A DNA stretch of 64,000 nucleotides, taken from an uncultured Chloroflexia bacterium (GTDB lineage Bacteria > Chloroflexota > Limnocylindria > Limnocylindrales > CSP1-4). This document shows positions 1 through 64,000 of the stretch, piece by piece (position 1 is the first letter of the stretch; the number at the start of each line of letters is the position of its first letter). The position numbers and the translations under genes are program-made. The stretch lies in assembly GCA_963713975.1 (NCBI GenBank), contig OY970218.1, positions 704,001 through 768,000 on the forward strand. Direction: 5' to 3'. Under the pieces are notes generated by a model. That model was not told the DNA's origin. It saw only the letters and a program-made list of their open reading frames with translations, and ran no database searches.

Positions 1-139
1 CGTTGACGATCGTGGCGTCGACGATGATCATCGCCACGCCCAGGCTGAGCATGCTCAGGCCCATCCAGCGGCCTCGGCCTCCCTCCTGGATGGCAGCGGC
101 GCCGGCGGCACTCGCGGATTCGGGCACGGGTTCGGTCAC
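1..139 (-). CDS. MFS transporter, DHA2/EmrB-QacA type (5' end only, runs off the window)
   Basis: Not in the ORF track. My translation of the minus strand gives VTEPVPES...RWMGLSMLSLGVAMIIVDATIVN, matching the DHA2 TM1 motif DxTIVN. GTG at 139 follows AAGGGGAG. Confidence 0.75.
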   Translation of the reverse strand, partial: MTEPVPESASAAGAAAIQEGGRGRWMGLSMLSLGVAMIIVDATIVN

Positions 140-445
140 AGCTGAAGGTGCTCCCCTTGTCAGGCTCGGTTCCAACATGGCGCGGGAACGGCGCCACACG
201 CCAGTCGCTCGAGGCGGCGCGGCGGATGACCCGAGTGTTGCACGAGCGCCCGGACCAACGGGGACCGGGGATCATGGCGCAGGCGATGTGCCTGGTCGTC
301 GAGGCGAGCCCCAACGGCGCGGGTCTCGCAAGCGCCCGCCTGGCGCCGCCATCAGGCGTCGGGCACGGCTTGGCACCCGCACGACCCGCCGCCCGGCGCG
401 GGCCGGCCCGGCCGCGGGACCTCGCGCCCGCGTATGCTCGCGGGC

Positions 446-1822
446 ATGGACCACTGGACGACCATCATCGAGCCCTTCCGCATCCACGCCGTCGAGCCGA
501 TCCGGCTGACCACCGAGTCAGAGCGCGAGCTCGCGCTCGAGGCTGCCGGCTGGAACCTGTTCAACCTGCACGCGGACGACGTTCTCATCGACCTCCTCAC
601 GGACTCCGGCACCGGAGCCATGAGCCGCGACCAGTGGGCCGCCATCCAGCGCGGCGACGAGAGCTACGCTGGCAGCCCCAGCTGGTTCACCTTCCTGGAG
701 GCCGTCCAGAACCTGTTCCCGTTCCGGCACGTCATCCCCACCCACCAGGGCCGCGCGGCCGAGAAGATCCTGTACACGGCCATCGGCGGGGCGGGCAAGG
801 TCATCCCCAACAACACCCACTTCGACACGACCCGGGCCAACGTCGAGTTCACCGGCGCCGAGGCCCTGGATCTCGTGATCGCGGAGGGGCGCCAGCCGTC
901 GCTGATCCACCCGTTCAAGGGCAACATGGACGTCGAGGCGCTGGAGCGCCTGCTCGTCGAGCGCGGCGACGACGTCCCGGCGGTCGTGGTCACGATCACC
1001 AACAACTCCGGTGGTGGCCAGCCGGTGAGCCTCGCCAACCTGCATGCCGTCCGCGACGTCTGCGACCGCTTCGGCAAGCCGCTGTTCCTGGATGGCTGCC
1101 GCTTTGCCGAGAACGCCTGGTTCATCAAGACCCGCGAGCCGGGACAGGAGCACCGCCCGATCGTCGACATCATCCGCGAGATCGGGGGGCTGGCCGATGG
1201 CATGACGATGTCCGCCAAGAAGGACGGCATGGCCAACATCGGCGGCTGGCTGGCCATGAACGACGACGGCCTCGCCGAGAGCTGCCGGAACCTCCTGATC
1301 CTGACCGAGGGCTTCCCGACCTACGGCGGCCTCGCCGGGCGCGACCTGGAGGCCATCGCCCAGGGCCTGGCGGAGGTCGTGGACGAGGACTACCTGCGCT
1401 ACCGGATCACCTCCACCGCATACCTCGGAGAGGCGCTGGTCGCGGCCGGGATGCCGTGCGTGCAGCCGTTCGGGGGTCACGCGGTCTATATCGACGCGCG
1501 GGCGATGCTGCCCCACATCCCTCCGCTCCAGTACCCCGGCCAGGCGCTGGCGGTGGAGCTGTACCGGGCCGGCGGCATCCGCGGCTGCGAGATCGGCACG
1601 GTGATGTTTGGGCTGCATCCGGACGGGACCGAGACCGAGGGCCCCATGGATCTCGTGCGCCTCGCGATCCCGCGCCGGACGTACACGCAGAGCCACGTGG
1701 ACTACGTGATCGAGGTCGCCCGCGACGTCGTCTCCCGGGCGTCGACGCTGCGTGGCTACCGGATCGTGAAGCAGCCCTCCCAGCTGCGGCACTTCACGGC
1801 CACCTTCGCCCCGCTGGGCTGA
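446..1822 (+). CDS. tnaA: Tryptophanase (beta-eliminating lyase)
   Basis: Motifs IDLLTDSGT, THQGRAAE and PLP-lysine MSAKKD. C-terminal LRHFTA has His as in tryptophanase, where tyrosine phenol-lyase has Phe. Start placed at ATG 446, 7 nt after TATGCT. Confidence 0.88.
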   Translation: MDHWTTIIEPFRIHAVEPIRLTTESERELALEAAGWNLFNLHADDVLIDLLTDSGTGAMSRDQWAAIQRGDESYAGSPSWFTFLEAVQNLFPFRHVIPTHQGRAAEKILYTAIGGAGKVIPNNTHFDTTRANVEFTGAEALDLVIAEGRQPSLIHPFKGNMDVEALERLLVERGDDVPAVVVTITNNSGGGQPVSLANLHAVRDVCDRFGKPLFLDGCRFAENAWFIKTREPGQEHRPIVDIIREIGGLADGMTMSAKKDGMANIGGWLAMNDDGLAESCRNLLILTEGFPTYGGLAGRDLEAIAQGLAEVVDEDYLRYRITSTAYLGEALVAAGMPCVQPFGGHAVYIDARAMLPHIPPLQYPGQALAVELYRAGGIRGCEIGTVMFGLHPDGTETEGPMDLVRLAIPRRTYTQSHVDYVIEVARDVVSRASTLRGYRIVKQPSQLRHFTATFAPLG

Positions 1823-1830
1823 GCCGTCGC

Positions 1831-2262
1831 ATGCGGATCCTCGTGGTCGATGGGCCGAACCTCAACCTGGTCGGGACCCGGGAGCCCGCCATCTACGGAT
1901 CGGAGACGCTGGGCCAGATCCACGACCGGATGCGGGTGCGTGCACTGGAGCTGGGCGTGCAGCTGGACTTCTTCCAGTCCAACCACGAGGGGCGGCTCAT
2001 CGACCGGCTGCACGAGCGCGACTACGATGGTGCCGTCGTCAACGCGGGCGGCCTCACCCACACGAGCGTCGCGCTGCGGGACGCGCTGCTGGGCGTGGCC
2101 CGGCCGTTCGTCGAGGTCCACCTGTCCGACCCCTCGACGCGTGAGCCGTTCCGGAGCGTGAACTTCCTCCACGACATCGCCGTCGCGAGCGTCGTCGGGC
2201 GTGGGCCGGCGGGCTATGTCCTGGGCCTGGACGCGCTGGTGGAGCACCTGCGCCGGGGCTGA
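1831..2262 (+). CDS. aroQ: Type II 3-dehydroquinate dehydratase
   Basis: GPNLNLVGTREPAIYG, QSNHEG, THTSVALRDA and EVHLS motifs in the C-terminal part of track ORF 148..2262. Confidence 0.93.
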   Translation: MRILVVDGPNLNLVGTREPAIYGSETLGQIHDRMRVRALELGVQLDFFQSNHEGRLIDRLHERDYDGAVVNAGGLTHTSVALRDALLGVARPFVEVHLSDPSTREPFRSVNFLHDIAVASVVGRGPAGYVLGLDALVEHLRRG

Positions 2263-2309
2263 CCGGCGAGCCCGATCCACGGTGCCGCAGGGGTCGCGCG
2301 ACACACGCC

Positions 2310-3503
2310 TCAGACGGAAGCGCGGGCTGTTGCCGCCGCCACGCGCCTCCGCGAACGGAGCTCGCCGGCCACCGCTGCGACCGATGCCACGACGAACACC
2401 AGCATCGAGGTGACGGTGAGGACGCCGCCCAGCTGCCAGGCCTGCGGGAACGACGCAAGGTCGCCGGCCACGACGCGGATCAGCAGCCCGACGTGGAGGA
2501 GCAGGAGGTGCCCGTAGAGCCATGGCCGATACGGTAGGGGCACACGTAGCACGGCCGGCAGGATGACGGGTGCGTGCCCGTAGACCATCGAGATCACGAA
2601 GCCCAGGAACAGCGCGTGGAGCATGGCGTCGCGAGCCAGGGCCGGTGCCGCACCGCCGTACGCCAGCCAGGTGATCCCGCCGACAGCGAGCCAGGCGTAC
2701 CCGGCAAGCAGGCACAGCGCGATGAAGCGCGTGACGCCGGGCAGGCGGACGGTCCGGCGGGCGATGTCATACCGGGCGAGCCATGCCGCGAGGCCGAGCA
2801 GCCCCAGGCCACCAAGGCGCAGCCCGAGGTCGGGAGCCCACGTCGTGGCGATCACCCCGGCCCCGAACACGCCCGCCGCCACCAGGAACGTGGCACGTCG
2901 GCCCGGCGTGAGCCGGGCGAGCCGGGCGAGCTCGAGGCGCTCACCTGCCACGGTCAGGATCAGCAGCGCCGCAAGCGCCGGCACTGCGTCAGCGACCGGA
3001 CGTCCGGCCTGGAGCAGGGCAGCCGCGAGGATCCAGGCCAGGGCACCCGCCGCCTGGACCCAGGTGTGGAGCCCTCGGTCCATGCCGAGGAACACGAGGT
3101 AGATCGCCAGGTACACGATCGACGCAATGGAGAGCAGCGTCGTCACGAAGATCGCCGGCGCCCCGATCACCATGCCCGCGCCCGCAAGGCCCGCGGCGAG
3201 CGGGGCAACGTACCCCCACCCACGACCAAGCGCGACCGCCCGCTCCAGCGCGATGACGGTTCCCAGGAACCCGAGCGCCATCAGCAGCCCGTGCGACCCG
3301 GCGAGGCGGGCAGCCGGCGTTGGGCCGATCACGCCGAGCAGGACGAGGGCACCGTACAACCCGGCGAGGAGCGAAGCGCCTGCGAGGGCGAGCAGACCGA
3401 ACCGCCGCGGCGATGGGCCGGGCGCCTGCCGGGACGACGGCCCAGGGGTGGTCGATGGGCTGCGCGCCGCGGTGGCCGCGCGCGTGACGCTCAGCCCGGC
3501 CAC
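2310..3503 (-). CDS. Multi-pass membrane protein, NnrS-like
   Basis: About 12 hydrophobic segments with His motifs HGLLMALGFLGTVIALERAVAL and HALFLGFVISMVYGHAPVILP. Start uncertain. Confidence 0.65.
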   Translation of the reverse strand: MAGLSVTRAATAARSPSTTPGPSSRQAPGPSPRRFGLLALAGASLLAGLYGALVLLGVIGPTPAARLAGSHGLLMALGFLGTVIALERAVALGRGWGYVAPLAAGLAGAGMVIGAPAIFVTTLLSIASIVYLAIYLVFLGMDRGLHTWVQAAGALAWILAAALLQAGRPVADAVPALAALLILTVAGERLELARLARLTPGRRATFLVAAGVFGAGVIATTWAPDLGLRLGGLGLLGLAAWLARYDIARRTVRLPGVTRFIALCLLAGYAWLAVGGITWLAYGGAAPALARDAMLHALFLGFVISMVYGHAPVILPAVLRVPLPYRPWLYGHLLLLHVGLLIRVVAGDLASFPQAWQLGGVLTVTSMLVFVVASVAAVAGELRSRRRVAAATARASV

Positions 3504-3832
3504 CCGAGCACCTTTCGGGCCGCATCGCTCATGAGGGCCGGCGTCCAGCGTGGCTCATGGACCACCTGGACCTCGACGCCCAGGATCCCCGGCAGGCGCA
3601 GGACGGCCCAGCGAACCTGGTCCTCCAGGTAGTCCCCGATCGGGCACGCCGGCGTGGTGGTGGTGAGCGTGATGTATGCGATGCCGTCCGACACCGCGAC
3701 CTCGTAGACCAGTCCCAGGTCCACGAGATTGACACCCAGCTCCGGGTCGATGACGGACCGGAGCGCCTCGAGCACGGGCGCGGGATCGTCGTCGAGAGCG
3801 AGCAGATCGGCGAGACCAATCGGATCAGGCAT
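3491..3832 (-). CDS. DUF59/SufT-PaaD-like metal-sulfur cluster assembly factor
   Basis: VIDPELGVNLVDLGLVY, TTTTPACP and EPRWTP motifs. Confidence 0.9.
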   Translation of the reverse strand: MPDPIGLADLLALDDDPAPVLEALRSVIDPELGVNLVDLGLVYEVAVSDGIAYITLTTTTPACPIGDYLEDQVRWAVLRLPGILGVEVQVVHEPRWTPALMSDAARKVLGWPG

Positions 3833-4478
3833 CGTTCAGGCTCCCAAGGTGGGCCACGCAAAGGTCGGGCCGGACCAGCGAATCGAGGGCGACCACGTCC
3901 CGCGTGGAACCGAGCTCGCGGAGCGCGCCGCGCATGAAGCCCAGGTGGACGCCGCAGACCACCTGGAGATGGCGGCCCTCGATGGGCAGGAACGGGCAGG
4001 CATGCAGCCAGAGCTCGCCGTCCGGGGCCGCGGGCACCTCGGGCTCGAACCCAGCCTCGGCCATGAGCGTGACCACCGCCTCGACCGGGTCTGCCTCGTG
4101 GCGACCCGGGTCCCCATCGCGCAGCGTCGACGCGGCCTGGCGGCCCCAGCGTTCGCCGGCCATTGCTGCGGAGTCGTCGTCCCGATGCGCCAGCTCGTCC
4201 GCCAGGACACCGGCGAGCAGCCGATAGGGATCGACCTCGGTGTCCGGTGCCAGGCTGTACCGGAGACCCGGTCGTCCCCGTCCGCTGGGTGCCGCCGTCG
4301 AGACACCAACCAGACCAGCCTCAACGAGCGCGCGGAGCTGTTCGCGGGCCGAGTTGGGGTGGAGCCCGACCAGGCCGGCCAGCGTTCGCACGTCCAGCGC
4401 CTCACCCGATCCCTGCAGCACCCGCAGCAGGGCGCGGCGGCTGGATCCAGCAAGGGCGGCGTGGCGGTCGAACGGCAT
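3825..4478 (-). CDS. ArsR-type HTH transcriptional regulator, SufR/ArnR-like with C-terminal Cys ligands
   Basis: N-terminal HTH (LAGLVGLHPNSAREQL...GRGRP) and C-terminal HACPF-x11-CGVHLG. Confidence 0.82.
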   Translation of the reverse strand: MPFDRHAALAGSSRRALLRVLQGSGEALDVRTLAGLVGLHPNSAREQLRALVEAGLVGVSTAAPSGRGRPGLRYSLAPDTEVDPYRLLAGVLADELAHRDDDSAAMAGERWGRQAASTLRDGDPGRHEADPVEAVVTLMAEAGFEPEVPAAPDGELWLHACPFLPIEGRHLQVVCGVHLGFMRGALRELGSTRDVVALDSLVRPDLCVAHLGSLNDA

Positions 4479-4552
4479 GTTTGCATTTTACACGGTATCT
4501 GCCGTACATTTCCAGTCGGATCCTCATCAGTCCCCGCCACATGGAGCCCTCG

Positions 4553-4804
4553 ATGACCGACCCCCAGAAGATCGACCTGCGCGGCATGCCGATGGAGCCA
4601 CGTCACGAGCTCCTGTTCGGCGCGATCTTCGGGCTCCAGCCGGGGGAGGCGGTCGAGATCACGAACGACCACGACCCTGCCCACCTCTCCGAGCGACTCG
4701 CCGTCGAGCATCCGGGCAGGTTCACCTGGACCTGGCTGGAGGAGGGGCCGCTCGCCTGGCGGTTCCGGCTCGACTGCCACCGGGGGGCTGCCGGCACTGC
4801 CTGA
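4553..4804 (+). CDS. DUF2249 domain protein
   Basis: IDLRGM-PxxRH...LQPGE...NDHDP...WTWLEEGP..W pattern. SD GGAG upstream of ATG 4553. Confidence 0.8.
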   Translation: MTDPQKIDLRGMPMEPRHELLFGAIFGLQPGEAVEITNDHDPAHLSERLAVEHPGRFTWTWLEEGPLAWRFRLDCHRGAAGTA

Positions 4805-4931
4805 TGTCGGCAGGGCCCGACCGGGGAGAACCCTTCGGCCCTTGGCCGAGGCCCTCCGAACCAATGAGAGTCTTCCAGGTGGCAGGGAAGCGTCCCACCC
4901 TCCGCCGTAATCGAGCGAAAGGGACCAACAC

Positions 4932-5156
4932 GTGCGACTCACGAGGCGCCACCTCCTGACCGCGGCCGTTGCCGTGCCGGGGGTTCTCGTCCTCCAGCGT
5001 GGCGCGGCATTCGTGGGCGAGGCCGCTGCGGGTGCCATCCGTGCTGCGAGGCCCACGGCCTCCGGGACGAGCGCGACCCGCTGTGCTCAGTGCGGCTCGC
5101 CCGATCACACCATGCTCGACCCCCGCTGCCCGCTGGCCCCGAGGGTCATCTCCTGA
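4932..5156 (+). CDS. Small putative Tat-exported protein with a C-x2-C-x4-H-x6-C motif
   Basis: SD-like GAAAGGGA, N-terminal TRRHLL plus hydrophobic stretch, CAQCGSPDHTMLDPRC. Its stop overlaps the next start (TGATG). Confidence 0.65.
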   Translation: MRLTRRHLLTAAVAVPGVLVLQRGAAFVGEAAAGAIRAARPTASGTSATRCAQCGSPDHTMLDPRCPLAPRVIS

Positions 5157-7693
5157 TGGGGACCGATCGCCGCACCTTCCTCAAGGGAACCGCCGGAGCG
5201 GCCGCCGCCATCGGGGCGGGCGGCCTCCTGCCCGTGCTCCAGCCACCGCCCGTCCGGGCCGCCCGCGACTACGACGTCCCGGCCAGCACCCTTGTCGATC
5301 GCGTCGTACGGACAACGTGCTCGCCCAACTGCACCGGCAGCTGCGGCCAGCTGGCGTTCGTCCGCGACGATGTCATCGTCAAGATCCAGCAGGCCGCGGA
5401 CTACCCCGACGAGGCCTACAACCCTCGGGGCTGCATGAAGGGCCTCTCGTACCAGAACCAGATCTACGGCTCCGACCGGATCATGACCCCGCTGGTCCGC
5501 ACCGGCGATCGTGGTTCCGGCGAGTTCCGCCAGGCCGGCTGGGACGAGGTCCTGGACCAGATCGCGGCCGACTTCACGAGGATCGGCGAGACCTACGGAT
5601 GGGATTCCATCCACGTCTTCGGCCAGGTCCCGGGCTCCGGGTACATCCAGAAGGGCGCCAACTACCGGGCATCCGCCCTCCTGGGCCTGACCCACGGCAC
5701 GAGCTTCGACTTCAACGGTGACCTGCCGATGGGCATGCCGATCACGTTCGGCGTCCAGAACGCGGAGCACGAGGCGAAGGACTGGGCGAACAGCCGGTTC
5801 CTGCTCCTGATCGGCTCCAACCCGATCGAGACCCGCATCCCGGACGTCCACTTCGTGTTCGACGCACTGGAGAAGGGTGCGCGGCTGGTGGTCGTCGATC
5901 CCAGCTTCTCCTCCACCGCGTCCAAGGCCGATGCGCACCTGCGGATCCGGCCGGGCACGGACGCCGCCCTGGGGCTCGCCCTGTGCCGCCAGGTGGTCGA
6001 GGATGGGACCTGGGATCCGGCCTTCATGACCACGTACACGGATGCCGCGCTGCTGGTCCGTGACGACACCGGCGTGCGGCTCCGCGAGGCGGACCTGGTC
6101 GACGGCGGGTCCCCGGACAAGTTCGTCGCCTGGGACACGACGAGCGCGGGCCCGGTGATCGTGGGCACGGACCGCCTGGGGTTTGCCGACGGGGTCACGC
6201 CGGCGCTCGAGGGCACGTGGTCAATCCAACTGGCCAACGGATCCTCGATCGCGGCCACGCCCGGCTTCGCCCGCGTCCGCGCCGAGCTGGACCGCTGGAC
6301 GCCGGAGGCGGCCGCCGAGATCACCGGCCTGGAGCCGGAGGCCATCGTCAAGGTCGCCCGGGCCTACGCGACCACCCAGCCCGCGGCCATCCTGATGGGC
6401 GGCGGCAGCAACCACTGGTACCACGGTGACCTGACGGGCCGGGCGTTCGCGCTGCTGGCGACGCTCACCGGCAACATCGGCCGGTCCGGGGGCGGCTTCT
6501 CCGTCTACGTGGGGCAGTACAAGGTCCGGGTGGACACCTCGCCCTGGTGGAGCCCGGGCGGCACCAAGGCACACGTGGTCCCGTCCATCTACTTCGTGCG
6601 CGGCCGGACGGAGACCATGCACCCGACCGTGCCCTACCCGGAGCAGGGCTGGCACGGCCTGTTCTGCACCTTTGCCAACATGTTCGTGCAGTCGATGGAC
6701 GTGAACCGCCTGCACGAGACGCTCGCCGGCCTGGACCTCGTGGTCGTGGTGGACCACCAGATGACCGAGACGGCCAAGTGGGCGGACATCGTCCTGCCCG
6801 CCACCACCTGGTACGAGAAGACCGACCTCACGGCGACGCCGCTCCATCCCTTCCTCCAGCTGCAGCAGCAGGCGATCGCGCCGGTCGGCGAGTCCCGCTC
6901 CGAGCTGGCGATCTGGCGCGAGATCGTGCGGCGGATCGACCCTGCCAAGGCCGCGGAGTTCTTCGACCTCGACGAGGAGGCAGCGATCGAGGAGATCCTC
7001 GTGGCCGGCAACGTCCCGGGCAGCCCCACGGAGGGCATCACCCTCGAGCAGCTCAAGGCGGGTCCCGTGCGGCTCAAGGTCCCGGACCCCGACATCCCGT
7101 TCCTCGCCCAGATCCAGGACCTCGAGCCGTTCCCGCCGCGGTCCCTGCCCGCGGCGCTGGAGGCGACGGCCGCGTTCATCCCGACCCGCAGGATCGAGTT
7201 CTACAAGGAGGAGGAGCGGTTCCAGGAGCTGGGTGAGACAGTGCCCACCTACCGGCCACCTCACGATGACATCGTCCACGACCCTGCGGAATGGCCGATG
7301 CAGCTCCTCTCCCCGCACAGCAAGTGGCGGATCCATTCCTCGTACGCCAACAACGCCTGGCTCGAGGAGATCCACGGCGGCAAGCCCGAGGTCTTCATCT
7401 CGCCGGTCGACGCGTTCGCTCGCGAGATCGAGACGGGTGACCGCGTCCGCGTCTGGAACACCCGCGGCCAGCTCGAGGCATGGGCGCACGTGACCCCGTC
7501 CGAGCAGCCGGGCTCCATCACCCTCTACGAGGGCTGGTGGCCGCGCCAGTTCGCGAGCGGCAAGGGCGTCAACGAGCTCACCTCGTCGGAGGTCAATCCC
7601 ATCCACGAGGTCCACTACGTCGGCAACATGTGGTGTCCCTCCACCGGCTGGAAGGACTGCCGGTGCGACATCGCGAAGGCGGGTGATGCCTGA
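5156..7693 (+). CDS. Tat-exported Mo-bisPGD oxidoreductase catalytic subunit, type II DMSO reductase family (Nar/Pcr/Ser-like)
   Basis: Tat signal DRRTFLK. FS0 motif CSPNCTGSC...NPRGCMKG. FDFNGDLP aligns with the NarG Mo-ligating Asp region (YDWYCDLP). Also DIVLPATTWYEK and SPHSKWRIHS. Confidence 0.88.
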   Translation: MGTDRRTFLKGTAGAAAAIGAGGLLPVLQPPPVRAARDYDVPASTLVDRVVRTTCSPNCTGSCGQLAFVRDDVIVKIQQAADYPDEAYNPRGCMKGLSYQNQIYGSDRIMTPLVRTGDRGSGEFRQAGWDEVLDQIAADFTRIGETYGWDSIHVFGQVPGSGYIQKGANYRASALLGLTHGTSFDFNGDLPMGMPITFGVQNAEHEAKDWANSRFLLLIGSNPIETRIPDVHFVFDALEKGARLVVVDPSFSSTASKADAHLRIRPGTDAALGLALCRQVVEDGTWDPAFMTTYTDAALLVRDDTGVRLREADLVDGGSPDKFVAWDTTSAGPVIVGTDRLGFADGVTPALEGTWSIQLANGSSIAATPGFARVRAELDRWTPEAAAEITGLEPEAIVKVARAYATTQPAAILMGGGSNHWYHGDLTGRAFALLATLTGNIGRSGGGFSVYVGQYKVRVDTSPWWSPGGTKAHVVPSIYFVRGRTETMHPTVPYPEQGWHGLFCTFANMFVQSMDVNRLHETLAGLDLVVVVDHQMTETAKWADIVLPATTWYEKTDLTATPLHPFLQLQQQAIAPVGESRSELAIWREIVRRIDPAKAAEFFDLDEEAAIEEILVAGNVPGSPTEGITLEQLKAGPVRLKVPDPDIPFLAQIQDLEPFPPRSLPAALEATAAFIPTRRIEFYKEEERFQELGETVPTYRPPHDDIVHDPAEWPMQLLSPHSKWRIHSSYANNAWLEEIHGGKPEVFISPVDAFAREIETGDRVRVWNTRGQLEAWAHVTPSEQPGSITLYEGWWPRQFASGKGVNELTSSEVNPIHEVHYVGNMWCPSTGWKDCRCDIAKAGDA

Positions 7694-8406
7694 TGGCCGA
7701 CGAGAAGATCTCCCCGGTCGAGGCCCTCTCGCCGGCATCGCGGGCGTGGGGCGAGATCGACCCGCACTCCGACCACCCCCGTTGGGGCATGGTGGTGGAC
7801 CAGGAGCGCTGCATCGGCTGCTGGTCGTGCGCCATCATCTGCAAGGGCGAGAACGACATCCCGCTCGGGATGTGGTGGAACCGCATCCTCACCGAGGGCG
7901 AGTCCCTGGACCAGCCCGAGGTGATCCGTGGCCAGGGGCTGGAGATGGCCTGGCTGCCCCTTGCCTGCCAGCACTGTGGCAATGCGCCGTGCGTGAAGGT
8001 CTGTCCCGTCCAGGCGACCTATCACCGCAGCGACGGGCTGGTCATGCAGGACAACGACCGGTGCATCGGATGCCGCTACTGCATGATCGCCTGCCCCTAC
8101 GGCGTGCGCACCTTCAACTGGGGCGTGGCCGAGCGGCCCACGTCGTACGAGACGGGCATGGTCCCGGCCCGCGACCTGGGCACCGTGGAGAAGTGCACGA
8201 TGTGCGTCCATCGGCTGGCCGAGGACCAGGTGCCCTCGTGCGTCTGGTCATGCCCGGCGCAGGCGCGGATCTTCGGCGACCTCAATGACCCGGTGGGCCG
8301 CGTCTCGACGCTGATCGTCGAGCGTGGAGGCGAGCGCCTGCTCGAGGAGTCCGGCACGGATCCGTCGGTCTACTACCTGCCGCCGCGCCGGAGGTCCCCG
8401 CTGTGA
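7693..8406 (+). CDS. 4Fe-4S electron-transfer subunit (NrfC/DmsB/PsrB-like)
   Basis: Four Cys groups (16 Cys): CIGCWSCAIIC, CQHCGNAPCVKVCP, CIGCRYCMIACP, KCTMC...PSCVWSCP. Confidence 0.93.
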   Translation: MADEKISPVEALSPASRAWGEIDPHSDHPRWGMVVDQERCIGCWSCAIICKGENDIPLGMWWNRILTEGESLDQPEVIRGQGLEMAWLPLACQHCGNAPCVKVCPVQATYHRSDGLVMQDNDRCIGCRYCMIACPYGVRTFNWGVAERPTSYETGMVPARDLGTVEKCTMCVHRLAEDQVPSCVWSCPAQARIFGDLNDPVGRVSTLIVERGGERLLEESGTDPSVYYLPPRRRSPL

Positions 8407-9704
8407 GCGCCGCCATCACGCCGACCGGGCTCCAGGACGCGGTCGAGGCGCCGCCGGCCAGCGACGGCACGGCCGGCCGTCGACCCAGGCGAGCGTTCCT
8501 CCTCTGGGTGGCCCTGCTCGTCGGCCTGATGGTCGCCGGCATCGCGGCCTTCGCCTACCAGTTCCAGAACGGCCTGATCGTCACCGGCATGCGCAACACC
8601 GTGATGTGGGGCCAGTACATCCTGTTCTTCATGTTCTTCGTCGGTCTCTCGGCCGGCGGCCTCATCGTCGCGTCGGCCGGGCGCCTGTTCGGCGTCAAGG
8701 CCTTCAAGCCGATCACGCGCCTCGCGGTCCTCGAGGCGACCGTCGCCGTCATCCTCGCGGCCGTCTTCATCCTCCCCGACCTGGGGCGCCCGGAGCGGAT
8801 CCTCAACATCCCGCTCTACTTCAACCCCACCTCCCCGATGGTCTGGGACATCGCGATCGTCATGGTCTACATGACGATGTCGACCTTCTACGTCTGGCTC
8901 TACGCCCGGGCGGACCTGGCCCGGCGTGGCTCGTGGCTGGCCTTCGGCAGCGGGACCTCAGAGCGCACCATGGCCCGTGAGGAGCGGGCGAAGACGGTCA
9001 TGGCCTGGGTGGCGCTCCCGGCCGCCATCATGCTCCACTCAATCACGGCCTGGATCTTCGGCCTCCAGATCGGCCGCGGCTTCTGGTACAGCTCGATCAT
9101 GGCGCCGATGTTCATCGCCTCGGCCCTCGTGTCGGGGATGGGGCTGGTGATCCTGCTGGCGCTGGTGCTCCGCCGCCTGCGGCGGTTGTCCTTCGACAAC
9201 AGCCTGGTGGCGCTGTTGGGCGGCCTCCTGGGCGTGTTCATCGTGGTCGAGGGGTTCCTGCTCCTCGCGGAATACCTCACCGCGAGCTACCCGGGCGCGC
9301 CCGAGGGAGAGGCGGCGGCCCGCATGCTGGCTGGACCGTATCTGCCGCTGTTCCTGTTCGAGGTCGGGGGCGGGCTGGTCGTGCCGTTCCTGATCCTGGC
9401 GATCCGGCCCCTGCGCAACAACCCGCGCTGGGTGGCGCTCGCATCCGTGATCGCCATCGTGGGCATCTTCTCCCACCGCCTCAACCTGGTCCTCAACGGG
9501 CTCTCGGTACCGAACATCAAGCTGCCACCGGGACTCCCCATCGGGGTGGCACAGGACGATCCGGCGTCGTCGTTCGCGATGTACTACTGGTATGTGCCAA
9601 CCGTCATCGAGTGGCTCGTCGTGATCGGCGTGCTGGCGTTCGGGGCCCTCCTGTTCACGCTGCTCGCGCGATTCCTGCCGATGCAGGAGCCCGCGGCTCA
9701 CTGA
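8403..9704 (+). CDS. NrfD/PsrC-like membrane anchor / quinol-interacting subunit
   Basis: About 10 TM segments; VTGMRN..WG.YI, DLGRPER and SPMVWD motifs; GTGA overlap with the upstream gene. Confidence 0.88.
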   Translation: MSAAITPTGLQDAVEAPPASDGTAGRRPRRAFLLWVALLVGLMVAGIAAFAYQFQNGLIVTGMRNTVMWGQYILFFMFFVGLSAGGLIVASAGRLFGVKAFKPITRLAVLEATVAVILAAVFILPDLGRPERILNIPLYFNPTSPMVWDIAIVMVYMTMSTFYVWLYARADLARRGSWLAFGSGTSERTMAREERAKTVMAWVALPAAIMLHSITAWIFGLQIGRGFWYSSIMAPMFIASALVSGMGLVILLALVLRRLRRLSFDNSLVALLGGLLGVFIVVEGFLLLAEYLTASYPGAPEGEAAARMLAGPYLPLFLFEVGGGLVVPFLILAIRPLRNNPRWVALASVIAIVGIFSHRLNLVLNGLSVPNIKLPPGLPIGVAQDDPASSFAMYYWYVPTVIEWLVVIGVLAFGALLFTLLARFLPMQEPAAH

Positions 9705-9782
9705 ACCGCTGGTCCGCCGGAATGCCCGTTGGGGTCGGCGGCGAGGCAGGCGCCCGGCGGTCGGGCGCGGCGGGCCCGGCGG

Positions 9783-10394
9783 TCATCCGCCGCGCGCGCT
9801 CCCCCAGCGCCACTGGATGGAGCCCGTGTAGCAGTGATCCAGGTACTCGCACAGCGCCCGGGACATGTCCCATGTGCGCCCGGCGACATACGGCCCACGA
9901 TCGATGACGGGGACGGTGACCTGGCGGCCGTTCGCCGGGTTCCTGAAGGTCACCCGGGTGCCGCACGGCAGGCTCCGGTGCGCCACCCCCATGATCGTCC
10001 GCGAGTAGGCCTGGCCGCACGCGGTCCCGGAACCGTAGAAGCCGGGGCCGTACCAGCTGATGTCCGGGTCAAAGCGCCAGGTGTTCTTCCGCTGGACGCG
10101 CGCCTTCTGGGTCCGCTGCCGCACGACGGGCCGGGCGGTTGGCGCAGGGCTCGTGTCCGGCTCGAGCATCGGCGAATCGGGCCCCAGCCGTCCGGCTGAG
10201 CCCGTCTCCTGGTCACGTCGGGGAATCGCCGTCGCCGTCGAACCGACGGGCAGCGCGATCGTGACGGCCGTCAAGGCGGCCGCGTCGATCGTCCGGGCGG
10301 AGCTCGGGGCACTCGAGCCCGCTGGTTCTGGTACGGCGACCAGGGCGGACGCGGCCATGAGAGCCGCGAACGCGACGATGATCCTGGTTCGCAC
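9783..10394 (-). CDS. RlpA-like double-psi beta-barrel secreted protein
   Basis: Signal peptide, then SWYGPGFYG..TACG, VAHRSLPCGT and VPVIDRGPY. Start approximate. Confidence 0.85.
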   Translation of the reverse strand: MRTRIIVAFAALMAASALVAVPEPAGSSAPSSARTIDAAALTAVTIALPVGSTATAIPRRDQETGSAGRLGPDSPMLEPDTSPAPTARPVVRQRTQKARVQRKNTWRFDPDISWYGPGFYGSGTACGQAYSRTIMGVAHRSLPCGTRVTFRNPANGRQVTVPVIDRGPYVAGRTWDMSRALCEYLDHCYTGSIQWRWGSARGG

Positions 10395-10483
10395 GATGCC
10401 CGCGCAGGGTACCGGGCACGGGCAAGGTGCGCCAGCACGCACCAGCGCCGGCCCGTTCCCGTCGCCACGCTAGGCTGGCCGGC

Positions 10484-11440
10484 GTGACGAACGATAGGGT
10501 GGCGACGACCCCGGACGGCGAGCGAGTCCTCGACGTGACGGTGCCCCTGGACCTGCGCCTGACCCTTGGCATCCACCAGCGGGGCGCGGCCGATCCGGCC
10601 ATGCGGTTCGAGGTGTCGGGCTCGGCCTGGCGTGCCACGCGCACGCCGCAGGGGCCCGTGACGCTGCTCGTGGAGGCGCGTTCGGGTGGTGTCCGCGCCC
10701 GGGCGTGGGGTCCGGGCTCCGGCTGGACCCTGGACCACCTCGGTGACCTGCTCGGACTCGACGACGATCCCGCCGCGCTTGTCCCACGCCACGAGGTGGT
10801 GGCCGTGGCCGCACGACGCGCCCACGGGCTCCGGTTCGGGTGGAGCGGGGCCGTCCTGGAAGCGCTCGTTCCTGCGATCCTGGAGCAGAAGGTGACGGGC
10901 GATGAGGCCCGGCGGACCTATCGCGGGCTGATCGCGAACTACGGGGAGGCCGCCCCGGGCGGGTTCGGGCTCCGGCTCCAGCCGACGGCGGATGTGCTGG
11001 CGGCCATCCCGTACCACGCGTTCCATCCTTTGGGACTGGAGCGACGGCGGGCCGAGCTTGTCCGGGCGGTCTGCCGCGACGCCGCGCGCCTCGAGCGCCT
11101 GGGCAGCGTCGCCGCAGGCACGACTGCCGACCCCACGGCACGGGCGGCCGCCTATGCCGCGCTGCGGGCCGTTCCGGGGATCGGACCATGGACCGCGGCC
11201 GAGGTCGGCGCGCGAGCATTCGGGGATCCGGACTCGGTCAGCATCGGTGACTTCCACCTCCCGAACATGGTGGCGTGGGCGCTGGCGGGCGAGCTTCGTG
11301 GATCGGACGAGCGCATGCTGGAGCTGCTCGAGCCGTACCGGGGCCAGCGCGGCCGGGTGATCCGCCTGCTCGAGCTGAGCGGCGCCAGGGCGCCCCGCCG
11401 CGGCCCGCGACTGGTGCCCCGGCGCATCGCGAACCTGTAG
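10484..11440 (+). CDS. AlkA-like HhH-GPD DNA glycosylase (3-methyladenine glycosylase II family)
   Basis: ILEQKVT, HhH motif VPGIGPWTA and GDFHLP. Confidence 0.85.
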   Translation: MTNDRVATTPDGERVLDVTVPLDLRLTLGIHQRGAADPAMRFEVSGSAWRATRTPQGPVTLLVEARSGGVRARAWGPGSGWTLDHLGDLLGLDDDPAALVPRHEVVAVAARRAHGLRFGWSGAVLEALVPAILEQKVTGDEARRTYRGLIANYGEAAPGGFGLRLQPTADVLAAIPYHAFHPLGLERRRAELVRAVCRDAARLERLGSVAAGTTADPTARAAAYAALRAVPGIGPWTAAEVGARAFGDPDSVSIGDFHLPNMVAWALAGELRGSDERMLELLEPYRGQRGRVIRLLELSGARAPRRGPRLVPRRIANL

Positions 11441-11607
11441 TCGGGCCGAGCGGCCATAGGCCGTTCTTGGGTCCCGGCGGTACCCTGACGGTCACGGGGA
11501 CTGCAGTAGGGCTCGCCCGCGACCCGGCCGGGCCCCTTAGCGTGGCAATCGAACGAGGTCCGGGCCGGCGCTCAGACGCCGGGCGTCCCAGAGGGGTGGG
11601 ATCTGGA

Positions 11608-14600
11608 ATGGCGACACACGCACGCATGGTCGGCCTGCTGAGCGCGGTCCTCGCGTTCGCGCTGGCGGGTCCGTTGCCCGCCTCGGCTGCCACCCCGGTG
11701 GCGCCGGCGCCGGTCGAGGCCGCGGCAATGGACTCCCCCGCCGCCAATCCTGCCGACCAGGCCACACCTGCAGCCGCCTCGCCCGTCCAGGCAAACACCG
11801 ACGGCCGCACCGTGGCGGCGGTCCGGCCCACGGTGATCGATGTCCTTGCCAACGATGGTCCGGGGGCCGCCGGCCCGACGCGACCGCTGACGATCACGTC
11901 GGTCAAGCAGGACCCCGAGGTGATCCTTGGCAGCGTGACCACGGACGGGAGCACCGTCGTCTACAACCCGTACGGCTGCAACACGGGCATCGACCTGTTC
12001 AGCTATGAGATGACCGACGGCACCACCTCGGACACGGGCACCGTCGCGGTCACCATCGCCCGACCGGCCTCCATCCCCGTGACGGACATCCCGCAGCTGG
12101 GGTTCGTGAAGGGCGCCACGATCGGCAAGACCGTGCCGATGCGGCTGTCCTGGTGCGGGGTCGCCGCGACCTCCGCGTCGGTCAAGGGCTACCGCATCAC
12201 GCAGAGCACCAACGGGGGCGCCAGCTACCCCACGGTGGTCAAGAGCGCGACGACGGCTACGTCGAGCACCCGCGGCCTGGCCACGAGCCGGACGTACGCC
12301 TGGCTCGTCCGCACCACCGACAGCAAGGGCCGGACCGGGGCGTATACGCCGTCGCTCACCTCGCGCCTCACGCGCTACCAGGAGAACAGCTCCAGGATCT
12401 CCTACTCGTCCGGCTGGAAGACGTCATCGAACTCACGCTACTCGGGCAAGAAGGAACGCTACACGAGCAAGGCGGGCGCCACGGCCACCATCACGGTGAC
12501 CAATGTTCGCGCGTTCGCGATCGTGGCCTCGAAGGCGCGAGGCCGCGGCAGCTTCCACGTCTACGTCGACGGCGTCCGCGTCACCTCGGCGGCGATCAGC
12601 GAGAAGCGATCAAAGACCCAGTGGCGGAAGGTCCTGTACGTGCGCGGCCTCAGCAGCGGGGCCGGTGTCTCGCACCGGATCGTGGTCAAGGCCGTCGGCA
12701 ACGGCCGCATCGACCTCGACGCCATCCTCACCCTGTCCGGCAAGCGGGACCAGGCCATCAGCTTTGCATCGGCCGCACCAGCGAATGCCACGGTCAACGG
12801 GTCGTCCCACGCCGTCACCGCGAGCGCCGCGAGCGGACTTCCGACGACGCTGTCACTGACCTCGGCGTCCTGGGGTGCCTGTGCGCTCGCGGGCGGGATC
12901 GTCAGCTTCCACGGCGTGGGCACCTGCACGGTCAAGGCGACCCAGCCGGGTGACCAGACGTGGAATGCCGCGTCGGGCCAGCAGACGTTTGGCGTCGCGG
13001 GCATGCCACAGGCCATCACCTTCGGGGGGCTCACGGCGAAGACCTACGGCAGCGGTGCCTTCACCGTGGCCGCCACCGGCGGGGCCTCGGGCAACCCTGT
13101 CACGTTCGGCTCCCAGAGCTCCGGCGTCTGCTCCGTGTCCGGGACCACGGTCAGCCTCGTGGCGGCCGGGACGTGCACCGTGCGCGCCACGCAGGCGGGC
13201 TCCACGCAATATGCCGCCGCCACGCCGGTCGATCGCTCGTTCACCGTCGCGCCCAAGGTGCTCACCGTCATCGGGATCACCGCCATCGGCAGGGACTACA
13301 ACGGCACGACGGCCGCCTCGCTCATCACGGGCCCCGCGGTGCTGGTGGGCGTCGTGGGATCCGACAGCGTCACCCTCAACACGGCGGGCGCCACCGGCAC
13401 CTTCACCCCCGACGCCAACGTCGGCGACGACAAGACGGTCCTGGTCAGCGGTCTCGCGCTGGGTGGCACCAAGGCCGCCAGCTACACCCTCACCCAGCCC
13501 ACGACCACCGCGTCGATCGCGAAGGCGGGCCAGGTCATCACGTTCACGACGACAAAGCCTGGCTTCGCGGTCAAGGATGGCCCGACCTACACGGTCGGGG
13601 CCGCGTCCACCAGTGACCTCGCGGTCACGATCACCGTCGATCCGGCATCGGCGAGCGTGTGCACGCTCGTGGGCAACGTCGTGACCTTCGTGGACTCGGG
13701 ACAATGCCAGCTCGACGCCGATCAGCCGGGCAATGGGAACTGGAACCCGGCATCGACGGAGTTCCAGGCGATCTCGGTGGCATCGACCGGCACCACACCG
13801 CAGACCATCACGTTCGGCGCCCTCGCGAATGCCACGTACGGCACCGCGGATGTGCCCCTGGCCGCCTCTGCCTCGAGCGGCCTGCCGGTCACGCTCACCT
13901 CGCTGACGACCAGCGTGTGCACCGTTGCCGGCAACGCAGCGACCGTCGTGGCTGCGGGCACATGCCAGATCCAGGCTGGCCAGGCCGGCGACCCGACGTG
14001 GCTGCCGGCACCTGATGTCACGCGCTCGTTCACCGTCGCGCCCAAGCTGCTCACCGTCATCGGGATCACCGCCATCGGCAGGGACTACAACGGCACGACG
14101 GCCGCCTCGCTCATCACGGGCCCCGCGGTGCTGGTGGGCGTCGTGGGATCCGACAGCGTCACCCTCAACACGGCGGGCGCCACCGGCACCTTCACCCCCG
14201 ACGCCAACGTCGGCGACGACAAGACGGTCCTGGTCAGCGGTCTCGCGCTGGGTGGCACCAAGGCCGCCAGCTACACCCTCACCCAGCCCACGACCACCGC
14301 GTCGATCGCGAAGGCAAACCTCACGGTCACCGCGGCCAACAAGGCCATCATCTACGGCCAGTCCGATCCCACGTTCACGTTCACCTACGGGTCATTCGTC
14401 AACGGCGAGACCGCGACGGTCGTCGACACGCCCCCCAGCTGCGGCGTCACGGGTGCCCACACTGATGTCGCCGGCAGCCCGTATGCCATCGACTGCTCCG
14501 GCGGCGCGGACAACAACTACCAGTTCGCCCCCGTGGCCGGAACGCTGACCATCACCCCGAAGCCGCTCACCGTCACCTTCACGGCTGCCAACAGGCCGTA

Positions 14601-16626
14601 CGACGCGACGACCGCGGCGGCCATCACCGGCTGCTCCGCGGCGGTCATCGAGTCCGGCGACGCGGTGACTTGCTCCCACGCAGGAGCCACCGCGAGCTTC
14701 GCCACGGCGGCGGCGGGGATCGACAAGGCCGTCACGGGCACCGGCTTCGCCCTCGCGGGCGCCGATGCCGGCAACTACTCGCTCGGCCCCGTGAACCCGA
14801 CGACGGCCACGATCCACAAGGCGAACGCGATCTGCACGATCACGGGCTACAGCGTCACCTACAACGGCAGCCCGCACACGGCCACCGGCACCTGCCTGGG
14901 CGTCCAGGCCGAGACGCTGGCGGGACTGGTGCTGACCGGAACCATCCACACCAACGCCGGCACGTACCTCGCCGACCCGTGGACGTTCACGGACGTCACC
15001 GGCAACTACAACGACACCGTCGACACGGTGGTGGACAGCATCGCCAAGGCCAGCCAGGAGATCAGCATCACCTCGACGGCGCCGACGGGTGCCACCGTGG
15101 GTGGGCCCACCTACACCGTCACCGCGACCGGCGGCGCCTCGGGCAACGCGGTCACGTTCACGATCGCGGGGGCATCGTCCTCCGTGTGCTCAATCAGCGG
15201 GAGCCTGGTGAGCTTCCTCGCCGCGGGCACCTGCACGATCCAGGCCAACCAGGCGGGCAATGCCAACTACGACGCTGCGCCACAGACCATTCAGGACGTG
15301 GCGGTTGGCCTCAACGCACAGACCATCACGTTCGGTGCGCTCGGCGCCAGGACGTACGGCGACGCGCCGTTCACGGTCTCGGCTTCGGCCAGCAGCACCC
15401 TCCCGGTGTCGTTCGGCTCACAGACCCCCGGCGTGTGCACGGTCGGCGGCACGACGGTCACCGTCCTCGCCGCGGGCGACTGCACCATCCGGGCCACCCA
15501 GGGCGGCAACGGCACCTACGCGGCCGCCCCATTCGTAGACCGGACGTTCACGGTGGCCAAGGCCAGCCAGGAGATCAGCATCACCTCGACGGCGCCGACG
15601 GGTGCCACCGTGGGTGGGCCCACCTACACCGTCACCGCGACCGGCGGCGCCTCGGGCAACGCGGTCACGTTCACGATCGCGGGGGCATCGTCCTCCGTGT
15701 GCTCAATCAGCGGGAGCCTGGTGAGCTTCCTCGCCGCGGGCACCTGCACGATCCAGGCCAACCAGGCGGGCAATGCCAACTACGACGCTGCGCCACAGAC
15801 CATTCAGGACGTGGCGGTTGGCCTCAACGCACAGACCATCACGTTCGGTGCGCTCGGCGCCAGGACGTACGGCGACGCGCCGTTCACGGTCTCGGCTTCG
15901 GCCAGCAGCACCCTCCCGGTGTCGTTCGGCTCACAGACCCCCGGCGTGTGCACGGTCGGCGGCACGACGGTCACCGTCCTCGCCGCGGGCGACTGCACCA
16001 TCCGGGCCACCCAGGGCGGCAACGGCACCTACGCGGCCGCCCCATTCGTAGACCGGACGTTCACGGTGGCCAAGCGTGCCATCACCGTGACGGCAGCCAC
16101 CGACTCCAAGGTCGCCGACGGCACCACGGACTCCTCGGCCACCCCGATGATCACGTCCGGCAGCCTGGCGTCCGGCGACACCGACGACTTCACCCAGGCC
16201 TTCGACACGCCCGCCGCCGGCACCGGCAAGACGCTCACCCCAACGGGGACGGTGATGCGTGGCGCCACGGACATGGCCACCAGCTACCTGGTCACCTGGG
16301 CCAACGCCACCGGCACGATCACGCCCGCCGCCGCGTCGCTCTCGACGTCGACGATCATCGCCAACCCGGCGTCGATCACGGCGGACGGGATCGCCACGTC
16401 CACGATCACGGTCCGGCTGAAGGACCAATACGGGAACGACCTGGTGGCGAGCGGCGGCGCCGTCACGCTGGCGGCGACCGCAGGCACGCTCGATCCCGTC
16501 ACCGACAACGGCGACGGCACCTACACCGCGACGTACACGAGCGACACCACACCCGGAGCCGTGACGATCACGGGCAAGCTCGACGGCATCGACCTCGTCG
16601 ATGACGCGACGATCACCCTGACCTAG
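11608..16626 (+). CDS. Large secreted repeat surface protein/adhesin (Ig-like, YDG and MBG-like repeats, invasin/Big_1-like C-terminus)
   Basis: Signal peptide, Thr/Gly/Ala-rich beta repeats QTITF...C...GTC.I.A.Q.G, YNGTTAA/YDATTAA units and a C-terminal SITADG..ITVRLKDQYGN..DNGDGTYTA. Confidence 0.82.
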   Translation: MATHARMVGLLSAVLAFALAGPLPASAATPVAPAPVEAAAMDSPAANPADQATPAAASPVQANTDGRTVAAVRPTVIDVLANDGPGAAGPTRPLTITSVKQDPEVILGSVTTDGSTVVYNPYGCNTGIDLFSYEMTDGTTSDTGTVAVTIARPASIPVTDIPQLGFVKGATIGKTVPMRLSWCGVAATSASVKGYRITQSTNGGASYPTVVKSATTATSSTRGLATSRTYAWLVRTTDSKGRTGAYTPSLTSRLTRYQENSSRISYSSGWKTSSNSRYSGKKERYTSKAGATATITVTNVRAFAIVASKARGRGSFHVYVDGVRVTSAAISEKRSKTQWRKVLYVRGLSSGAGVSHRIVVKAVGNGRIDLDAILTLSGKRDQAISFASAAPANATVNGSSHAVTASAASGLPTTLSLTSASWGACALAGGIVSFHGVGTCTVKATQPGDQTWNAASGQQTFGVAGMPQAITFGGLTAKTYGSGAFTVAATGGASGNPVTFGSQSSGVCSVSGTTVSLVAAGTCTVRATQAGSTQYAAATPVDRSFTVAPKVLTVIGITAIGRDYNGTTAASLITGPAVLVGVVGSDSVTLNTAGATGTFTPDANVGDDKTVLVSGLALGGTKAASYTLTQPTTTASIAKAGQVITFTTTKPGFAVKDGPTYTVGAASTSDLAVTITVDPASASVCTLVGNVVTFVDSGQCQLDADQPGNGNWNPASTEFQAISVASTGTTPQTITFGALANATYGTADVPLAASASSGLPVTLTSLTTSVCTVAGNAATVVAAGTCQIQAGQAGDPTWLPAPDVTRSFTVAPKLLTVIGITAIGRDYNGTTAASLITGPAVLVGVVGSDSVTLNTAGATGTFTPDANVGDDKTVLVSGLALGGTKAASYTLTQPTTTASIAKANLTVTAANKAIIYGQSDPTFTFTYGSFVNGETATVVDTPPSCGVTGAHTDVAGSPYAIDCSGGADNNYQFAPVAGTLTITPKPLTVTFTAANRPYDATTAAAITGCSAAVIESGDAVTCSHAGATASFATAAAGIDKAVTGTGFALAGADAGNYSLGPVNPTTATIHKANAICTITGYSVTYNGSPHTATGTCLGVQAETLAGLVLTGTIHTNAGTYLADPWTFTDVTGNYNDTVDTVVDSIAKASQEISITSTAPTGATVGGPTYTVTATGGASGNAVTFTIAGASSSVCSISGSLVSFLAAGTCTIQANQAGNANYDAAPQTIQDVAVGLNAQTITFGALGARTYGDAPFTVSASASSTLPVSFGSQTPGVCTVGGTTVTVLAAGDCTIRATQGGNGTYAAAPFVDRTFTVAKASQEISITSTAPTGATVGGPTYTVTATGGASGNAVTFTIAGASSSVCSISGSLVSFLAAGTCTIQANQAGNANYDAAPQTIQDVAVGLNAQTITFGALGARTYGDAPFTVSASASSTLPVSFGSQTPGVCTVGGTTVTVLAAGDCTIRATQGGNGTYAAAPFVDRTFTVAKRAITVTAATDSKVADGTTDSSATPMITSGSLASGDTDDFTQAFDTPAAGTGKTLTPTGTVMRGATDMATSYLVTWANATGTITPAAASLSTSTIIANPASITADGIATSTITVRLKDQYGNDLVASGGAVTLAATAGTLDPVTDNGDGTYTATYTSDTTPGAVTITGKLDGIDLVDDATITLT
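13234..14315 (+). repeat. Dispersed intragenic direct repeat: ~293 bp at 13234-13526 and 14023-14315
   Basis: Offset 789 bp, in frame. The only difference I saw was AAGGTG vs AAGCTG. Confidence 0.9.
15043..16074 (+). repeat. Tandem intragenic duplication, 2 x 513 bp
   Basis: Units start at 15043 and 15556. Identical alternative-frame ORFs appear in the track at 15260/15773 and 15291/15804 (offset 513). Confidence 0.95.
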
Positions 16627-16639
16627 CCGCGCGCGGAGG

Positions 16640-17872
16640 TCAGCCCGCGACGGCCTCCTCGCGCATCCCCCATGGCGACCCGTACTCGACCAGCAGGTCA
16701 AGGTAGGCCCTGGGCTCGAACGCCTCTGGGCCCAGCACGCCCTTGCCGGACCACGTGCCCCGGGCCAGCAGCTCCAGCCCCACGACCGGGTTGATCGCCG
16801 TCTGCCAGACCACCGCCTGGGACCCGTACTCCTGCCACGACCAGTCGCTGTCCACCACGTGGTACAGGTACACGGCCCGGGGGTTCCCGTCCTTGCCCTT
16901 GCCGGTCACCCACGTGCCGGCACACGTCTTGCCGTGCATCTTGGCGCCCAGGCCCGCCGGGTCGGGGAGGCAGGCCGCCACGACGTCCCGCGGCGAGACC
17001 GCAATGCCCTTCACGTCCACCGGGTCCGTCCTGTCGAGCCCGAGCGCGTGCAGGACCTTGAGCACGTTGATGAACTCGTCGCCAAGGCCGTACTTGAAGG
17101 TGACCCGCTTGGCCTTCACCCAGCGCGGGATGAGGAGCACCTCCTCGTGCTCGACGTTGACGCACTCGACGGGGCCGATGCCGCCGGGGAAGTCGAACGT
17201 CTCGGGCTCCGAGAATGGCGGCGTGGTGAACCAGCCGCGTCCCTCCTCCCAGATCACCGGCGGGTTGAGGCACTCCTCGATCGTCGTCCAGATCGAGAAC
17301 GACGGCGCGAACTCGTAGCCGTCCACGGTCAGGTTGGCACCGTCCCGCACACCTGCCTCATCGATCTCGCTGAACAGCTCGTCCTGCGCGTAGCGGGCGA
17401 AGATGTCCGAGAGACCGGGCTCCACGCCCAGGCCAACGAGGGCGAGGCGGCCGGCGGCCTCCCAGTCCGCGGCCTTCGCGAACTGCCGGTCACCCAGCTT
17501 CTCACCACTCTCCTCGAACGGGCGCTCTGGGTGCGGCCTGGACAGCGACATGGCCATGTCCATGTAGTCCGCGCCGGCCTCGTAGCAGGCGTCGAAGATG
17601 GGCATCACGAAGCGCGGGTCCACCGCGTTGAGGACGTGGGTGGCGCCATGCTCGCGAATGAGGGCGACGATCGCACCCACGTCCGAGGCATCCACGCGGG
17701 CCCCGGAGAAGCGGCCGTCGTCCTCGACCTGGGCGAGCGCATGCTCGACGCGGGCCGGGTCGTAGTCCGCGACCACCATGTGCTCGAAGAAGTCGCGCCG
17801 CGCGGCGATCGCCACCGCTGCCGTACCGACGCCACCTGCGCCGATCACCAGGACCCGCATCTGAGTGGTCAC
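16640..17872 (-). CDS. Saccharopine dehydrogenase-family oxidoreductase (carboxyspermidine dehydrogenase-like)
   Basis: Rossmann GAGGVG, YMDMA, GLGVEPG, VEHEEV and GVLGPE motifs. Confidence 0.82.
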   Translation of the reverse strand: MTTQMRVLVIGAGGVGTAAVAIAARRDFFEHMVVADYDPARVEHALAQVEDDGRFSGARVDASDVGAIVALIREHGATHVLNAVDPRFVMPIFDACYEAGADYMDMAMSLSRPHPERPFEESGEKLGDRQFAKAADWEAAGRLALVGLGVEPGLSDIFARYAQDELFSEIDEAGVRDGANLTVDGYEFAPSFSIWTTIEECLNPPVIWEEGRGWFTTPPFSEPETFDFPGGIGPVECVNVEHEEVLLIPRWVKAKRVTFKYGLGDEFINVLKVLHALGLDRTDPVDVKGIAVSPRDVVAACLPDPAGLGAKMHGKTCAGTWVTGKGKDGNPRAVYLYHVVDSDWSWQEYGSQAVVWQTAINPVVGLELLARGTWSGKGVLGPEAFEPRAYLDLLVEYGSPWGMREEAVAG

Positions 17873-17914
17873 CTCTGCCTCCCGTTCACTCTGCTCACCT
17901 TGATCGCGGCCGGA

Positions 17915-19507
17915 TCACGCGGCCGCTTCGGGCTCCGGCTGGAAGACCTCCCGGCGCCGCGTGAAGAACTCGGGCGACCTCACCCGCCAGAGCACCAGGA
18001 GCACCACGCCGAGGATCATGAAGCCGATGGATAGCGCCAGGGGGACGCCAATGCCGAACAAGCTGGCACAGGTCGCGACGTCCTCGGAATCGGTGCAAGT
18101 GTAGGAGCTCAGCGGGTTTGCAAGATCGACTACCGACTGCACGAACGCCCATGTGAGGATCAGGGCGCCGACGATCGGCAGGACGCCCATCCCGACGAAG
18201 TCCTTGATGCTCCGGAACATCACTTTCCGGTAGTAGATTGCGGAGGCGTAGCCGGTGATGCCGTAATAGAAGGCGATCATCAGTCCGAGCGCCGTCAAGG
18301 CGTCGTAGTAGACGTTCTCGGACGTGAGCTTGAGGGCGACGTACCAGACGACGGCCAGGATGCCCGTCCAGATCGTTGCGTTCGCGGGCGTCTGGAAGCG
18401 CGGGTGGACCTGGGACCAGAACTTGGGCAGTGCCCCCTTCGCGCCCATCGACAGGGCGGTGCGCGCCGTCGGGAGGATCGTCGTCTGCGTGGACGCCGCG
18501 GCCGACGTCAGCACGGCGATGATCAGCAGCTTGTCGAGCGGCGAGCCGAGGACCTCGGCGGCCAGGCTCGCGAGGATGTCGCTCTCGCCCTGCTCGGCGA
18601 GGTACTCCGCCCCGTGGAGCGCCTGTGCGGCGATCGTCACGAGGAGGTACGTGCCGACGAGGATGAGCACCGAGATGATCGTCGCCCGGCCCGGCTGCTC
18701 GGTCGGGTTGCCGCTCTCCTCGTTGACCGACGCCGTCGTGTCCCAGCCCCAGTAGATGAACAGCGTGATGAGCAGGCCGGCGGCGAAGGCGCTGGTATCC
18801 CACGTCCCGTCCTCGGTCACGATCGAGAAGGGGTTGAGCCAGTCGAGCGCCGGCATCACCGACCCCTCCAGGCCGCCGACCACCTTGACGAGCGCGACCA
18901 CGGAGAAGATGCCCAGCGTCACCAGCTCGATCGTGAGCAGGACCGTCTGCGTTTGCGCCGAGAGCTCGATGCCGCGCCAGCAGATCCAGGTCATCGCCGC
19001 GACGAACAGGACACCCAGGCCGATCACGCCGGCGTCGAAGATCACATCACCCACGGCGATCGGGATGACGGGGTCTTCGAACACGTTCATCCCGAACAGG
19101 CTGAAGGTGTACTGGGCGGCGACCTCGGCCAGGCTCGCGATGACGACGATCTGGGCGATGATCATCACCCAGCCCGTGATCCATCCCGTGTACGGGCCGA
19201 TGGCCGTGGTGATCCAGGTGAAGCTCGTACCGCAGTCGGGATCGGCGCGGTTGAGGTAGTAGTAGGCCATCGCAATGCAGAACATCGGGATGAACGCCAC
19301 CCACATGATCGCGGGCGAGGCGAGCCCGACGGCCGCCGTCACCAGGCCCAGCGAGACCGCCAGGCTGTAGGCCGGCGCGGTGGACGCGACGCCGATGACC
19401 ACGTTGTGGGCCATGCCCAGGGCGCCCGTCTTCAGGCCCTTGGTCCCCGGCGCCCCCTCACCGGTCAGCTCCCCGGTCACGACCGGAGCGGGTACCACGC
19501 GTGCCAT
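17915..19507 (-). CDS. APC-family amino acid/polyamine permease
   Basis: GVASTAPAYS in TM1, YWGWD..ASVNEE, ~12 TM segments. SD AGGAGG before ATG 19507. Confidence 0.88.
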   Translation of the reverse strand: MARVVPAPVVTGELTGEGAPGTKGLKTGALGMAHNVVIGVASTAPAYSLAVSLGLVTAAVGLASPAIMWVAFIPMFCIAMAYYYLNRADPDCGTSFTWITTAIGPYTGWITGWVMIIAQIVVIASLAEVAAQYTFSLFGMNVFEDPVIPIAVGDVIFDAGVIGLGVLFVAAMTWICWRGIELSAQTQTVLLTIELVTLGIFSVVALVKVVGGLEGSVMPALDWLNPFSIVTEDGTWDTSAFAAGLLITLFIYWGWDTTASVNEESGNPTEQPGRATIISVLILVGTYLLVTIAAQALHGAEYLAEQGESDILASLAAEVLGSPLDKLLIIAVLTSAAASTQTTILPTARTALSMGAKGALPKFWSQVHPRFQTPANATIWTGILAVVWYVALKLTSENVYYDALTALGLMIAFYYGITGYASAIYYRKVMFRSIKDFVGMGVLPIVGALILTWAFVQSVVDLANPLSSYTCTDSEDVATCASLFGIGVPLALSIGFMILGVVLLVLWRVRSPEFFTRRREVFQPEPEAAA

Positions 19508-19673
19508 GCCAGTCCCTCCTGCGACACGGGACGTGCGAGCGATCGAACATCTCGCGTGTGATCGGCGCAAGGGCCGGGGGGCATGGGAGATCTACCGTCG
19601 CGGCCCATGGAACGGCCGCCGGGCCAGGGTGGCCGGCGGCCGATGAGCGGCGGGCAACGAGGAGGGGCGAACC

Positions 19674-20273
19674 CTACGGCGCGTAGAAGTCCGTCACGAG
19701 CCGGACGTGGCCGTTGGCCTTCCAGACGCCGATCCCAACCGCCTTGTAGGCGGGGTTCTTGATGTTCTTCCAGTGGCCGCCGCCGCTGGCCTTCTCGCGC
19801 TGGAACGCCCGATGCGAGGCAAGCACGGACTTGTAGGCGCTCTTCATGTCGTAGCAGCCGATGTTCTCGCCCCAGCGGTACCCCTTGTACCCGGCGGTGC
19901 GGAGCCGGGCGCTGGGATCGCCGTGGCGGCAGTCCCCGCTGGTGGCGATCTGCGTCGCCCAGCCGCGAGCCACGTTGGACAGGCCCACGCGGAGCTTCAG
20001 GGGTGCGCGGTACTTGGAGTACCTGCCCGTGCCGTACCCCTTGCACGACCCGTCCTTCAGCACCCAGCCGCCCGTGCGGGTGCAGTTGAGGAGCCGCAGG
20101 TAGTACGCCTCCACCTTCGACCAGGTCGGCGTCGCTGCGGCGGCATCGGACGGCGCGGCGGCGGCGGCACCGAACGTGAGCAGGGACGCGAACAAGCTCG
20201 CGGTGACGACGGCAGAGAGCCGGGAGCGGAAGGACGCCCGCTGGGCGCCGTGGCGAACGAAGCGCAAGACCAT
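19674..20273 (-). CDS. Secreted CAP/SCP-domain protein
   Basis: Signal peptide, [26 protein letters not shown]. Confidence 0.75.
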
Positions 20274-20476
20274 GTCCTCACTACCGGACGGCGAGGGGAC
20301 GACCCGCGCCGACGTGCAACAGGCTCGGCCGCCGGTCAGATGGCGGCGCGGGCGGTTGGGTGGCCCAAGGCTACCGGGGACAGCCGGATCCTGCCCTGGC
20401 CCGAACGGACCAACCGAGCCCTGCCAGATGGGTGGTCGACCCGTCATTGACATCGCCGGGGTACATTCGGTCCACG

Positions 20477-24217
<3,741 letters not shown>

Positions 24218-24328
24218 GCACCATGACTCGCCGCACCGGGCTCCACCGGAGGCTGCTGCGGTACAGTGGACGGCAGGGCACCCCGGAGGCAAGACACCCG
24301 CCCCGCGACCCCTGATCGGAGCTCCTCC

Positions 24329-25405
24329 ATGACGACGACGCGCGCGCTCAGTGACCTCGGCCAGAGCCTGTGGCCGGACAACATCACCCGGACGCTCCTG
24401 TCCACCGGCACGCTCCAGCGCTATATCGATGAGTTGGACGTCACCGGGCTGACGTCCAACCCGACGATCTACGACCGGGCGATCGGCGGCACGGACGCGT
24501 ACGACGCACAGATCGCCGAGGCAGCGGCCGCCGGGGCCTCCGGCGAGGAGACCTTCTTCGAGCTTGCGCTGGACGACCTCCGTCGCGCGGCCGACCTGTT
24601 CCGCCCGATCTACGACATGACCGATGGCGTGGACGGGTTCGTGTCGCTGGAGGTCTCGCCGCTCCTCGCCTACGACGCCACCGCCACCGCCCGCGAGGCC
24701 GTCCGGCTTGCCGCCAAGGGCGACCGGCCGAACCTGCTGATCAAGATCCCGGGCACCGCCGAGGGCCTGCCGGCGGTCGAAGAGGCCATCTTCGCCGGCG
24801 TGCCGGTCAACGTGACGCTGCTCTTCTCGCCGGCCCAGTACATCGCCTGCGCGGAGGCGTACACGCGGGGCATCGAGCGACGCGTCGAGGCCGGGTTGTC
24901 GGCCTACGTCCCCTCCGTCGCCTCGTTGTTCATCAGTCGCTGGGATCCGTTCACCGCCAAGGACCTCCCCGCGGACCTGCAGCTCCAGCTCGGCCTTGCC
25001 ATCGGCCGCCAGTCCTACCTGGACTACCGCGCCTACTTCGCGAGCGAGCGGTGGCAGCGCCTGCTAGCGGCCGGTGCCCGACCCCAGCGCCTGCTGTTCG
25101 CCAGCACGGGCAGCAAGGACCCCACCGCGCCGGCCACCCTGTACATCACGGGCCTGGCCGCCCCGGACACCGTGAACACGATGCCGGAGGAGACGCTCCT
25201 CGCGACGGCCGCATCGGACGTGGCCGTCGAGGCCCTCCCAGCCGACGGGGCGACGGCCGGGGACCAGCTCGTCCGGTTCACGGCGGCGGGCATTGACGTG
25301 GATGCCGCGGCGGCGGAGCTCCAGCGCAAGGGCGCCGAGTCCTTCGTTGGCTCCTGGACCTCGCTGCTGGACCGGATCGCGGGCAAGGCGACCCCGACGG
25401 CTTAG
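24329..25405 (+). CDS. tal: Transaldolase
   Basis: GLTSNPTI, VSLEVSP, IKIPGT (Schiff-base Lys), VNVTLLFS and FASTG.K. Confidence 0.93.
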   Translation: MTTTRALSDLGQSLWPDNITRTLLSTGTLQRYIDELDVTGLTSNPTIYDRAIGGTDAYDAQIAEAAAAGASGEETFFELALDDLRRAADLFRPIYDMTDGVDGFVSLEVSPLLAYDATATAREAVRLAAKGDRPNLLIKIPGTAEGLPAVEEAIFAGVPVNVTLLFSPAQYIACAEAYTRGIERRVEAGLSAYVPSVASLFISRWDPFTAKDLPADLQLQLGLAIGRQSYLDYRAYFASERWQRLLAAGARPQRLLFASTGSKDPTAPATLYITGLAAPDTVNTMPEETLLATAASDVAVEALPADGATAGDQLVRFTAAGIDVDAAAAELQRKGAESFVGSWTSLLDRIAGKATPTA

Positions 25406-25449
25406 GGGACCGGTGCCGCGCGCGGCCGATCGCGGCCGAGCCGCCCGGC

Positions 25450-26079
25450 CTACGCGTGCCCGACCAGCGGGAGCGACTCGGGCGGGAACCGTGCGGCGGT
25501 GTCACCGAGCTGGAGACAGCGGAACGTCGCCTGGGCGGCATCCTCGAGGTTGAGGGCCCTGCGATACGCCATCTCGACGGTGTCGCCCAGCGTCGAGGTT
25601 CCGTGGTAGGCCATCACGATGGCGTTGACGTCCCGTGATGCCTCCGCGACGGCATCGGCAAGCTCGTCCGACGCGTTGGGGTGGAACGGAACCCGGCCCA
25701 CCCGGCCCAGGTAGTAGACGTGGTCCTGGACGATCAGGCGGATCTCGTGGCCGCAGGCGTCGAGGATGACCGCCGCCTGAGGGTGGAGGTGGACGATGGC
25801 GTTGACATCGGGCCGGACCCGGTAGGTGCGGGCGTGGAGCCTCCACTCGCTCGAGGGTGTCGGGCTGCCGCCGACCACGTTCCCGTCGAGATCCAGGATG
25901 GAGAAGTCCTCCGGGGCCAGTCGCTGGAACCACGTCCCGGACCCGGTGATCGCGAACGTGTCCCCGCCCGGGACCCGGGCGGAGAGGTTGCCGGCGGAGG
26001 CGAGGACCAGGCCGCGGGTGGCGGCGTCGCGACCGGCCTCGATGAGCTCGGCGATCAGCCGTTCGGTGGGATCAGCCAT
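25450..26079 (-). CDS. Class II aldolase/adducin family protein
   Basis: SAGNLSAR, PSSEWRLH, VHLHP and YHG (Zn-binding His residues). Confidence 0.88.
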   Translation of the reverse strand: MADPTERLIAELIEAGRDAATRGLVLASAGNLSARVPGGDTFAITGSGTWFQRLAPEDFSILDLDGNVVGGSPTPSSEWRLHARTYRVRPDVNAIVHLHPQAAVILDACGHEIRLIVQDHVYYLGRVGRVPFHPNASDELADAVAEASRDVNAIVMAYHGTSTLGDTVEMAYRRALNLEDAAQATFRCLQLGDTAARFPPESLPLVGHA

Positions 26080-26221
26080 CCTGGCGGTGCTCCTCCGGGA
26101 TCGCATCCGCGGAGCGCGCCGGGCGCATGGTGCGCCACCCGTGAGCGCCGCTCCGGCGTCCGCCGGGCCAGTCTACGCCTCGAGGCGTGCCGGTTCGCGT
26201 TCCGCTCCCGGGACCCGGGGT

Positions 26222-26249
26222 TTGCGTTCCTGCAGGAATTGCGTATGCT
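26222..26249 (+). promoter_or_regulatory. Putative sigma70-type promoter with a palindromic site in the spacer
   Basis: TTGCGT (26222-27), 16 nt, TATGCT (26244-49). Perfect palindrome TTCCTGCAGGAA at 26227-26238. Confidence 0.5.
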
Positions 26250-26370
26250 CCGGCGACGCCCCATCGTCGGGCGCCAACAGCCCAGCGCGGCCGACTCGAT
26301 CCACAACCTCCCGGTTTCCGCCGAGGCCCGATCGCGGACACCGTCGCCACCACAGGAGTGGATCGATTCC

Positions 26371-26712
26371 ATGAACGTCGACAAGACGCTCGCATGCGCC
26401 GACTGCAACCAGTCGTTCACCTTCACTGCCAGCGAGCAGGATTTCTACGCCGAGCGCGGGTTCACCGAGCCCCGCCGCTGCCCCACCTGCCGTGCCAACC
26501 GCAAGGCGGCCCGGGGTGACTCCGGCGGCGGCGGCTACAGCTCCGGCGGCGGCTACAGCTCCGGCGGCGGCGGCTACGGGGCCCCTCGCGGCCCGCGCGA
26601 GATGTTCGCGGCCACCTGCTCCGCGTGCGGCCAGGAGACCGAGGTCCCCTTCCGCCCCACCTCCGGCAAGCCCGTCTACTGCAGCGCCTGCTTCGCACAG
26701 CGCCGGGCCTGA
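26371..26712 (+). CDS. Zinc-ribbon / CxxC-x17-CxxC domain protein with Gly-rich linker
   Basis: DKTLACADC..F.FTASEQDFY..RGF.EPRRCPTCR, GGGYSS repeats, and C-terminal CSACG...VPF.P..GKPVYCSAC. Confidence 0.9.
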   Translation: MNVDKTLACADCNQSFTFTASEQDFYAERGFTEPRRCPTCRANRKAARGDSGGGGYSSGGGYSSGGGGYGAPRGPREMFAATCSACGQETEVPFRPTSGKPVYCSACFAQRRA

Positions 26713-26715
26713 TCA

Positions 26716-26925
26716 GTGACGGACGTCCGGCGACCTGGGAACGGGCTCCCTTCGCGGCGCCCGGCCCCCGAGCCAGACGCGCGCAAGCACGTCATCGCCG
26801 AGTATCGCCACGCCGCCCTTCGGGTGACCTGCGTGTGCGGCTGGGTAGGCAGCTCGGAATCGCCGGATGGCCGGACTTCTGACTGGAGCCGTCACGTGAC
26901 GGCAGGGCGGACCGGGCAGGCCTGA
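26716..26925 (+). CDS. Small hypothetical protein with H..CxCGW..H motif
   Basis: Starts 3 nt after the previous stop and precedes a terminator hairpin. HVI...VTCVCGW...WSRH is a possible Zn site. Confidence 0.5.
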   Translation: MTDVRRPGNGLPSRRPAPEPDARKHVIAEYRHAALRVTCVCGWVGSSESPDGRTSDWSRHVTAGRTGQA

Positions 26926-26965
26926 CCGCCCGCGGGCTCGTGCCCGCACCACACACCGACAGCGG

Positions 26966-27000
26966 CAGAACGGCCGCCGGCCCCGCCGGCGGCCGTTCTG
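26966..27000. terminator. Hairpin between convergent genes (probable bidirectional terminator)
   Basis: Perfect 16-bp stem CAGAACGGCCGCCGGC / GCCGGCGGCCGTTCTG with a 3-nt loop. Confidence 0.75.
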
Positions 27001-27007
27001 ATTCCGG

Positions 27008-28384
27008 TCAGCTGCCCTTGAGCAGCTCGACGGCCCTGAGCACCTGGGCGTCCGGGCTTGCGGCGAGCTCGGCGACCGTCATCTCGCGCAGCGCATCGGG
27101 AACGAGGGGCTGGATCTCCGGCGGCAACACCACCGTGACATCCGGGACGAGACCCTCGTGCCAGATCGGGCGGCCGCCGCGGGTGAGCCAGCGCTCCGTG
27201 CCGATCCGCAGGGACGAGCCGTCCGCGAGATCGAACCGCCCGAGGACCGTCCCGGTCCCGAACGTCTTCTCGCCCACCACGGTGCCCCGCTTCGCGTCCT
27301 GGATGGCCCCGGTCACGATCTCGGCCGAGCTGGCCGTGCTCCCGTCGGTCAGGACCACGATAGGCAGGTCAGTGGCGAAGCCGCCAGGCTCCACGTCCGC
27401 GGACTTCTCCTCACCGCTGCGCTCGAACGCCTGGTAGACGATCCCGTCGCCGACGAACTGGCTTGCGACGCCAACTGCCTCGCTCACGTAGCCCCCGGGG
27501 TTGAAGCGAAGGTCCAGGATGATGCTCGTGGCCCCCTCCTCCTTGGCGGCCGAGATGGCGTCCTTGATCGCCGGTGTTGCACCGGTGGAGAACTGCTCCA
27601 GGCGGATCATTGCCGTGTCCGTGCCGGGAACCATTGCCCAGCTGACCAGCGGCAGGTCGAACTGGCGCCGGGTGATGGTGACGTCGAAGTCGGCGGCGCC
27701 GCTGCGTCCGATGGTGAGCGTGACCGGCTCTCCCTCCGGACCACGGACCCGGGTCACGGCCTGGTCCACGGTCTCGCCCTTGGTCGTCGTGCCGTCGACG
27801 GCGAGGATCTGGTCGCCTCGGCGAAGCCCCGCCTCCTCGGCCGGGGTTCCGGGGATCACGGCGTTGACAATGACGCTGCCCGCGTCGTCCTCGCTGACCT
27901 GGACGCCGATGCCGACGAACGATCCCGAGAGCGACTGGTCGGTGGCCTTCGCCTCGGCAGCCGTCATGAAGGTCGTGTGGCCCTCGTCGCCTACCGCGTC
28001 CGCCAGGGCTCCGATCGCGGCGTACGCGAGCGCCTGGTCGTCGAGGCTCTTGGGATCGACGTAGTTGTCGTGGATCGTGCGCCACGCCTCCGTGATGAGG
28101 TCGAGCTCCGCGTTCGGCCCGGACACGGCCGGGGAGGCGGTGGCGGCGACCGTCAGCCCTGGCTCCCCCAGGACGCCGCTGCGGTCGACGAACACGCCCG
28201 CCACAAACATGGCGACGGCGAGGATGGGCACGAGCACTACGACGAGGAGGTCGCTGATCCGCCTCGGCCGGCTGGCCGGCGGGGCGGGCGGCGGCTGGGC
28301 GGGTGGCGACAGGGTGGGCGGGGCGGCCACGACCGGGGCGGGGCCCGGTTCGGGGAAGGAGGGGTTGGGCATCTGGTCCGTCAT
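27008..28384 (-). CDS. S41 family C-terminal processing peptidase with PDZ domain
   Basis: N-terminal TM, GIGV..PAEEAGL..GDQI (PDZ), ILDLRFNPGG and TASSAE. Confidence 0.9.
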   Translation of the reverse strand: MTDQMPNPSFPEPGPAPVVAAPPTLSPPAQPPPAPPASRPRRISDLLVVVLVPILAVAMFVAGVFVDRSGVLGEPGLTVAATASPAVSGPNAELDLITEAWRTIHDNYVDPKSLDDQALAYAAIGALADAVGDEGHTTFMTAAEAKATDQSLSGSFVGIGVQVSEDDAGSVIVNAVIPGTPAEEAGLRRGDQILAVDGTTTKGETVDQAVTRVRGPEGEPVTLTIGRSGAADFDVTITRRQFDLPLVSWAMVPGTDTAMIRLEQFSTGATPAIKDAISAAKEEGATSIILDLRFNPGGYVSEAVGVASQFVGDGIVYQAFERSGEEKSADVEPGGFATDLPIVVLTDGSTASSAEIVTGAIQDAKRGTVVGEKTFGTGTVLGRFDLADGSSLRIGTERWLTRGGRPIWHEGLVPDVTVVLPPEIQPLVPDALREMTVAELAASPDAQVLRAVELLKGS

Positions 28385-28517
28385 TCGTCTCGAGGGTGTG
28401 GGCGGGCGCCGAGGCATGGTCGGCGGTGCCAAGCATGACGCGTCCGGCTTCAGCACGGGTAGACACCCGGTGAAGTTGCCTTATGCATCTGCCCGGGACG
28501 CGGGCGGGGCGGGAGCC

Positions 28518-29219
28518 CTACTGGCCCTCGCGCATCATCCTCCGGGCAGCCCGTGTGGCCCGCACGAAGTGGCGCAGATGGGCCACGGGCTTCACGTGGC
28601 TGGGCTCCCCCGCATAGATCGTGGAGATCGGCACCCACGCGAGCGTCCACCCGCTGCGCAGGCAGACGGCGATCATCTCGACCTCGAACTCGAACCCGGT
28701 CTCGGCGCTGTCGAGCGTGGCGGCCATCAGCCGGCGACCGAGCAGGCGGTAGCCCGACTGGTTGTCCGGGATGTCCTGGCCGACCGCCCACGAGAAGGCG
28801 GCGGTCCCGATCGTGTTCGCCAGGCGTCGCACGGCCGGCATCCGGGTGAAGTCACGACGGCCGATGACCAGCTCGGGGCTTGGACCCGAGGCGCCCTCGG
28901 ACGCGAACGCACCGACGAACCGCGGGATCTCATCAGGTTCGTGCTGGCCGTCCGCATCGAGCGTGAGGACGGCGTCCCAGCCCTCGTCAAGCGCCACGCG
29001 GAACCCGGCACGAAGCGCGGCGCCCTTGCCCTGGTTGGGGACCTGACGGATGACCCTGGCGCCCGCCGCCTCCGCCTGGGCAGCCGTGTCGTCCCCGGAG
29101 CCGTCATCCACCACGAGCACGGGCAGGCGATGCGCGGCCGCGCGGACCACCGCCCCGATGCGGGGACCCTCCTCGTAGCCGGGGATCAGCGCGAGGATCC
29201 GTGCGCCCGGCACCGCCAT
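28518..29219 (-). CDS. GT2 glycosyltransferase (DPM1-like)
   Basis: VVDDGSGD, NQGKGAAL, LDADGQH and DNQSGYR motifs. Confidence 0.92.
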   Translation of the reverse strand: MAVPGARILALIPGYEEGPRIGAVVRAAAHRLPVLVVDDGSGDDTAAQAEAAGARVIRQVPNQGKGAALRAGFRVALDEGWDAVLTLDADGQHEPDEIPRFVGAFASEGASGPSPELVIGRRDFTRMPAVRRLANTIGTAAFSWAVGQDIPDNQSGYRLLGRRLMAATLDSAETGFEFEVEMIAVCLRSGWTLAWVPISTIYAGEPSHVKPVAHLRHFVRATRAARRMMREGQ

Positions 29220-29962
29220 CAGGAGGTTCCGAACTCGAACGTCTGGATGATGGGCAGCGCCATGTTGATCAGGTCCGAGATCTGGTCACCGTCGAAGGCA
29301 TCGAGGTCCACCACGACCGTGCCGCCGCCGGGCACGTCCAGCAGGTACATGCGCAGACGCTCGTTGCCCACCACGACCCAGTGATCGATCTGCGGGCTGT
29401 TGAACAGCGGAACGGACGGCACGCCGTTCGCGAACGGACAGGATTGCGCCCATTCGGCCTGCAGCCCCGTGTCGATGGACACGCCCGGCAGGCCGCCGAC
29501 CGTGGCCATCGCGGGCGTGCTGCTGACGAGGCCGGGCAGGGAGCGGATCCACGCGGCCAGCTCGGACGAGGTCCTGCCCACGCCGGGCTCCGGGGCGGCC
29601 GCGCACGTCGCATCCTGGGAGGCCGCCGAAGGATCCCGGAAGAGGTGGATCCCGATCACGTCGGAGTTGGCCGGCCGCAGGTTGAGGTACAGAGCGCTGT
29701 CCTGCGCCAGCACCCAGCCGTCCGGAACCGTGAACGTCAGTGAGGGCTGGAAGTTGCTGGTCGTGTAGGTCCCGGCGGGCATCGCGGTGGGCCCGGGTTG
29801 CGCCGTGGCCTGGGCCTCGTCGGGCGGCCCCGACGCGCCGCAGGCAGCGACGGTGATGGCGATGGCGAGCGAAGCGAGGCCGCGAATCAAGCTGGCAGTC
29901 CTCCGGGGAGACGCGCGAGGTGGCTTCCTATTGTCGCCGGTCCGCCGCTCCGGCGATGGCAT
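29219..29962 (-). CDS. Hypothetical lipoprotein
   Basis: Basic N-terminus, hydrophobic stretch and lipobox VAAC. Its stop overlaps the GT2 start. Confidence 0.7.
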   Translation of the reverse strand: MPSPERRTGDNRKPPRASPRRTASLIRGLASLAIAITVAACGASGPPDEAQATAQPGPTAMPAGTYTTSNFQPSLTFTVPDGWVLAQDSALYLNLRPANSDVIGIHLFRDPSAASQDATCAAAPEPGVGRTSSELAAWIRSLPGLVSSTPAMATVGGLPGVSIDTGLQAEWAQSCPFANGVPSVPLFNSPQIDHWVVVGNERLRMYLLDVPGGGTVVVDLDAFDGDQISDLINMALPIIQTFEFGTS

Positions 29963-30875
29963 CGCCGATCGCCCCGACCTGCGATGGGCTCACCCGGCAG
30001 CAGCCGCCGATCAGGGATGCCCCGGCATGACGCCATCGGGCCGCCGTGGATCCGTCGACCCTGCCGTCCCCGCTCCCCGTCCACCGGCGCGCGACCGCGT
30101 CCCAGCCCTCACCGCTGTTGGGATAGGCAAGGATCGGGAGCGCGGTCACCGACCGGATGCGGGCGATCAGCTCATCCAGGTGCTCCGGGGCCGTGCAGTT
30201 GACGCCGACGGCGACGACGCCCGGTGCGTCGGACACGACCTGCACGGCCTCCTCGACCGGAGCGCCGCTGCGCAGGTGGCCGCCATCCGCACAGGTGAAG
30301 CTGATCCAGGCCGCCACGCCCGGACGATCGCCGAGGAGCGAGACGATCGCCTCGGCCTCCTCCAGCTCGGGGATCGTCTCGACCGCCAGCACGTCCGCGT
30401 CGCAGTCGGCCAGCACTTCCAGCCGCTCCCGGTGGAAGTCGCGCAGCTCGGCGACGGAGCGCCCATACCGGCCGCGGTACTCGGATCCGTCGGCCAGCAT
30501 CGCCCCGTATGGCCCGACCGACGCAGCCACGAATAGCTGGCCCTCGATGCCCTCGTCGAGGGCCAGCTGCCGGGCCCGGTCTGCCAGCGCAACCGACTGG
30601 CGCAGCAGGCCCTCGGCGGCATCGTGGTCGATCCCGCGCGCGGCAAACCCTTCGAACGTCGCCTGGTAGCTCGCCGTGGTCGCGACCCGGGCCCCGGCCC
30701 GGAAGAAGGCGAGATGCGCGGCCACGATCTCGGCCGGTGCCGCGACCAGCAGGCGGGCCGACCAGAGCCGGTCCGAGAGATCGGCACCCTGCGCCTCGAG
30801 CTGGGTGGCAAGCCCGCCGTCGAGGAGAATGGCGTCTCCATGCCGGAGGGCATCGCGGAAGTGGTGGGAGTCCAT
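29928..30875 (-). CDS. mmuM: Homocysteine S-methyltransferase
   Basis: LDGGLAT, TASYQA, SVGPYGAMLADGSEY, GVNC, YPNSGE and IGGCCR. Confidence 0.92.
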   Translation of the reverse strand: MDSHHFRDALRHGDAILLDGGLATQLEAQGADLSDRLWSARLLVAAPAEIVAAHLAFFRAGARVATTASYQATFEGFAARGIDHDAAEGLLRQSVALADRARQLALDEGIEGQLFVAASVGPYGAMLADGSEYRGRYGRSVAELRDFHRERLEVLADCDADVLAVETIPELEEAEAIVSLLGDRPGVAAWISFTCADGGHLRSGAPVEEAVQVVSDAPGVVAVGVNCTAPEHLDELIARIRSVTALPILAYPNSGEGWDAVARRWTGSGDGRVDGSTAARWRHAGASLIGGCCRVSPSQVGAIGDAIAGAADRRQ

Positions 30876-30988
30876 GCAGCGGATGGTGCCACGACGGCCC
30901 GGACCCGGCGAGCCGGAGCCCGGCGGGCCCGATACCCTCACGAGGTCCGGATACTCTCAGGACGTCACGGAACGGAGCGGAGGATCAC

Positions 30989-32098
30989 GTGCGCTACCGG
31001 CGGATGCCGATCGAGGAGGAGTCGCCCGAGCAGCTCGGCTACGGGCGTATCCGGCGGAACCTGGCCGAGAGCTCCGTGTCGGACGCATCGCTCGCAGACC
31101 TTGGCGTCGACCTCGGCAGCCTGGTCCTCCAGTACGGCGACCACCTGGGGTTGCCGGAGCTGCGCGAGGCGATCGCCGCCGACGCACTGGGGGCGGTCGG
31201 GGACGACGTCATCGTGACGCCGGGCGCGGTCGCCGCGCTGTTCATGATCCACACGTCGCTCCTCGAGCCCGGTGACCACCTGGTCGTGGCGCGACCCAAC
31301 TACGCCACCAACGTCGAGACGCCGCGGGCCATCGGGGCGGACGTCACCTACCTGGATCTCAGGTACGAGGACGGATGGACCGTCGACCCGGCGCAGATCG
31401 CCGCACGCATGACGCCGCACACGAGGCTGGTCAGCCTCACCACCCCGCACAACCCCACCGGCACGACCCTGGACGAGTCGACCCTCCGGGCCGTCATCGA
31501 ACTCGTCGAGCGCCGCGGCGCACGCCTCCTGCTGGACGAGACCTACCGCGAGATGACGTTCGGGGAGCCGCTGCCGGTGGCCGCGGCCCTGAGCCCGTCG
31601 GTGATCTCGGTGAGCAGCCTGTCCAAGACGTACGGGCTGCCCGGCATCCGGATCGGCTGGCTGGTGACCCGAGATCGTGCGCTGCGGGACCGCTTCCTCG
31701 CCGCCAAGGAGCAGATCCTGATCAGCGGCTCGCTGGTGGACGAGACCATCGCGCTGGCGGCACTGCGACGGCGGCCGGCCTGGCTGCCGACGATCCGGGC
31801 ACGGATCGACGAGGCGTTCGGCATGACCGTCGGCTGGCTCGGTGACCACCCGCGACTGGAGTGGATCGAGCCCCGCGGCGGCGTCGTGGGCTTCCCGAGG
31901 ATCCGGCCGGGTGTCCCCGTGGACCCGGACGACTTCTACCGCGTCCTGTTTGAGGCACACGGGACGGTCGTGGGACCCGGACACTGGTTTGAGCAGCCCC
32001 GGGCGCACTTCCGGCTGGGCTACGGCTGGCCCTCGCTCACCGAGCTACGCGAGGGCCTGGACGCGATCGATGCCACCCTCGACGAGGTCGCCGGGTAG
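30989..32098 (+). CDS. Class I/II PLP-dependent aminotransferase
   Basis: PHNPTG, DETY and SLSKTYGLPGIRIGW. SD GGAGG before GTG 30989. Confidence 0.9.
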   Translation: MRYRRMPIEEESPEQLGYGRIRRNLAESSVSDASLADLGVDLGSLVLQYGDHLGLPELREAIAADALGAVGDDVIVTPGAVAALFMIHTSLLEPGDHLVVARPNYATNVETPRAIGADVTYLDLRYEDGWTVDPAQIAARMTPHTRLVSLTTPHNPTGTTLDESTLRAVIELVERRGARLLLDETYREMTFGEPLPVAAALSPSVISVSSLSKTYGLPGIRIGWLVTRDRALRDRFLAAKEQILISGSLVDETIALAALRRRPAWLPTIRARIDEAFGMTVGWLGDHPRLEWIEPRGGVVGFPRIRPGVPVDPDDFYRVLFEAHGTVVGPGHWFEQPRAHFRLGYGWPSLTELREGLDAIDATLDEVAG

Positions 32099-32140
32099 CC
32101 GTCGGGGACGGCCTCGATGCCGCCCCCTCGCAATGGGAGG

Positions 32141-32731
32141 CTAGTTCGACGTGATCGTCACGTCACTGGCCGTGATCGGGCCCTGGGCCGGAGCGCCGTC
32201 GGTGGTGGGCGCCGCGCTCGCATCGGGAGCACGCCCACCGCCGAGGCCGGCGACGGAGACCGAGACCTTGGTGCCTGGCGTGACGTCCGCCACGGTCGCG
32301 GCGGTCTGGCCGTGGTACGTGGACCCGGAGGTGTCGACCGCGGTCTCGGTGCCGTCGGCGGTCGTGATCGTCATGGTGGATCCGTCAATGCCGATCACGG
32401 TCCCGGTGATCGTCATGGTCCGGTCGTCGAGCCCGCCCGGCACCCCGGCGGGTGCGCCGTTGGCCGGGTCGAAGCTGGTGGCGGGCCCGCTCCCCGGCTG
32501 GTCCGTGAGCCCGGCCTGCGCGCGGGCGCCGAATGTTTCGACCGCGGCGGGCGCGGTGGTGCGACCGACAGCGAAGGTGATGCCCCCCACCGCCACCACG
32601 AGCGCGACGACGAGCAGGACGTTGGACGCGCCGCCCCGCTTCTTCGGCTTCGGGGCCTGCGCGAGGGTCGGGACGCCGGCGGGTACATGATCGGCTTGGG
32701 TTGTCGCCCGGTCGATGTTGGGATCGGTCAT
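32141..32731 (-). CDS. Hypothetical single-TM protein with an OB-fold-like (DUF5666-like) C-terminus
   Basis: TM segment, then ITGTVIGIDGSTMTITTADG...PGTKVSV..ITASDVTI. Last gene of the ABC efflux operon. Confidence 0.65.
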   Translation of the reverse strand: MTDPNIDRATTQADHVPAGVPTLAQAPKPKKRGGASNVLLVVALVVAVGGITFAVGRTTAPAAVETFGARAQAGLTDQPGSGPATSFDPANGAPAGVPGGLDDRTMTITGTVIGIDGSTMTITTADGTETAVDTSGSTYHGQTAATVADVTPGTKVSVSVAGLGGGRAPDASAAPTTDGAPAQGPITASDVTITSN

Positions 32732-32741
32732 CGGTTGTCTC

Positions 32742-33959
32742 CTATTCGAAGCGGAGTGCGGCGATGGGGTTGAGGCGAGCGGCCTGCCGCGCGGGCCACA
32801 CTCCGAAGACGACGCCGACGACCAGCGAGAAGAGGGTCGCGGCAACGAGGGTCACGGGGTTGAAGGTGAAGCCCCAGCCGGCCAGGGCGCCGATAACAGC
32901 GGAGGCGGCGAGGCCCACGAGCACGCCGATGAGCCCGCCCAGGAGCGACAGCACCAGGGCTTCCACCAGGAACTGGAGGAGGATGTCCCGGTTCCGTGCG
33001 CCGATCGCCTTGCGGATCCCGATCTCACGGGTCCGCTCGCGGACGGAGACCAGCATGATGTTCATGATCCCGATGCCGCCGACGATCAACGAGATCGAGG
33101 CGACGCCGGCAAGGAGCACGGTCAGCAGGCTGTAGACGGAGGTTGCCGTGCTCAGCAGCTGCGTCTGATCTGCCACGCTGAAGTCGTCGCTCGCGTCGGC
33201 GGCAATCCCATGGCGTTCCTCGAGCAGGGCCGTGACATCGGCCTTGACGGCCTCCATCTCGGCTGCGTTGGCGACCGAGACGCCGATGGATCGGACCCCG
33301 GACGACGATGAGCCGGTGAAGTACCGCTTGAGCGTGCTCACCGGGATCAGGACCTGGTCGTCGGCGCTGGTGCTGGTCGTGGTGCCCTTGGCCTGCAGGA
33401 TGCCGACGACCTCGAACGGGATCCCGTCGATGCTGATCTCGGAGCCGATGGCATTCACGCCCAGCTCGAGGTCATCAGCGGTGGTGGAGCCCAGGACGGC
33501 GACTCGCAGCCCCTGTTCGACCGAGGTGTCGGTGAGGAAGCTGCCCTGCCACAGGTCGTACGCCCGGACCGTGGGGTAGGCCTGCGTGGTGCCCAGGATG
33601 GTGGTGGTGGTGTTGAGATCGCCGGCGACCACGAAGGCGGATGTGGAGAGCTCCGGCGACACGGCAGCGACACCGTCGACCGCCTCGACCGCGGTGGCGT
33701 CCGCGAGCGTCAGCGTGGTGGCGGAGCCTGCGGCACCCCGTGTGCCGCCCGAGAATGTGGACCCGGCGTTGATCGTGAGCAGGTTGGTGCCGAGGCTCGT
33801 GATCCGGTTCGTGATCCCCGACGAGGCGCCCTGGCCAACCGCCACGAGGGCTACGACGGAGGCCACGCCGATGATGATCCCGAGCATCGTCAAGGCGGAC
33901 CGGATACGGCTCGTGCCCAGGCGGGAGATGGCGAGCCTGATCAGCTCAAGGAATCTCAT
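32742..33959 (-). CDS. MacB/FtsX-family ABC transporter permease
   Basis: RSALTMLGIIIGVASV and GGIGIMNIMLVSVRERTREIGIRKAIGA. Confidence 0.93.
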   Translation of the reverse strand: MRFLELIRLAISRLGTSRIRSALTMLGIIIGVASVVALVAVGQGASSGITNRITSLGTNLLTINAGSTFSGGTRGAAGSATTLTLADATAVEAVDGVAAVSPELSTSAFVVAGDLNTTTTILGTTQAYPTVRAYDLWQGSFLTDTSVEQGLRVAVLGSTTADDLELGVNAIGSEISIDGIPFEVVGILQAKGTTTSTSADDQVLIPVSTLKRYFTGSSSSGVRSIGVSVANAAEMEAVKADVTALLEERHGIAADASDDFSVADQTQLLSTATSVYSLLTVLLAGVASISLIVGGIGIMNIMLVSVRERTREIGIRKAIGARNRDILLQFLVEALVLSLLGGLIGVLVGLAASAVIGALAGWGFTFNPVTLVAATLFSLVVGVVFGVWPARQAARLNPIAALRFE

Positions 33960-34630
33960 GCCGCGATCCGTCCGTCGCGCACGTGGACCTGGCGGTTTGC
34001 CAGGGCGGCCACGTCCGCGTCGTGGGTGATCAGGACGACGGTCCGGCCGGCGTCGTTGAGCTCGCGCAGGACGCGCATGACGTCCTCCCCCGATGCGCTG
34101 TCAAGATTGCCTGTGGGCTCGTCCGCGAGGATGAGGCGCGGTTCCGTGACCAGCGCCCGGGCGATGGCAACGCGCTGCTGCTGGCCGCCCGACAGCTCGG
34201 CTGGCTCATGGTCCATGCGGTCCGCGAGGCCCAGCCGCTCCAGGGCGGCGGCGGCCCGCGTCAGCCGTTCCGTCCTGCCCACGCCCTGGTAGAGCAGGGG
34301 GGTTGCGACGTTCTCGATCGCGGTAGTGCGCGAGAGGAGGTTGTAGCTCTGGAAGACGAAGCCGATCGTCCGACTTCGCACGGCGGCGAGGCCATCGTCG
34401 TCGAGATCCTCCACGGCGATCCCGTCCAGGACGTAGCGGCCCGAGGTCGGGCGGTCCAGGCAGCCCAGGATGTTCATGAGGGTGGACTTCCCGGATCCGG
34501 ACGGGCCTACGATGGCGAGGAACTCGCCTTCCTCGACCCGCAGGCTGGCATCTGCCAAGGCGTGAACCTGGACCCGTCCCAGGTCGTAGGTGCGGGTCAC
34601 CGCGTCAAGATCGATGAGCGGACCGCTCAT
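33956..34630 (-). CDS. ABC transporter ATP-binding protein (MacB/LolD type)
   Basis: Walker A GPSGSGKS, LSGGQQQR, ADEPTGNLD and ITHD. Confidence 0.95.
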   Translation of the reverse strand: MSGPLIDLDAVTRTYDLGRVQVHALADASLRVEEGEFLAIVGPSGSGKSTLMNILGCLDRPTSGRYVLDGIAVEDLDDDGLAAVRSRTIGFVFQSYNLLSRTTAIENVATPLLYQGVGRTERLTRAAAALERLGLADRMDHEPAELSGGQQQRVAIARALVTEPRLILADEPTGNLDSASGEDVMRVLRELNDAGRTVVLITHDADVAALANRQVHVRDGRIAA

Positions 34631-36294
34631 GGCTGGCTCTGCGTGTCTGCGGGCGGGCCGGCGGCGGGCGGGCCGCCGGCCGGGCTGCCACCCGTTCCCG
34701 ACAGGTCGCCGAAGCCTCCGCCCAGCGCGTCGCGGGTTCCGGACGTCGTGGTCGTGGCGGTGGAGGTGCGATCGGCCGAGGTACCGGTGACCACAGCCTC
34801 ACCGTCGCTGAGGCCGCTGGTGATCTGGGCGAGGTCCGAGGTCACGAGGCCCACCTCTACGCTGCGGTTCTCGAGGGTCCCATCCGCGTTGAGGACACGC
34901 ACCGTGTATCTGCCCGACGTGCCGGAGACCGCGATCGCCGGCACCGCCACGGTGTCGTCCGCTTCGGCGATCACGATGGTGACCTCCGCCGACATGCCGG
35001 GGAGGGGGCTCGATGCCGTCGCTGCCGGGGCCACTGGCGTCGTGGCCACGGTGGCGGCGGAGCCGGTGCCTGCGGAGGCCACGGGCACGGCGTCGTCGTC
35101 CAGGGTGACGACCACCGTGTAGGCGACGACGGTGGACGAGCCGGAGGTCGTGGCCACGGGGTCGATGGCGGTCACCGTGCCGCTGGCCGTGTCGCCGGTG
35201 GCCGAGATGGCGATGTTCGCCGTCTGACCCACCTTGACCTCAAGGATGTCGTCCTCGCTGACGGTGGTGCTGAGGGCGAGTCGGGTGGACTGGAGCTCGA
35301 TGGCGGTGCCCGTGCTGTCGACACCATCCACGGCATTGACCGCGGTGATCCGGCCGTCGATCGGGGCCGTGATCGTCGTCGCCGCAAGGGCCGCCTCGGC
35401 GTCGGCCAGGGCGGTCTCGGCGTTGAGGATGGCAACGTCGTCCGCGGCGATGGTTGCGTCGTCGGCGGTGGCGGTCGAGGTCTTGTAGTTGCGCGTCGCG
35501 GACGTGACCGTCAGCTTCGCGTTGGTGATCTGGCTCGCCGCCTGGCGGTTGCTGCTGGCGGCCTGAAGCCGGATGGATGCCAGGCTCTGCCGAGCCTGCG
35601 TGATCGCGGCCTCATCCTGGCTGAGCGTCTGCGCAGGAGCGCCGCTCTTCTTGTCCGACGCGTACTGCGACTTCGCCGTGGAGAGAGCCTGCTTGGCGTG
35701 CTTGATCGACAGGTTGTTCTGAGCGACCGTGCTCGAGTACGAGGAACGGGCCTGGCTGAGCTGCTGCTTGGCGCTGGTGACCTGATCCTTCGCGGTGGCC
35801 CGACTGGTCGAGGTCCCGCCGGCCAGATCGGTCTTGAGCAATGCCTGGGCCGCGGCCAGATTCGCCTCGGCAACGCGGACCGCCAGCTCGGCCGACTTGT
35901 CGTCGGCCACGGCCAGGACGGTGCCCGCCGTGACGATGTCACCGACAGAGACATTCACGGAGGTCACCGGCCAGCTCACGGCCAGCGCGGACGTGCCGGA
36001 TGTGGTCTCCGCGGGGGAGGTGGCAACCGTCGCGGTTGACGACGTTCCGGTGGTCCTGGAGGTATCGGTGCCGCTCGTGGCGACCGGCGTCTCGCCGAAG
36101 GCGAGGTCGTAGATCGTGGCGGCGACCAGGCTCCCGCTGGCAACGGCCGTCTGCTGCACCGTGGTGGTCGTGGCCTGTGACGTGCGGTAGGTCTCGGACG
36201 AGGCCGGGGTGCTGCCGACGCCCAGGGCGGTGACGCCGACGGCGCCCACGCCGACGGTGATGAGCCCGACGGCCGCGAGGGCCTTGATGTTCAT
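34627..36294 (-). CDS. Membrane-fusion (MacA-like periplasmic adaptor) protein
   Basis: N-terminal anchor, lipoyl halves (VSVGDIVTAG..L / ITAPIDGRI), long coiled coil, LPGMSA and GLSDGEAVV. Confidence 0.85.
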   Translation of the reverse strand: MNIKALAAVGLITVGVGAVGVTALGVGSTPASSETYRTSQATTTTVQQTAVASGSLVAATIYDLAFGETPVATSGTDTSRTTGTSSTATVATSPAETTSGTSALAVSWPVTSVNVSVGDIVTAGTVLAVADDKSAELAVRVAEANLAAAQALLKTDLAGGTSTSRATAKDQVTSAKQQLSQARSSYSSTVAQNNLSIKHAKQALSTAKSQYASDKKSGAPAQTLSQDEAAITQARQSLASIRLQAASSNRQAASQITNAKLTVTSATRNYKTSTATADDATIAADDVAILNAETALADAEAALAATTITAPIDGRITAVNAVDGVDSTGTAIELQSTRLALSTTVSEDDILEVKVGQTANIAISATGDTASGTVTAIDPVATTSGSSTVVAYTVVVTLDDDAVPVASAGTGSAATVATTPVAPAATASSPLPGMSAEVTIVIAEADDTVAVPAIAVSGTSGRYTVRVLNADGTLENRSVEVGLVTSDLAQITSGLSDGEAVVTGTSADRTSTATTTTSGTRDALGGGFGDLSGTGGSPAGGPPAAGPPADTQSQP

Positions 36295-36445
36295 GCGCAG
36301 TTCTCCAGGTGGCGCTCTTGCCTGTCCGGCTGCGGAACGGCCGAACAGAACGGGAGTGGGGAGGGATCCCCGACGAGGAGTGTGCGCAGGGCTTCCTTGC
36401 GGTCTCGTTACCGCGTCGTGGTCAGATCAGCGACGACTCGCGAGC

Positions 36446-37489
36446 TTACGGGCGCTGGTCCGTGCTCGGCTTCGCCCACAGGTTGACGCCACCCTCGACC
36501 GCGTGGCGGTCGATCTCGGCAAGCTCGTCCTGGGTGAAGTCCAGCTTCGCCACGACCCCGAGGTTCTCGCGGACCTGCTCCGGCGAGCTCGCGCCGATCA
36601 GCGTCGTGGTGACACGGGGATCGCGCAGCACCCAGGCATAGGCCATCTGCGCCAGCGTCTGGCCACGGCCCCTGGCGATCTCGTTGAGAGCACGAACTCG
36701 GGCCAGGTTCTCCTCGGACAGCGTCTCCCTGGGGAAGGAATTGCCACCGGGCCGGTTGATCCGAGCGTTCGCCGGGATCCCGTCCAGGTACTTGTCCGTG
36801 AGCAGCCCCTGGGCGAGCGCCGTGAACGCAATCGCGCCGGCGCCGACGTCCTCCAGGGTGTCGAGGAGATCCGCCTCCACCCAGCGGTTGAACAGGTTGT
36901 AGGCGGGCTGGTGGATCAGCAGCGGCACGCCCTCCGTGGCGAGGAGCGAGGCCGCCTCGCGGGTCTTCCCGGCGGAGTAGGACGAGATGCCGACGTACAG
37001 CGCCTTGCCCTGGTGGACGGCGTGGGCGAGTGCGGCCATCGTCTCGTCGAGCGGCGTGTCCGGGTCAAACCGGTGGGAGTAGAAGATGTCGAAGTACTCC
37101 ACGCCGACACGCCGCAGGCTCTGGTCGAGGCTCGCCAGCACGTACTTGCGCGAGCCGCCACCCTGGCCGTAGGGGCCCGGCCACATGTCCCAGCCCGCCT
37201 TGCTGGAGATGACCAGCTCGTCCCGGTGGGCGGCGAGGTCCTCGCGCAGGATCCGGCCGAAGTTGACCTCGGCCGAACCGTACGGCGGTCCATAGTTGTT
37301 GGCCAGGTCCATGTGCGTGATGCCGGCATCGAAGGCCGTCCGGACGATTGCCTTCTGGGTCTCCATCGGCGTGGTGTCGCCGAAGTTGTGCCACAGGCCG
37401 AGGGACAGTACGGGCAGCTGCAGCCCGCTCGCGCCACAGGTGCGGTAGACCATCGAGTCGTAGCGGTCGGTCGCGGGAAGGTACGGCAC
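36446..37489 (-). CDS. Aldo/keto reductase, L-glyceraldehyde-3-phosphate reductase (YghZ/Gpr) type
   Basis: LSLGLWHNFG, DLANNYGPPYGSAE, SSKAG and GKALYVGISSY. Confidence 0.9.
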   Translation of the reverse strand: MPYLPATDRYDSMVYRTCGASGLQLPVLSLGLWHNFGDTTPMETQKAIVRTAFDAGITHMDLANNYGPPYGSAEVNFGRILREDLAAHRDELVISSKAGWDMWPGPYGQGGGSRKYVLASLDQSLRRVGVEYFDIFYSHRFDPDTPLDETMAALAHAVHQGKALYVGISSYSAGKTREAASLLATEGVPLLIHQPAYNLFNRWVEADLLDTLEDVGAGAIAFTALAQGLLTDKYLDGIPANARINRPGGNSFPRETLSEENLARVRALNEIARGRGQTLAQMAYAWVLRDPRVTTTLIGASSPEQVRENLGVVAKLDFTQDELAEIDRHAVEGGVNLWAKPSTDQRP

Positions 37490-37661
37490 CTTGGGCCTCC
37501 GGGTGGTGGTGAGGTGGCCGTGGCCACGCCTGCTGGTTCCACCCTAGCGCGGGTCGCAGGGAGCGTGCACCATCAGCCGACGACCGGCCCCATAATCGGG
37601 CGGGGTGGTCAGCTCGCCGGCCGGCGGGTCCGGATCGCCCGACCAGACGAAGGAGCGGCCG

Positions 37662-38792
37662 ATGGCACGGGCGAAGCGGGTCGGCATCCTGACGGCAGGC
37701 GGCGACAGCCCCGGCCTCAACGCGGCCATCCGCGGCTTTGGAAAGGCGGCCATCGGCCACCACGGCATGCGCCTGCTCGGGTTCCGGGACGGGTTCCGGG
37801 GCCTCGCGGAGGACCGCTTCATCGACCTCGACGCCCGCGCCCTTGCCGGCATCCTGACGGTCGGTGGCACGATCCTGGGCACCAGCCGCGACAAGCCGCA
37901 CCGGATGACGGTCGACGGCACCACCGTCGACATGACCGAGACGATCGTACGGACGTACCGGCGGCACCGCCTGGACGCCCTCGTGTGCATCGGCGGCAAC
38001 GGGACGGCGAAGAACAGCCTGCGCCTGGTCAAGGCTGGCCTGAACATCGTGATGCTGCCCAAGACGATCGACAACGACGTGGTGGAGACGGACGCGACGA
38101 TCGGGTTCTCGACCTCGCTCACGATCGCCACGGAGGCCATCGACCGCCTCCACAGCACGGCCCACAGCCATCACAGGATCATCCTGGCGGAGGTCATGGG
38201 CCACCGGGCCGGCTGGCTGACGCTGGCCGCAGGCATCGCCGGTGGTGCGGACGTGATCCTGATCCCCGAGATCCCTTATCGCATCGACAGCGTCGTCGGC
38301 GCGATCCGGCGGCGCACGGAGTCGGGCACGAACTTCAGCATCATCGCGGTCGCCGAGGGCGCCCGGGACGTCGACACCAACCTGCGCTACCAGGGCATGG
38401 TCGCCCGTCGCAAGGCCACCGACTCGGGCACTCCCGAGCGGGCGGTTGCAGACGCCGAGCTGGCCGCCTTCGATGCCGACCACACCGGCCACTCGCTGCG
38501 CCTCGCGCACCAGCTGGAGGCCCTCACCGGCCTGGAGTCGCGCGTCTCGATCCTGGGCTACGTGCAGCGCGGCGGGACGCCTTCCCCCATCGATCGGGTG
38601 CTCGCCGCGCGCCTCGGCAACGCGGGCGCGGACCTCGTGGCCGGGGGCACGTTCGGGATCATGGTGGCGGCCGAAGGCGAGGGCACCCGAACCGTGCCGC
38701 TGGAGCTCGTCGGAGGGCGACTGAAGACCGTTCCGCTGGAGCACTCACTGGTCGCGACCGCGCGCAACGTGGGCACCTGCCTCGGCGACTGA
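37662..38792 (+). CDS. pfkA: 6-phosphofructokinase (group III, probably ATP-dependent)
   Basis: [22 protein letters not shown] (Gly at the 104-equivalent), PKTIDND, EVMGH and LGYVQRGG. Confidence 0.9.
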
Positions 38793-38824
38793 CCCGGGCG
38801 CGAGTAGCTGCGGGGCGCGCTGTC

Positions 38825-38979
38825 CCCCTTCTGTGCCTCCCATCGGTTCAACGGTCAGGTGAACTGCGGTTCCACCCGCTCAGTGGAACGTTTGTCGGAT
38901 GGCACGCCTCCCCCGCCCGACAGATGTGCCTGCCAGCGGCGCAAACCGGGATGCACCCGACCGTTGCGCCGCCCAGCGG
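38825..38979 (+). repeat. Dispersed ~155-bp intergenic element, copy 1
   Basis: Aligns by hand at about 70-75% identity to the reverse complement of 55581-55733. Confidence 0.75.
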
Positions 38980-39051
38980 CTCGCGGCCGTTCGACAGCGG
39001 CGAAGCGGAGCACGGGGCAACCGGCCGTCCCGTCCGGAGCCGCTGCCCCGG

Positions 39052-39390
39052 CTAGAACCCGGCGCCGGCCGCGCCGCTCTCCGTAACGGTGCCGTCGGCC
39101 GTCTCGACGAGCCGCGGAGCGCCCCGCTCGGCGCGAAGGCGGTTCGCGTACTCCAGGCTGCCCTTGGCGCCGGACGCAACATCGGCGCGGGCGGGGATCA
39201 CGTTGTTGAAGTAGTCGTGATGGGCAACCGATCCCAGGACGCAGGTTCCGTCCTCGAGGGCACGTTCGATCGCGCGCGGGAGCTCGCCTTGCTGCTTCCA
39301 GCCCTCGCCGTTGTCGATCAGGTGCTGCAGGAATGCGACGGGGTAATGATCCAGGCCGTCCTGGACGTTCTCGGGGTTGAAGTCGGTCAA
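39052..39390 (-). CDS. Small hypothetical protein
   Basis: TTG start after GAAAGG. Natural-looking composition LQHLIDNGEGWKQQG...GTCVLG...DYFNNVIPAR..V..GAKGS..Y. Confidence 0.65.
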   Translation of the reverse strand: MTDFNPENVQDGLDHYPVAFLQHLIDNGEGWKQQGELPRAIERALEDGTCVLGSVAHHDYFNNVIPARADVASGAKGSLEYANRLRAERGAPRLVETADGTVTESGAAGAGF

Positions 39391-39508
39391 GGAGGAGCCC
39401 TTTCGTCCTGAGGGGCGGGGATGGGAGGTGGGACGCCTCCGCAGCATTGTAGGGCCGCCGGCCGAGCGAGACCGCCCGTGTCACCGCGCCGGGCTACCAT
39501 CGCCGGGC

Positions 39509-40261
39509 ATGGCTCCCGAGGCGCTCGTCTTCCTGTTCATCGCGGGCGTCGCCGCCGGGATCGTCAGCGTCCTTGTGAGCCTCGCGTCGCTGATCTCGTA
39601 CCCCGCGCTCCTTGCCGTGGGCCTGCCGCCGGTCTCCGCCAACGTGACCAACACGGTGGCCCTTGTGTTCACGGGGGTCGGGGCCGGGCTGGGGTCGCGA
39701 CGGGAGCTCGTCGGGCTGGGCCCGCTCCTCGCCCGGCTCGCGATCGCGGCGGCCGTCGGCGGGCTGACGGGCGCAACCCTGCTGCTGATCCTGCCGAGCC
39801 GCGTGTTCGAGCTGGTGGCCCCATGGCTGATCGCCGGGGCCTCGATCCTGGTCCTGGTCCAGCCCCGTCTCCGCACGCTCCGGGTCGCCCGCGCACCCGG
39901 GATGCGGCCGCTGACCGTCGCCGTGTACACGGCCACCGCCGTCTACACGGGCTACTTCGGGGCCGCGGGCGGCATCCTCGCGCTCGTCGCGCTGAGCTCG
40001 ATCATCGCGCGTCCGTACCACGACGTGAACGCCTCCAAGAACACGCTGGCGGCGGTGTCCAACGGGGCCGCGGCCCTGCTGTTCATCCTGCTGGGCCCCG
40101 TGGAGTGGGCGTCGGTCGTGCCGCTCGCGGCGGGGCTGTTCGTGGGCGGCCTGATCGGCCCGGCGATCGCCCGTCGCGTGCCGGCCGCCTTGCTGCGGGT
40201 GCTCGTCGCCGCCTGCGGGCTGGCCGTCGCCGCGGTGCTCGCCTGGGGGACGTACCGCTAG
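39509..40261 (+). CDS. Sulfite exporter TauE/SafE (TSUP) family membrane protein
   Basis: SLISYPALL..GLPPVSANVTN and YTGYFGAAGG motifs, ~8 TM segments. Confidence 0.85.
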   Translation: MAPEALVFLFIAGVAAGIVSVLVSLASLISYPALLAVGLPPVSANVTNTVALVFTGVGAGLGSRRELVGLGPLLARLAIAAAVGGLTGATLLLILPSRVFELVAPWLIAGASILVLVQPRLRTLRVARAPGMRPLTVAVYTATAVYTGYFGAAGGILALVALSSIIARPYHDVNASKNTLAAVSNGAAALLFILLGPVEWASVVPLAAGLFVGGLIGPAIARRVPAALLRVLVAACGLAVAAVLAWGTYR

Positions 40262-40276
40262 GGGCGACGGCCGTGC

Positions 40277-41092
40277 TCAGGGCAGCGGCTCGAGGACGTC
40301 GCCCACCTTCACCAGACCCGGTCGCTCCACCTCGGCGTACATCCCGAACGGGACACCGCGCGGCTCATGCATCAGCGGCCGGTACTCCGAGATCCGCTTG
40401 AGCGTGTCGAAGTCCTTGTCACCGGTGTCCGGGTCCCGTGTGGTCGCCACGCAGCGCGGCACGGGCCCCAGGATCCGCACGACGGCGTCCCCGATCCGGA
40501 CGGAGCTTCCCTCCCAGCCATCCTCCTCGTACGGCACGCAGCCGTCCAGCTCCAGGTTCATCCGGAAGCGGCGCGGGTCCAGGTCCGGCCGCCCGCTCCG
40601 AGTCCCGAGATCCGCGACGGAGGCCAACGAGACGAGCGAGAGCCGGTGGACGTCAGGGCCGTCTCCCTCCGCGTCGGCGCAGACCAGCCGCAGTGGCCGG
40701 CCGGTGAACGCTGCGATCGCCTCTGCGGCGTGTCCCTCGACGAACCGCCCCGGAACCGGGCGGCCGTAGAAGTCCGTCACGTGCCGGGTCCCGAGATCTT
40801 GCGTGCTCGAGACCGCCTCCGTCCCATCGGGCAGCTCGATCCTGAGCGTCCCGGCGTCGGCGTCCCAGGTCACTTCCAGCCGCATCAGGAGACCGAGATC
40901 GCCACAGCTGAACAGGGCGCCGCCATCATCGACGAGGTGGAAACGGCGGTTGCCGGGAATGCCCAGCCGCGTGAGCTCGACGGTCCCGGGATGCAGCAGG
41001 CGCGTTCCCTTCAGGGGTGTGACATTGAATCGCGCCACGCGCGGCGCCAGGCCACAAGCCGCCTTCCCGGGTCCCGGGCTCGCGCCGCTCAT
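40277..41092 (-). CDS. MOSC domain protein (MOSC_N + MOSC)
   Basis: TPLKG, NRRF.LVD, RRFRMNL, EEDGW and the conserved Cys in PRCVATT. Confidence 0.88.
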   Translation of the reverse strand: MSGASPGPGKAACGLAPRVARFNVTPLKGTRLLHPGTVELTRLGIPGNRRFHLVDDGGALFSCGDLGLLMRLEVTWDADAGTLRIELPDGTEAVSSTQDLGTRHVTDFYGRPVPGRFVEGHAAEAIAAFTGRPLRLVCADAEGDGPDVHRLSLVSLASVADLGTRSGRPDLDPRRFRMNLELDGCVPYEEDGWEGSSVRIGDAVVRILGPVPRCVATTRDPDTGDKDFDTLKRISEYRPLMHEPRGVPFGMYAEVERPGLVKVGDVLEPLP

Positions 41093-42675
41093 CGTGAGAC
41101 CAGGCGGGCCGATGCCCGGTGAATGGCCGCAAGGAGCGCGGCGCCACCGCCGGACGGCGTCAGGAGGTTCGGCTGTGCGGAGCCCACCTCGAGCGTCGGG
41201 TACAGCGTGACCTGGGCCACCCGGGTGCCACTGAACGTGAGCTCGACGAGGATGCCCTGCTGCGTCCGCGCGTCGTGCACGAGGCCGAACACGAGGTCGC
41301 CCATGGAGTAGACGACGGGCCGGTTGCCGAACAGCCGGATGGGACCGGCCCAGTGGGAGTGCCCGCCAAGAACCGCGTCAGCGCCCGCCTTCAGGATCGC
41401 CGGAGCGAGCTTCGCCTGCTGGGCGTTCAGCCGGTCCGTGTACTCCGTACCCCAGTGGGGCACGACGATCACCACGTCGGCACCGGCCCGACGCGCCTTC
41501 CCGATGTCCGCACGCACGGCCGACAGCGTGAGGCCGGCCGCACCGGCCGAAGTGGCGGTGGCCTGGGGCGCCCCACCGATCCCGTTGTAGGCCAGGATGG
41601 CGATCCGGAAGCCGGACGCGGTCAGCCAGGCCGGCCGGCGGGACTGGGTCCTGGTTCGTCCTGCGCCGGCGTGACGGATCCCGAGCGCGTCCAGGTTTCG
41701 GATCGTGTCCCGGATCCCACTCGCGCCCCAGTTGCGGATGTGGTTGTTGGCAACCGAGACGACATCGATCCCGGCGTTGCGGAGGCCCTTGAGGAGGCGT
41801 GGGTCCATCGAGAAGGTGAACCCGGTGGGGTGGTAGCGGAAGTTGTCCGGCGCGGGACCCTCGAGGTTGACCAGCGCCACGTCGGCGCGGCGGAGGAGCG
41901 TCCTGACAGCGCCATTCCTGCTGATCCGGGCGCCCCGCACGATCCGGAAGCCCGGATAGCCGCAGCAGTAGCGGTCCGCGATCCTGGCCGTGCCACCGTT
42001 CCATGGATAGTCGGCACCCAGGCCGTCGATCACCGTGCGCCGGTAGACGGTGCGGTCCAGCATCACGTCGCCGCCCGCAACGAGGGTCCATGCCTCGGAC
42101 GACCGGTACGTGGACGGCGCGGATCCCTCCGGTTCCGCGACCAGCAGCGGCCAGTTGGCGAGGTCGCGGACCCTCGACCCGCCGAACAGGCTGGCGCCGT
42201 CGACACCGAGCGCGCGGACCGAGGACGTGACGTCCTCCGCGCGAAGGAACCCCAGTGCACTGGGCGATGACGCCAGCGTCGCCCGGATCGCGGCCGGCGT
42301 GGCGGTGTGGACATTCGGCCCGGGGCGCACGTTCAGCAAGGCGGCGAGCGCCGGCAGGTCTGCCGCCGGGACCAGGACCCGGCGTGGGTCCTTGCCCTTG
42401 CCGGCGACGGCGGCGACCAGGGCACTCCGTCCGATGGATCGCTCGGTCGACCAGAACCCTGTCACGGGCACCATCGGAACCAGCACCGGCGACACCGCGA
42501 CAGCGGGCACGACACCCGGGACCGCCGCGGGCAGCCCGGCCGACAGCACACGGGCCGGGCCGGCCGGGCGCGCAGGAGCCTCCGCATGGGTGCTGGCCGC
42601 GCAGCCGGCGAGCGTCGCGGCAAGCAGTAGCGCCGCGACCATCCTCGGCGCGGACCGGCTCTTCTGGCTGCTCAC
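41089..42675 (-). CDS. CapA/PgsA-family metallophosphatase-fold lipoprotein
   Basis: Lipobox LAGC, GGDVML, VNLEG, VANNH, PHWGTEY, GGHSHW and YSMGD. Confidence 0.88.
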   Translation of the reverse strand: MSSQKSRSAPRMVAALLLAATLAGCAASTHAEAPARPAGPARVLSAGLPAAVPGVVPAVAVSPVLVPMVPVTGFWSTERSIGRSALVAAVAGKGKDPRRVLVPAADLPALAALLNVRPGPNVHTATPAAIRATLASSPSALGFLRAEDVTSSVRALGVDGASLFGGSRVRDLANWPLLVAEPEGSAPSTYRSSEAWTLVAGGDVMLDRTVYRRTVIDGLGADYPWNGGTARIADRYCCGYPGFRIVRGARISRNGAVRTLLRRADVALVNLEGPAPDNFRYHPTGFTFSMDPRLLKGLRNAGIDVVSVANNHIRNWGASGIRDTIRNLDALGIRHAGAGRTRTQSRRPAWLTASGFRIAILAYNGIGGAPQATATSAGAAGLTLSAVRADIGKARRAGADVVIVVPHWGTEYTDRLNAQQAKLAPAILKAGADAVLGGHSHWAGPIRLFGNRPVVYSMGDLVFGLVHDARTQQGILVELTFSGTRVAQVTLYPTLEVGSAQPNLLTPSGGGAALLAAIHRASARLVSR

Positions 42676-43826
42676 TGGCCGGCGATCTCCCGCATGGCGA
42701 TCACGGCGCGATCGATGTCGTCGCCCGTGGTGAACATACCGAGGCTGAAGCGCACCGCCCCCCGGTCAATGGTCCCGAGGTCCCGATGGACGAGCGGCGC
42801 GCAGTGCACGCCAACCCGCACGGCGATGCCGTAGTCGCCGTCGAGGATCGAACCCACGTCCTGCGGGTGGATGCCGTCCACGTTGGCGGTCAGGACCGCG
42901 ACGTGATCGGCGAGGTCGTCCGCCGCATAGAGGGTCACGCCGGCGATCGCCGCGAGGCCGTCCCGCAGGCTGGTCAGCAGGCTGGTCTCCCGGGCATGGA
43001 TGACGTCGAGGCCCTCGCCCTCCACGAACCCCAGGCCCGCAAGGAGGCCGATCACCCCCAGCAGGTTGAGGGTGCCCGCCTCGAGCCGGAGCGGGTATGT
43101 GCGGCTGTGGTCGAGGCTGGCGGAATCCATGCCCGTGCCGCCGAAGCGGGTCGTACCGACATCCAGGTCGGGCCGCAGGACCAGCCCGCCGATCCCGGTG
43201 GGCCCGTAGAGCGACTTGTGCCCGGTGAAGACGACGCCGGCGACGCCGAGCGCCGCCATGTCGACCGGGACCTGCCCCGCGGACTGGGCGGCATCGATGA
43301 CGACGGGGACGTCACGCTCGGCACACAGGCGGGCGATCTCGCCAACCGGCTGGACGGTGCCAAGGACGTTCGAGGCGTGGGTCATCACGACCAGGCGCGT
43401 CCGTGGTCCCAGCAGCCCGGCGACGGCGTCCGGGTCCACGATCCCCTGCCCGTCGAACGGAGCCGCGTCCCACGTGATCACGCCCGTCTCCGCCAGGTGA
43501 TGGAGCGGACGCAGCACGGAGTTGTGGTCGAGCCGCGTGGTGATGACGTGGTCGCCGGGACGGACCAGACCGCCGATCACGGTGTTCAGCGCGTCGGTGG
43601 CGTTGGCGCCGAAGACCACGCGGTCGGGATCGGGAGCGTCGAAGAAACGGGCGACCCGGGCCCGGGCCTCGTCCACCAGCTCGCCCGCCTGCGCCGCCAG
43701 GTCGTGGTTGCCCCGCCCGGGCGAGGCACCCAGGCGCCGGTACGTCGCGACCATCGCCTCCAGGGTCCCGGGCGCCTTGGGAAACGTGGTCGCGGCGTTG
43801 TCGAGATAGACGAGGTGATCGGTCAC
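42672..43826 (-). CDS. Class V PLP enzyme, cysteine desulfurase/selenocysteine lyase family
   Basis: YLDNAATT, HASNVLG, DAAQ, TGHK (PLP Lys), EAGT and catalytic-Cys motif RVGVHCA. Confidence 0.9.
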   Translation of the reverse strand: MTDHLVYLDNAATTFPKAPGTLEAMVATYRRLGASPGRGNHDLAAQAGELVDEARARVARFFDAPDPDRVVFGANATDALNTVIGGLVRPGDHVITTRLDHNSVLRPLHHLAETGVITWDAAPFDGQGIVDPDAVAGLLGPRTRLVVMTHASNVLGTVQPVGEIARLCAERDVPVVIDAAQSAGQVPVDMAALGVAGVVFTGHKSLYGPTGIGGLVLRPDLDVGTTRFGGTGMDSASLDHSRTYPLRLEAGTLNLLGVIGLLAGLGFVEGEGLDVIHARETSLLTSLRDGLAAIAGVTLYAADDLADHVAVLTANVDGIHPQDVGSILDGDYGIAVRVGVHCAPLVHRDLGTIDRGAVRFSLGMFTTGDDIDRAVIAMREIAGQ

Positions 43827-43838
43827 GGCTCGGGTCCG

Positions 43839-44180
43839 TCAGTCCAGACACGTCTTGGGATTGGGCAGCCCGGCGAGGCGCCGCGCCCCCATCTTGATGC
43901 CATCCGGGAACAGGTGCTCGAGCCTGAGCAACGGCAGGTCCGTCCCGGCCTTGAGGTCGCGGTTCATCGGCGCGCGTCCGTTGTCCAGGTAGTAGCGGCG
44001 CATGAAGTGGAGGACGTGCCAGTGCACGTCGTCGAGGCGCTCCATGCCGCTCTCACGGGCGAGCTCCTCGGCGGCCACCTCGGACCAGTCGTCTGCATCC
44101 CAGAAGAACCCCTCGTCATCGAACCAGACGTCGCGGCCCGCGACCGCGCGCTGGACGCGCGACCGTGCCGGTTCCGCCAC
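43839..44180 (-). CDS. TusE/DsrC-family sulfur relay protein
   Basis: DDEGF...WSE.AA.ELA, HW.V..FMR.YY, LFP.G and LAGLPNPKTC (single C-terminal Cys). Confidence 0.88.
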   Translation of the reverse strand: MAEPARSRVQRAVAGRDVWFDDEGFFWDADDWSEVAAEELARESGMERLDDVHWHVLHFMRRYYLDNGRAPMNRDLKAGTDLPLLRLEHLFPDGIKMGARRLAGLPNPKTCLD

Positions 44181-44190
44181 TGCCCCGGGC

Positions 44191-46884
44191 TCAGGTCGCG
44201 GCAGCGACCGGCTCCGGGGCCGGCACCGCAGCAGCCAGGGCCGTCTTCACCCGCTCCGGCGTGGCCGGCAGCTCGTAGACCATGGCGCCGCAGGCGTCGC
44301 GGATCGCGTTCACGATCGCGGGGGCGGTGGACACCATCGCCATCTCGCCGATGCCGACGGAGCCGAGCGTGCCCAGCTCACGGGGCGTCTCGACGAGGAT
44401 GGTCTCCATGTCCATGGCGTACCGGATGTTGGGGAACTTGAAGGTGATCCAGTCCCTCGACTTGCCGGCCACGTACTCCTCGCGGAGCGCGAACCCGGCA
44501 CCCATGTCCATGCCGCCGTGGAGCTGGCCCTCGACGTTGGCGGGGTGGATCACGACGCCCGGATCGGCGGCCGCCGTGAGCTTGACCACCTTGACCTCGC
44601 CCGTGTCGGTGTTCACCTCGACCTCGGCCATCTGGACCGAGAAGACCTGGACCTCGAACGACGGCCCGAGACCGGTCTCGGGGTCGAGCGGCGCCGTCTC
44701 GAGCGTGGTGCGCTTGCCCGCGTACCGGACGGGCCTGCCGGCGGCCGTGATGGCCTCGTAGGTCCGGGCGCCCACCTCGTCCATCGTCTCGCGTAGCTGC
44801 CGCGCGGCGTCAACCGCGGCCCCGCCGAGCATGTAGGTGGCGCGGCTTCCCGATACCGGGCCCGACGCCGCCGTGTCCGCGGTGCTGCGGGTGCGGAGAC
44901 GCACCCTCGCCGGCGGCAGGTCGAGGACCGATGCCACCAGCTGGCTGATCATGGAGTCGTTGCCCTCGCCCGGGTCGCCGGCGGCGATGTAGACCGTCAC
45001 CCCGTCGTCGGGATCGAGCTCCACGAACCCCATGGACTTGTCGCCCGGCATGGCGATCCCGAACGACGCCGCACCGAGGCCCACGCCCCGGCGGACCGGG
45101 CCGCCGGCGGGCTGGCGCGCCTTGTCGGCGAGCGCGGCCTCATAGCGACCTTCGATCGCGTCGCACAACCCCGGGAACGGCCACTCGGTCACGACGTGCC
45201 CGGTCGCCATCGCCTCGCCCGGCTGGAGCGAGTTGCGGCGCCGGAACTCGAGCGGGTCGATGCCAATCTTCTCGGCCAGCAGGTCCACGGCGCACTCGAG
45301 CGCGTAGTGCGTCTGGGGCGGCCCGGCCCCGCGGGCGGCGCTGCCCCACGGATTGTTGGTGTAGACCAGCCGTGACGTCACGGCCAGGTTCGGGACCAGG
45401 TACGAGCTGGTCAGCATGTGCAGCGCCCGGTTGACGATCACGCGGCCCAGCGACATGTAGGCGCCGTTGTCCACGGTGATGTCCATGGCCATCGCGGTAA
45501 GGCGGCCGTCCGCGTCCGCGGCAAGCCGCGTCTCGACCTCCATGGGATGCCGCTTGGACGACGCGAGCATGGACTCGGCCAGGCTGGGCACATAGCGCAC
45601 CGGACGCCCGAAGTGGAGCGCCGCGGCGCCCGCGATGCCCTCCGTGATGATCTCGACCTTGATTCCGAACTGGCCGCCCGAGAACGGCTCCTCGTAGCGG
45701 ATGGCCTCCCAGCCGAGGGCCTCCTGGAGCGTCGCCATGTGGAGGTGGATGTTGATGCTGCGGCCGACGACGACCAGCTCGGCATCCTCACCCTCCCCCT
45801 CGAGCCAGGCCAGGCTGACCTCGGGCTCCATGGGCGCCTGGTGCACGATCTGGGTCTTGAACCTGGCCGTGACCTCGACGGCCGACGTCGCGAACGCGGC
45901 AGCCGCATCGCCCTTGATGATCGGCTGGCTGTAGCACAGGTTGGGGCTGTCCTCGTGCACCCTCGGGGCGTCATCGGCGAGGGCCGCCGATGGCGAAACG
46001 AGGACCGCGATCGGCTCGTAGTCCACGATCACGGCTTCGGCCGCAGCCAGCGCCTGCGCCCCGGTCTCGGCAGCGACGATCGCGACCGCGTCGCCCAGCG
46101 TTCGCACCTTCGTGTCGCACAGGATGGGTCGGTCCGCGGCCTGGTACTTGAGCCGGTTCGTGCCCTTGATGTCCCTGGCCGTCAGGACGCCCGCGACGCC
46201 GGGCATGGCCGCCGCGGCGGACGTGTCGATGCCGCGGATCCAGGCGTGCGCATGCGGACTGCGGACGGCCGCGATCTCGAGTGCCCCGGGCATCCGGATG
46301 TCCGCGCCAAAGCGGGCCGTGCCGGTGGCCTTGGCCATGGCCGACGGTCGGGGGAACGAGGTCCCGATCGCGGGCGCATCGGCCGGTGGCACGAGGTCCG
46401 CGGGCGTCACCTCACCGCGCAGGAAGCGTCCGGCCAGCTGGACGGCGTCGATGATCTTGACGTAGCCGGTGCAGCGGCAGAGGTTGCGGCGCAGCGCACG
46501 CTTGACTTCGTCCCGCGTGGGGTTGGGGTTGCCCGCCAGCAGCTCCTCCGCCGTCACGATCATGCCCGGGATGCAGAAGCCACACTGGACGGCGCCGGCC
46601 AGGACGAAGGCCTGCTGCACGAGGTTGGGCCGATCCGGCGTGCCCAGGCCCTCGATCGTGACGACCTCGGCGCCGTCGAGCGGCGCGACCTTGGTGATGC
46701 ACGACAGGACGGCCTTGCCGTTCACCAGCACCATGCAGGTCCCGCACTGGCCCTTGCGGTCACAGGACTGCTTGGTCCCGGTCAGGCCGAGGTCGTCACG
46801 GACGACGTCGAGCAGGATGGTCTCCCGCTCGTCGGCCACGATCTCGACGGGCCGTGCGTTGACGGTGAGGCTGACCTTCTTCAC
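44191..46884 (-). CDS. Mop-like single-chain aldehyde oxidoreductase (2x[2Fe-2S] + Mo-MCD domains, no FAD domain)
   Basis: SCDRKGQCGTC, QCGFC, CRCTGY, GGQFGIK, WGSAARG and GIGEM (catalytic Glu). Start GTG 46884 after GGAGG gives ~897 aa. Confidence 0.88.
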   Translation of the reverse strand: MKKVSLTVNARPVEIVADERETILLDVVRDDLGLTGTKQSCDRKGQCGTCMVLVNGKAVLSCITKVAPLDGAEVVTIEGLGTPDRPNLVQQAFVLAGAVQCGFCIPGMIVTAEELLAGNPNPTRDEVKRALRRNLCRCTGYVKIIDAVQLAGRFLRGEVTPADLVPPADAPAIGTSFPRPSAMAKATGTARFGADIRMPGALEIAAVRSPHAHAWIRGIDTSAAAAMPGVAGVLTARDIKGTNRLKYQAADRPILCDTKVRTLGDAVAIVAAETGAQALAAAEAVIVDYEPIAVLVSPSAALADDAPRVHEDSPNLCYSQPIIKGDAAAAFATSAVEVTARFKTQIVHQAPMEPEVSLAWLEGEGEDAELVVVGRSINIHLHMATLQEALGWEAIRYEEPFSGGQFGIKVEIITEGIAGAAALHFGRPVRYVPSLAESMLASSKRHPMEVETRLAADADGRLTAMAMDITVDNGAYMSLGRVIVNRALHMLTSSYLVPNLAVTSRLVYTNNPWGSAARGAGPPQTHYALECAVDLLAEKIGIDPLEFRRRNSLQPGEAMATGHVVTEWPFPGLCDAIEGRYEAALADKARQPAGGPVRRGVGLGAASFGIAMPGDKSMGFVELDPDDGVTVYIAAGDPGEGNDSMISQLVASVLDLPPARVRLRTRSTADTAASGPVSGSRATYMLGGAAVDAARQLRETMDEVGARTYEAITAAGRPVRYAGKRTTLETAPLDPETGLGPSFEVQVFSVQMAEVEVNTDTGEVKVVKLTAAADPGVVIHPANVEGQLHGGMDMGAGFALREEYVAGKSRDWITFKFPNIRYAMDMETILVETPRELGTLGSVGIGEMAMVSTAPAIVNAIRDACGAMVYELPATPERVKTALAAAVPAPEPVAAAT

Positions 46885-47101
46885 GAGACGCTGGTCCCTC
46901 CGGGCTCCAGGCTCACCGGGCACCATGCGCCGGTGGCGGCGGGCGAGTCCCTCCGCTGATGACAGGAGCCGATCGTAGTCGGGGCCGGTGCCGCTCACGA
47001 TGAGCCGGACGGCCCGTCGTCGTGGCCCACCCGGGCCACCGGAGCGAGCCGGCCCACGGTGCGTCATCGACGCGTCACGCACGGGCGCGATGCTGCCGGA
47101 C

Positions 47102-48433
47102 ATGCTCCTCACCCTGGCATTCGCGGCGCTCGCGGGGCTGCTCACGATCCTGAGCCCTTGCGTGCTGCCCGTCATCCCGCTCATCGTGGGCGCCGCGGCC
47201 GGGCGCGATGGGCGCGACGACGCATCGTCCGGCATGCGCCGCGTCGCAGGGATCGCCCTTGGCTTCGGGGCGGCGTTCATCGTCGGAACCATCCTGCTCG
47301 CCTCCACGCTCGCGGCCGCCGGCGTGACGACGAGCCAGCTGCGCACGGCAAGCGCGCTCCTGCTGGTGGCCTTCGGGGCGACGCTCGCCTTCCCGGCCCT
47401 TGGTCGCCTCGTCGAACGGTGGGCGAGCCGGGCGACCTCGAAGCGGGCGACGGGGCTCGCCCCCGCCTCGAGCGGGTTCGCCGGCGGTGTCGCCCTCGGC
47501 GCGGCCATCGGGCTCATCTGGTCCCCGTGCGTCGGGCCGATCATGGCGAGCGTCATCGCGACGGCGGTCTCCGCCGGACCCACGGCAGACGCCATCCTGG
47601 TCTCGCTGGCCTACGTGATCGGCGTGACCGTGCCGCTGGCCGCGATCGCGCTCGGCGGCCGGGGCGCGGTACGGCGGCTCGGGAGTGCGGAGCGCCGCTC
47701 CACGCTGGTTCGGGTGTTCGGCGGCCTGACCATGGCCGGCGGCCTGCTCGTAATCACCGGTCTGGACATCCCGCTGCAGACCCGGGTGGCGGCCATGCTG
47801 CCCGACGACTGGACCCGCGCGGTCGCGGCCGTGGGTGAGGGACCGGTGGCGGGTGGTGCGGAGGCACTGCCCGGCGGGGCTTCGGCGGACGGCGGGTCAG
47901 CCGATCCGGCCCGCGAGCCACTGCTGAACGTCGACGGGCGCCCGCTGCCCGCCCCCGTCGCCGACGCGCTGCCGGCCGCGGTCCCGCTCGAGGACCTGGG
48001 ACCGGCTCCGGAGCTGACGGGGATCTCGGACTGGATCAACTCGGATCCGCTGACGCTCAAATCCCTGCGCGGCAAGGTGGTCCTCGTGCACTTCTGGACC
48101 TTCGGCTGCATTAACTGCGTCCACGTCCAGCCGTACGTGAAGGCCTGGTACGACCGATATGCCGACGCCGGCCTCGTCGTGCTCGCCGTCCACACGCCGG
48201 AGCTGTCCTACGAGCGGGACGTGGCGAACGTCCGCGACGCGGTGGCCCGCGAGGACGTCAGGTATCCGGTGCCGATCGACCCCGGCTTCGCCACGTGGAA
48301 GGCGTACGGGAACCGCTACTGGCCCGCCTTCTACTTCGTGGACCGCGAGGGACGGATCCGCCACGTGGCGGCGGGCGAGGGCCGCTACGACACCAGCGAG
48401 CAGGTGATCCGGGAGCTGCTGGCGGGCTTCTGA
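47102..48433 (+). CDS. DipZ-like CcdA-thioredoxin fusion
   Basis: CcdA Cys motifs SPCVLP and WSPCVGP, and redoxin domain FWTFGCINC...HTPE...NRYWPA. Confidence 0.88.
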   Translation: MLLTLAFAALAGLLTILSPCVLPVIPLIVGAAAGRDGRDDASSGMRRVAGIALGFGAAFIVGTILLASTLAAAGVTTSQLRTASALLLVAFGATLAFPALGRLVERWASRATSKRATGLAPASSGFAGGVALGAAIGLIWSPCVGPIMASVIATAVSAGPTADAILVSLAYVIGVTVPLAAIALGGRGAVRRLGSAERRSTLVRVFGGLTMAGGLLVITGLDIPLQTRVAAMLPDDWTRAVAAVGEGPVAGGAEALPGGASADGGSADPAREPLLNVDGRPLPAPVADALPAAVPLEDLGPAPELTGISDWINSDPLTLKSLRGKVVLVHFWTFGCINCVHVQPYVKAWYDRYADAGLVVLAVHTPELSYERDVANVRDAVAREDVRYPVPIDPGFATWKAYGNRYWPAFYFVDREGRIRHVAAGEGRYDTSEQVIRELLAGF

Positions 48434-48453
48434 TCCACGACCGCCGGGCGTGA

Positions 48454-50037
48454 TCAGAGCTGCTTGTAGCGCGGCCCCTCGCCGCCCTCGGGCGGCACCC
48501 ACTTGATCGCGTCGGCCGGGCACTTCACCGTGCACGACATGCAGTGGAGGCAGTTCGACGGCGAGAGCACGATCTCAGACCCGCTCCAGCGGTAGACCTG
48601 GCCGGGGCAGAAGTGCGTGCACGCGTTCGCGTAGTCCGCCTCGCAGCTGACGCATTGCTGCGCATCCGTGATGGTGATGTGCGGCGGCTCGTCCTCACGG
48701 TGGATGGTCCCCGTCAGCGCGACGAACGTCGCCCCGTCCATGCGTCCCGGGTCGGGCCGGTTCAGCCGGGCACCCTTCCTCGTCGCCGCTCCGTCGCGGT
48801 GGATCCCCAGCCGGGCCGGGATCTTCGACTGGATGAGCGAGAGCGGCGTGCCCACGAACAGGCCGTACTTGAAGACCTGGCGGTAGTTGCGGGCGTGCTT
48901 GAACTCGGCCAGCATGCCGCTCGCCTCGAGCCGGGCGCGGTAGCCGTCCAGCGGGCCGACGGTCCCATCCGGGCCGAGCGCCTCGAGCGCGGTGTCCGCG
49001 GCCGCCATCCCGGAGCGGATCGCGTAGTGGATCCCCTTGATCTTCTCCATGTTGACGAAGCCGGCGCCGTCGCCGGTGACCATCGCGCCGGGGGCGGACA
49101 GGGCGCCCATCGCTTCGACCCCGCCCTCCGGGATCGTCTTGGCACCTGTGGCCACCGTCACGCCGCCCTCGAGCAGCCGGCTGATGAACGGGTGCGCCCG
49201 GAAGGTCTCGAACTCGCGCTGCGGGTTGAGGTCGCCGTACTTCCAGTCGAGGCCCAGGATCAGGCCGACGGCGACGGTCTTCTCGCCCATCGCATACAGG
49301 AAGCCACCGCCGAAGACGCTGGGCGGGTTCGGGTAGCCAAGCGTGTGCATGACCCGGTTGGTGCCGAACGGGCTTGCCTCCGGGAACTGGACGATGGCCT
49401 TCATGCCCAGCGAGTAGACCTGCGGGTTCGCCCCGCCGCCGAAGGCCTGGGTGAACTCGGTCGAGAGCACACCGTGCGTGCCGTCCGCGAGGATCGTGAT
49501 CGGGGCGCGGATCTCCTCGGCCGGAAGGTGATTGCCCTTGGGCGTGCCGTCCTGGGCGAGCCCGACGTCTGCGAGCCGGACGCCACGGACGACGCCGTCC
49601 TCGATGATCAGCGTGCGCGCCGTGTAGCCGTGATAGACCTCGACGCCGGCCGCCTCCGCCTGCTCCGCGAGGAACTGGGCCAGCCGCGATACGGAGATGA
49701 TGTAGTCGCCGGCGTGGTGCATGCGCGGCGGCACGACCCGGGCCGGGATGCGGTTGGCGGCCTTCGCCCGCAGGAAGTACATGTCGTCGCGTTCGACCGG
49801 GACCAGGCCGGCCGTGAACGGATGGCGGATGTCCTTCCAGCCGGGCAGCAGGTCGTCCAGGCAGGCGGCCTCGAACGCCGCGCCGGACAGCGTGTGGTTG
49901 CCGGCTGCGGGAGCCTTGTCGATCACCGCGACCGCCAGCTCCCGGCCGGCGGCGGCCGCCTGCTGCCGGGTGCGGATCGCAGCTGCCAGGCCGGCCGGGC
50001 CGGCGCCGACGACGAGGACGTCGATGCCATCCATCAC
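48454..50037 (-). CDS. ETF:quinone oxidoreductase (FixC/ETF-QO) with fused ferredoxin (FixX-like) domain
   Basis: GAGPAG, HTLSGA, KTIPEGG, GDGAGFVN..KIKGIH, and C-terminal CVSC...CTHFCP...CLHCMSCTVKCP. Confidence 0.88.
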   Translation of the reverse strand: MMDGIDVLVVGAGPAGLAAAIRTRQQAAAAGRELAVAVIDKAPAAGNHTLSGAAFEAACLDDLLPGWKDIRHPFTAGLVPVERDDMYFLRAKAANRIPARVVPPRMHHAGDYIISVSRLAQFLAEQAEAAGVEVYHGYTARTLIIEDGVVRGVRLADVGLAQDGTPKGNHLPAEEIRAPITILADGTHGVLSTEFTQAFGGGANPQVYSLGMKAIVQFPEASPFGTNRVMHTLGYPNPPSVFGGGFLYAMGEKTVAVGLILGLDWKYGDLNPQREFETFRAHPFISRLLEGGVTVATGAKTIPEGGVEAMGALSAPGAMVTGDGAGFVNMEKIKGIHYAIRSGMAAADTALEALGPDGTVGPLDGYRARLEASGMLAEFKHARNYRQVFKYGLFVGTPLSLIQSKIPARLGIHRDGAATRKGARLNRPDPGRMDGATFVALTGTIHREDEPPHITITDAQQCVSCEADYANACTHFCPGQVYRWSGSEIVLSPSNCLHCMSCTVKCPADAIKWVPPEGGEGPRYKQL

Positions 50038-51926
50038 TTGGCCTCCTGGGTCGCGGAAACGAGCTGCGGAACGACCGTCTCGAGATCGCCCACGACGCCG
50101 AAGTCCGCGTAGTTGAAGATCCGCGCCCGCGGGTCCTTGTTGATCGCGACGACCGTGTCGGACATCTGCATCCCGGACACGTGCTGCACGGCCCCCGAGA
50201 TGCCAACCGCGACGTACAGCTTGGGCGCGACGGTCTGGCCGGTCTGGCCGACCTGGTAGTCGTGGGTCGAGTAGCCGTCCTCGACCGCGTGGCGCGAGGC
50301 CGCCACCTTGGCGCCGTCACCCAGCACGCGTTCCAGCCCCTCGGCGAGCGGGCCGAGCAGGCGCTCGAAGTCCGCCTTGGAGTGGATGCCGTGCCCGCCT
50401 GCCACGATGATCTTGGCGTCGCGGATGCTGACCTTGGAGGTGAACGACTCGACGGGTGTCACGCGAACGCCGTCCGCGGTGTCGCCGAGCTCGGGGGTGA
50501 CCCGGATGATCTCGCCGGTCCGCCTGGGGTCGGGCGCCGGGACCTTGAACACGCCGGGGCGGACCGTCGCCATCTGGGTCGGCGAATCCTTGGTCATGAT
50601 CGTGGCCATGATGTTGCCGCCAAGCGCCGGACGGGTCTGCTTGAGGATGCCGACCAGGTCCTGGGAGCCCTTGGCGTAGTCGCCGATCTCCAGCTTCGTG
50701 CAATCGGCGGTGAGGCCGGAGTCGCAGGCGTACGCGATGCGCGGAGCGAGCTCGCGGCCCATCGGCGTCGCGCCGAACAGCATCACCTGCGGCTTGTGGT
50801 CGCGGACGAGGCCCGCAACAGCCTCCTTGTAGGGCAGCGGGGCGAACTCGGCCAGGCTCGGGTGCTCCACCACGTAGACCACGTCTGCCCCGTGGGCCAC
50901 CAGCTCCGCCGGCAGATCGCCCGCCTCCGCCACCGGCAGGACGGCCACGACGTGCTCGCCCAGGAATGCGGCCAGCTCGCGCGACTTGCCGAGGAGCTCC
51001 AGCGAGACGGACTTGAGGCCGTCGCCGTCGCGCTCCGCGAGGACCCAGAACCCGCCGTGGTAGGTGGGCTCCCGGCCATCGAGCGCATACGCGCCTTCCT
51101 CATGCACCTCCGGTCCGCCGGTCGCCAGGCGGTACTTGGCCTGGACCCTCCGGATCAGCTCTGCCGGGTCGTTGAGCATCTCGCACGTCTTCGCACGGTC
51201 CTCGGACGGCGAGAAGATCCGGTACACCGTGGTCCGGGAGCCCTTGATCCCAACCTTGTCCGGCGTGGCGCCCACGTCGGCGGCGCTCCACGTGTGGATC
51301 GTGGTGGCGCGTGCCGCACGCGCGCTGTGGAAGCTGCGGTACAGGGTGTCCGTGCAGGCAGTGACCGTCACCAGGGCCGGGAAACGGACCGGGACCACGT
51401 CCTCGGTGCCCTGGGCCCCGATCCGCCGGAAGGTGAGCTCCGGGTCCGTGTGCACGTCCTGCGCGTACGCGACCTGGTCGATGCCCAGGTCCTCCGCAAT
51501 CTGGGGCGGAACCTGTGCGGTGTCGCCGTCCACGGACTGCATGCCGGTGACGATCAGGTAGTCGCGACTGCCGTCGAACAGCTCCCGCTCGATGCGGCGG
51601 ATCGCCAGCGCCAGCGAGTAGGCGGTCGCGACCGTGTCGGCACCGCCCATCACGCGGTCGGTGAGCAGGACGGCGTCACCGGGAGCCCTCGAGATGCACT
51701 CGGTGAGGACCTCACGGGCCTGGGGCGGACCCATCGTGAGGTAGACGGTCTTCGCACTCGGGTCGCCGGCGGTGATCCGCCGCGCGAACGAGAGGGCGTG
51801 GAGGTCCAGCGGGTTGAGGATGCTGTCGAGCAGGGCGCGACGGAGCGTTCCCTTCTCGCGGTCCCACGCGTCTTCCGGGATGTTGCTGACGTCCGGGACC
51901 TGCTTGACGAGGACGATGCAGTGCAT
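50034..51926 (-). CDS. Fused electron transfer flavoprotein beta-alpha (EtfB-EtfA / FixA-FixB)
   Basis: N-half: VLVKQVPD, TMGPPQA, ADTVATA, DGDTAQV. C-half: GLTADCT, RPALGGN, QVGQTG, GISGAVQH, AINKD. One uninterrupted frame. Confidence 0.9.
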   Translation of the reverse strand: MHCIVLVKQVPDVSNIPEDAWDREKGTLRRALLDSILNPLDLHALSFARRITAGDPSAKTVYLTMGPPQAREVLTECISRAPGDAVLLTDRVMGGADTVATAYSLALAIRRIERELFDGSRDYLIVTGMQSVDGDTAQVPPQIAEDLGIDQVAYAQDVHTDPELTFRRIGAQGTEDVVPVRFPALVTVTACTDTLYRSFHSARAARATTIHTWSAADVGATPDKVGIKGSRTTVYRIFSPSEDRAKTCEMLNDPAELIRRVQAKYRLATGGPEVHEEGAYALDGREPTYHGGFWVLAERDGDGLKSVSLELLGKSRELAAFLGEHVVAVLPVAEAGDLPAELVAHGADVVYVVEHPSLAEFAPLPYKEAVAGLVRDHKPQVMLFGATPMGRELAPRIAYACDSGLTADCTKLEIGDYAKGSQDLVGILKQTRPALGGNIMATIMTKDSPTQMATVRPGVFKVPAPDPRRTGEIIRVTPELGDTADGVRVTPVESFTSKVSIRDAKIIVAGGHGIHSKADFERLLGPLAEGLERVLGDGAKVAASRHAVEDGYSTHDYQVGQTGQTVAPKLYVAVGISGAVQHVSGMQMSDTVVAINKDPRARIFNYADFGVVGDLETVVPQLVSATQEAK

Positions 51927-52313
51927 TGAGACCTTCAGGCGTGGTGCTCGGACGACGATCGCTCGCCGACCCAGCCGCAGACGGCGTTGAACGGCTCCCG
52001 ACGGGACCTGCCACATGCAGGCGCACCGGTCCCCCTGTACATCACGCCATCGGGCATGGGCCTGGGGACGACACGCAGGAACGTGGGCGAGCTCCGGCGG
52101 TACCGCACCCCAAGCATAGGAAACCTGCCGGTCGGCCGACGGGGCCATTGGTCCCGCAGATCCCGTCCGCCGGCTGCCGCTGGACAGGCACGGCGGCCCA
52201 CGTTTCGAGGTGCAATGGGCCCCGCGGAGTGGCCTGCGGATGCGATCGCGACGGGATAGATTGTTCGGCGAATCGTCGGGACGCAGCGACGGCGTGCAAG
52301 AGGTGACAGGAAC

Positions 52314-53345
52314 GTGGAGACGGTCCCGATCGAGGGAAGCACGACGGATGAGGAGACTCCGAGCCTCATCCTCGCCGACGCGCGGCAGTCGCTGGGTCCG
52401 GCCCAACTGGATGACCTGTTTCCCGAGGGCGACATCTTCCGGAAGTCGCTCGAGACGTTCACCGCTCTCCTCGCGCTGGCCGGGTTCATCGCCGCATTCG
52501 GCCTCTACCAGGACTCGGTCGCCTCCATCATCGGCGCCATGCTCGTGGCGCCGCTGGGCGGCGCGATCATGGCCTTCGCGGCAGCGCTGGTCACCGGCCG
52601 GACGCGCTGGCAGGGGATCACCTTCCTCCAGGTCGCGCTGGGCGGGCTGATGGTCATCGCCATCGGGTTCGTGGTCTCGCTCATCCTGCCCGATCCGCTC
52701 GTGCTCACCCCCGCGCTCGAGGCTCGAACGTCACCGGGCCTGCTCGACCTGGGCGTGGCACTCGCGGCCGGGGCCGCCGGAGCCTGGGTGGCAGTTCGCC
52801 GGACAGGCGTCGACGCGCTGCCGGGGGTGGCCATCGCCGTCTCCCTCGTCCCGCCGCTGGCGACCGTAGGGATCTGTCTCGAGCTGGGCCGCCCCTCGGA
52901 TGCCGCCGGCGCCCTGATCCTGTTTCTCACCAACTTCTCCGCGATCGTCGTGATCGCGTGCGTCGTCTTCGTCCTGTCCGGTGTCACGCCCAGCCGCGAG
53001 ATGCTGCGCGAGCGCCACCGGCTGCGCAACGGGTTCATCGTCGCGGTGGTGGCGCTCGTGATCGTCGCCATCCCGCTGGTCTGGCACTCCATTGGGGTCG
53101 TGCAGAGCACCATCCGGTCCACCCAGGGAGCCCCGCTCGTCCGCGCCTGGATCGGCGGACGGGACCTCAAGGTCGTCTCCTGGTCCATCGACGGTCGCGA
53201 TGTCACCATCGAACTGCAGGGATCCGACCCTCCCGCCGAACCCGGGCCCCTCGCGGCGGCCCTGGCGATCAAGTACGGCTCGCCCGTCAGCCTCGAGATC
53301 ACGTACGTGCCGACGGTGCGCGAGTCGGCGACGGCAGCACCATAG
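52314..53345 (+). CDS. DUF389 family membrane protein
   Basis: IIGAMLVAPL and LPGVAIAVSLVPPL motifs. Confidence 0.85.
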   Translation: METVPIEGSTTDEETPSLILADARQSLGPAQLDDLFPEGDIFRKSLETFTALLALAGFIAAFGLYQDSVASIIGAMLVAPLGGAIMAFAAALVTGRTRWQGITFLQVALGGLMVIAIGFVVSLILPDPLVLTPALEARTSPGLLDLGVALAAGAAGAWVAVRRTGVDALPGVAIAVSLVPPLATVGICLELGRPSDAAGALILFLTNFSAIVVIACVVFVLSGVTPSREMLRERHRLRNGFIVAVVALVIVAIPLVWHSIGVVQSTIRSTQGAPLVRAWIGGRDLKVVSWSIDGRDVTIELQGSDPPAEPGPLAAALAIKYGSPVSLEITYVPTVRESATAAP

Positions 53346-53412
53346 GTTCGCGGCCAGTCGCTACGATGGCTGCTGCCCCTTCGAGGGCCCGGCAGGAGGA
53401 GAATCCGCAGCG

Positions 53413-54246
53413 ATGACCGCCCAGGCGCCGATCCTGCGCGAGCACGGCAACTCGTACAACATCTTCATCCTGGTCCTGACGATCTTCTCGCTGGCCATCA
53501 TGGTCGTGCTCCTGCTGCCCCTGGACCAGGACACACGGGACCTCGTCAATCTCTACGACAACATCATCTGCGTGATCTTCCTCGCAGACTTCGCCTTCAA
53601 CCTGGCCGGGGCGAAGCCGAAGCGCGCGTACTTCGTCGGCCAGCGGGGCTGGCTCGACCTGTTGGGCTCGATCCCGAGCATCGGCGTCTTCCAGCTGGGG
53701 GCGCTCCTGCGCCTAGCCCGGCTCAGCCGGCTGGCCCGGATCACCCGCCTGCTGCGGGGCCAGGCCGGTAAGGATCTCGTCCTCGACGTCCTCCACAACC
53801 GCGGCCAGTACGCGACGTTCATCACGATCCTGCTGGCAGGGATGGTCCTGTCGGTGGCGAGCGTCATGGTGCTGCAGTTCGAGAGCAAGGACCCCAACGC
53901 CAACATCCTGACCGGCGGAGATGCGATCTGGTGGGGCATCGTGACGATCACCACGGTGGGCTACGGCGACTTCTACCCTGTCACCGAGCTGGGGCGGCTG
54001 ACGGCAGTGTTCGTCATGGTCGCCGGCATCGGCATCATCGGTGCCCTGGCCAGCATCCTCGCCAGCCTGCTGGTCTCGCCGTCAGACACAGCGAAACCGG
54101 AGCCTGAGACTGGCACTGCGCCTGCCGACGAACCCGCCCCTGCTGCGCTCGACCCGGCCTCGACGGCCGCGATTGCCGAGGAGCTTGCCGGCCTGCGCGC
54201 CGAGATCGCGGACCTTCGCGCCTCGCTCGGCGCCCGCCAGGCCTGA
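53413..54246 (+). CDS. Voltage-gated-type potassium channel (6TM)
   Basis: S4-like LRLARLSRLARITR and selectivity filter TTVGYGD. SD AGGAGG. Confidence 0.92.
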   Translation: MTAQAPILREHGNSYNIFILVLTIFSLAIMVVLLLPLDQDTRDLVNLYDNIICVIFLADFAFNLAGAKPKRAYFVGQRGWLDLLGSIPSIGVFQLGALLRLARLSRLARITRLLRGQAGKDLVLDVLHNRGQYATFITILLAGMVLSVASVMVLQFESKDPNANILTGGDAIWWGIVTITTVGYGDFYPVTELGRLTAVFVMVAGIGIIGALASILASLLVSPSDTAKPEPETGTAPADEPAPAALDPASTAAIAEELAGLRAEIADLRASLGARQA

Positions 54247-54267
54247 TCGGATCATCGGGAGGCCGTC

Positions 54268-54534
54268 ATGACCGGGAAGACCCGCGCTGCCGGGGAAGCA
54301 GCCAGCCACTCCGGTGGCGCCGAGCGGGCGCCCGTCACGGTGGCGCTCGTGTGCCCGAAGTGCCATGGCGCCATGAGGACGTACCACCGGAGCGGGATCA
54401 CCGTCGAGCTCTGCGAGGACTGCCGCGGGATCTTCCTTGATCGCGGGGAGCTGGAGCGCCTGATCGACACCGAGGGTGGAGGCTGGTCGGGCATCCTGGC
54501 CGAGCCCGGCGAGCCGGACGAACCGGCCGGCTGA
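54268..54534 (+). CDS. zf-TFIIB-type zinc-ribbon protein
   Basis: CPKC..M...CEDCRGIFLDRGELERL. SD GGAGG. Confidence 0.82.
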   Translation: MTGKTRAAGEAASHSGGAERAPVTVALVCPKCHGAMRTYHRSGITVELCEDCRGIFLDRGELERLIDTEGGGWSGILAEPGEPDEPAG

Positions 54535-54584
54535 CATGCCGCCCGGGCCGCCGAGCACGCGATTGCGTGGGCTACCCTGTCGGG

Positions 54585-55574
54585 GTGACCCCTTCCGCCG
54601 GCACTCGTGGCGTGACGCCGTCGGCGGTGCACAGCCGGTCGGCCGCACTGACCCTGCTGTTCCTGCTGGCGATCGTCTGGGGCGTCCACTGGGCGGTCGT
54701 CAAGCGCGGCCTGGACTACATGCCGCCGCTCCAGTACGCAGCGCTGCGGCTGATCGCGGGGCTGCTCACGATGATCGCCATCCTGGGTGTCCAGCGGCGG
54801 ATCCGACTCCCGCCGCGCTCCGACGTGCCGATCATCCTGTCGGTGGGGATCGCCCAGATCGGTGCCGGCGTGCTGATCATGAACCTGGCGCTCCAGGCGG
54901 TGCCCGCAGGGCGCTCCTCGGTCCTGCTGTACGCGATGCCGCTGTGGGTGGCGGTGCTGCTGTGGCTGTTCTTCCGGATCCGGCCAAGACGCAACGAATC
55001 GATCGGGCTGATGCTGGGGCTCGGCGGCATCCTGGTCCTCGTCAACCCTACGGTGATCGACTGGGGCGTCCCCGCCGAGCTGCTCGGGACGCTGGCGCTG
55101 GTCTTCAACGCCATCCTCTGGGCCGGGGTCACCATCCACATCCGGCGTCACGCCTGGGCATCGAGGCCACTGGACCTCCAGCCGTGGATGCTCCTGGTCG
55201 CGCTGATCCCGGTGGCGGTTGCCGCACTGCTGCTGGAGCCGGGGCGGGAGATCACCTGGGGGCTTCCCACCATCCTGATCCTGCTCTACAGCGGGCCACT
55301 CGCGACCGCGTTCGCCAACTGGGCGAGCCAGTCCATCACGCGCTCACTGGGACCGCTGACCTCGGCCATGGGCTTCCTGGCGATCCCGATCGTGGGGCTG
55401 GTTGCCGGTGCGGTGTTCCTGCAGGAATCGCTGGGCCCGATCGACATCGCTGGATTCGTGCTCGTCCTCGCCGGGATCGCGGCCACGTCGCTGGTCCCAC
55501 CTCCGGCCACGCCGGTCGCCGGCGGAGCGACGACGCCGAGCGAGCAGGAGGAGATCGTGACCACGAGGGCCTAG
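54585..55574 (+). CDS. EamA/DMT family transporter
   Basis: IVWG..W, PP....ALR and ~10 TM segments in two repeats. Start uncertain (54585 or 54612). Confidence 0.88.
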   Translation: MTPSAGTRGVTPSAVHSRSAALTLLFLLAIVWGVHWAVVKRGLDYMPPLQYAALRLIAGLLTMIAILGVQRRIRLPPRSDVPIILSVGIAQIGAGVLIMNLALQAVPAGRSSVLLYAMPLWVAVLLWLFFRIRPRRNESIGLMLGLGGILVLVNPTVIDWGVPAELLGTLALVFNAILWAGVTIHIRRHAWASRPLDLQPWMLLVALIPVAVAALLLEPGREITWGLPTILILLYSGPLATAFANWASQSITRSLGPLTSAMGFLAIPIVGLVAGAVFLQESLGPIDIAGFVLVLAGIAATSLVPPPATPVAGGATTPSEQEEIVTTRA

Positions 55575-55580
55575 CAAAGG

Positions 55581-55733
55581 CGCTGGGCGGCCTAACCGTC
55601 GGGTGCGGCGCCGTTTTCGCCGCCTGGCGGCACGCCTGTCGGCTGGGGGCGCCATGAAGGCGACGAACGTCCCGCTGGGCGGTTGATCCGACGGCTGACC
55701 CGATCGTAGAACCGCTGGGCGGCGTAGATGGGG
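55581..55733 (-). repeat. Dispersed ~155-bp intergenic element, copy 2
   Basis: Homologous to 38825-38979. Contains CGCTGGGCGG at 55581, 55673 and 55713. Confidence 0.75.
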
Positions 55734-55755
55734 CGCCTGGCCGACCCACCGACGG

Positions 55756-56877
55756 CTAGCGGGCGATGCGGGCCCCGCCGCCCCGCATGACCTGCTCGAC
55801 CTCGGCGCGGGTGGCCATTGACGTGTCGCCGGGCGTGGTCATCGCCAGGGCACCGTGCGCGGCCCCGTACTCCACCGCCGCCTGCGGGCCGAGCCCCTCG
55901 AGGAACCCGAAGATGAGGCCCGAGGCGAAGGAATCGCCGCCACCGACACGGTCCAGGATCTCCAGACCCTCGCGCGTCGGGGCCTCGTGGAGCGTCCCGT
56001 CCGCCCAGCACACCGCGCCCCAGTCGTTGCGCGTCGCCGTGCGCGCGGTGCGCAGCGTGGTCGCGATGATGCGGAGGTCTGGGTAGGCCGTCGCGACCTG
56101 CCCGATCATGCGCCCGAAGCTTGCCTGGTCCAGGGCGGAAGGGTTGGCGTCCAGGGCGGAAGGGCTGGCGTCCAGCTCGCCGACCTCGAAGCCGAGCGCC
56201 GTCGTGAAGTCCTCCTCGTTGCCCAGCAGGACATCCACGAGCCCCACGAGCTCACGGTTGACCTCGCGTGCGCGTGCCTGGCCACCGATCCCCGCCCACA
56301 GCGACGGCCGGTAGTTGAGGTCGTACGAGACGATCACCCCGTGTCGTCGGGCCGCCTCCATCGCCTCCCGGGCCACGGCCGCGGTCGTATCCGACAGCCC
56401 GGCGAAGATGCCGCCGGTGTGGAACCAACGCGCCCCCTGCTCCCCGAACACGGCGTCCCAGTCCACGCTGCCGGGCCGCAGCTGCGAGGCGGCCGTGTGA
56501 CCCCGGTCCGACACGCCGAGCCCGGCCCGGACGCCGAACCCGCGCTCGGTGAAGTTGAGCCCGTTGCGCACGGAACGCCCGATCCCGTCGTACGTCATCC
56601 AGCGCACGAGCGACTGGTCCACGCCGCCCTGCCGGATGAGGTCCTCGATCAGGCGGCCGACGGCGTTGTCGGCCAGCGCGGTCACGACCGCCGCACGCAT
56701 CCCGAAACAGCGGACCAGACCCCGGGCGACGTTGTACTCGCCGCCGCCCTCCCAGGCCGTGAAGTGGCGCGTGGTCGCGATCCGGCCCTCGCCCGGATCG
56801 AGCCGCAGCATGACCTCGCCCAGCGCGACGAGATCCCAGCGCGTGGACCCGGCGGGCCGGATCTCGAGCGACGCCAT
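55756..56877 (-). CDS. kdgK: PfkB-family sugar kinase, 2-keto-3-deoxygluconate kinase type
   Basis: LGEVMLRLDP, GGGEYNVA, YDLNYRPSLW, GNEED and DRVGGGDSF. Confidence 0.8.
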   Translation of the reverse strand: MASLEIRPAGSTRWDLVALGEVMLRLDPGEGRIATTRHFTAWEGGGEYNVARGLVRCFGMRAAVVTALADNAVGRLIEDLIRQGGVDQSLVRWMTYDGIGRSVRNGLNFTERGFGVRAGLGVSDRGHTAASQLRPGSVDWDAVFGEQGARWFHTGGIFAGLSDTTAAVAREAMEAARRHGVIVSYDLNYRPSLWAGIGGQARAREVNRELVGLVDVLLGNEEDFTTALGFEVGELDASPSALDANPSALDQASFGRMIGQVATAYPDLRIIATTLRTARTATRNDWGAVCWADGTLHEAPTREGLEILDRVGGGDSFASGLIFGFLEGLGPQAAVEYGAAHGALAMTTPGDTSMATRAEVEQVMRGGGARIAR

Positions 56878-56885
56878 CGGCCGGC

Positions 56886-57296
56886 CTAGACCTTGCGGTC
56901 CGACTCGTCGGTCTCGTCGAAGCGCTTGTGCATCATCGCGAGGGACGGGTCCGGGCCCTTGAAGCCGACGAGGTACTCCAGGCGGATCGGCGCAAACGCC
57001 TCGTAGAACACGACATCCTCGTCGCCCAGCTGGCGGAACGCGTGGACCCAGTTGGACGGGATGATCAGGATCGAGCCCGGACCAACCTCGCGCTCCTCGT
57101 CGGCGACCTTCGACCATAGCCGCCCGGACTCGACGAGCATGATCTGCTCCGCCTCGTGGCTGTGCTCGGGAATGACCACGCCACCCTGGTACACGATCCG
57201 GGTGACCATCACCTTCTCGCCGGACACCGTCTGGCGCAGGACGCCCTTGACGTACTCGACCGTCGGGAACTCGTCCCAGGTCGTGATCTGGCTCAT
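56886..57296 (-). CDS. Cupin domain protein
   Basis: PEHSHEAEQ...G...IPSNWVH metal-binding motifs. ATGA overlap with the upstream gene. Confidence 0.88.
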   Translation of the reverse strand: MSQITTWDEFPTVEYVKGVLRQTVSGEKVMVTRIVYQGGVVIPEHSHEAEQIMLVESGRLWSKVADEEREVGPGSILIIPSNWVHAFRQLGDEDVVFYEAFAPIRLEYLVGFKGPDPSLAMMHKRFDETDESDRKV

Positions 57297-58312
57297 GCGG
57301 TTCCCTCCCGGGCGGTGGCGCGGGCGTCGAGCCCGCGGAGGATGGCCTCGGGCGTGACGGGCAACGTGTCCACCCGGACGCCACAAGCGTGGTAGATGGC
57401 ATTGACGATGGCGGGGATCGGCGAGTTGGCGGTCATCTCGCCGACGCCCTTGGCGCCGTAGGGCCCGTTGGCCGAGGGCACCTCGAGGACGACGCTCTCG
57501 ATCTGGGGGAGCTCCGCTGGCCCCGGCATCAGGTACTCCGCGAAGTCCTTGGGGCTGTGGTCCCTTACCGGGTAGTACGGCTCCGTGGTCTCGTACAGGG
57601 CGTGGGACAGGCCCATCCAGGCGCCCCCGGTGATCTGGCCCTGCACCAGCGCCGGGTTCATCTGGCGGCCCACCTCGTACGCGCTCCGGATGCTGAGCAC
57701 CGCGACCTCCCCGGTCTCGGTGTCAACCTCCACCTCGGCGACCGTGCAGGCATAGGCCTGGGTGGAGTCGGGGTCCATCGCACCCGTCTCCGGGTCCACC
57801 ACGCTCCGTGGCTTCATGAAGGCGCCGCGCCCGGCGATCGTGCGGCCGTACTGGAACTGGGCCCGCGACGCAAGGTCGGCGATGCCCAGGCGCTTGCTGG
57901 GCGACCCGGTCACCACGATCCCACCCTCGCCGTCGAGCACGAGATCGCTGACCGAGACCTCGAGCTCCTCGGACGCCAGCTGCAGGAAGGCGTCCCGCGC
58001 CTCGATGGCCGCGGCCTTGACCGCGTTCCCCACCCGGTGGGTGCCGCGACTCGCGAACGTGCCCATGCAGTGGGGACCCGTGTCCGTGTCGGCGGTGTCG
58101 ATCACGATCTGGTCATAGCCCACGCCGAGGGTCTCGGCCGCGATCTGGGCGACGACGGTCTTGAGCCCCTGGCCGAGATCCACCGACGACAAGGACACGT
58201 TGAACGAGCCGCTCGTGGTGGCATGGACCAGCGCCTGGGTGGGATCGCCGCCGAGGTTCATGCCGGTCGGGTAGTTGACGGCGGCCATGCCGGTGCCGCG
58301 CAGCTTCGCCAC
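57293..58312 (-). CDS. Xanthine dehydrogenase family Mo-binding subunit, C-terminal half (medium subunit)
   Basis: DLGQG, TFASRG, EVEVDTETGEV and GAKGVGE. GTG 58312 after GGAGG. Confidence 0.88.
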   Translation of the reverse strand: MAKLRGTGMAAVNYPTGMNLGGDPTQALVHATTSGSFNVSLSSVDLGQGLKTVVAQIAAETLGVGYDQIVIDTADTDTGPHCMGTFASRGTHRVGNAVKAAAIEARDAFLQLASEELEVSVSDLVLDGEGGIVVTGSPSKRLGIADLASRAQFQYGRTIAGRGAFMKPRSVVDPETGAMDPDSTQAYACTVAEVEVDTETGEVAVLSIRSAYEVGRQMNPALVQGQITGGAWMGLSHALYETTEPYYPVRDHSPKDFAEYLMPGPAELPQIESVVLEVPSANGPYGAKGVGEMTANSPIPAIVNAIYHACGVRVDTLPVTPEAILRGLDARATAREGTA

Positions 58313-58314
58313 GG

Positions 58315-59661
58315 TCAGCGCCCTCCTTCCTGAACGGCGCGCGGCGCGGACGTCATGGCCCGGAGCTCGGCCGGCAGCTCGTGGCCGACGAGGGCCGCGG
58401 CCGCCTGCATCGTCTCGATCAGGGTCGCGTCCGCGGTCGCTTTGCGGTGCGGCTTGATGTCCCCATTGTGGTGCGCGTTCCGGAACCGGACGGTCCACGG
58501 GTCCAGGCCCACGCGCTCCGCGATCCTGTCCATCTGCACCTCGATCGCGAAGCTGCCCATCGTGACGCCGAAGCCGCGCATCGCCGACGTCGGGGTGCGG
58601 TTGGTGTAGATGCAGTAGCCGTCGATCGACACGTGGGGGATCCGGTACGGCCCTGCCGCGTTGGCGGCGAACTTGGTGACCGCGTACGGCGTCTGGCGGC
58701 TGTACGCGCCGCAGTCCATATATCCGGTGACCTTGCGCGCGACGATGGTCCCGTCGGCCATCACGCCATCCCGGTAGCGCAGGATCTCCGCGCTGCGAGT
58801 GGAGCTGACCTGCATCTCCTCCTGGCGACCGTAGACGTACCGGACGGGCCGCCCGGTCTTCATCACGCCGAGGGTGGCAAGCGGCTCCACGATGACGTCC
58901 ACCTTGCCGCCGAAGCCACCACCCACCATGCCGCCGATGAAGCGGAGCCGGTTGGCGGGGACCTGGAGGATGATCGTGGTGTTGTCGAGGCTGAAGTACA
59001 GCGCCTGGGTGTTGGTGTAGACGGTGAACCGGCCGTTGGGCTCGGGGACGGCGATGCAGCCCGTGGTCTCGAGCGGCGCCTGCTCGATGGGGCTCGTGCG
59101 GTACTCGCCCTCCACGATGTGGTCGGCCATCGCAAAGCCCGCCTCCACGTCGCCGTAGCGGACGCGTCGGCAGGGGTGGCCCTCGTACATGAACGTGTTG
59201 TTGCCCCAGTGGGTCACGATCGGGGCGCCGGGCTTGAGCGCCTCCTCCATGTCGAAGACCGCGGGCAGCTCCTCGAGGTCGAGGCGAACAGCGGCGACCG
59301 CCTCGTGGGCGGCGGCCTCGGTCTCGGCGAGGATCGCGACGATCGGCTCGCCCTTGTAGCGGACGCGGTCGACCGGGAGGACGAACTCCTCCTCGGGCTC
59401 CACGCCGATCAGCCCCAGGATGGTGTAGACGTTGTGCGGGACGTCCTCGTGGGTCAGCGCGCGCACGAAGCCCGGGACGCGCTCCGCCTCGGAGAGGTCG
59501 ATGCCCCGGATCCGCGCGTGATGGAGCGGGCTGCGCACCATCTTGAGGTGGAGCATCCGCGGGAACGTGAGGTCGGCGCTGTACTTGGCGCGCCCGGTGA
59601 CGAAGCCGACGCCGTCGCTGCGCTCGACCGACTGGCCGACGACGTGGAGGTCGCTGGTCAT
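58315..59661 (-). CDS. Xanthine dehydrogenase family Mo-binding subunit, N-terminal half (large subunit)
   Basis: TGRAKY, RSPLHHARI, TNTQ, GGGFGGK, GPYRIP and SAMRGFG. Confidence 0.9.
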   Translation of the reverse strand: MTSDLHVVGQSVERSDGVGFVTGRAKYSADLTFPRMLHLKMVRSPLHHARIRGIDLSEAERVPGFVRALTHEDVPHNVYTILGLIGVEPEEEFVLPVDRVRYKGEPIVAILAETEAAAHEAVAAVRLDLEELPAVFDMEEALKPGAPIVTHWGNNTFMYEGHPCRRVRYGDVEAGFAMADHIVEGEYRTSPIEQAPLETTGCIAVPEPNGRFTVYTNTQALYFSLDNTTIILQVPANRLRFIGGMVGGGFGGKVDVIVEPLATLGVMKTGRPVRYVYGRQEEMQVSSTRSAEILRYRDGVMADGTIVARKVTGYMDCGAYSRQTPYAVTKFAANAAGPYRIPHVSIDGYCIYTNRTPTSAMRGFGVTMGSFAIEVQMDRIAERVGLDPWTVRFRNAHHNGDIKPHRKATADATLIETMQAAAALVGHELPAELRAMTSAPRAVQEGGR

Positions 59662-60167
59662 CGCCCCGCCTCCGACGCAGCCGCCCCGGTGGCCGCGGCC
59701 GCCCCGGCCGCCGCAGCAGCCTCGATCGCCTCTACGATCGGCCCGTACCCGGTACAGCGGCACACGTTCCCCGATAGCGCGTCCACGATCTCGTCGCGGC
59801 TCGGAGCCGGGTTGTGGTCCAGCAGCGCCTTTGCAACCATCTCCATGCCCGGCGTGCAGTAGCCGCATTGGAAGCCGTTCGCGTCGAGGAAGGCTCGCTG
59901 CACGGGGTGCAGGCCCTCGGCCGGGGTGAGCCCCTCGAGCGTCGTGACCCGGCGGCCCGCGACGTCCTCGACGGGGAGCAGGCACGACACCATGGGCTCG
60001 CCGTCCACGAGGACGGTGCAGCTGCCACAGCCTCCCTGTCGGCAGCCCTCCTTGACCGAAGCGTGGCCCAACTGGGACCGGAGCACGGCCTGGAGCGTGG
60101 TCAGCGGCGCGACCATCACCTCCACGTCCTGCCCGGAGAGCTCGAAGCCGACGATGACCGAGGCCAC
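59658..60167 (-). CDS. 2Fe-2S subunit (CoxS/XdhC type)
   Basis: GCRQGGCGSC...SC, QCGYC and CRCTGY. Confidence 0.93.
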   Translation of the reverse strand: MASVIVGFELSGQDVEVMVAPLTTLQAVLRSQLGHASVKEGCRQGGCGSCTVLVDGEPMVSCLLPVEDVAGRRVTTLEGLTPAEGLHPVQRAFLDANGFQCGYCTPGMEMVAKALLDHNPAPSRDEIVDALSGNVCRCTGYGPIVEAIEAAAAAGAAAATGAAASEAGR

Positions 60168-60168
60168 G

Positions 60169-61017
60169 CTACCCCTCCCTTTCCGACATGGGAGCCAGCT
60201 CCGAGAGCGCTCGACGGACGAACACGCCGACCATCCTCCGCCGATACCAGTCGCTAGCGACCGCGTCCGTGATCGGGTCGCAGTCCTCCATCGCCGCCGC
60301 GGCGGCCGCCTCGATCGTGGCCTCGTCCAGGCGCACGCCGGTGATCCTGGCCTCGGAGCGCGCCATCCGCAGGGGGTGCGGCCCGGCGGCGCCGAGGGCG
60401 ATCCGTGCGCTCGTCACCGTCTCGCCGTCCAACACCGCGTGCACCGCGACCGTCACGACCGCGGGGGTGTTCGCCGCCTTGCGCCCGAACTTGACGAACG
60501 CCGTGCTGCCCGCCTCGACGGGGACGACGATCGAGGTCACCAGCTCGTCGCCCGCAAGGGCGGTCGTCATGAAGCCGGTCCACAGGTCGGCAAGCGGCAG
60601 GATCCTCTGCCCGGCCGGGCCGGTGACCATCACTCGGGCATCCAGCGCCAGCAGCGCCGTGGCGACATCCCCACCGGGCGGCGGCGTGAACAGGTTGCCG
60701 CCCACGGTGCCCATGTTGCGGATCGACCAGCTCGCGGTCCGGCTTGCGGCCAGGCGCAGCAGCGGGATCGCGTCCTGGCCCAGCAGCTGGGTCAGGGTCA
60801 CCGTCGCCCCGATCCGGAGCTCGTCGCCCACGCGCTCAACGCGGTCGAGACCGGTCCGCCGGAGGCCCATGACCCGTCGCGGCAGCGAGATGCCCTCGTT
60901 GACGAGCGGCATCGCAACCGTGCCGCCAGCCATGACCAGGAGCTCCGGGCCATGCTCCGCGAGCAGCCCCAAGGCCTCCGGCACCGAGGCGGGCAGGTAG
61001 TAGTTCGAGACCGTCAC
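60169..61017 (-). CDS. FAD-binding subunit (CoxM/XdhB type)
   Basis: MAGGT, IRNMGTVGGN and D...SDWYRR. Confidence 0.9.
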   Translation of the reverse strand: MTVSNYYLPASVPEALGLLAEHGPELLVMAGGTVAMPLVNEGISLPRRVMGLRRTGLDRVERVGDELRIGATVTLTQLLGQDAIPLLRLAASRTASWSIRNMGTVGGNLFTPPPGGDVATALLALDARVMVTGPAGQRILPLADLWTGFMTTALAGDELVTSIVVPVEAGSTAFVKFGRKAANTPAVVTVAVHAVLDGETVTSARIALGAAGPHPLRMARSEARITGVRLDEATIEAAAAAAMEDCDPITDAVASDWYRRRMVGVFVRRALSELAPMSEREG

Positions 61018-61463
61018 TCGGAGCCCTCCGTGGCGAGACGAGAATCCAGGGCGCGCAACCCCTGGGCAATCAGCGATCCGGCGAACCGCTCCGCGAAGCG
61101 CGAGTCGAGCCGGGCGAGGGGTCCGTCGATGATTGCGGAGCCCTGATAGTCCAGGTTTGTCCCGGCACCGGCGGCCCGCAGGACGAAGTCGGCACGGCCC
61201 GTGATCGTCCCCATCGACCCCTCGAGAGTGCCGTCCAGTCCGGCGCGCTCGGGCTCGACCACGTCCACCAGGGTGACGTGAGTCCGGTAGCTGCCGACAA
61301 CGCCCGGCAGGCGGAGCGTGATCCGCCCGTCGTACCGGTCCGGGGCGACCTGCTCCACGATCTCGCAGCCCGGGATGACCGCCATCAGGATGCGCGGGTC
61401 GCGGATGGCGGCGAAGACCGCCTCCCGGGGGGCATCGAACCGGTGGGAGCCGTGGATGTTCAC
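61014..61463 (-). CDS. CoxG/SRPBCC-family protein
   Basis: DPRIL...IPGC...G.LA..DSR pattern, with GTGA overlaps on both sides. Confidence 0.82.
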   Translation of the reverse strand: MNIHGSHRFDAPREAVFAAIRDPRILMAVIPGCEIVEQVAPDRYDGRITLRLPGVVGSYRTHVTLVDVVEPERAGLDGTLEGSMGTITGRADFVLRAAGAGTNLDYQGSAIIDGPLARLDSRFAERFAGSLIAQGLRALDSRLATEGSE

Positions 61464-62263
61464 GCCTTTGGCCTCGCCGAGCCCGTCGCCCGCACGAGGG
61501 CCTCCTCGATGTGGTCCAGGTGGGCGCCCATCGCGAGGGCCGCGGCGTCCGGGTCGGCGGCGCGGAGCGCGGCCACGATGGCGACGTGATCCTGGAGCGC
61601 CCGCTCGCGGGTGGCCCGGGTGGCACCGGTGAGCTCGCGGCTCACCCTCGCGAGCGTGTTGATGATGCGCATGAACTGGGCCAGCAGGAAGTTCCCCGCG
61701 GCCTCGCACACGGCGTCGTGGAAGTCGATGTCGAGGCTGCTGAACCGGTCCGCATCCCCGACGGCGGTCCGAAGGCCCGCGAGAAGGCCGTCGAGGCGGG
61801 CGACCTGCGCCGGCGTGATCCGCTCGGCGGCCAGCCGCACGTTGCCGATCTCCACGACACGCCGGGTCTCGATCACCTGGGCGAGCGCGACCGGGTCCTT
61901 GGAGAACACGAAGTCCAGGTGGGAGACCAACTGCTGAGGCTCCAGGGCCGTGATGTAGGTGCCGGCGCCCTGGCGGATCTCGACCACGTTCATGATCGAC
62001 AGCGCGCGGAGAGCCTCCCGGAGCACGGGGCGGCTGACGTGCATCGCAGCGGCCAGCTCACGCTCGGCGGGGAGCTTGTCGCCGGGCCGCAGGCTCTCCG
62101 CCCGGATCAGGTCCAGCAGGCGGGCCGCGATCTCGTCCGGGAGGGTGCTCCGGTTCATCACGGCGAACTGGGGCCACGCCGGGCCCGCGCCACCCGCGGA
62201 TGCCGCGGCCGTGGCCAGCCCCTGCGTCGCCACCGCCGCGCTCGCGTCCAGTGTTGCTGCCAT
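61460..62263 (-). CDS. GntR/FadR-family transcriptional regulator
   Basis: PGDKLPAERELA...VSRPVLREAL...GAGTY and FCD domain DIDFH...N...H...H. Confidence 0.92.
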   Translation of the reverse strand: MAATLDASAAVATQGLATAAASAGGAGPAWPQFAVMNRSTLPDEIAARLLDLIRAESLRPGDKLPAERELAAAMHVSRPVLREALRALSIMNVVEIRQGAGTYITALEPQQLVSHLDFVFSKDPVALAQVIETRRVVEIGNVRLAAERITPAQVARLDGLLAGLRTAVGDADRFSSLDIDFHDAVCEAAGNFLLAQFMRIINTLARVSRELTGATRATRERALQDHVAIVAALRAADPDAAALAMGAHLDHIEEALVRATGSARPKA

Positions 62264-62297
62264 TGACGGGATGCTAGGGCGATCTGATAAAGTCGTC

Positions 62298-62314
62298 AAC
62301 TGGTCAGGCCAATT
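62298..62314. promoter_or_regulatory. FadR/PdhR/LldR-type operator
   Basis: AACTGGTCAGGCCAATT, an imperfect palindrome matching the AAyTGGTCnGACCArTT family pattern, located in the gap between the divergent GntR and ABM operons. Confidence 0.72.
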
Positions 62315-62342
62315 ACAACCCCATGGACCGGAGGCCCAGGCA

Positions 62343-62630
62343 GTGATCGAGCGCCACATCACCTTCAGCGTCCACCCGGACAAGACCGCCGAGTTCGAGC
62401 GCTTCTTCTCCGACGAGTACCGCCCGCCGGTCCTGGACATGCCCGGGCTCATCGAGTGCGTCCTCCTGCGCGAGGCGGAGCACGCGGATCGCTACCAGAT
62501 GGTCTTCCGCTGGGAGGCTGCGGAGAACGCGGTCGCGTGGCGCGTGAGCGAGGTGCACCAGGCCCTCCAGCCAGCCCTGAACGCCCTCCACGCCGGCATG
62601 GAGATCACCGCCTACAGCAAGGTCGCCTGA
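62343..62630 (+). CDS. Antibiotic biosynthesis monooxygenase (ABM)-like small protein
   Basis: PGLIECVLL...YQMVFRWE...W..SEVH pattern. SD GGAGG before GTG. Confidence 0.75.
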   Translation: MIERHITFSVHPDKTAEFERFFSDEYRPPVLDMPGLIECVLLREAEHADRYQMVFRWEAAENAVAWRVSEVHQALQPALNALHAGMEITAYSKVA

Positions 62631-62667
62631 GCAGCGACCGAGCCCGATCCGGGCAAGGAGGCACGTC

Positions 62668-63660
62668 ATGGCGGACGAGAAGTTCCTCGTCACCGGTGGG
62701 ACGGGCTGCATCGGCTCGTGGGTCGTCCGTGGCCTCGTCCGCCAGGGCGCTCCCGTCACCGTGATCACGACCGGCCGGCGCCGGGACCGCCTGGCGCTGG
62801 TCCTCACGGAGGCCGAGCTGGCCCACGTGGAGGTCGTGGAGGCGGACGTCAACGACCTCGAGATGATCGAGGCCGCCGCCCGGCGCACCGGGGTCACGAC
62901 GATCGTCCACCTCGCCGCCCTCCAGCTCCCGCTCTGCGCGGCTGATCCCGTCGGCGGCGCGCGCGTGAACGTCCAGGGGACTGCATCTGCCTTCGAGCTC
63001 GCGCGCCTGCTCGGGATCGGGCGAGTCGTGTACGCGAGCAGCGCGGCGGTGTACGGGCCGAAGGACCACTACGCAGACGAGGCGGTGGGCCCCGACGCCG
63101 AGCTCTTCCCGACCTCGCACTACGGCGTGTTCAAGGTCGCCAACGAGTCGGCCGCGCGGGTCTACTGGCAGACGGGCGGCATCGCGAGCATCGGGCTGCG
63201 CCCGCACTCCGCGTACGGCCCCGGCCGGGACCAGGGCGTCACCTCGAAGCCGACCGTGGCGATGATCGCCGCCGCCGCCGGGCGCCCCTACCACGTGGAC
63301 TTCGGCGGGAGCTACCAGTTCCAGTTCGTGGAGGACGTCGCGGCCGCGTTCATCGCCGCCGCCCGCGCCGAACGGCCCGGAGCGGACGTGTTCAGCATCG
63401 GCGGTCCGCGGATCGGCGTGGACCAGATCGTCCGGGAGATCGCGGACCAGGAGCCGTCCACGCGGGGCCGGATCACCTTCGGCGACCGCATCCTCCCCTT
63501 CCCCGCCGCGTTCGACGGGGAGCCCCTCGAGGCCGCGCTGGGGGCGCAGCCGGTCACGTCCCTTGCCGATGGCGTCCGCCGGACCATCGAGACCTACCGT
63601 GCCGCGCTCCGCGACGGCCGGCTGGGCGACGCGTTTCTCGACCGCGTCCTGGCAGGCTGA
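62668..63660 (+). CDS. NAD-dependent epimerase/dehydratase (extended SDR)
   Basis: TGGTGCIG, HLAA, ASSAAVYG and YGVFK. Confidence 0.9.
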   Translation: MADEKFLVTGGTGCIGSWVVRGLVRQGAPVTVITTGRRRDRLALVLTEAELAHVEVVEADVNDLEMIEAAARRTGVTTIVHLAALQLPLCAADPVGGARVNVQGTASAFELARLLGIGRVVYASSAAVYGPKDHYADEAVGPDAELFPTSHYGVFKVANESAARVYWQTGGIASIGLRPHSAYGPGRDQGVTSKPTVAMIAAAAGRPYHVDFGGSYQFQFVEDVAAAFIAAARAERPGADVFSIGGPRIGVDQIVREIADQEPSTRGRITFGDRILPFPAAFDGEPLEAALGAQPVTSLADGVRRTIETYRAALRDGRLGDAFLDRVLAG

Positions 63661-63662
63661 TA

Positions 63663-64000
63663 ATGGACGCCGATGGCCTCGCCGGACGCCTCGCGCACTT
63701 CCGGGTCGTGCCGGTCGTCAGCATCCAGGCGGCCGCGGACGCGCCGGGCCTCGCGGGCGCCCTCGCTGCCGGCGGGCTACCGGTCGCCGAGATCACCTTC
63801 CGCACCGACGCGGCGGCCGAGGCCATCGCCGCCATCCGCTCGGCCCACCCGGAGGTGCTCGTCGGGGCCGGGACGGTGCTCGACGTGGGCACCGTGGACC
63901 GGGCCCTGGACGCGGGTGCGGAGTTCATCGTGGCGCCCGGGTTCAACCCCAGGGTGGTCGACCACTGCATCACGCGCGGCGTGGCGGTGATCCCGGGCGT
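63663..64000 (+). CDS. eda: KDPG/KHG aldolase (partial, runs off the window)
   Basis: Not in the ORF track. My translation gives VVPVV...GGLPVAEITFRT...VGAGTVL...GAEFIVAPG...IPG. Confidence 0.9.
   Translation, partial: MDADGLAGRLAHFRVVPVVSIQAAADAPGLAGALAAGGLPVAEITFRTDAAAEAIAAIRSAHPEVLVGAGTVLDVGTVDRALDAGAEFIVAPGFNPRVVDHCITRGVAVIPG

Follow-up and report, generated by a model that had tools for sequence, protein, structure and literature searches.

An aldehyde oxidoreductase, TusE-like protein and cysteine desulfurase gene trio as a candidate sulfur relay to molybdenum

Genes for a Mop-like aldehyde oxidoreductase (AOR), a TusE/DsrC-like protein and a cysteine desulfurase were found to form a conserved unit that is limited to these three. 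In the window (the whole 64,000-nt stretch of DNA analyzed, C1:704001-768000) the trio is followed by CapA-like and MOSC genes and faces a TauE gene, all of which were added locally within a single Limnocylindria lineage and lie outside the conserved module. The trio is best read, with modest confidence, as a dedicated relay in which the desulfurase would pass sulfur through the TusE-like protein to the molybdenum of the trio-type AOR. No description of an AOR-TusE-desulfurase system was found in literature searches, and these genes probably deliver sulfur to the AOR metal center along a hitherto undescribed path.

Gene organization of the locus

Five tightly packed genes on the minus strand span positions 40277-46884. 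The AOR gene (44191-46884, 897 aa; Fer2, Fer2_2, a/b hammerhead, MoCoBD_1 and MoCoBD_2) begins with GTG, with a GGAGG ~12 nt 5' of this start. As read from the sequence, its stop is followed after 10 nt by the GTG start of the gene for a TusE/DsrC-like sulfur carrier (43839-44180, minus strand, 113 aa; PF04358 DsrC, 87.9 bits; TIGR03342, 69.4 bits, above the 53.5-bit cut-off), and the stop of the latter after 12 nt by the GTG start of the gene for a group II (SufS/CsdA-like) cysteine desulfurase (42672-43826, minus strand, 384 aa; Aminotran_5, 294 bits; TIGR01977, 402.6 bits, above the 377-bit cut-off). The desulfurase gene overlaps that of a CapA/PGA_cap-family protein (41089-42675, minus strand, 528 aa; PGA_cap, 210 bits) at a GTGA junction, and this in turn overlaps the gene for a MOSC_N+MOSC protein (40277-41092, minus strand, 271 aa; MOSC, 64 bits, with a weak MOSC_N match) at ATGA. 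A gene for a TauE/SafE-family anion exporter (39509-40261, plus strand; PF01925, 116 bits) is convergent with the operon, its stop lying 15 nt from that of the MOSC gene. By domain searches and the sequence, the five co-oriented genes and the facing TauE gene were located where the preliminary description had placed them. The absence of XdhC from the window, also remarked there, was borne out: the XdhC matches of the genome, at C1:2754119-2754664 and C1:2760761, represent two genes inside two Cox-type clusters 2 Mb from the window. Other class V desulfurase candidates are present in the same genome, and these and the two XdhC genes could act in trans.

Conservation of the three-gene unit

Related loci were counted where AOR identity reached 57% or more and the downstream sequence extended for 1.7 kb or more (n = 43). 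The TusE-like gene directly follows the AOR gene in 39/43 loci, and in 38/43 the AOR, TusE-like and desulfurase genes stand in this order on one strand with short gaps, the sources being Limnocylindria, Desulfobacterales, Syntrophobacter, another Chloroflexi MAG and an actinomycete MAG; with such recurrence of this order, the arrangement is more than chance. The desulfurase is missing from five of the 43 loci, four of which also lack TusE and are recent paralogues. Where genomes carry extra AOR paralogues, all TusE-like genes (7/7) stand after an AOR but only 3/7 are accompanied by a desulfurase, so the carrier is specific to its enzyme, whereas one desulfurase can be common to several. In an unanchored test, the TusE-like query was run against 201 Desulfobacterota genomes; matches of at least 135 bits were obtained in 4/201 (next match, 80 bits), and all four lie directly downstream of a trio-type AOR. 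The TusE-like gene, whose position is always directly downstream of an AOR of this type, encodes the core partner of the enzyme.

In the AOR tree the rows with TusE and desulfurase form a single clade of 45 (support 85), inside which the AOR of the window falls; a sister clade of nine rows has, in their stead, one NifS-like and one NifU-like gene (support for the joint clade, 100). Within 1.5 kb of D. gigas-type Mop orthologues (NF045668 above cut-off), neither a TusE-like nor a desulfurase gene was found (0/11). Few trio loci have adjoining Moco genes: L037 reads ModABC, AOR, TusE, desulfurase, XdhC and MocA-like, and L022 has MoaC and MoaE upstream of the trio. MocA-like and XdhC genes are also present at L042, which is of the NifS type. 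The proposed association of both TusE and the desulfurase with the AOR is upheld by the gene order kept across phyla, by these occasional Moco neighbors and by the complex model described below.

The AOR, the TusE-like protein and their modelled complex

Two [2Fe-2S] domains and Moco-binding domains were assigned to the AOR by Pfam, and an FAD domain was absent in Pfam and NCBIfam profile searches. The closest solved structure is D. gigas AOR (DgAOR; 1sij/1vlb, 608 bits). NF045668 scored 774 bits, below its cut-off of 1100, and the AOR is a member of a distinct subfamily outside the D. gigas Mop orthologue group. The catalytic glutamate is kept (E847, aligned to DgAOR Glu869), as is R518 (DgAOR Arg533), and these residues, typical of aldehyde-oxidizing enzymes, are invariant. 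Aromatic residues of the DgAOR pocket are replaced by small residues in trio-clade AORs, with Phe425 aligned to V410 and Tyr535 to A520; position 520 is Ala in 45/45 trio-clade AORs versus Tyr or Phe in 10/10 Mop sequences, and position 410 is V, L or I in the clade versus Phe in 9/10 Mop sequences. In DgAOR, benzaldehyde is reported to be sandwiched between Phe425 and Tyr535 (PMC4726530).

The TusE-like protein ends in NPKTCLD, Cys111 being its only cysteine, and has Arg at the CysB position of DsrC. Cys111 and the C-terminal arm AGLPNPKTC (LPNP..C) are preserved in 41/41 orthologues and invariant in alignment A2. The DsrE/TusBCD family was not found in its own genome (92% complete), and a canonical tRNA-thiolation relay was therefore set aside.

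The AOR-TusE complex model scored 0.81 versus 0.00 for the best of three controls; this score is the model's own confidence, and the mark used to judge it was reached by 116/157 solved complexes and 2/215 mismatched pairs, a rough guide here as our own alignments were used. Three runs had at least 91% of contacts in common, with partner pLDDT of at least 83. The predicted interface comprises residues 65-74 and 106-113 of TusE and residues 410, 479-486, 516, 520 and 612-620 of the AOR, the latter aligning to DgAOR Phe425, Phe494, Leu497, Ala531, Tyr535 and Leu626. Direct TusE docking on the AOR is supported by the model, in which the C-terminal arm carrying the invariant Cys falls at positions aligning with the substrate pocket. 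A modelled arm that fills the pocket would also be consistent with TusE acting as substrate, inhibitor or stable subunit.

Proposed relay and alternative readings

The desulfurase, which has the active-site motif RVGVHCA in its translation and SufS/CsdB as its closest solved structures, probably donates the sulfur (or selenium). In the relay that we favor, it would remove sulfur from cysteine to form a persulfide on the enzyme, as its family suggests, and pass it to Cys111 on the flexible TusE arm, by analogy with SufS-SufE and CsdA-CsdE. TusE may then dock at the entrance to the substrate tunnel of the AOR with the arm entering the widened pocket, as the complex model and the clade-specific pocket residues suggest, and a terminal sulfido ligand would be installed or re-installed on the molybdenum of the folded AOR. 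XdhC with NifS4, and likewise ABA3/MOCOS, do the same job for other xanthine-oxidase-family enzymes; the trio would instead use a DsrC-type arm for delivery. A sulfido need of the trio-type AOR is an assumption, as DgAOR, the closest characterized enzyme, is reported not to need this ligand and to be active without one (PMC3877041).

The same relay might carry selenium, the TIGR01977 enzyme serving as a selenocysteine lyase and a perselenide on the TusE-like Cys yielding Mo=Se, as in selenium-dependent molybdenum hydroxylases; this is considered unlikely. E. faecalis EF_2568/SclA, a TIGR01977 member, is reported to lie in the SDMH locus (PMC2276186; 10.1101/2020.02.07.939272), and the model of the Se-dependent XDH (TIGR03311) ranks second among the NCBIfam models matched by the AOR. 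However, TIGR03311 scored 556 bits, under its cut-off of 830, the SclA model scored 306.8 bits on the desulfurase, below its cut-off of 525, and for SclA itself the residue deciding Sec versus Cys is given as not established in the latter report (10.1101/2020.02.07.939272). SelD is above cut-off in 39/41 trio-bearing genomes and in that of the window, but there its gene adjoins tRNA-Sec, so that its presence is explained by the selenocysteine trait; since almost all genomes of the host genera have SelD (6/7 in g1 and 7/7 in g2; 98/201 in the class), its co-occurrence with the trio is uninformative. SDMH markers were not found in searches for YqeB (best 20.7 bits versus a cut-off of 220) and YqeC (no match). 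Co-occurrence with selD and yqeB/yqeC, to which the preliminary description had looked, thus leaves its selenation alternative neither supported nor excluded.

It is quite unlikely that the TusE-like protein is instead a substrate, trans-ligand or stable subunit of the AOR, the Cys111 persulfide being bound or transformed at Mo in a counterpart of DsrAB-DsrC that would connect sulfane sulfur derived from cysteine with redox chemistry. TusE and AOR paralogues pair one to one, the modelled arm lies inside the substrate pocket itself, the pocket is remodelled across the whole trio clade, and the protein aligns with the DsrC chains of solved DsrAB-DsrC entries (e.g. 2v4j and 2xsj); with its single Cys, however, it lacks a redox pair of the DsrC type. 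We know of no xanthine-oxidase-family enzyme that acts on a protein persulfide. The invariant aldehyde-oxidizing Glu and Arg also argue against this reading, as do the genes around trio loci (W-AFOR, aldehyde dehydrogenase, class III aminotransferase and BCAA transporters), which are indicative of aldehyde and amino-acid catabolism. A TauE-family exporter, counted in favor of this reading, adjoins the trio in only four loci (the window, L009, L011 and L013) but is not conserved with it, and in G103 no TauE lies between MOSC and ORF131.

Little credence is given to a split ABA3, as put forward in the preliminary description, in which MOSC would be an integral Moco-holding acceptor in the lineage of the window and sulfur would pass from desulfurase to TusE, to MOSC-bound Moco and to the AOR. 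The order of domains in ABA3 is NifS-like, MOSC_N, MOSC, and the MOSC protein, of the mARC/YcbX/ABA3-C-terminal type, keeps the Mo-binding Cys motif; its gene lies directly after the desulfurase gene in L013 (~10 nt) and L009 and is coupled to it via CapA in the window and L011, and in L037 another Moco-binding protein, XdhC, takes the equivalent place. Against this, the nearest solved relative is a reductase, human mARC1 (6fw2), to which the protein aligns across the RC..TT.DPDTG motif, and MOSC homologues occur in 53/201 genomes of the class versus 6/201 for the TusE-like gene. Outside trio genomes, the two closest orthologues (70% identity in G103 and 65% in G226) stand amid unrelated genes, and the TusE-like gene was not found in either genome. 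With such near orthologues occurring on their own where the trio is absent, the split-ABA3 idea is weakly supported. Of the suggested co-occurrence of AOR, TusE and desulfurase, with or without MOSC, the trio stood; a MOSC match was not found in the related loci examined other than the four named.

Supply of sulfur by the desulfurase and the TusE-like protein to the two [2Fe-2S] clusters of the AOR, rather than to molybdenum, could be indicated by the NifS and NifU-like pairing of the sister clade, whose NifU_N-like protein has four conserved Cys, but is highly improbable: TusE/DsrC proteins are not known to serve as scaffolds for Fe-S clusters, which a single Cys is unable to build, the arm is modelled in the Mo substrate pocket, the Mop orthologues share the same clusters yet lack these genes, and the other desulfurase candidates of the genome could do the housekeeping work.

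CapA, the N-terminus of which resembles a lipoprotein signal by eye, is a lineage-specific passenger despite the start/stop overlaps with its neighbors. Only in the window and L011 does its gene stand between the desulfurase and MOSC genes; other loci lack it except L009, L040 and L050, where it is upstream of the AOR gene, and L012, where it lies ~8 kb upstream.

Organization of the operon

Five genes follow one another on the minus strand of the window, in a genome of 3.62 Mb and roughly 70% G+C whose relatives go under the names Candidatus Limnocylindrales or Chloroflexota MAG. The row begins with a Mop-like molybdenum aldehyde oxidoreductase (AOR; 44191-46884, 897 aa), which has a GTG start with GGAGG on its 5' side and carries Fer2, Fer2_2, hammerhead (Ald_Xan_dh_C), MoCoBD_1 and MoCoBD_2 domains without an FAD domain. 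It is followed by a TusE/DsrC-family protein (43839-44180, 113 aa), a class V cysteine desulfurase (42672-43826, 384 aa), a PGA_cap/CapA protein (41089-42675, 528 aa) and a MOSC_N plus MOSC protein (40277-41092, 271 aa), and a TauE/SafE gene on the plus strand (39509-40261) converges on the row. Domain matches and translation of the window agree with the preliminary description on this arrangement, as does the window sequence on the junctions (gaps of 10 and 12 nt, then overlaps of GTGA and ATGA), and XdhC is missing from the window as had been stated. The two XdhC genes of the genome lie at 2.75 Mb, in a pair of Cox-type three-subunit molybdenum hydroxylase clusters (G000:C1:2746000-2765999, on the window's own contig; locus L130), the first with CoxD-like AAA, CoxE VWA, XdhC and MocA-like genes and the second with an XdhC carrying a YHS domain.

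Conservation of the three-gene association

Relatives of the AOR were collected by scanning one genome per species, which gave 70 loci (L numbers) onto which the window's proteins were placed by tblastn. Among the 43 loci of the trio clade (AOR identity of at least 57%, with at least 1.7 kb of sequence downstream), the TusE-like gene lies immediately 3' of the AOR gene in 39 (59-90% identity) and is accompanied by the desulfurase (46-88% identity) in 38, which bears out the co-occurrence of the three genes anticipated in the preliminary description; L025, L031, L041 and L064 lack both genes, and L028 has the TusE-like gene only. The association of AOR, TusE-like protein and desulfurase is real, and no widely shared neighbor beyond these three was found when all ORFs of 61 loci were clustered. 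The trio clade is represented in Limnocylindria, Desulfobacterales and Syntrophobacter, and also in another Chloroflexi MAG (L037) and in one actinomycete MAG (L068). Cultured carriers of the trio among them are Desulfocicer vacuolatum DSM 3385, Desulforhopalus singaporensis DSM 12130 and Desulfosarcina variabilis, so the idea of a sulfur relay is directly testable.

At an AOR identity of about 55% (6 loci) a NifS-like gene, 26-30% identical to the desulfurase, is present instead, accompanied in 5 of the 6 by a NifU_N-like protein in which four cysteines are conserved; at about 31% (10 loci) the TusE-like, desulfurase, NifS-like and NifU_N-like genes are all missing. The sister AOR clade, with a NifS-like desulfurase and, in place of TusE, a small NifU_N-like protein, includes L046:12715-14561, L042:4277-8640, L049, L047, L060 and L089-L091, and the L042 contig is labeled as a Thermoproteota archaeon MAG.

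The TusE-like protein was also used as a query in four genomes whose AOR had no partners or the TusE-like gene only; it returned 7 homologues, each directly 3' of an AOR paralogue, with a desulfurase beside just three of them. In a sample of 201 Desulfobacterota genomes that was not anchored on the AOR, the same query reached 135 bits or more in 4, and all four matches adjoin a trio-type AOR; the next score was 80 bits (DsrC and others). Since the TusE-like genes of both searches (7/7 and 4/4) adjoin an AOR and the desulfurase accompanies only 3/7, carrier and enzyme form one-to-one pairs and the desulfurase can be shared. A Desulfosarcina MAG (G025; L109, L113, L114 and L115) holds four AOR-TusE pairs, one of which has a desulfurase within 1.5 kb.

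The AOR and its relatives

The AOR has the make-up of a Mop-type single chain, with two [2Fe-2S] domains, an a/b hammerhead and two Moco-binding domains and with FAD_binding_5 unmatched, and its eight cluster cysteines are invariant in the AOR alignment. Its best solved match (608 bits) is the Mop enzyme of Desulfovibrio (Megadesulfovibrio) gigas (DgAOR), likewise a single FAD-less chain with two [2Fe-2S] and Moco domains, and E847 and R518 align with Glu869 and Arg533 of that enzyme and are present in 45/45 clade members. Against the Mop equivalog model NF045668 the window AOR scores 774.4 bits, below the cut-off of 1100. A search of the 201 Desulfobacterota genomes with this model gave 11 matches above the cut-off (1166-1701 bits, 35-39% identical to the window AOR), here called Mop orthologues, and neither a TusE-like gene nor a desulfurase was found within 1.5 kb of any of them (0/11), whereas the window AOR has both. 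The same search returned 4 matches belonging to the type of the window AOR (57-64% identity), each with both genes, and 3 of the NifS type, each with a NifS-like gene. Activity of DgAOR is reported with an oxo ligand replacing the sulfido ligand (PMC3877041), and orthologues without the partner genes are in keeping with this reported sulfido independence.

A FastTree tree was built from 69 full-length AORs, partial or frameshifted AORs among L009-L108 being excluded by a length filter. It contains a joint clade of 54 rows (support 100) made up of the NifS type (9 rows, support 100) and the TusE/desulfurase type (45 rows, support 85), and four rows without partner genes are near-identical recent paralogues. 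Limnocylindria rows are nested among Desulfobacterota rows and the TusE-like gene occurs in just 6/201 genomes of the window's class, which together suggest that the trio was transferred between phyla.

The TusE-like carrier

The TusE-like protein belongs to the TusE/DsrC/DsvC family (PF04358, 87.9 bits; TIGR03342, 69.4 bits against a cut-off of 53.5). All 41 orthologues have one cysteine (Cys111 in the window), in a C-terminal arm of the form AGLPNPK[TAS]C, and it is invariant in the TusE-like alignment. The position of the DsrC CysB, about ten residues before the C-terminal cysteine, is occupied by Arg in alignments with 2xsj_C and 2v4j_C, and a second conserved cysteine was not found among the 41 orthologues. 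The score against the TusE equivalog NF008562 is 43.9 bits (cut-off 191), and the DsrE/TusBCD family (PF02635) was not found in the window's genome, which is 92% complete. On these three grounds, the Arg at CysB, the low equivalog score and the missing DsrE/TusBCD, the protein is neither DsrC proper nor a tRNA-thiolation TusE. It shares its family and its single C-terminal cysteine with the E. coli TusE of the TusA-TusBCD-TusE-MnmA relay, from which it differs in always adjoining an AOR gene.

The desulfurase, sulfur and selenium

The desulfurase is of group II (PF00266, 294 bits; TIGR01977, 402.6 bits against a cut-off of 377; motif RVGVHCA), and its nearest solved structures are SufS/CsdB and also CsdA. 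It resembles the SufS-SufE/SufU and CsdA-CsdE systems in pairing an RxGxHCA desulfurase with an adjoining gene for a small single-cysteine acceptor, but here the acceptor is of the TusE/DsrC family and the target is likely a molybdoenzyme rather than Fe-S assembly.

The preliminary description had also raised selenation, for which selD and yqeB/yqeC were to be followed as markers. According to PMC2276186 and 10.1101/2020.02.07.939272, the TIGR01977 family includes the selenocysteine lyase SclA (EF_2568) of the Enterococcus faecalis selenium-dependent molybdenum hydroxylase locus, whose gene likewise lies beside a fused 2Fe-2S/Moco hydroxylase; the window's desulfurase scores 306.8 bits against the SclA model NF040779, below its cut-off of 525. 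No residue decisive for selenocysteine versus cysteine specificity is identified for SclA in 10.1101/2020.02.07.939272. Of the markers, selD did co-occur, in 39/41 trio genomes, yet SelD is near-universal in the two host genera (13/14) and present in 98/201 genomes of the class, tallies that include a few unpublished genomes, none of them a trio carrier, so a phylogenetic profile is powerless to point to selenium. YqeB and YqeC did not follow: in the window's genome YqeB gave 20.7 bits only (cut-off 220) and YqeC was unmatched. SelD itself (348.7 bits) is encoded directly beside tRNA-Sec outside the window (G000:C1:670053-671174); the organism therefore decodes selenocysteine, and its SelD is explained by that machinery.

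Modeled complex and substrate pocket

The AOR was folded together with residues 13-113 of the TusE-like protein from the respective alignments. The complex scored 0.81, 0.80 and 0.84, and the highest score among 3 controls was 0.00; the score mark is reached by 116/157 solved complexes and 2/215 mismatched pairs, counts that serve as a rough calibration only, as custom alignments were used. At least 91% of contacts were common to the runs and the partner pLDDT was at least 83. We know of no similar complex that has been solved.

The modeled interface on the TusE-like side comprises the invariant loop 65-74 and the arm 106-113, and on the AOR side residues 247-248, 366-367, 378-384, 393-394, 410, 479-486, 516, 520, 612-620, 668-679 and 722-729, of which 366-367 are part of an insertion missing from Mop. 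By alignment, V410, L479, V482, A516, A520 and M612 correspond to Phe425, Phe494, Leu497, Ala531, Tyr535 and Leu626 of DgAOR. In the latter, according to PMC4726530, benzaldehyde is sandwiched by Phe425 and Tyr535 and Ala531 lines the active site. With the modeled interface mapped onto DgAOR in this way, the model places the cysteine-bearing arm at positions aligned with the substrate pocket. The aromatic sandwich of DgAOR is thus V410/A520 in the window AOR, and the replacement is general: position 520 is Ala in 45/45 of the trio clade versus Tyr or Phe in 10/10 Mop orthologues, position 410 is Val, Leu or Ile versus Phe in 9/10, and position 479 is Leu, Ile or Met in 44/45 versus Phe in 10/10. 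Judged from these residues, the substrate pocket is widened exactly in the clades with a desulfurase partner. The AOR was also searched for a cysteine specific to the clade and close to the Mo site, without a convincing candidate; C317 is 98% conserved in the clade but lies outside the modeled interface.

MOSC, CapA and TauE genes

MOSC and TauE genes lie beside the trio in the window, L009, L011 and L013 only. CapA separates the desulfurase from MOSC only in the window and L011, and is found elsewhere in L009, L012, L040 and L050; its position around the trio is mobile (upstream in L009, L040 and L050, inside in the window and L011). The window's CapA protein (41089-42675, minus strand) has about 190 extra N-terminal residues with a lipoprotein-like signal, LLLAATLAGC, recognized by eye.

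In the MOSC protein the cysteine motif PRCVATTRDPDTG is matched by SRCILTTVDPDTG in human mARC1 (6fw2), and its cysteine is presumably Mo-binding. MOSC homologues occur in 53/201 genomes of the class, a count that again takes in a few unpublished genomes without the trio. The closest orthologues outside trio genomes, in G103 (70% identity) and G226 (65%), stand alone among unrelated neighbors, DUF2652 and PhzF in one and RNase HII and EF-Ts in the other, and the TusE-like gene was not found in either genome. The suggestion that MOSC and desulfurase form a split version of ABA3 is consequently unlikely to be right, and MOSC is rejected as a member of the module on its distribution in four loci and on these stand-alone orthologues. 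The likeness to ABA3/MOCOS lies in a desulfurase dedicated to xanthine-oxidase-family enzymes and, in the four Limnocylindria loci, in a MOSC_N plus MOSC gene 3' of it; the difference is that the two parts are encoded by separate genes, which CapA divides in the window, and that MOSC is adjacent in those loci only. ABA3 acts, to our knowledge, without a TusE-like carrier. The coupling of MOSC to the operon in the window's lineage is real at the DNA level, yet recent and dispensable.

An ORF of 131 aa without a Pfam match (39052-39447, minus strand) is 63-91% identical in 10 Limnocylindria trio loci and also adjoins the stand-alone MOSC gene of G103.

Proposed route of molybdenum sulfuration

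Two routes for supply of the sulfido ligand are known to us: bacteria use XdhC-type chaperones together with a desulfurase, and eukaryotes use ABA3/MOCOS. The best explanation for the trio, favored here by a modest measure, is an enzyme-specific sulfuration of Mo in which sulfur would pass from the desulfurase to the TusE-like arm and on to the metal, a DsrC-type arm bringing persulfide directly into the substrate tunnel of the already folded AOR. Such an arrangement would resemble XdhC with NifS4 (Rhodobacter capsulatus XDH) and PaoD (E. coli PaoABC) in having enzyme-specific accessory genes beside a xanthine-oxidase-family enzyme, and in L037 XdhC and MocA-like genes do lie 3' of the trio; it would differ in that most trio loci lack XdhC, which adjoins the trio in L037 only, in that the carrier is of the TusE/DsrC type, and in that this carrier is modeled as docking on the folded enzyme, not on chaperone-bound Moco. 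The review PMC2997495 gives a cysteine desulfurase as the sulfur source for the Mo=S ligand in the XdhC/PaoD systems.

The TusE-like protein has the fold family of DsrC (63.8 bits to 2xsj_C) and a conserved C-terminal arm ending in cysteine. In DsrAB-DsrC (2v4j, 2xsj) the DsrC arm reaches the buried active site, as the TusE-like arm is modeled to do in the AOR substrate pocket. An unlikely reading takes this parallel further and makes the protein a working partner rather than a one-off maturation factor: a Cys111 persulfide would sit at Mo, as a removable Mo-S-S-Cys ligand or as the actual substrate, and the pair would be a molybdenum counterpart of DsrAB-DsrC, acting on sulfane sulfur that the adjacent desulfurase takes from cysteine and that is bound to protein. 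The partner here is an unrelated molybdenum hydroxylase, and the second DsrC cysteine is replaced by Arg; the role of the TusE-like protein is probably sulfur delivery rather than that of a co-substrate.

If enzyme-specific sulfuration through the TusE-like arm is correct, it would be a new, third route of Moco sulfuration, and the DsrC/TusE family would gain a role besides those in tRNA thiolation and sulfite reduction. The long dispute over the need of Mop-type aldehyde oxidoreductases for the sulfido ligand would also become more tractable, D. gigas-type enzymes, which are reported to be independent of it, being without the TusE and desulfurase genes and the sister subfamily having both almost without exception. 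A relay of AOR, TusE/DsrC and desulfurase was not found described in the literature searched, which covered papers available without subscription, and the words TusE, DsrC, TusA and MOSC do not occur in a review of the sulfido ligand of October 2026 (PMC13653126).

Genomic context

MoaC and MoaE genes lie upstream in L022, and in L042, a locus of the NifS type, a MocA-like gene and XdhC come after the NifS-type genes. A full maturation cluster is present in L037:3493-16596, where a second AOR and ModABC are followed by AOR, TusE, desulfurase, a 105-aa protein, XdhC, XdhC_N and a MocA-like cytidylyltransferase. A W-AFOR gene is directly upstream in several Desulfobacterales and an aldehyde dehydrogenase is present in 11 loci; with a class III aminotransferase, a sigma-54 activator and BCAA transporters as further neighbors, these genes point to aldehyde and amino-acid catabolism.

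Directly upstream of the window AOR and on the same strand are genes for ETF beta and alpha and an ETF-QO/FixC-like protein with a 4Fe-4S domain (48454-52730, minus strand), which may be the electron acceptor of the FAD-less AOR in Limnocylindria. ETF genes are also found at L009:4333-7826 and L013:4789-8267, in L009 forming one same-strand row with CapA, AOR, TusE and desulfurase. A fused DsbD/CcdA-type membrane and redoxin gene (46988-48433, plus strand) is divergent from the AOR gene in the window, and its counterpart lies beside the AOR in L011 and L013.
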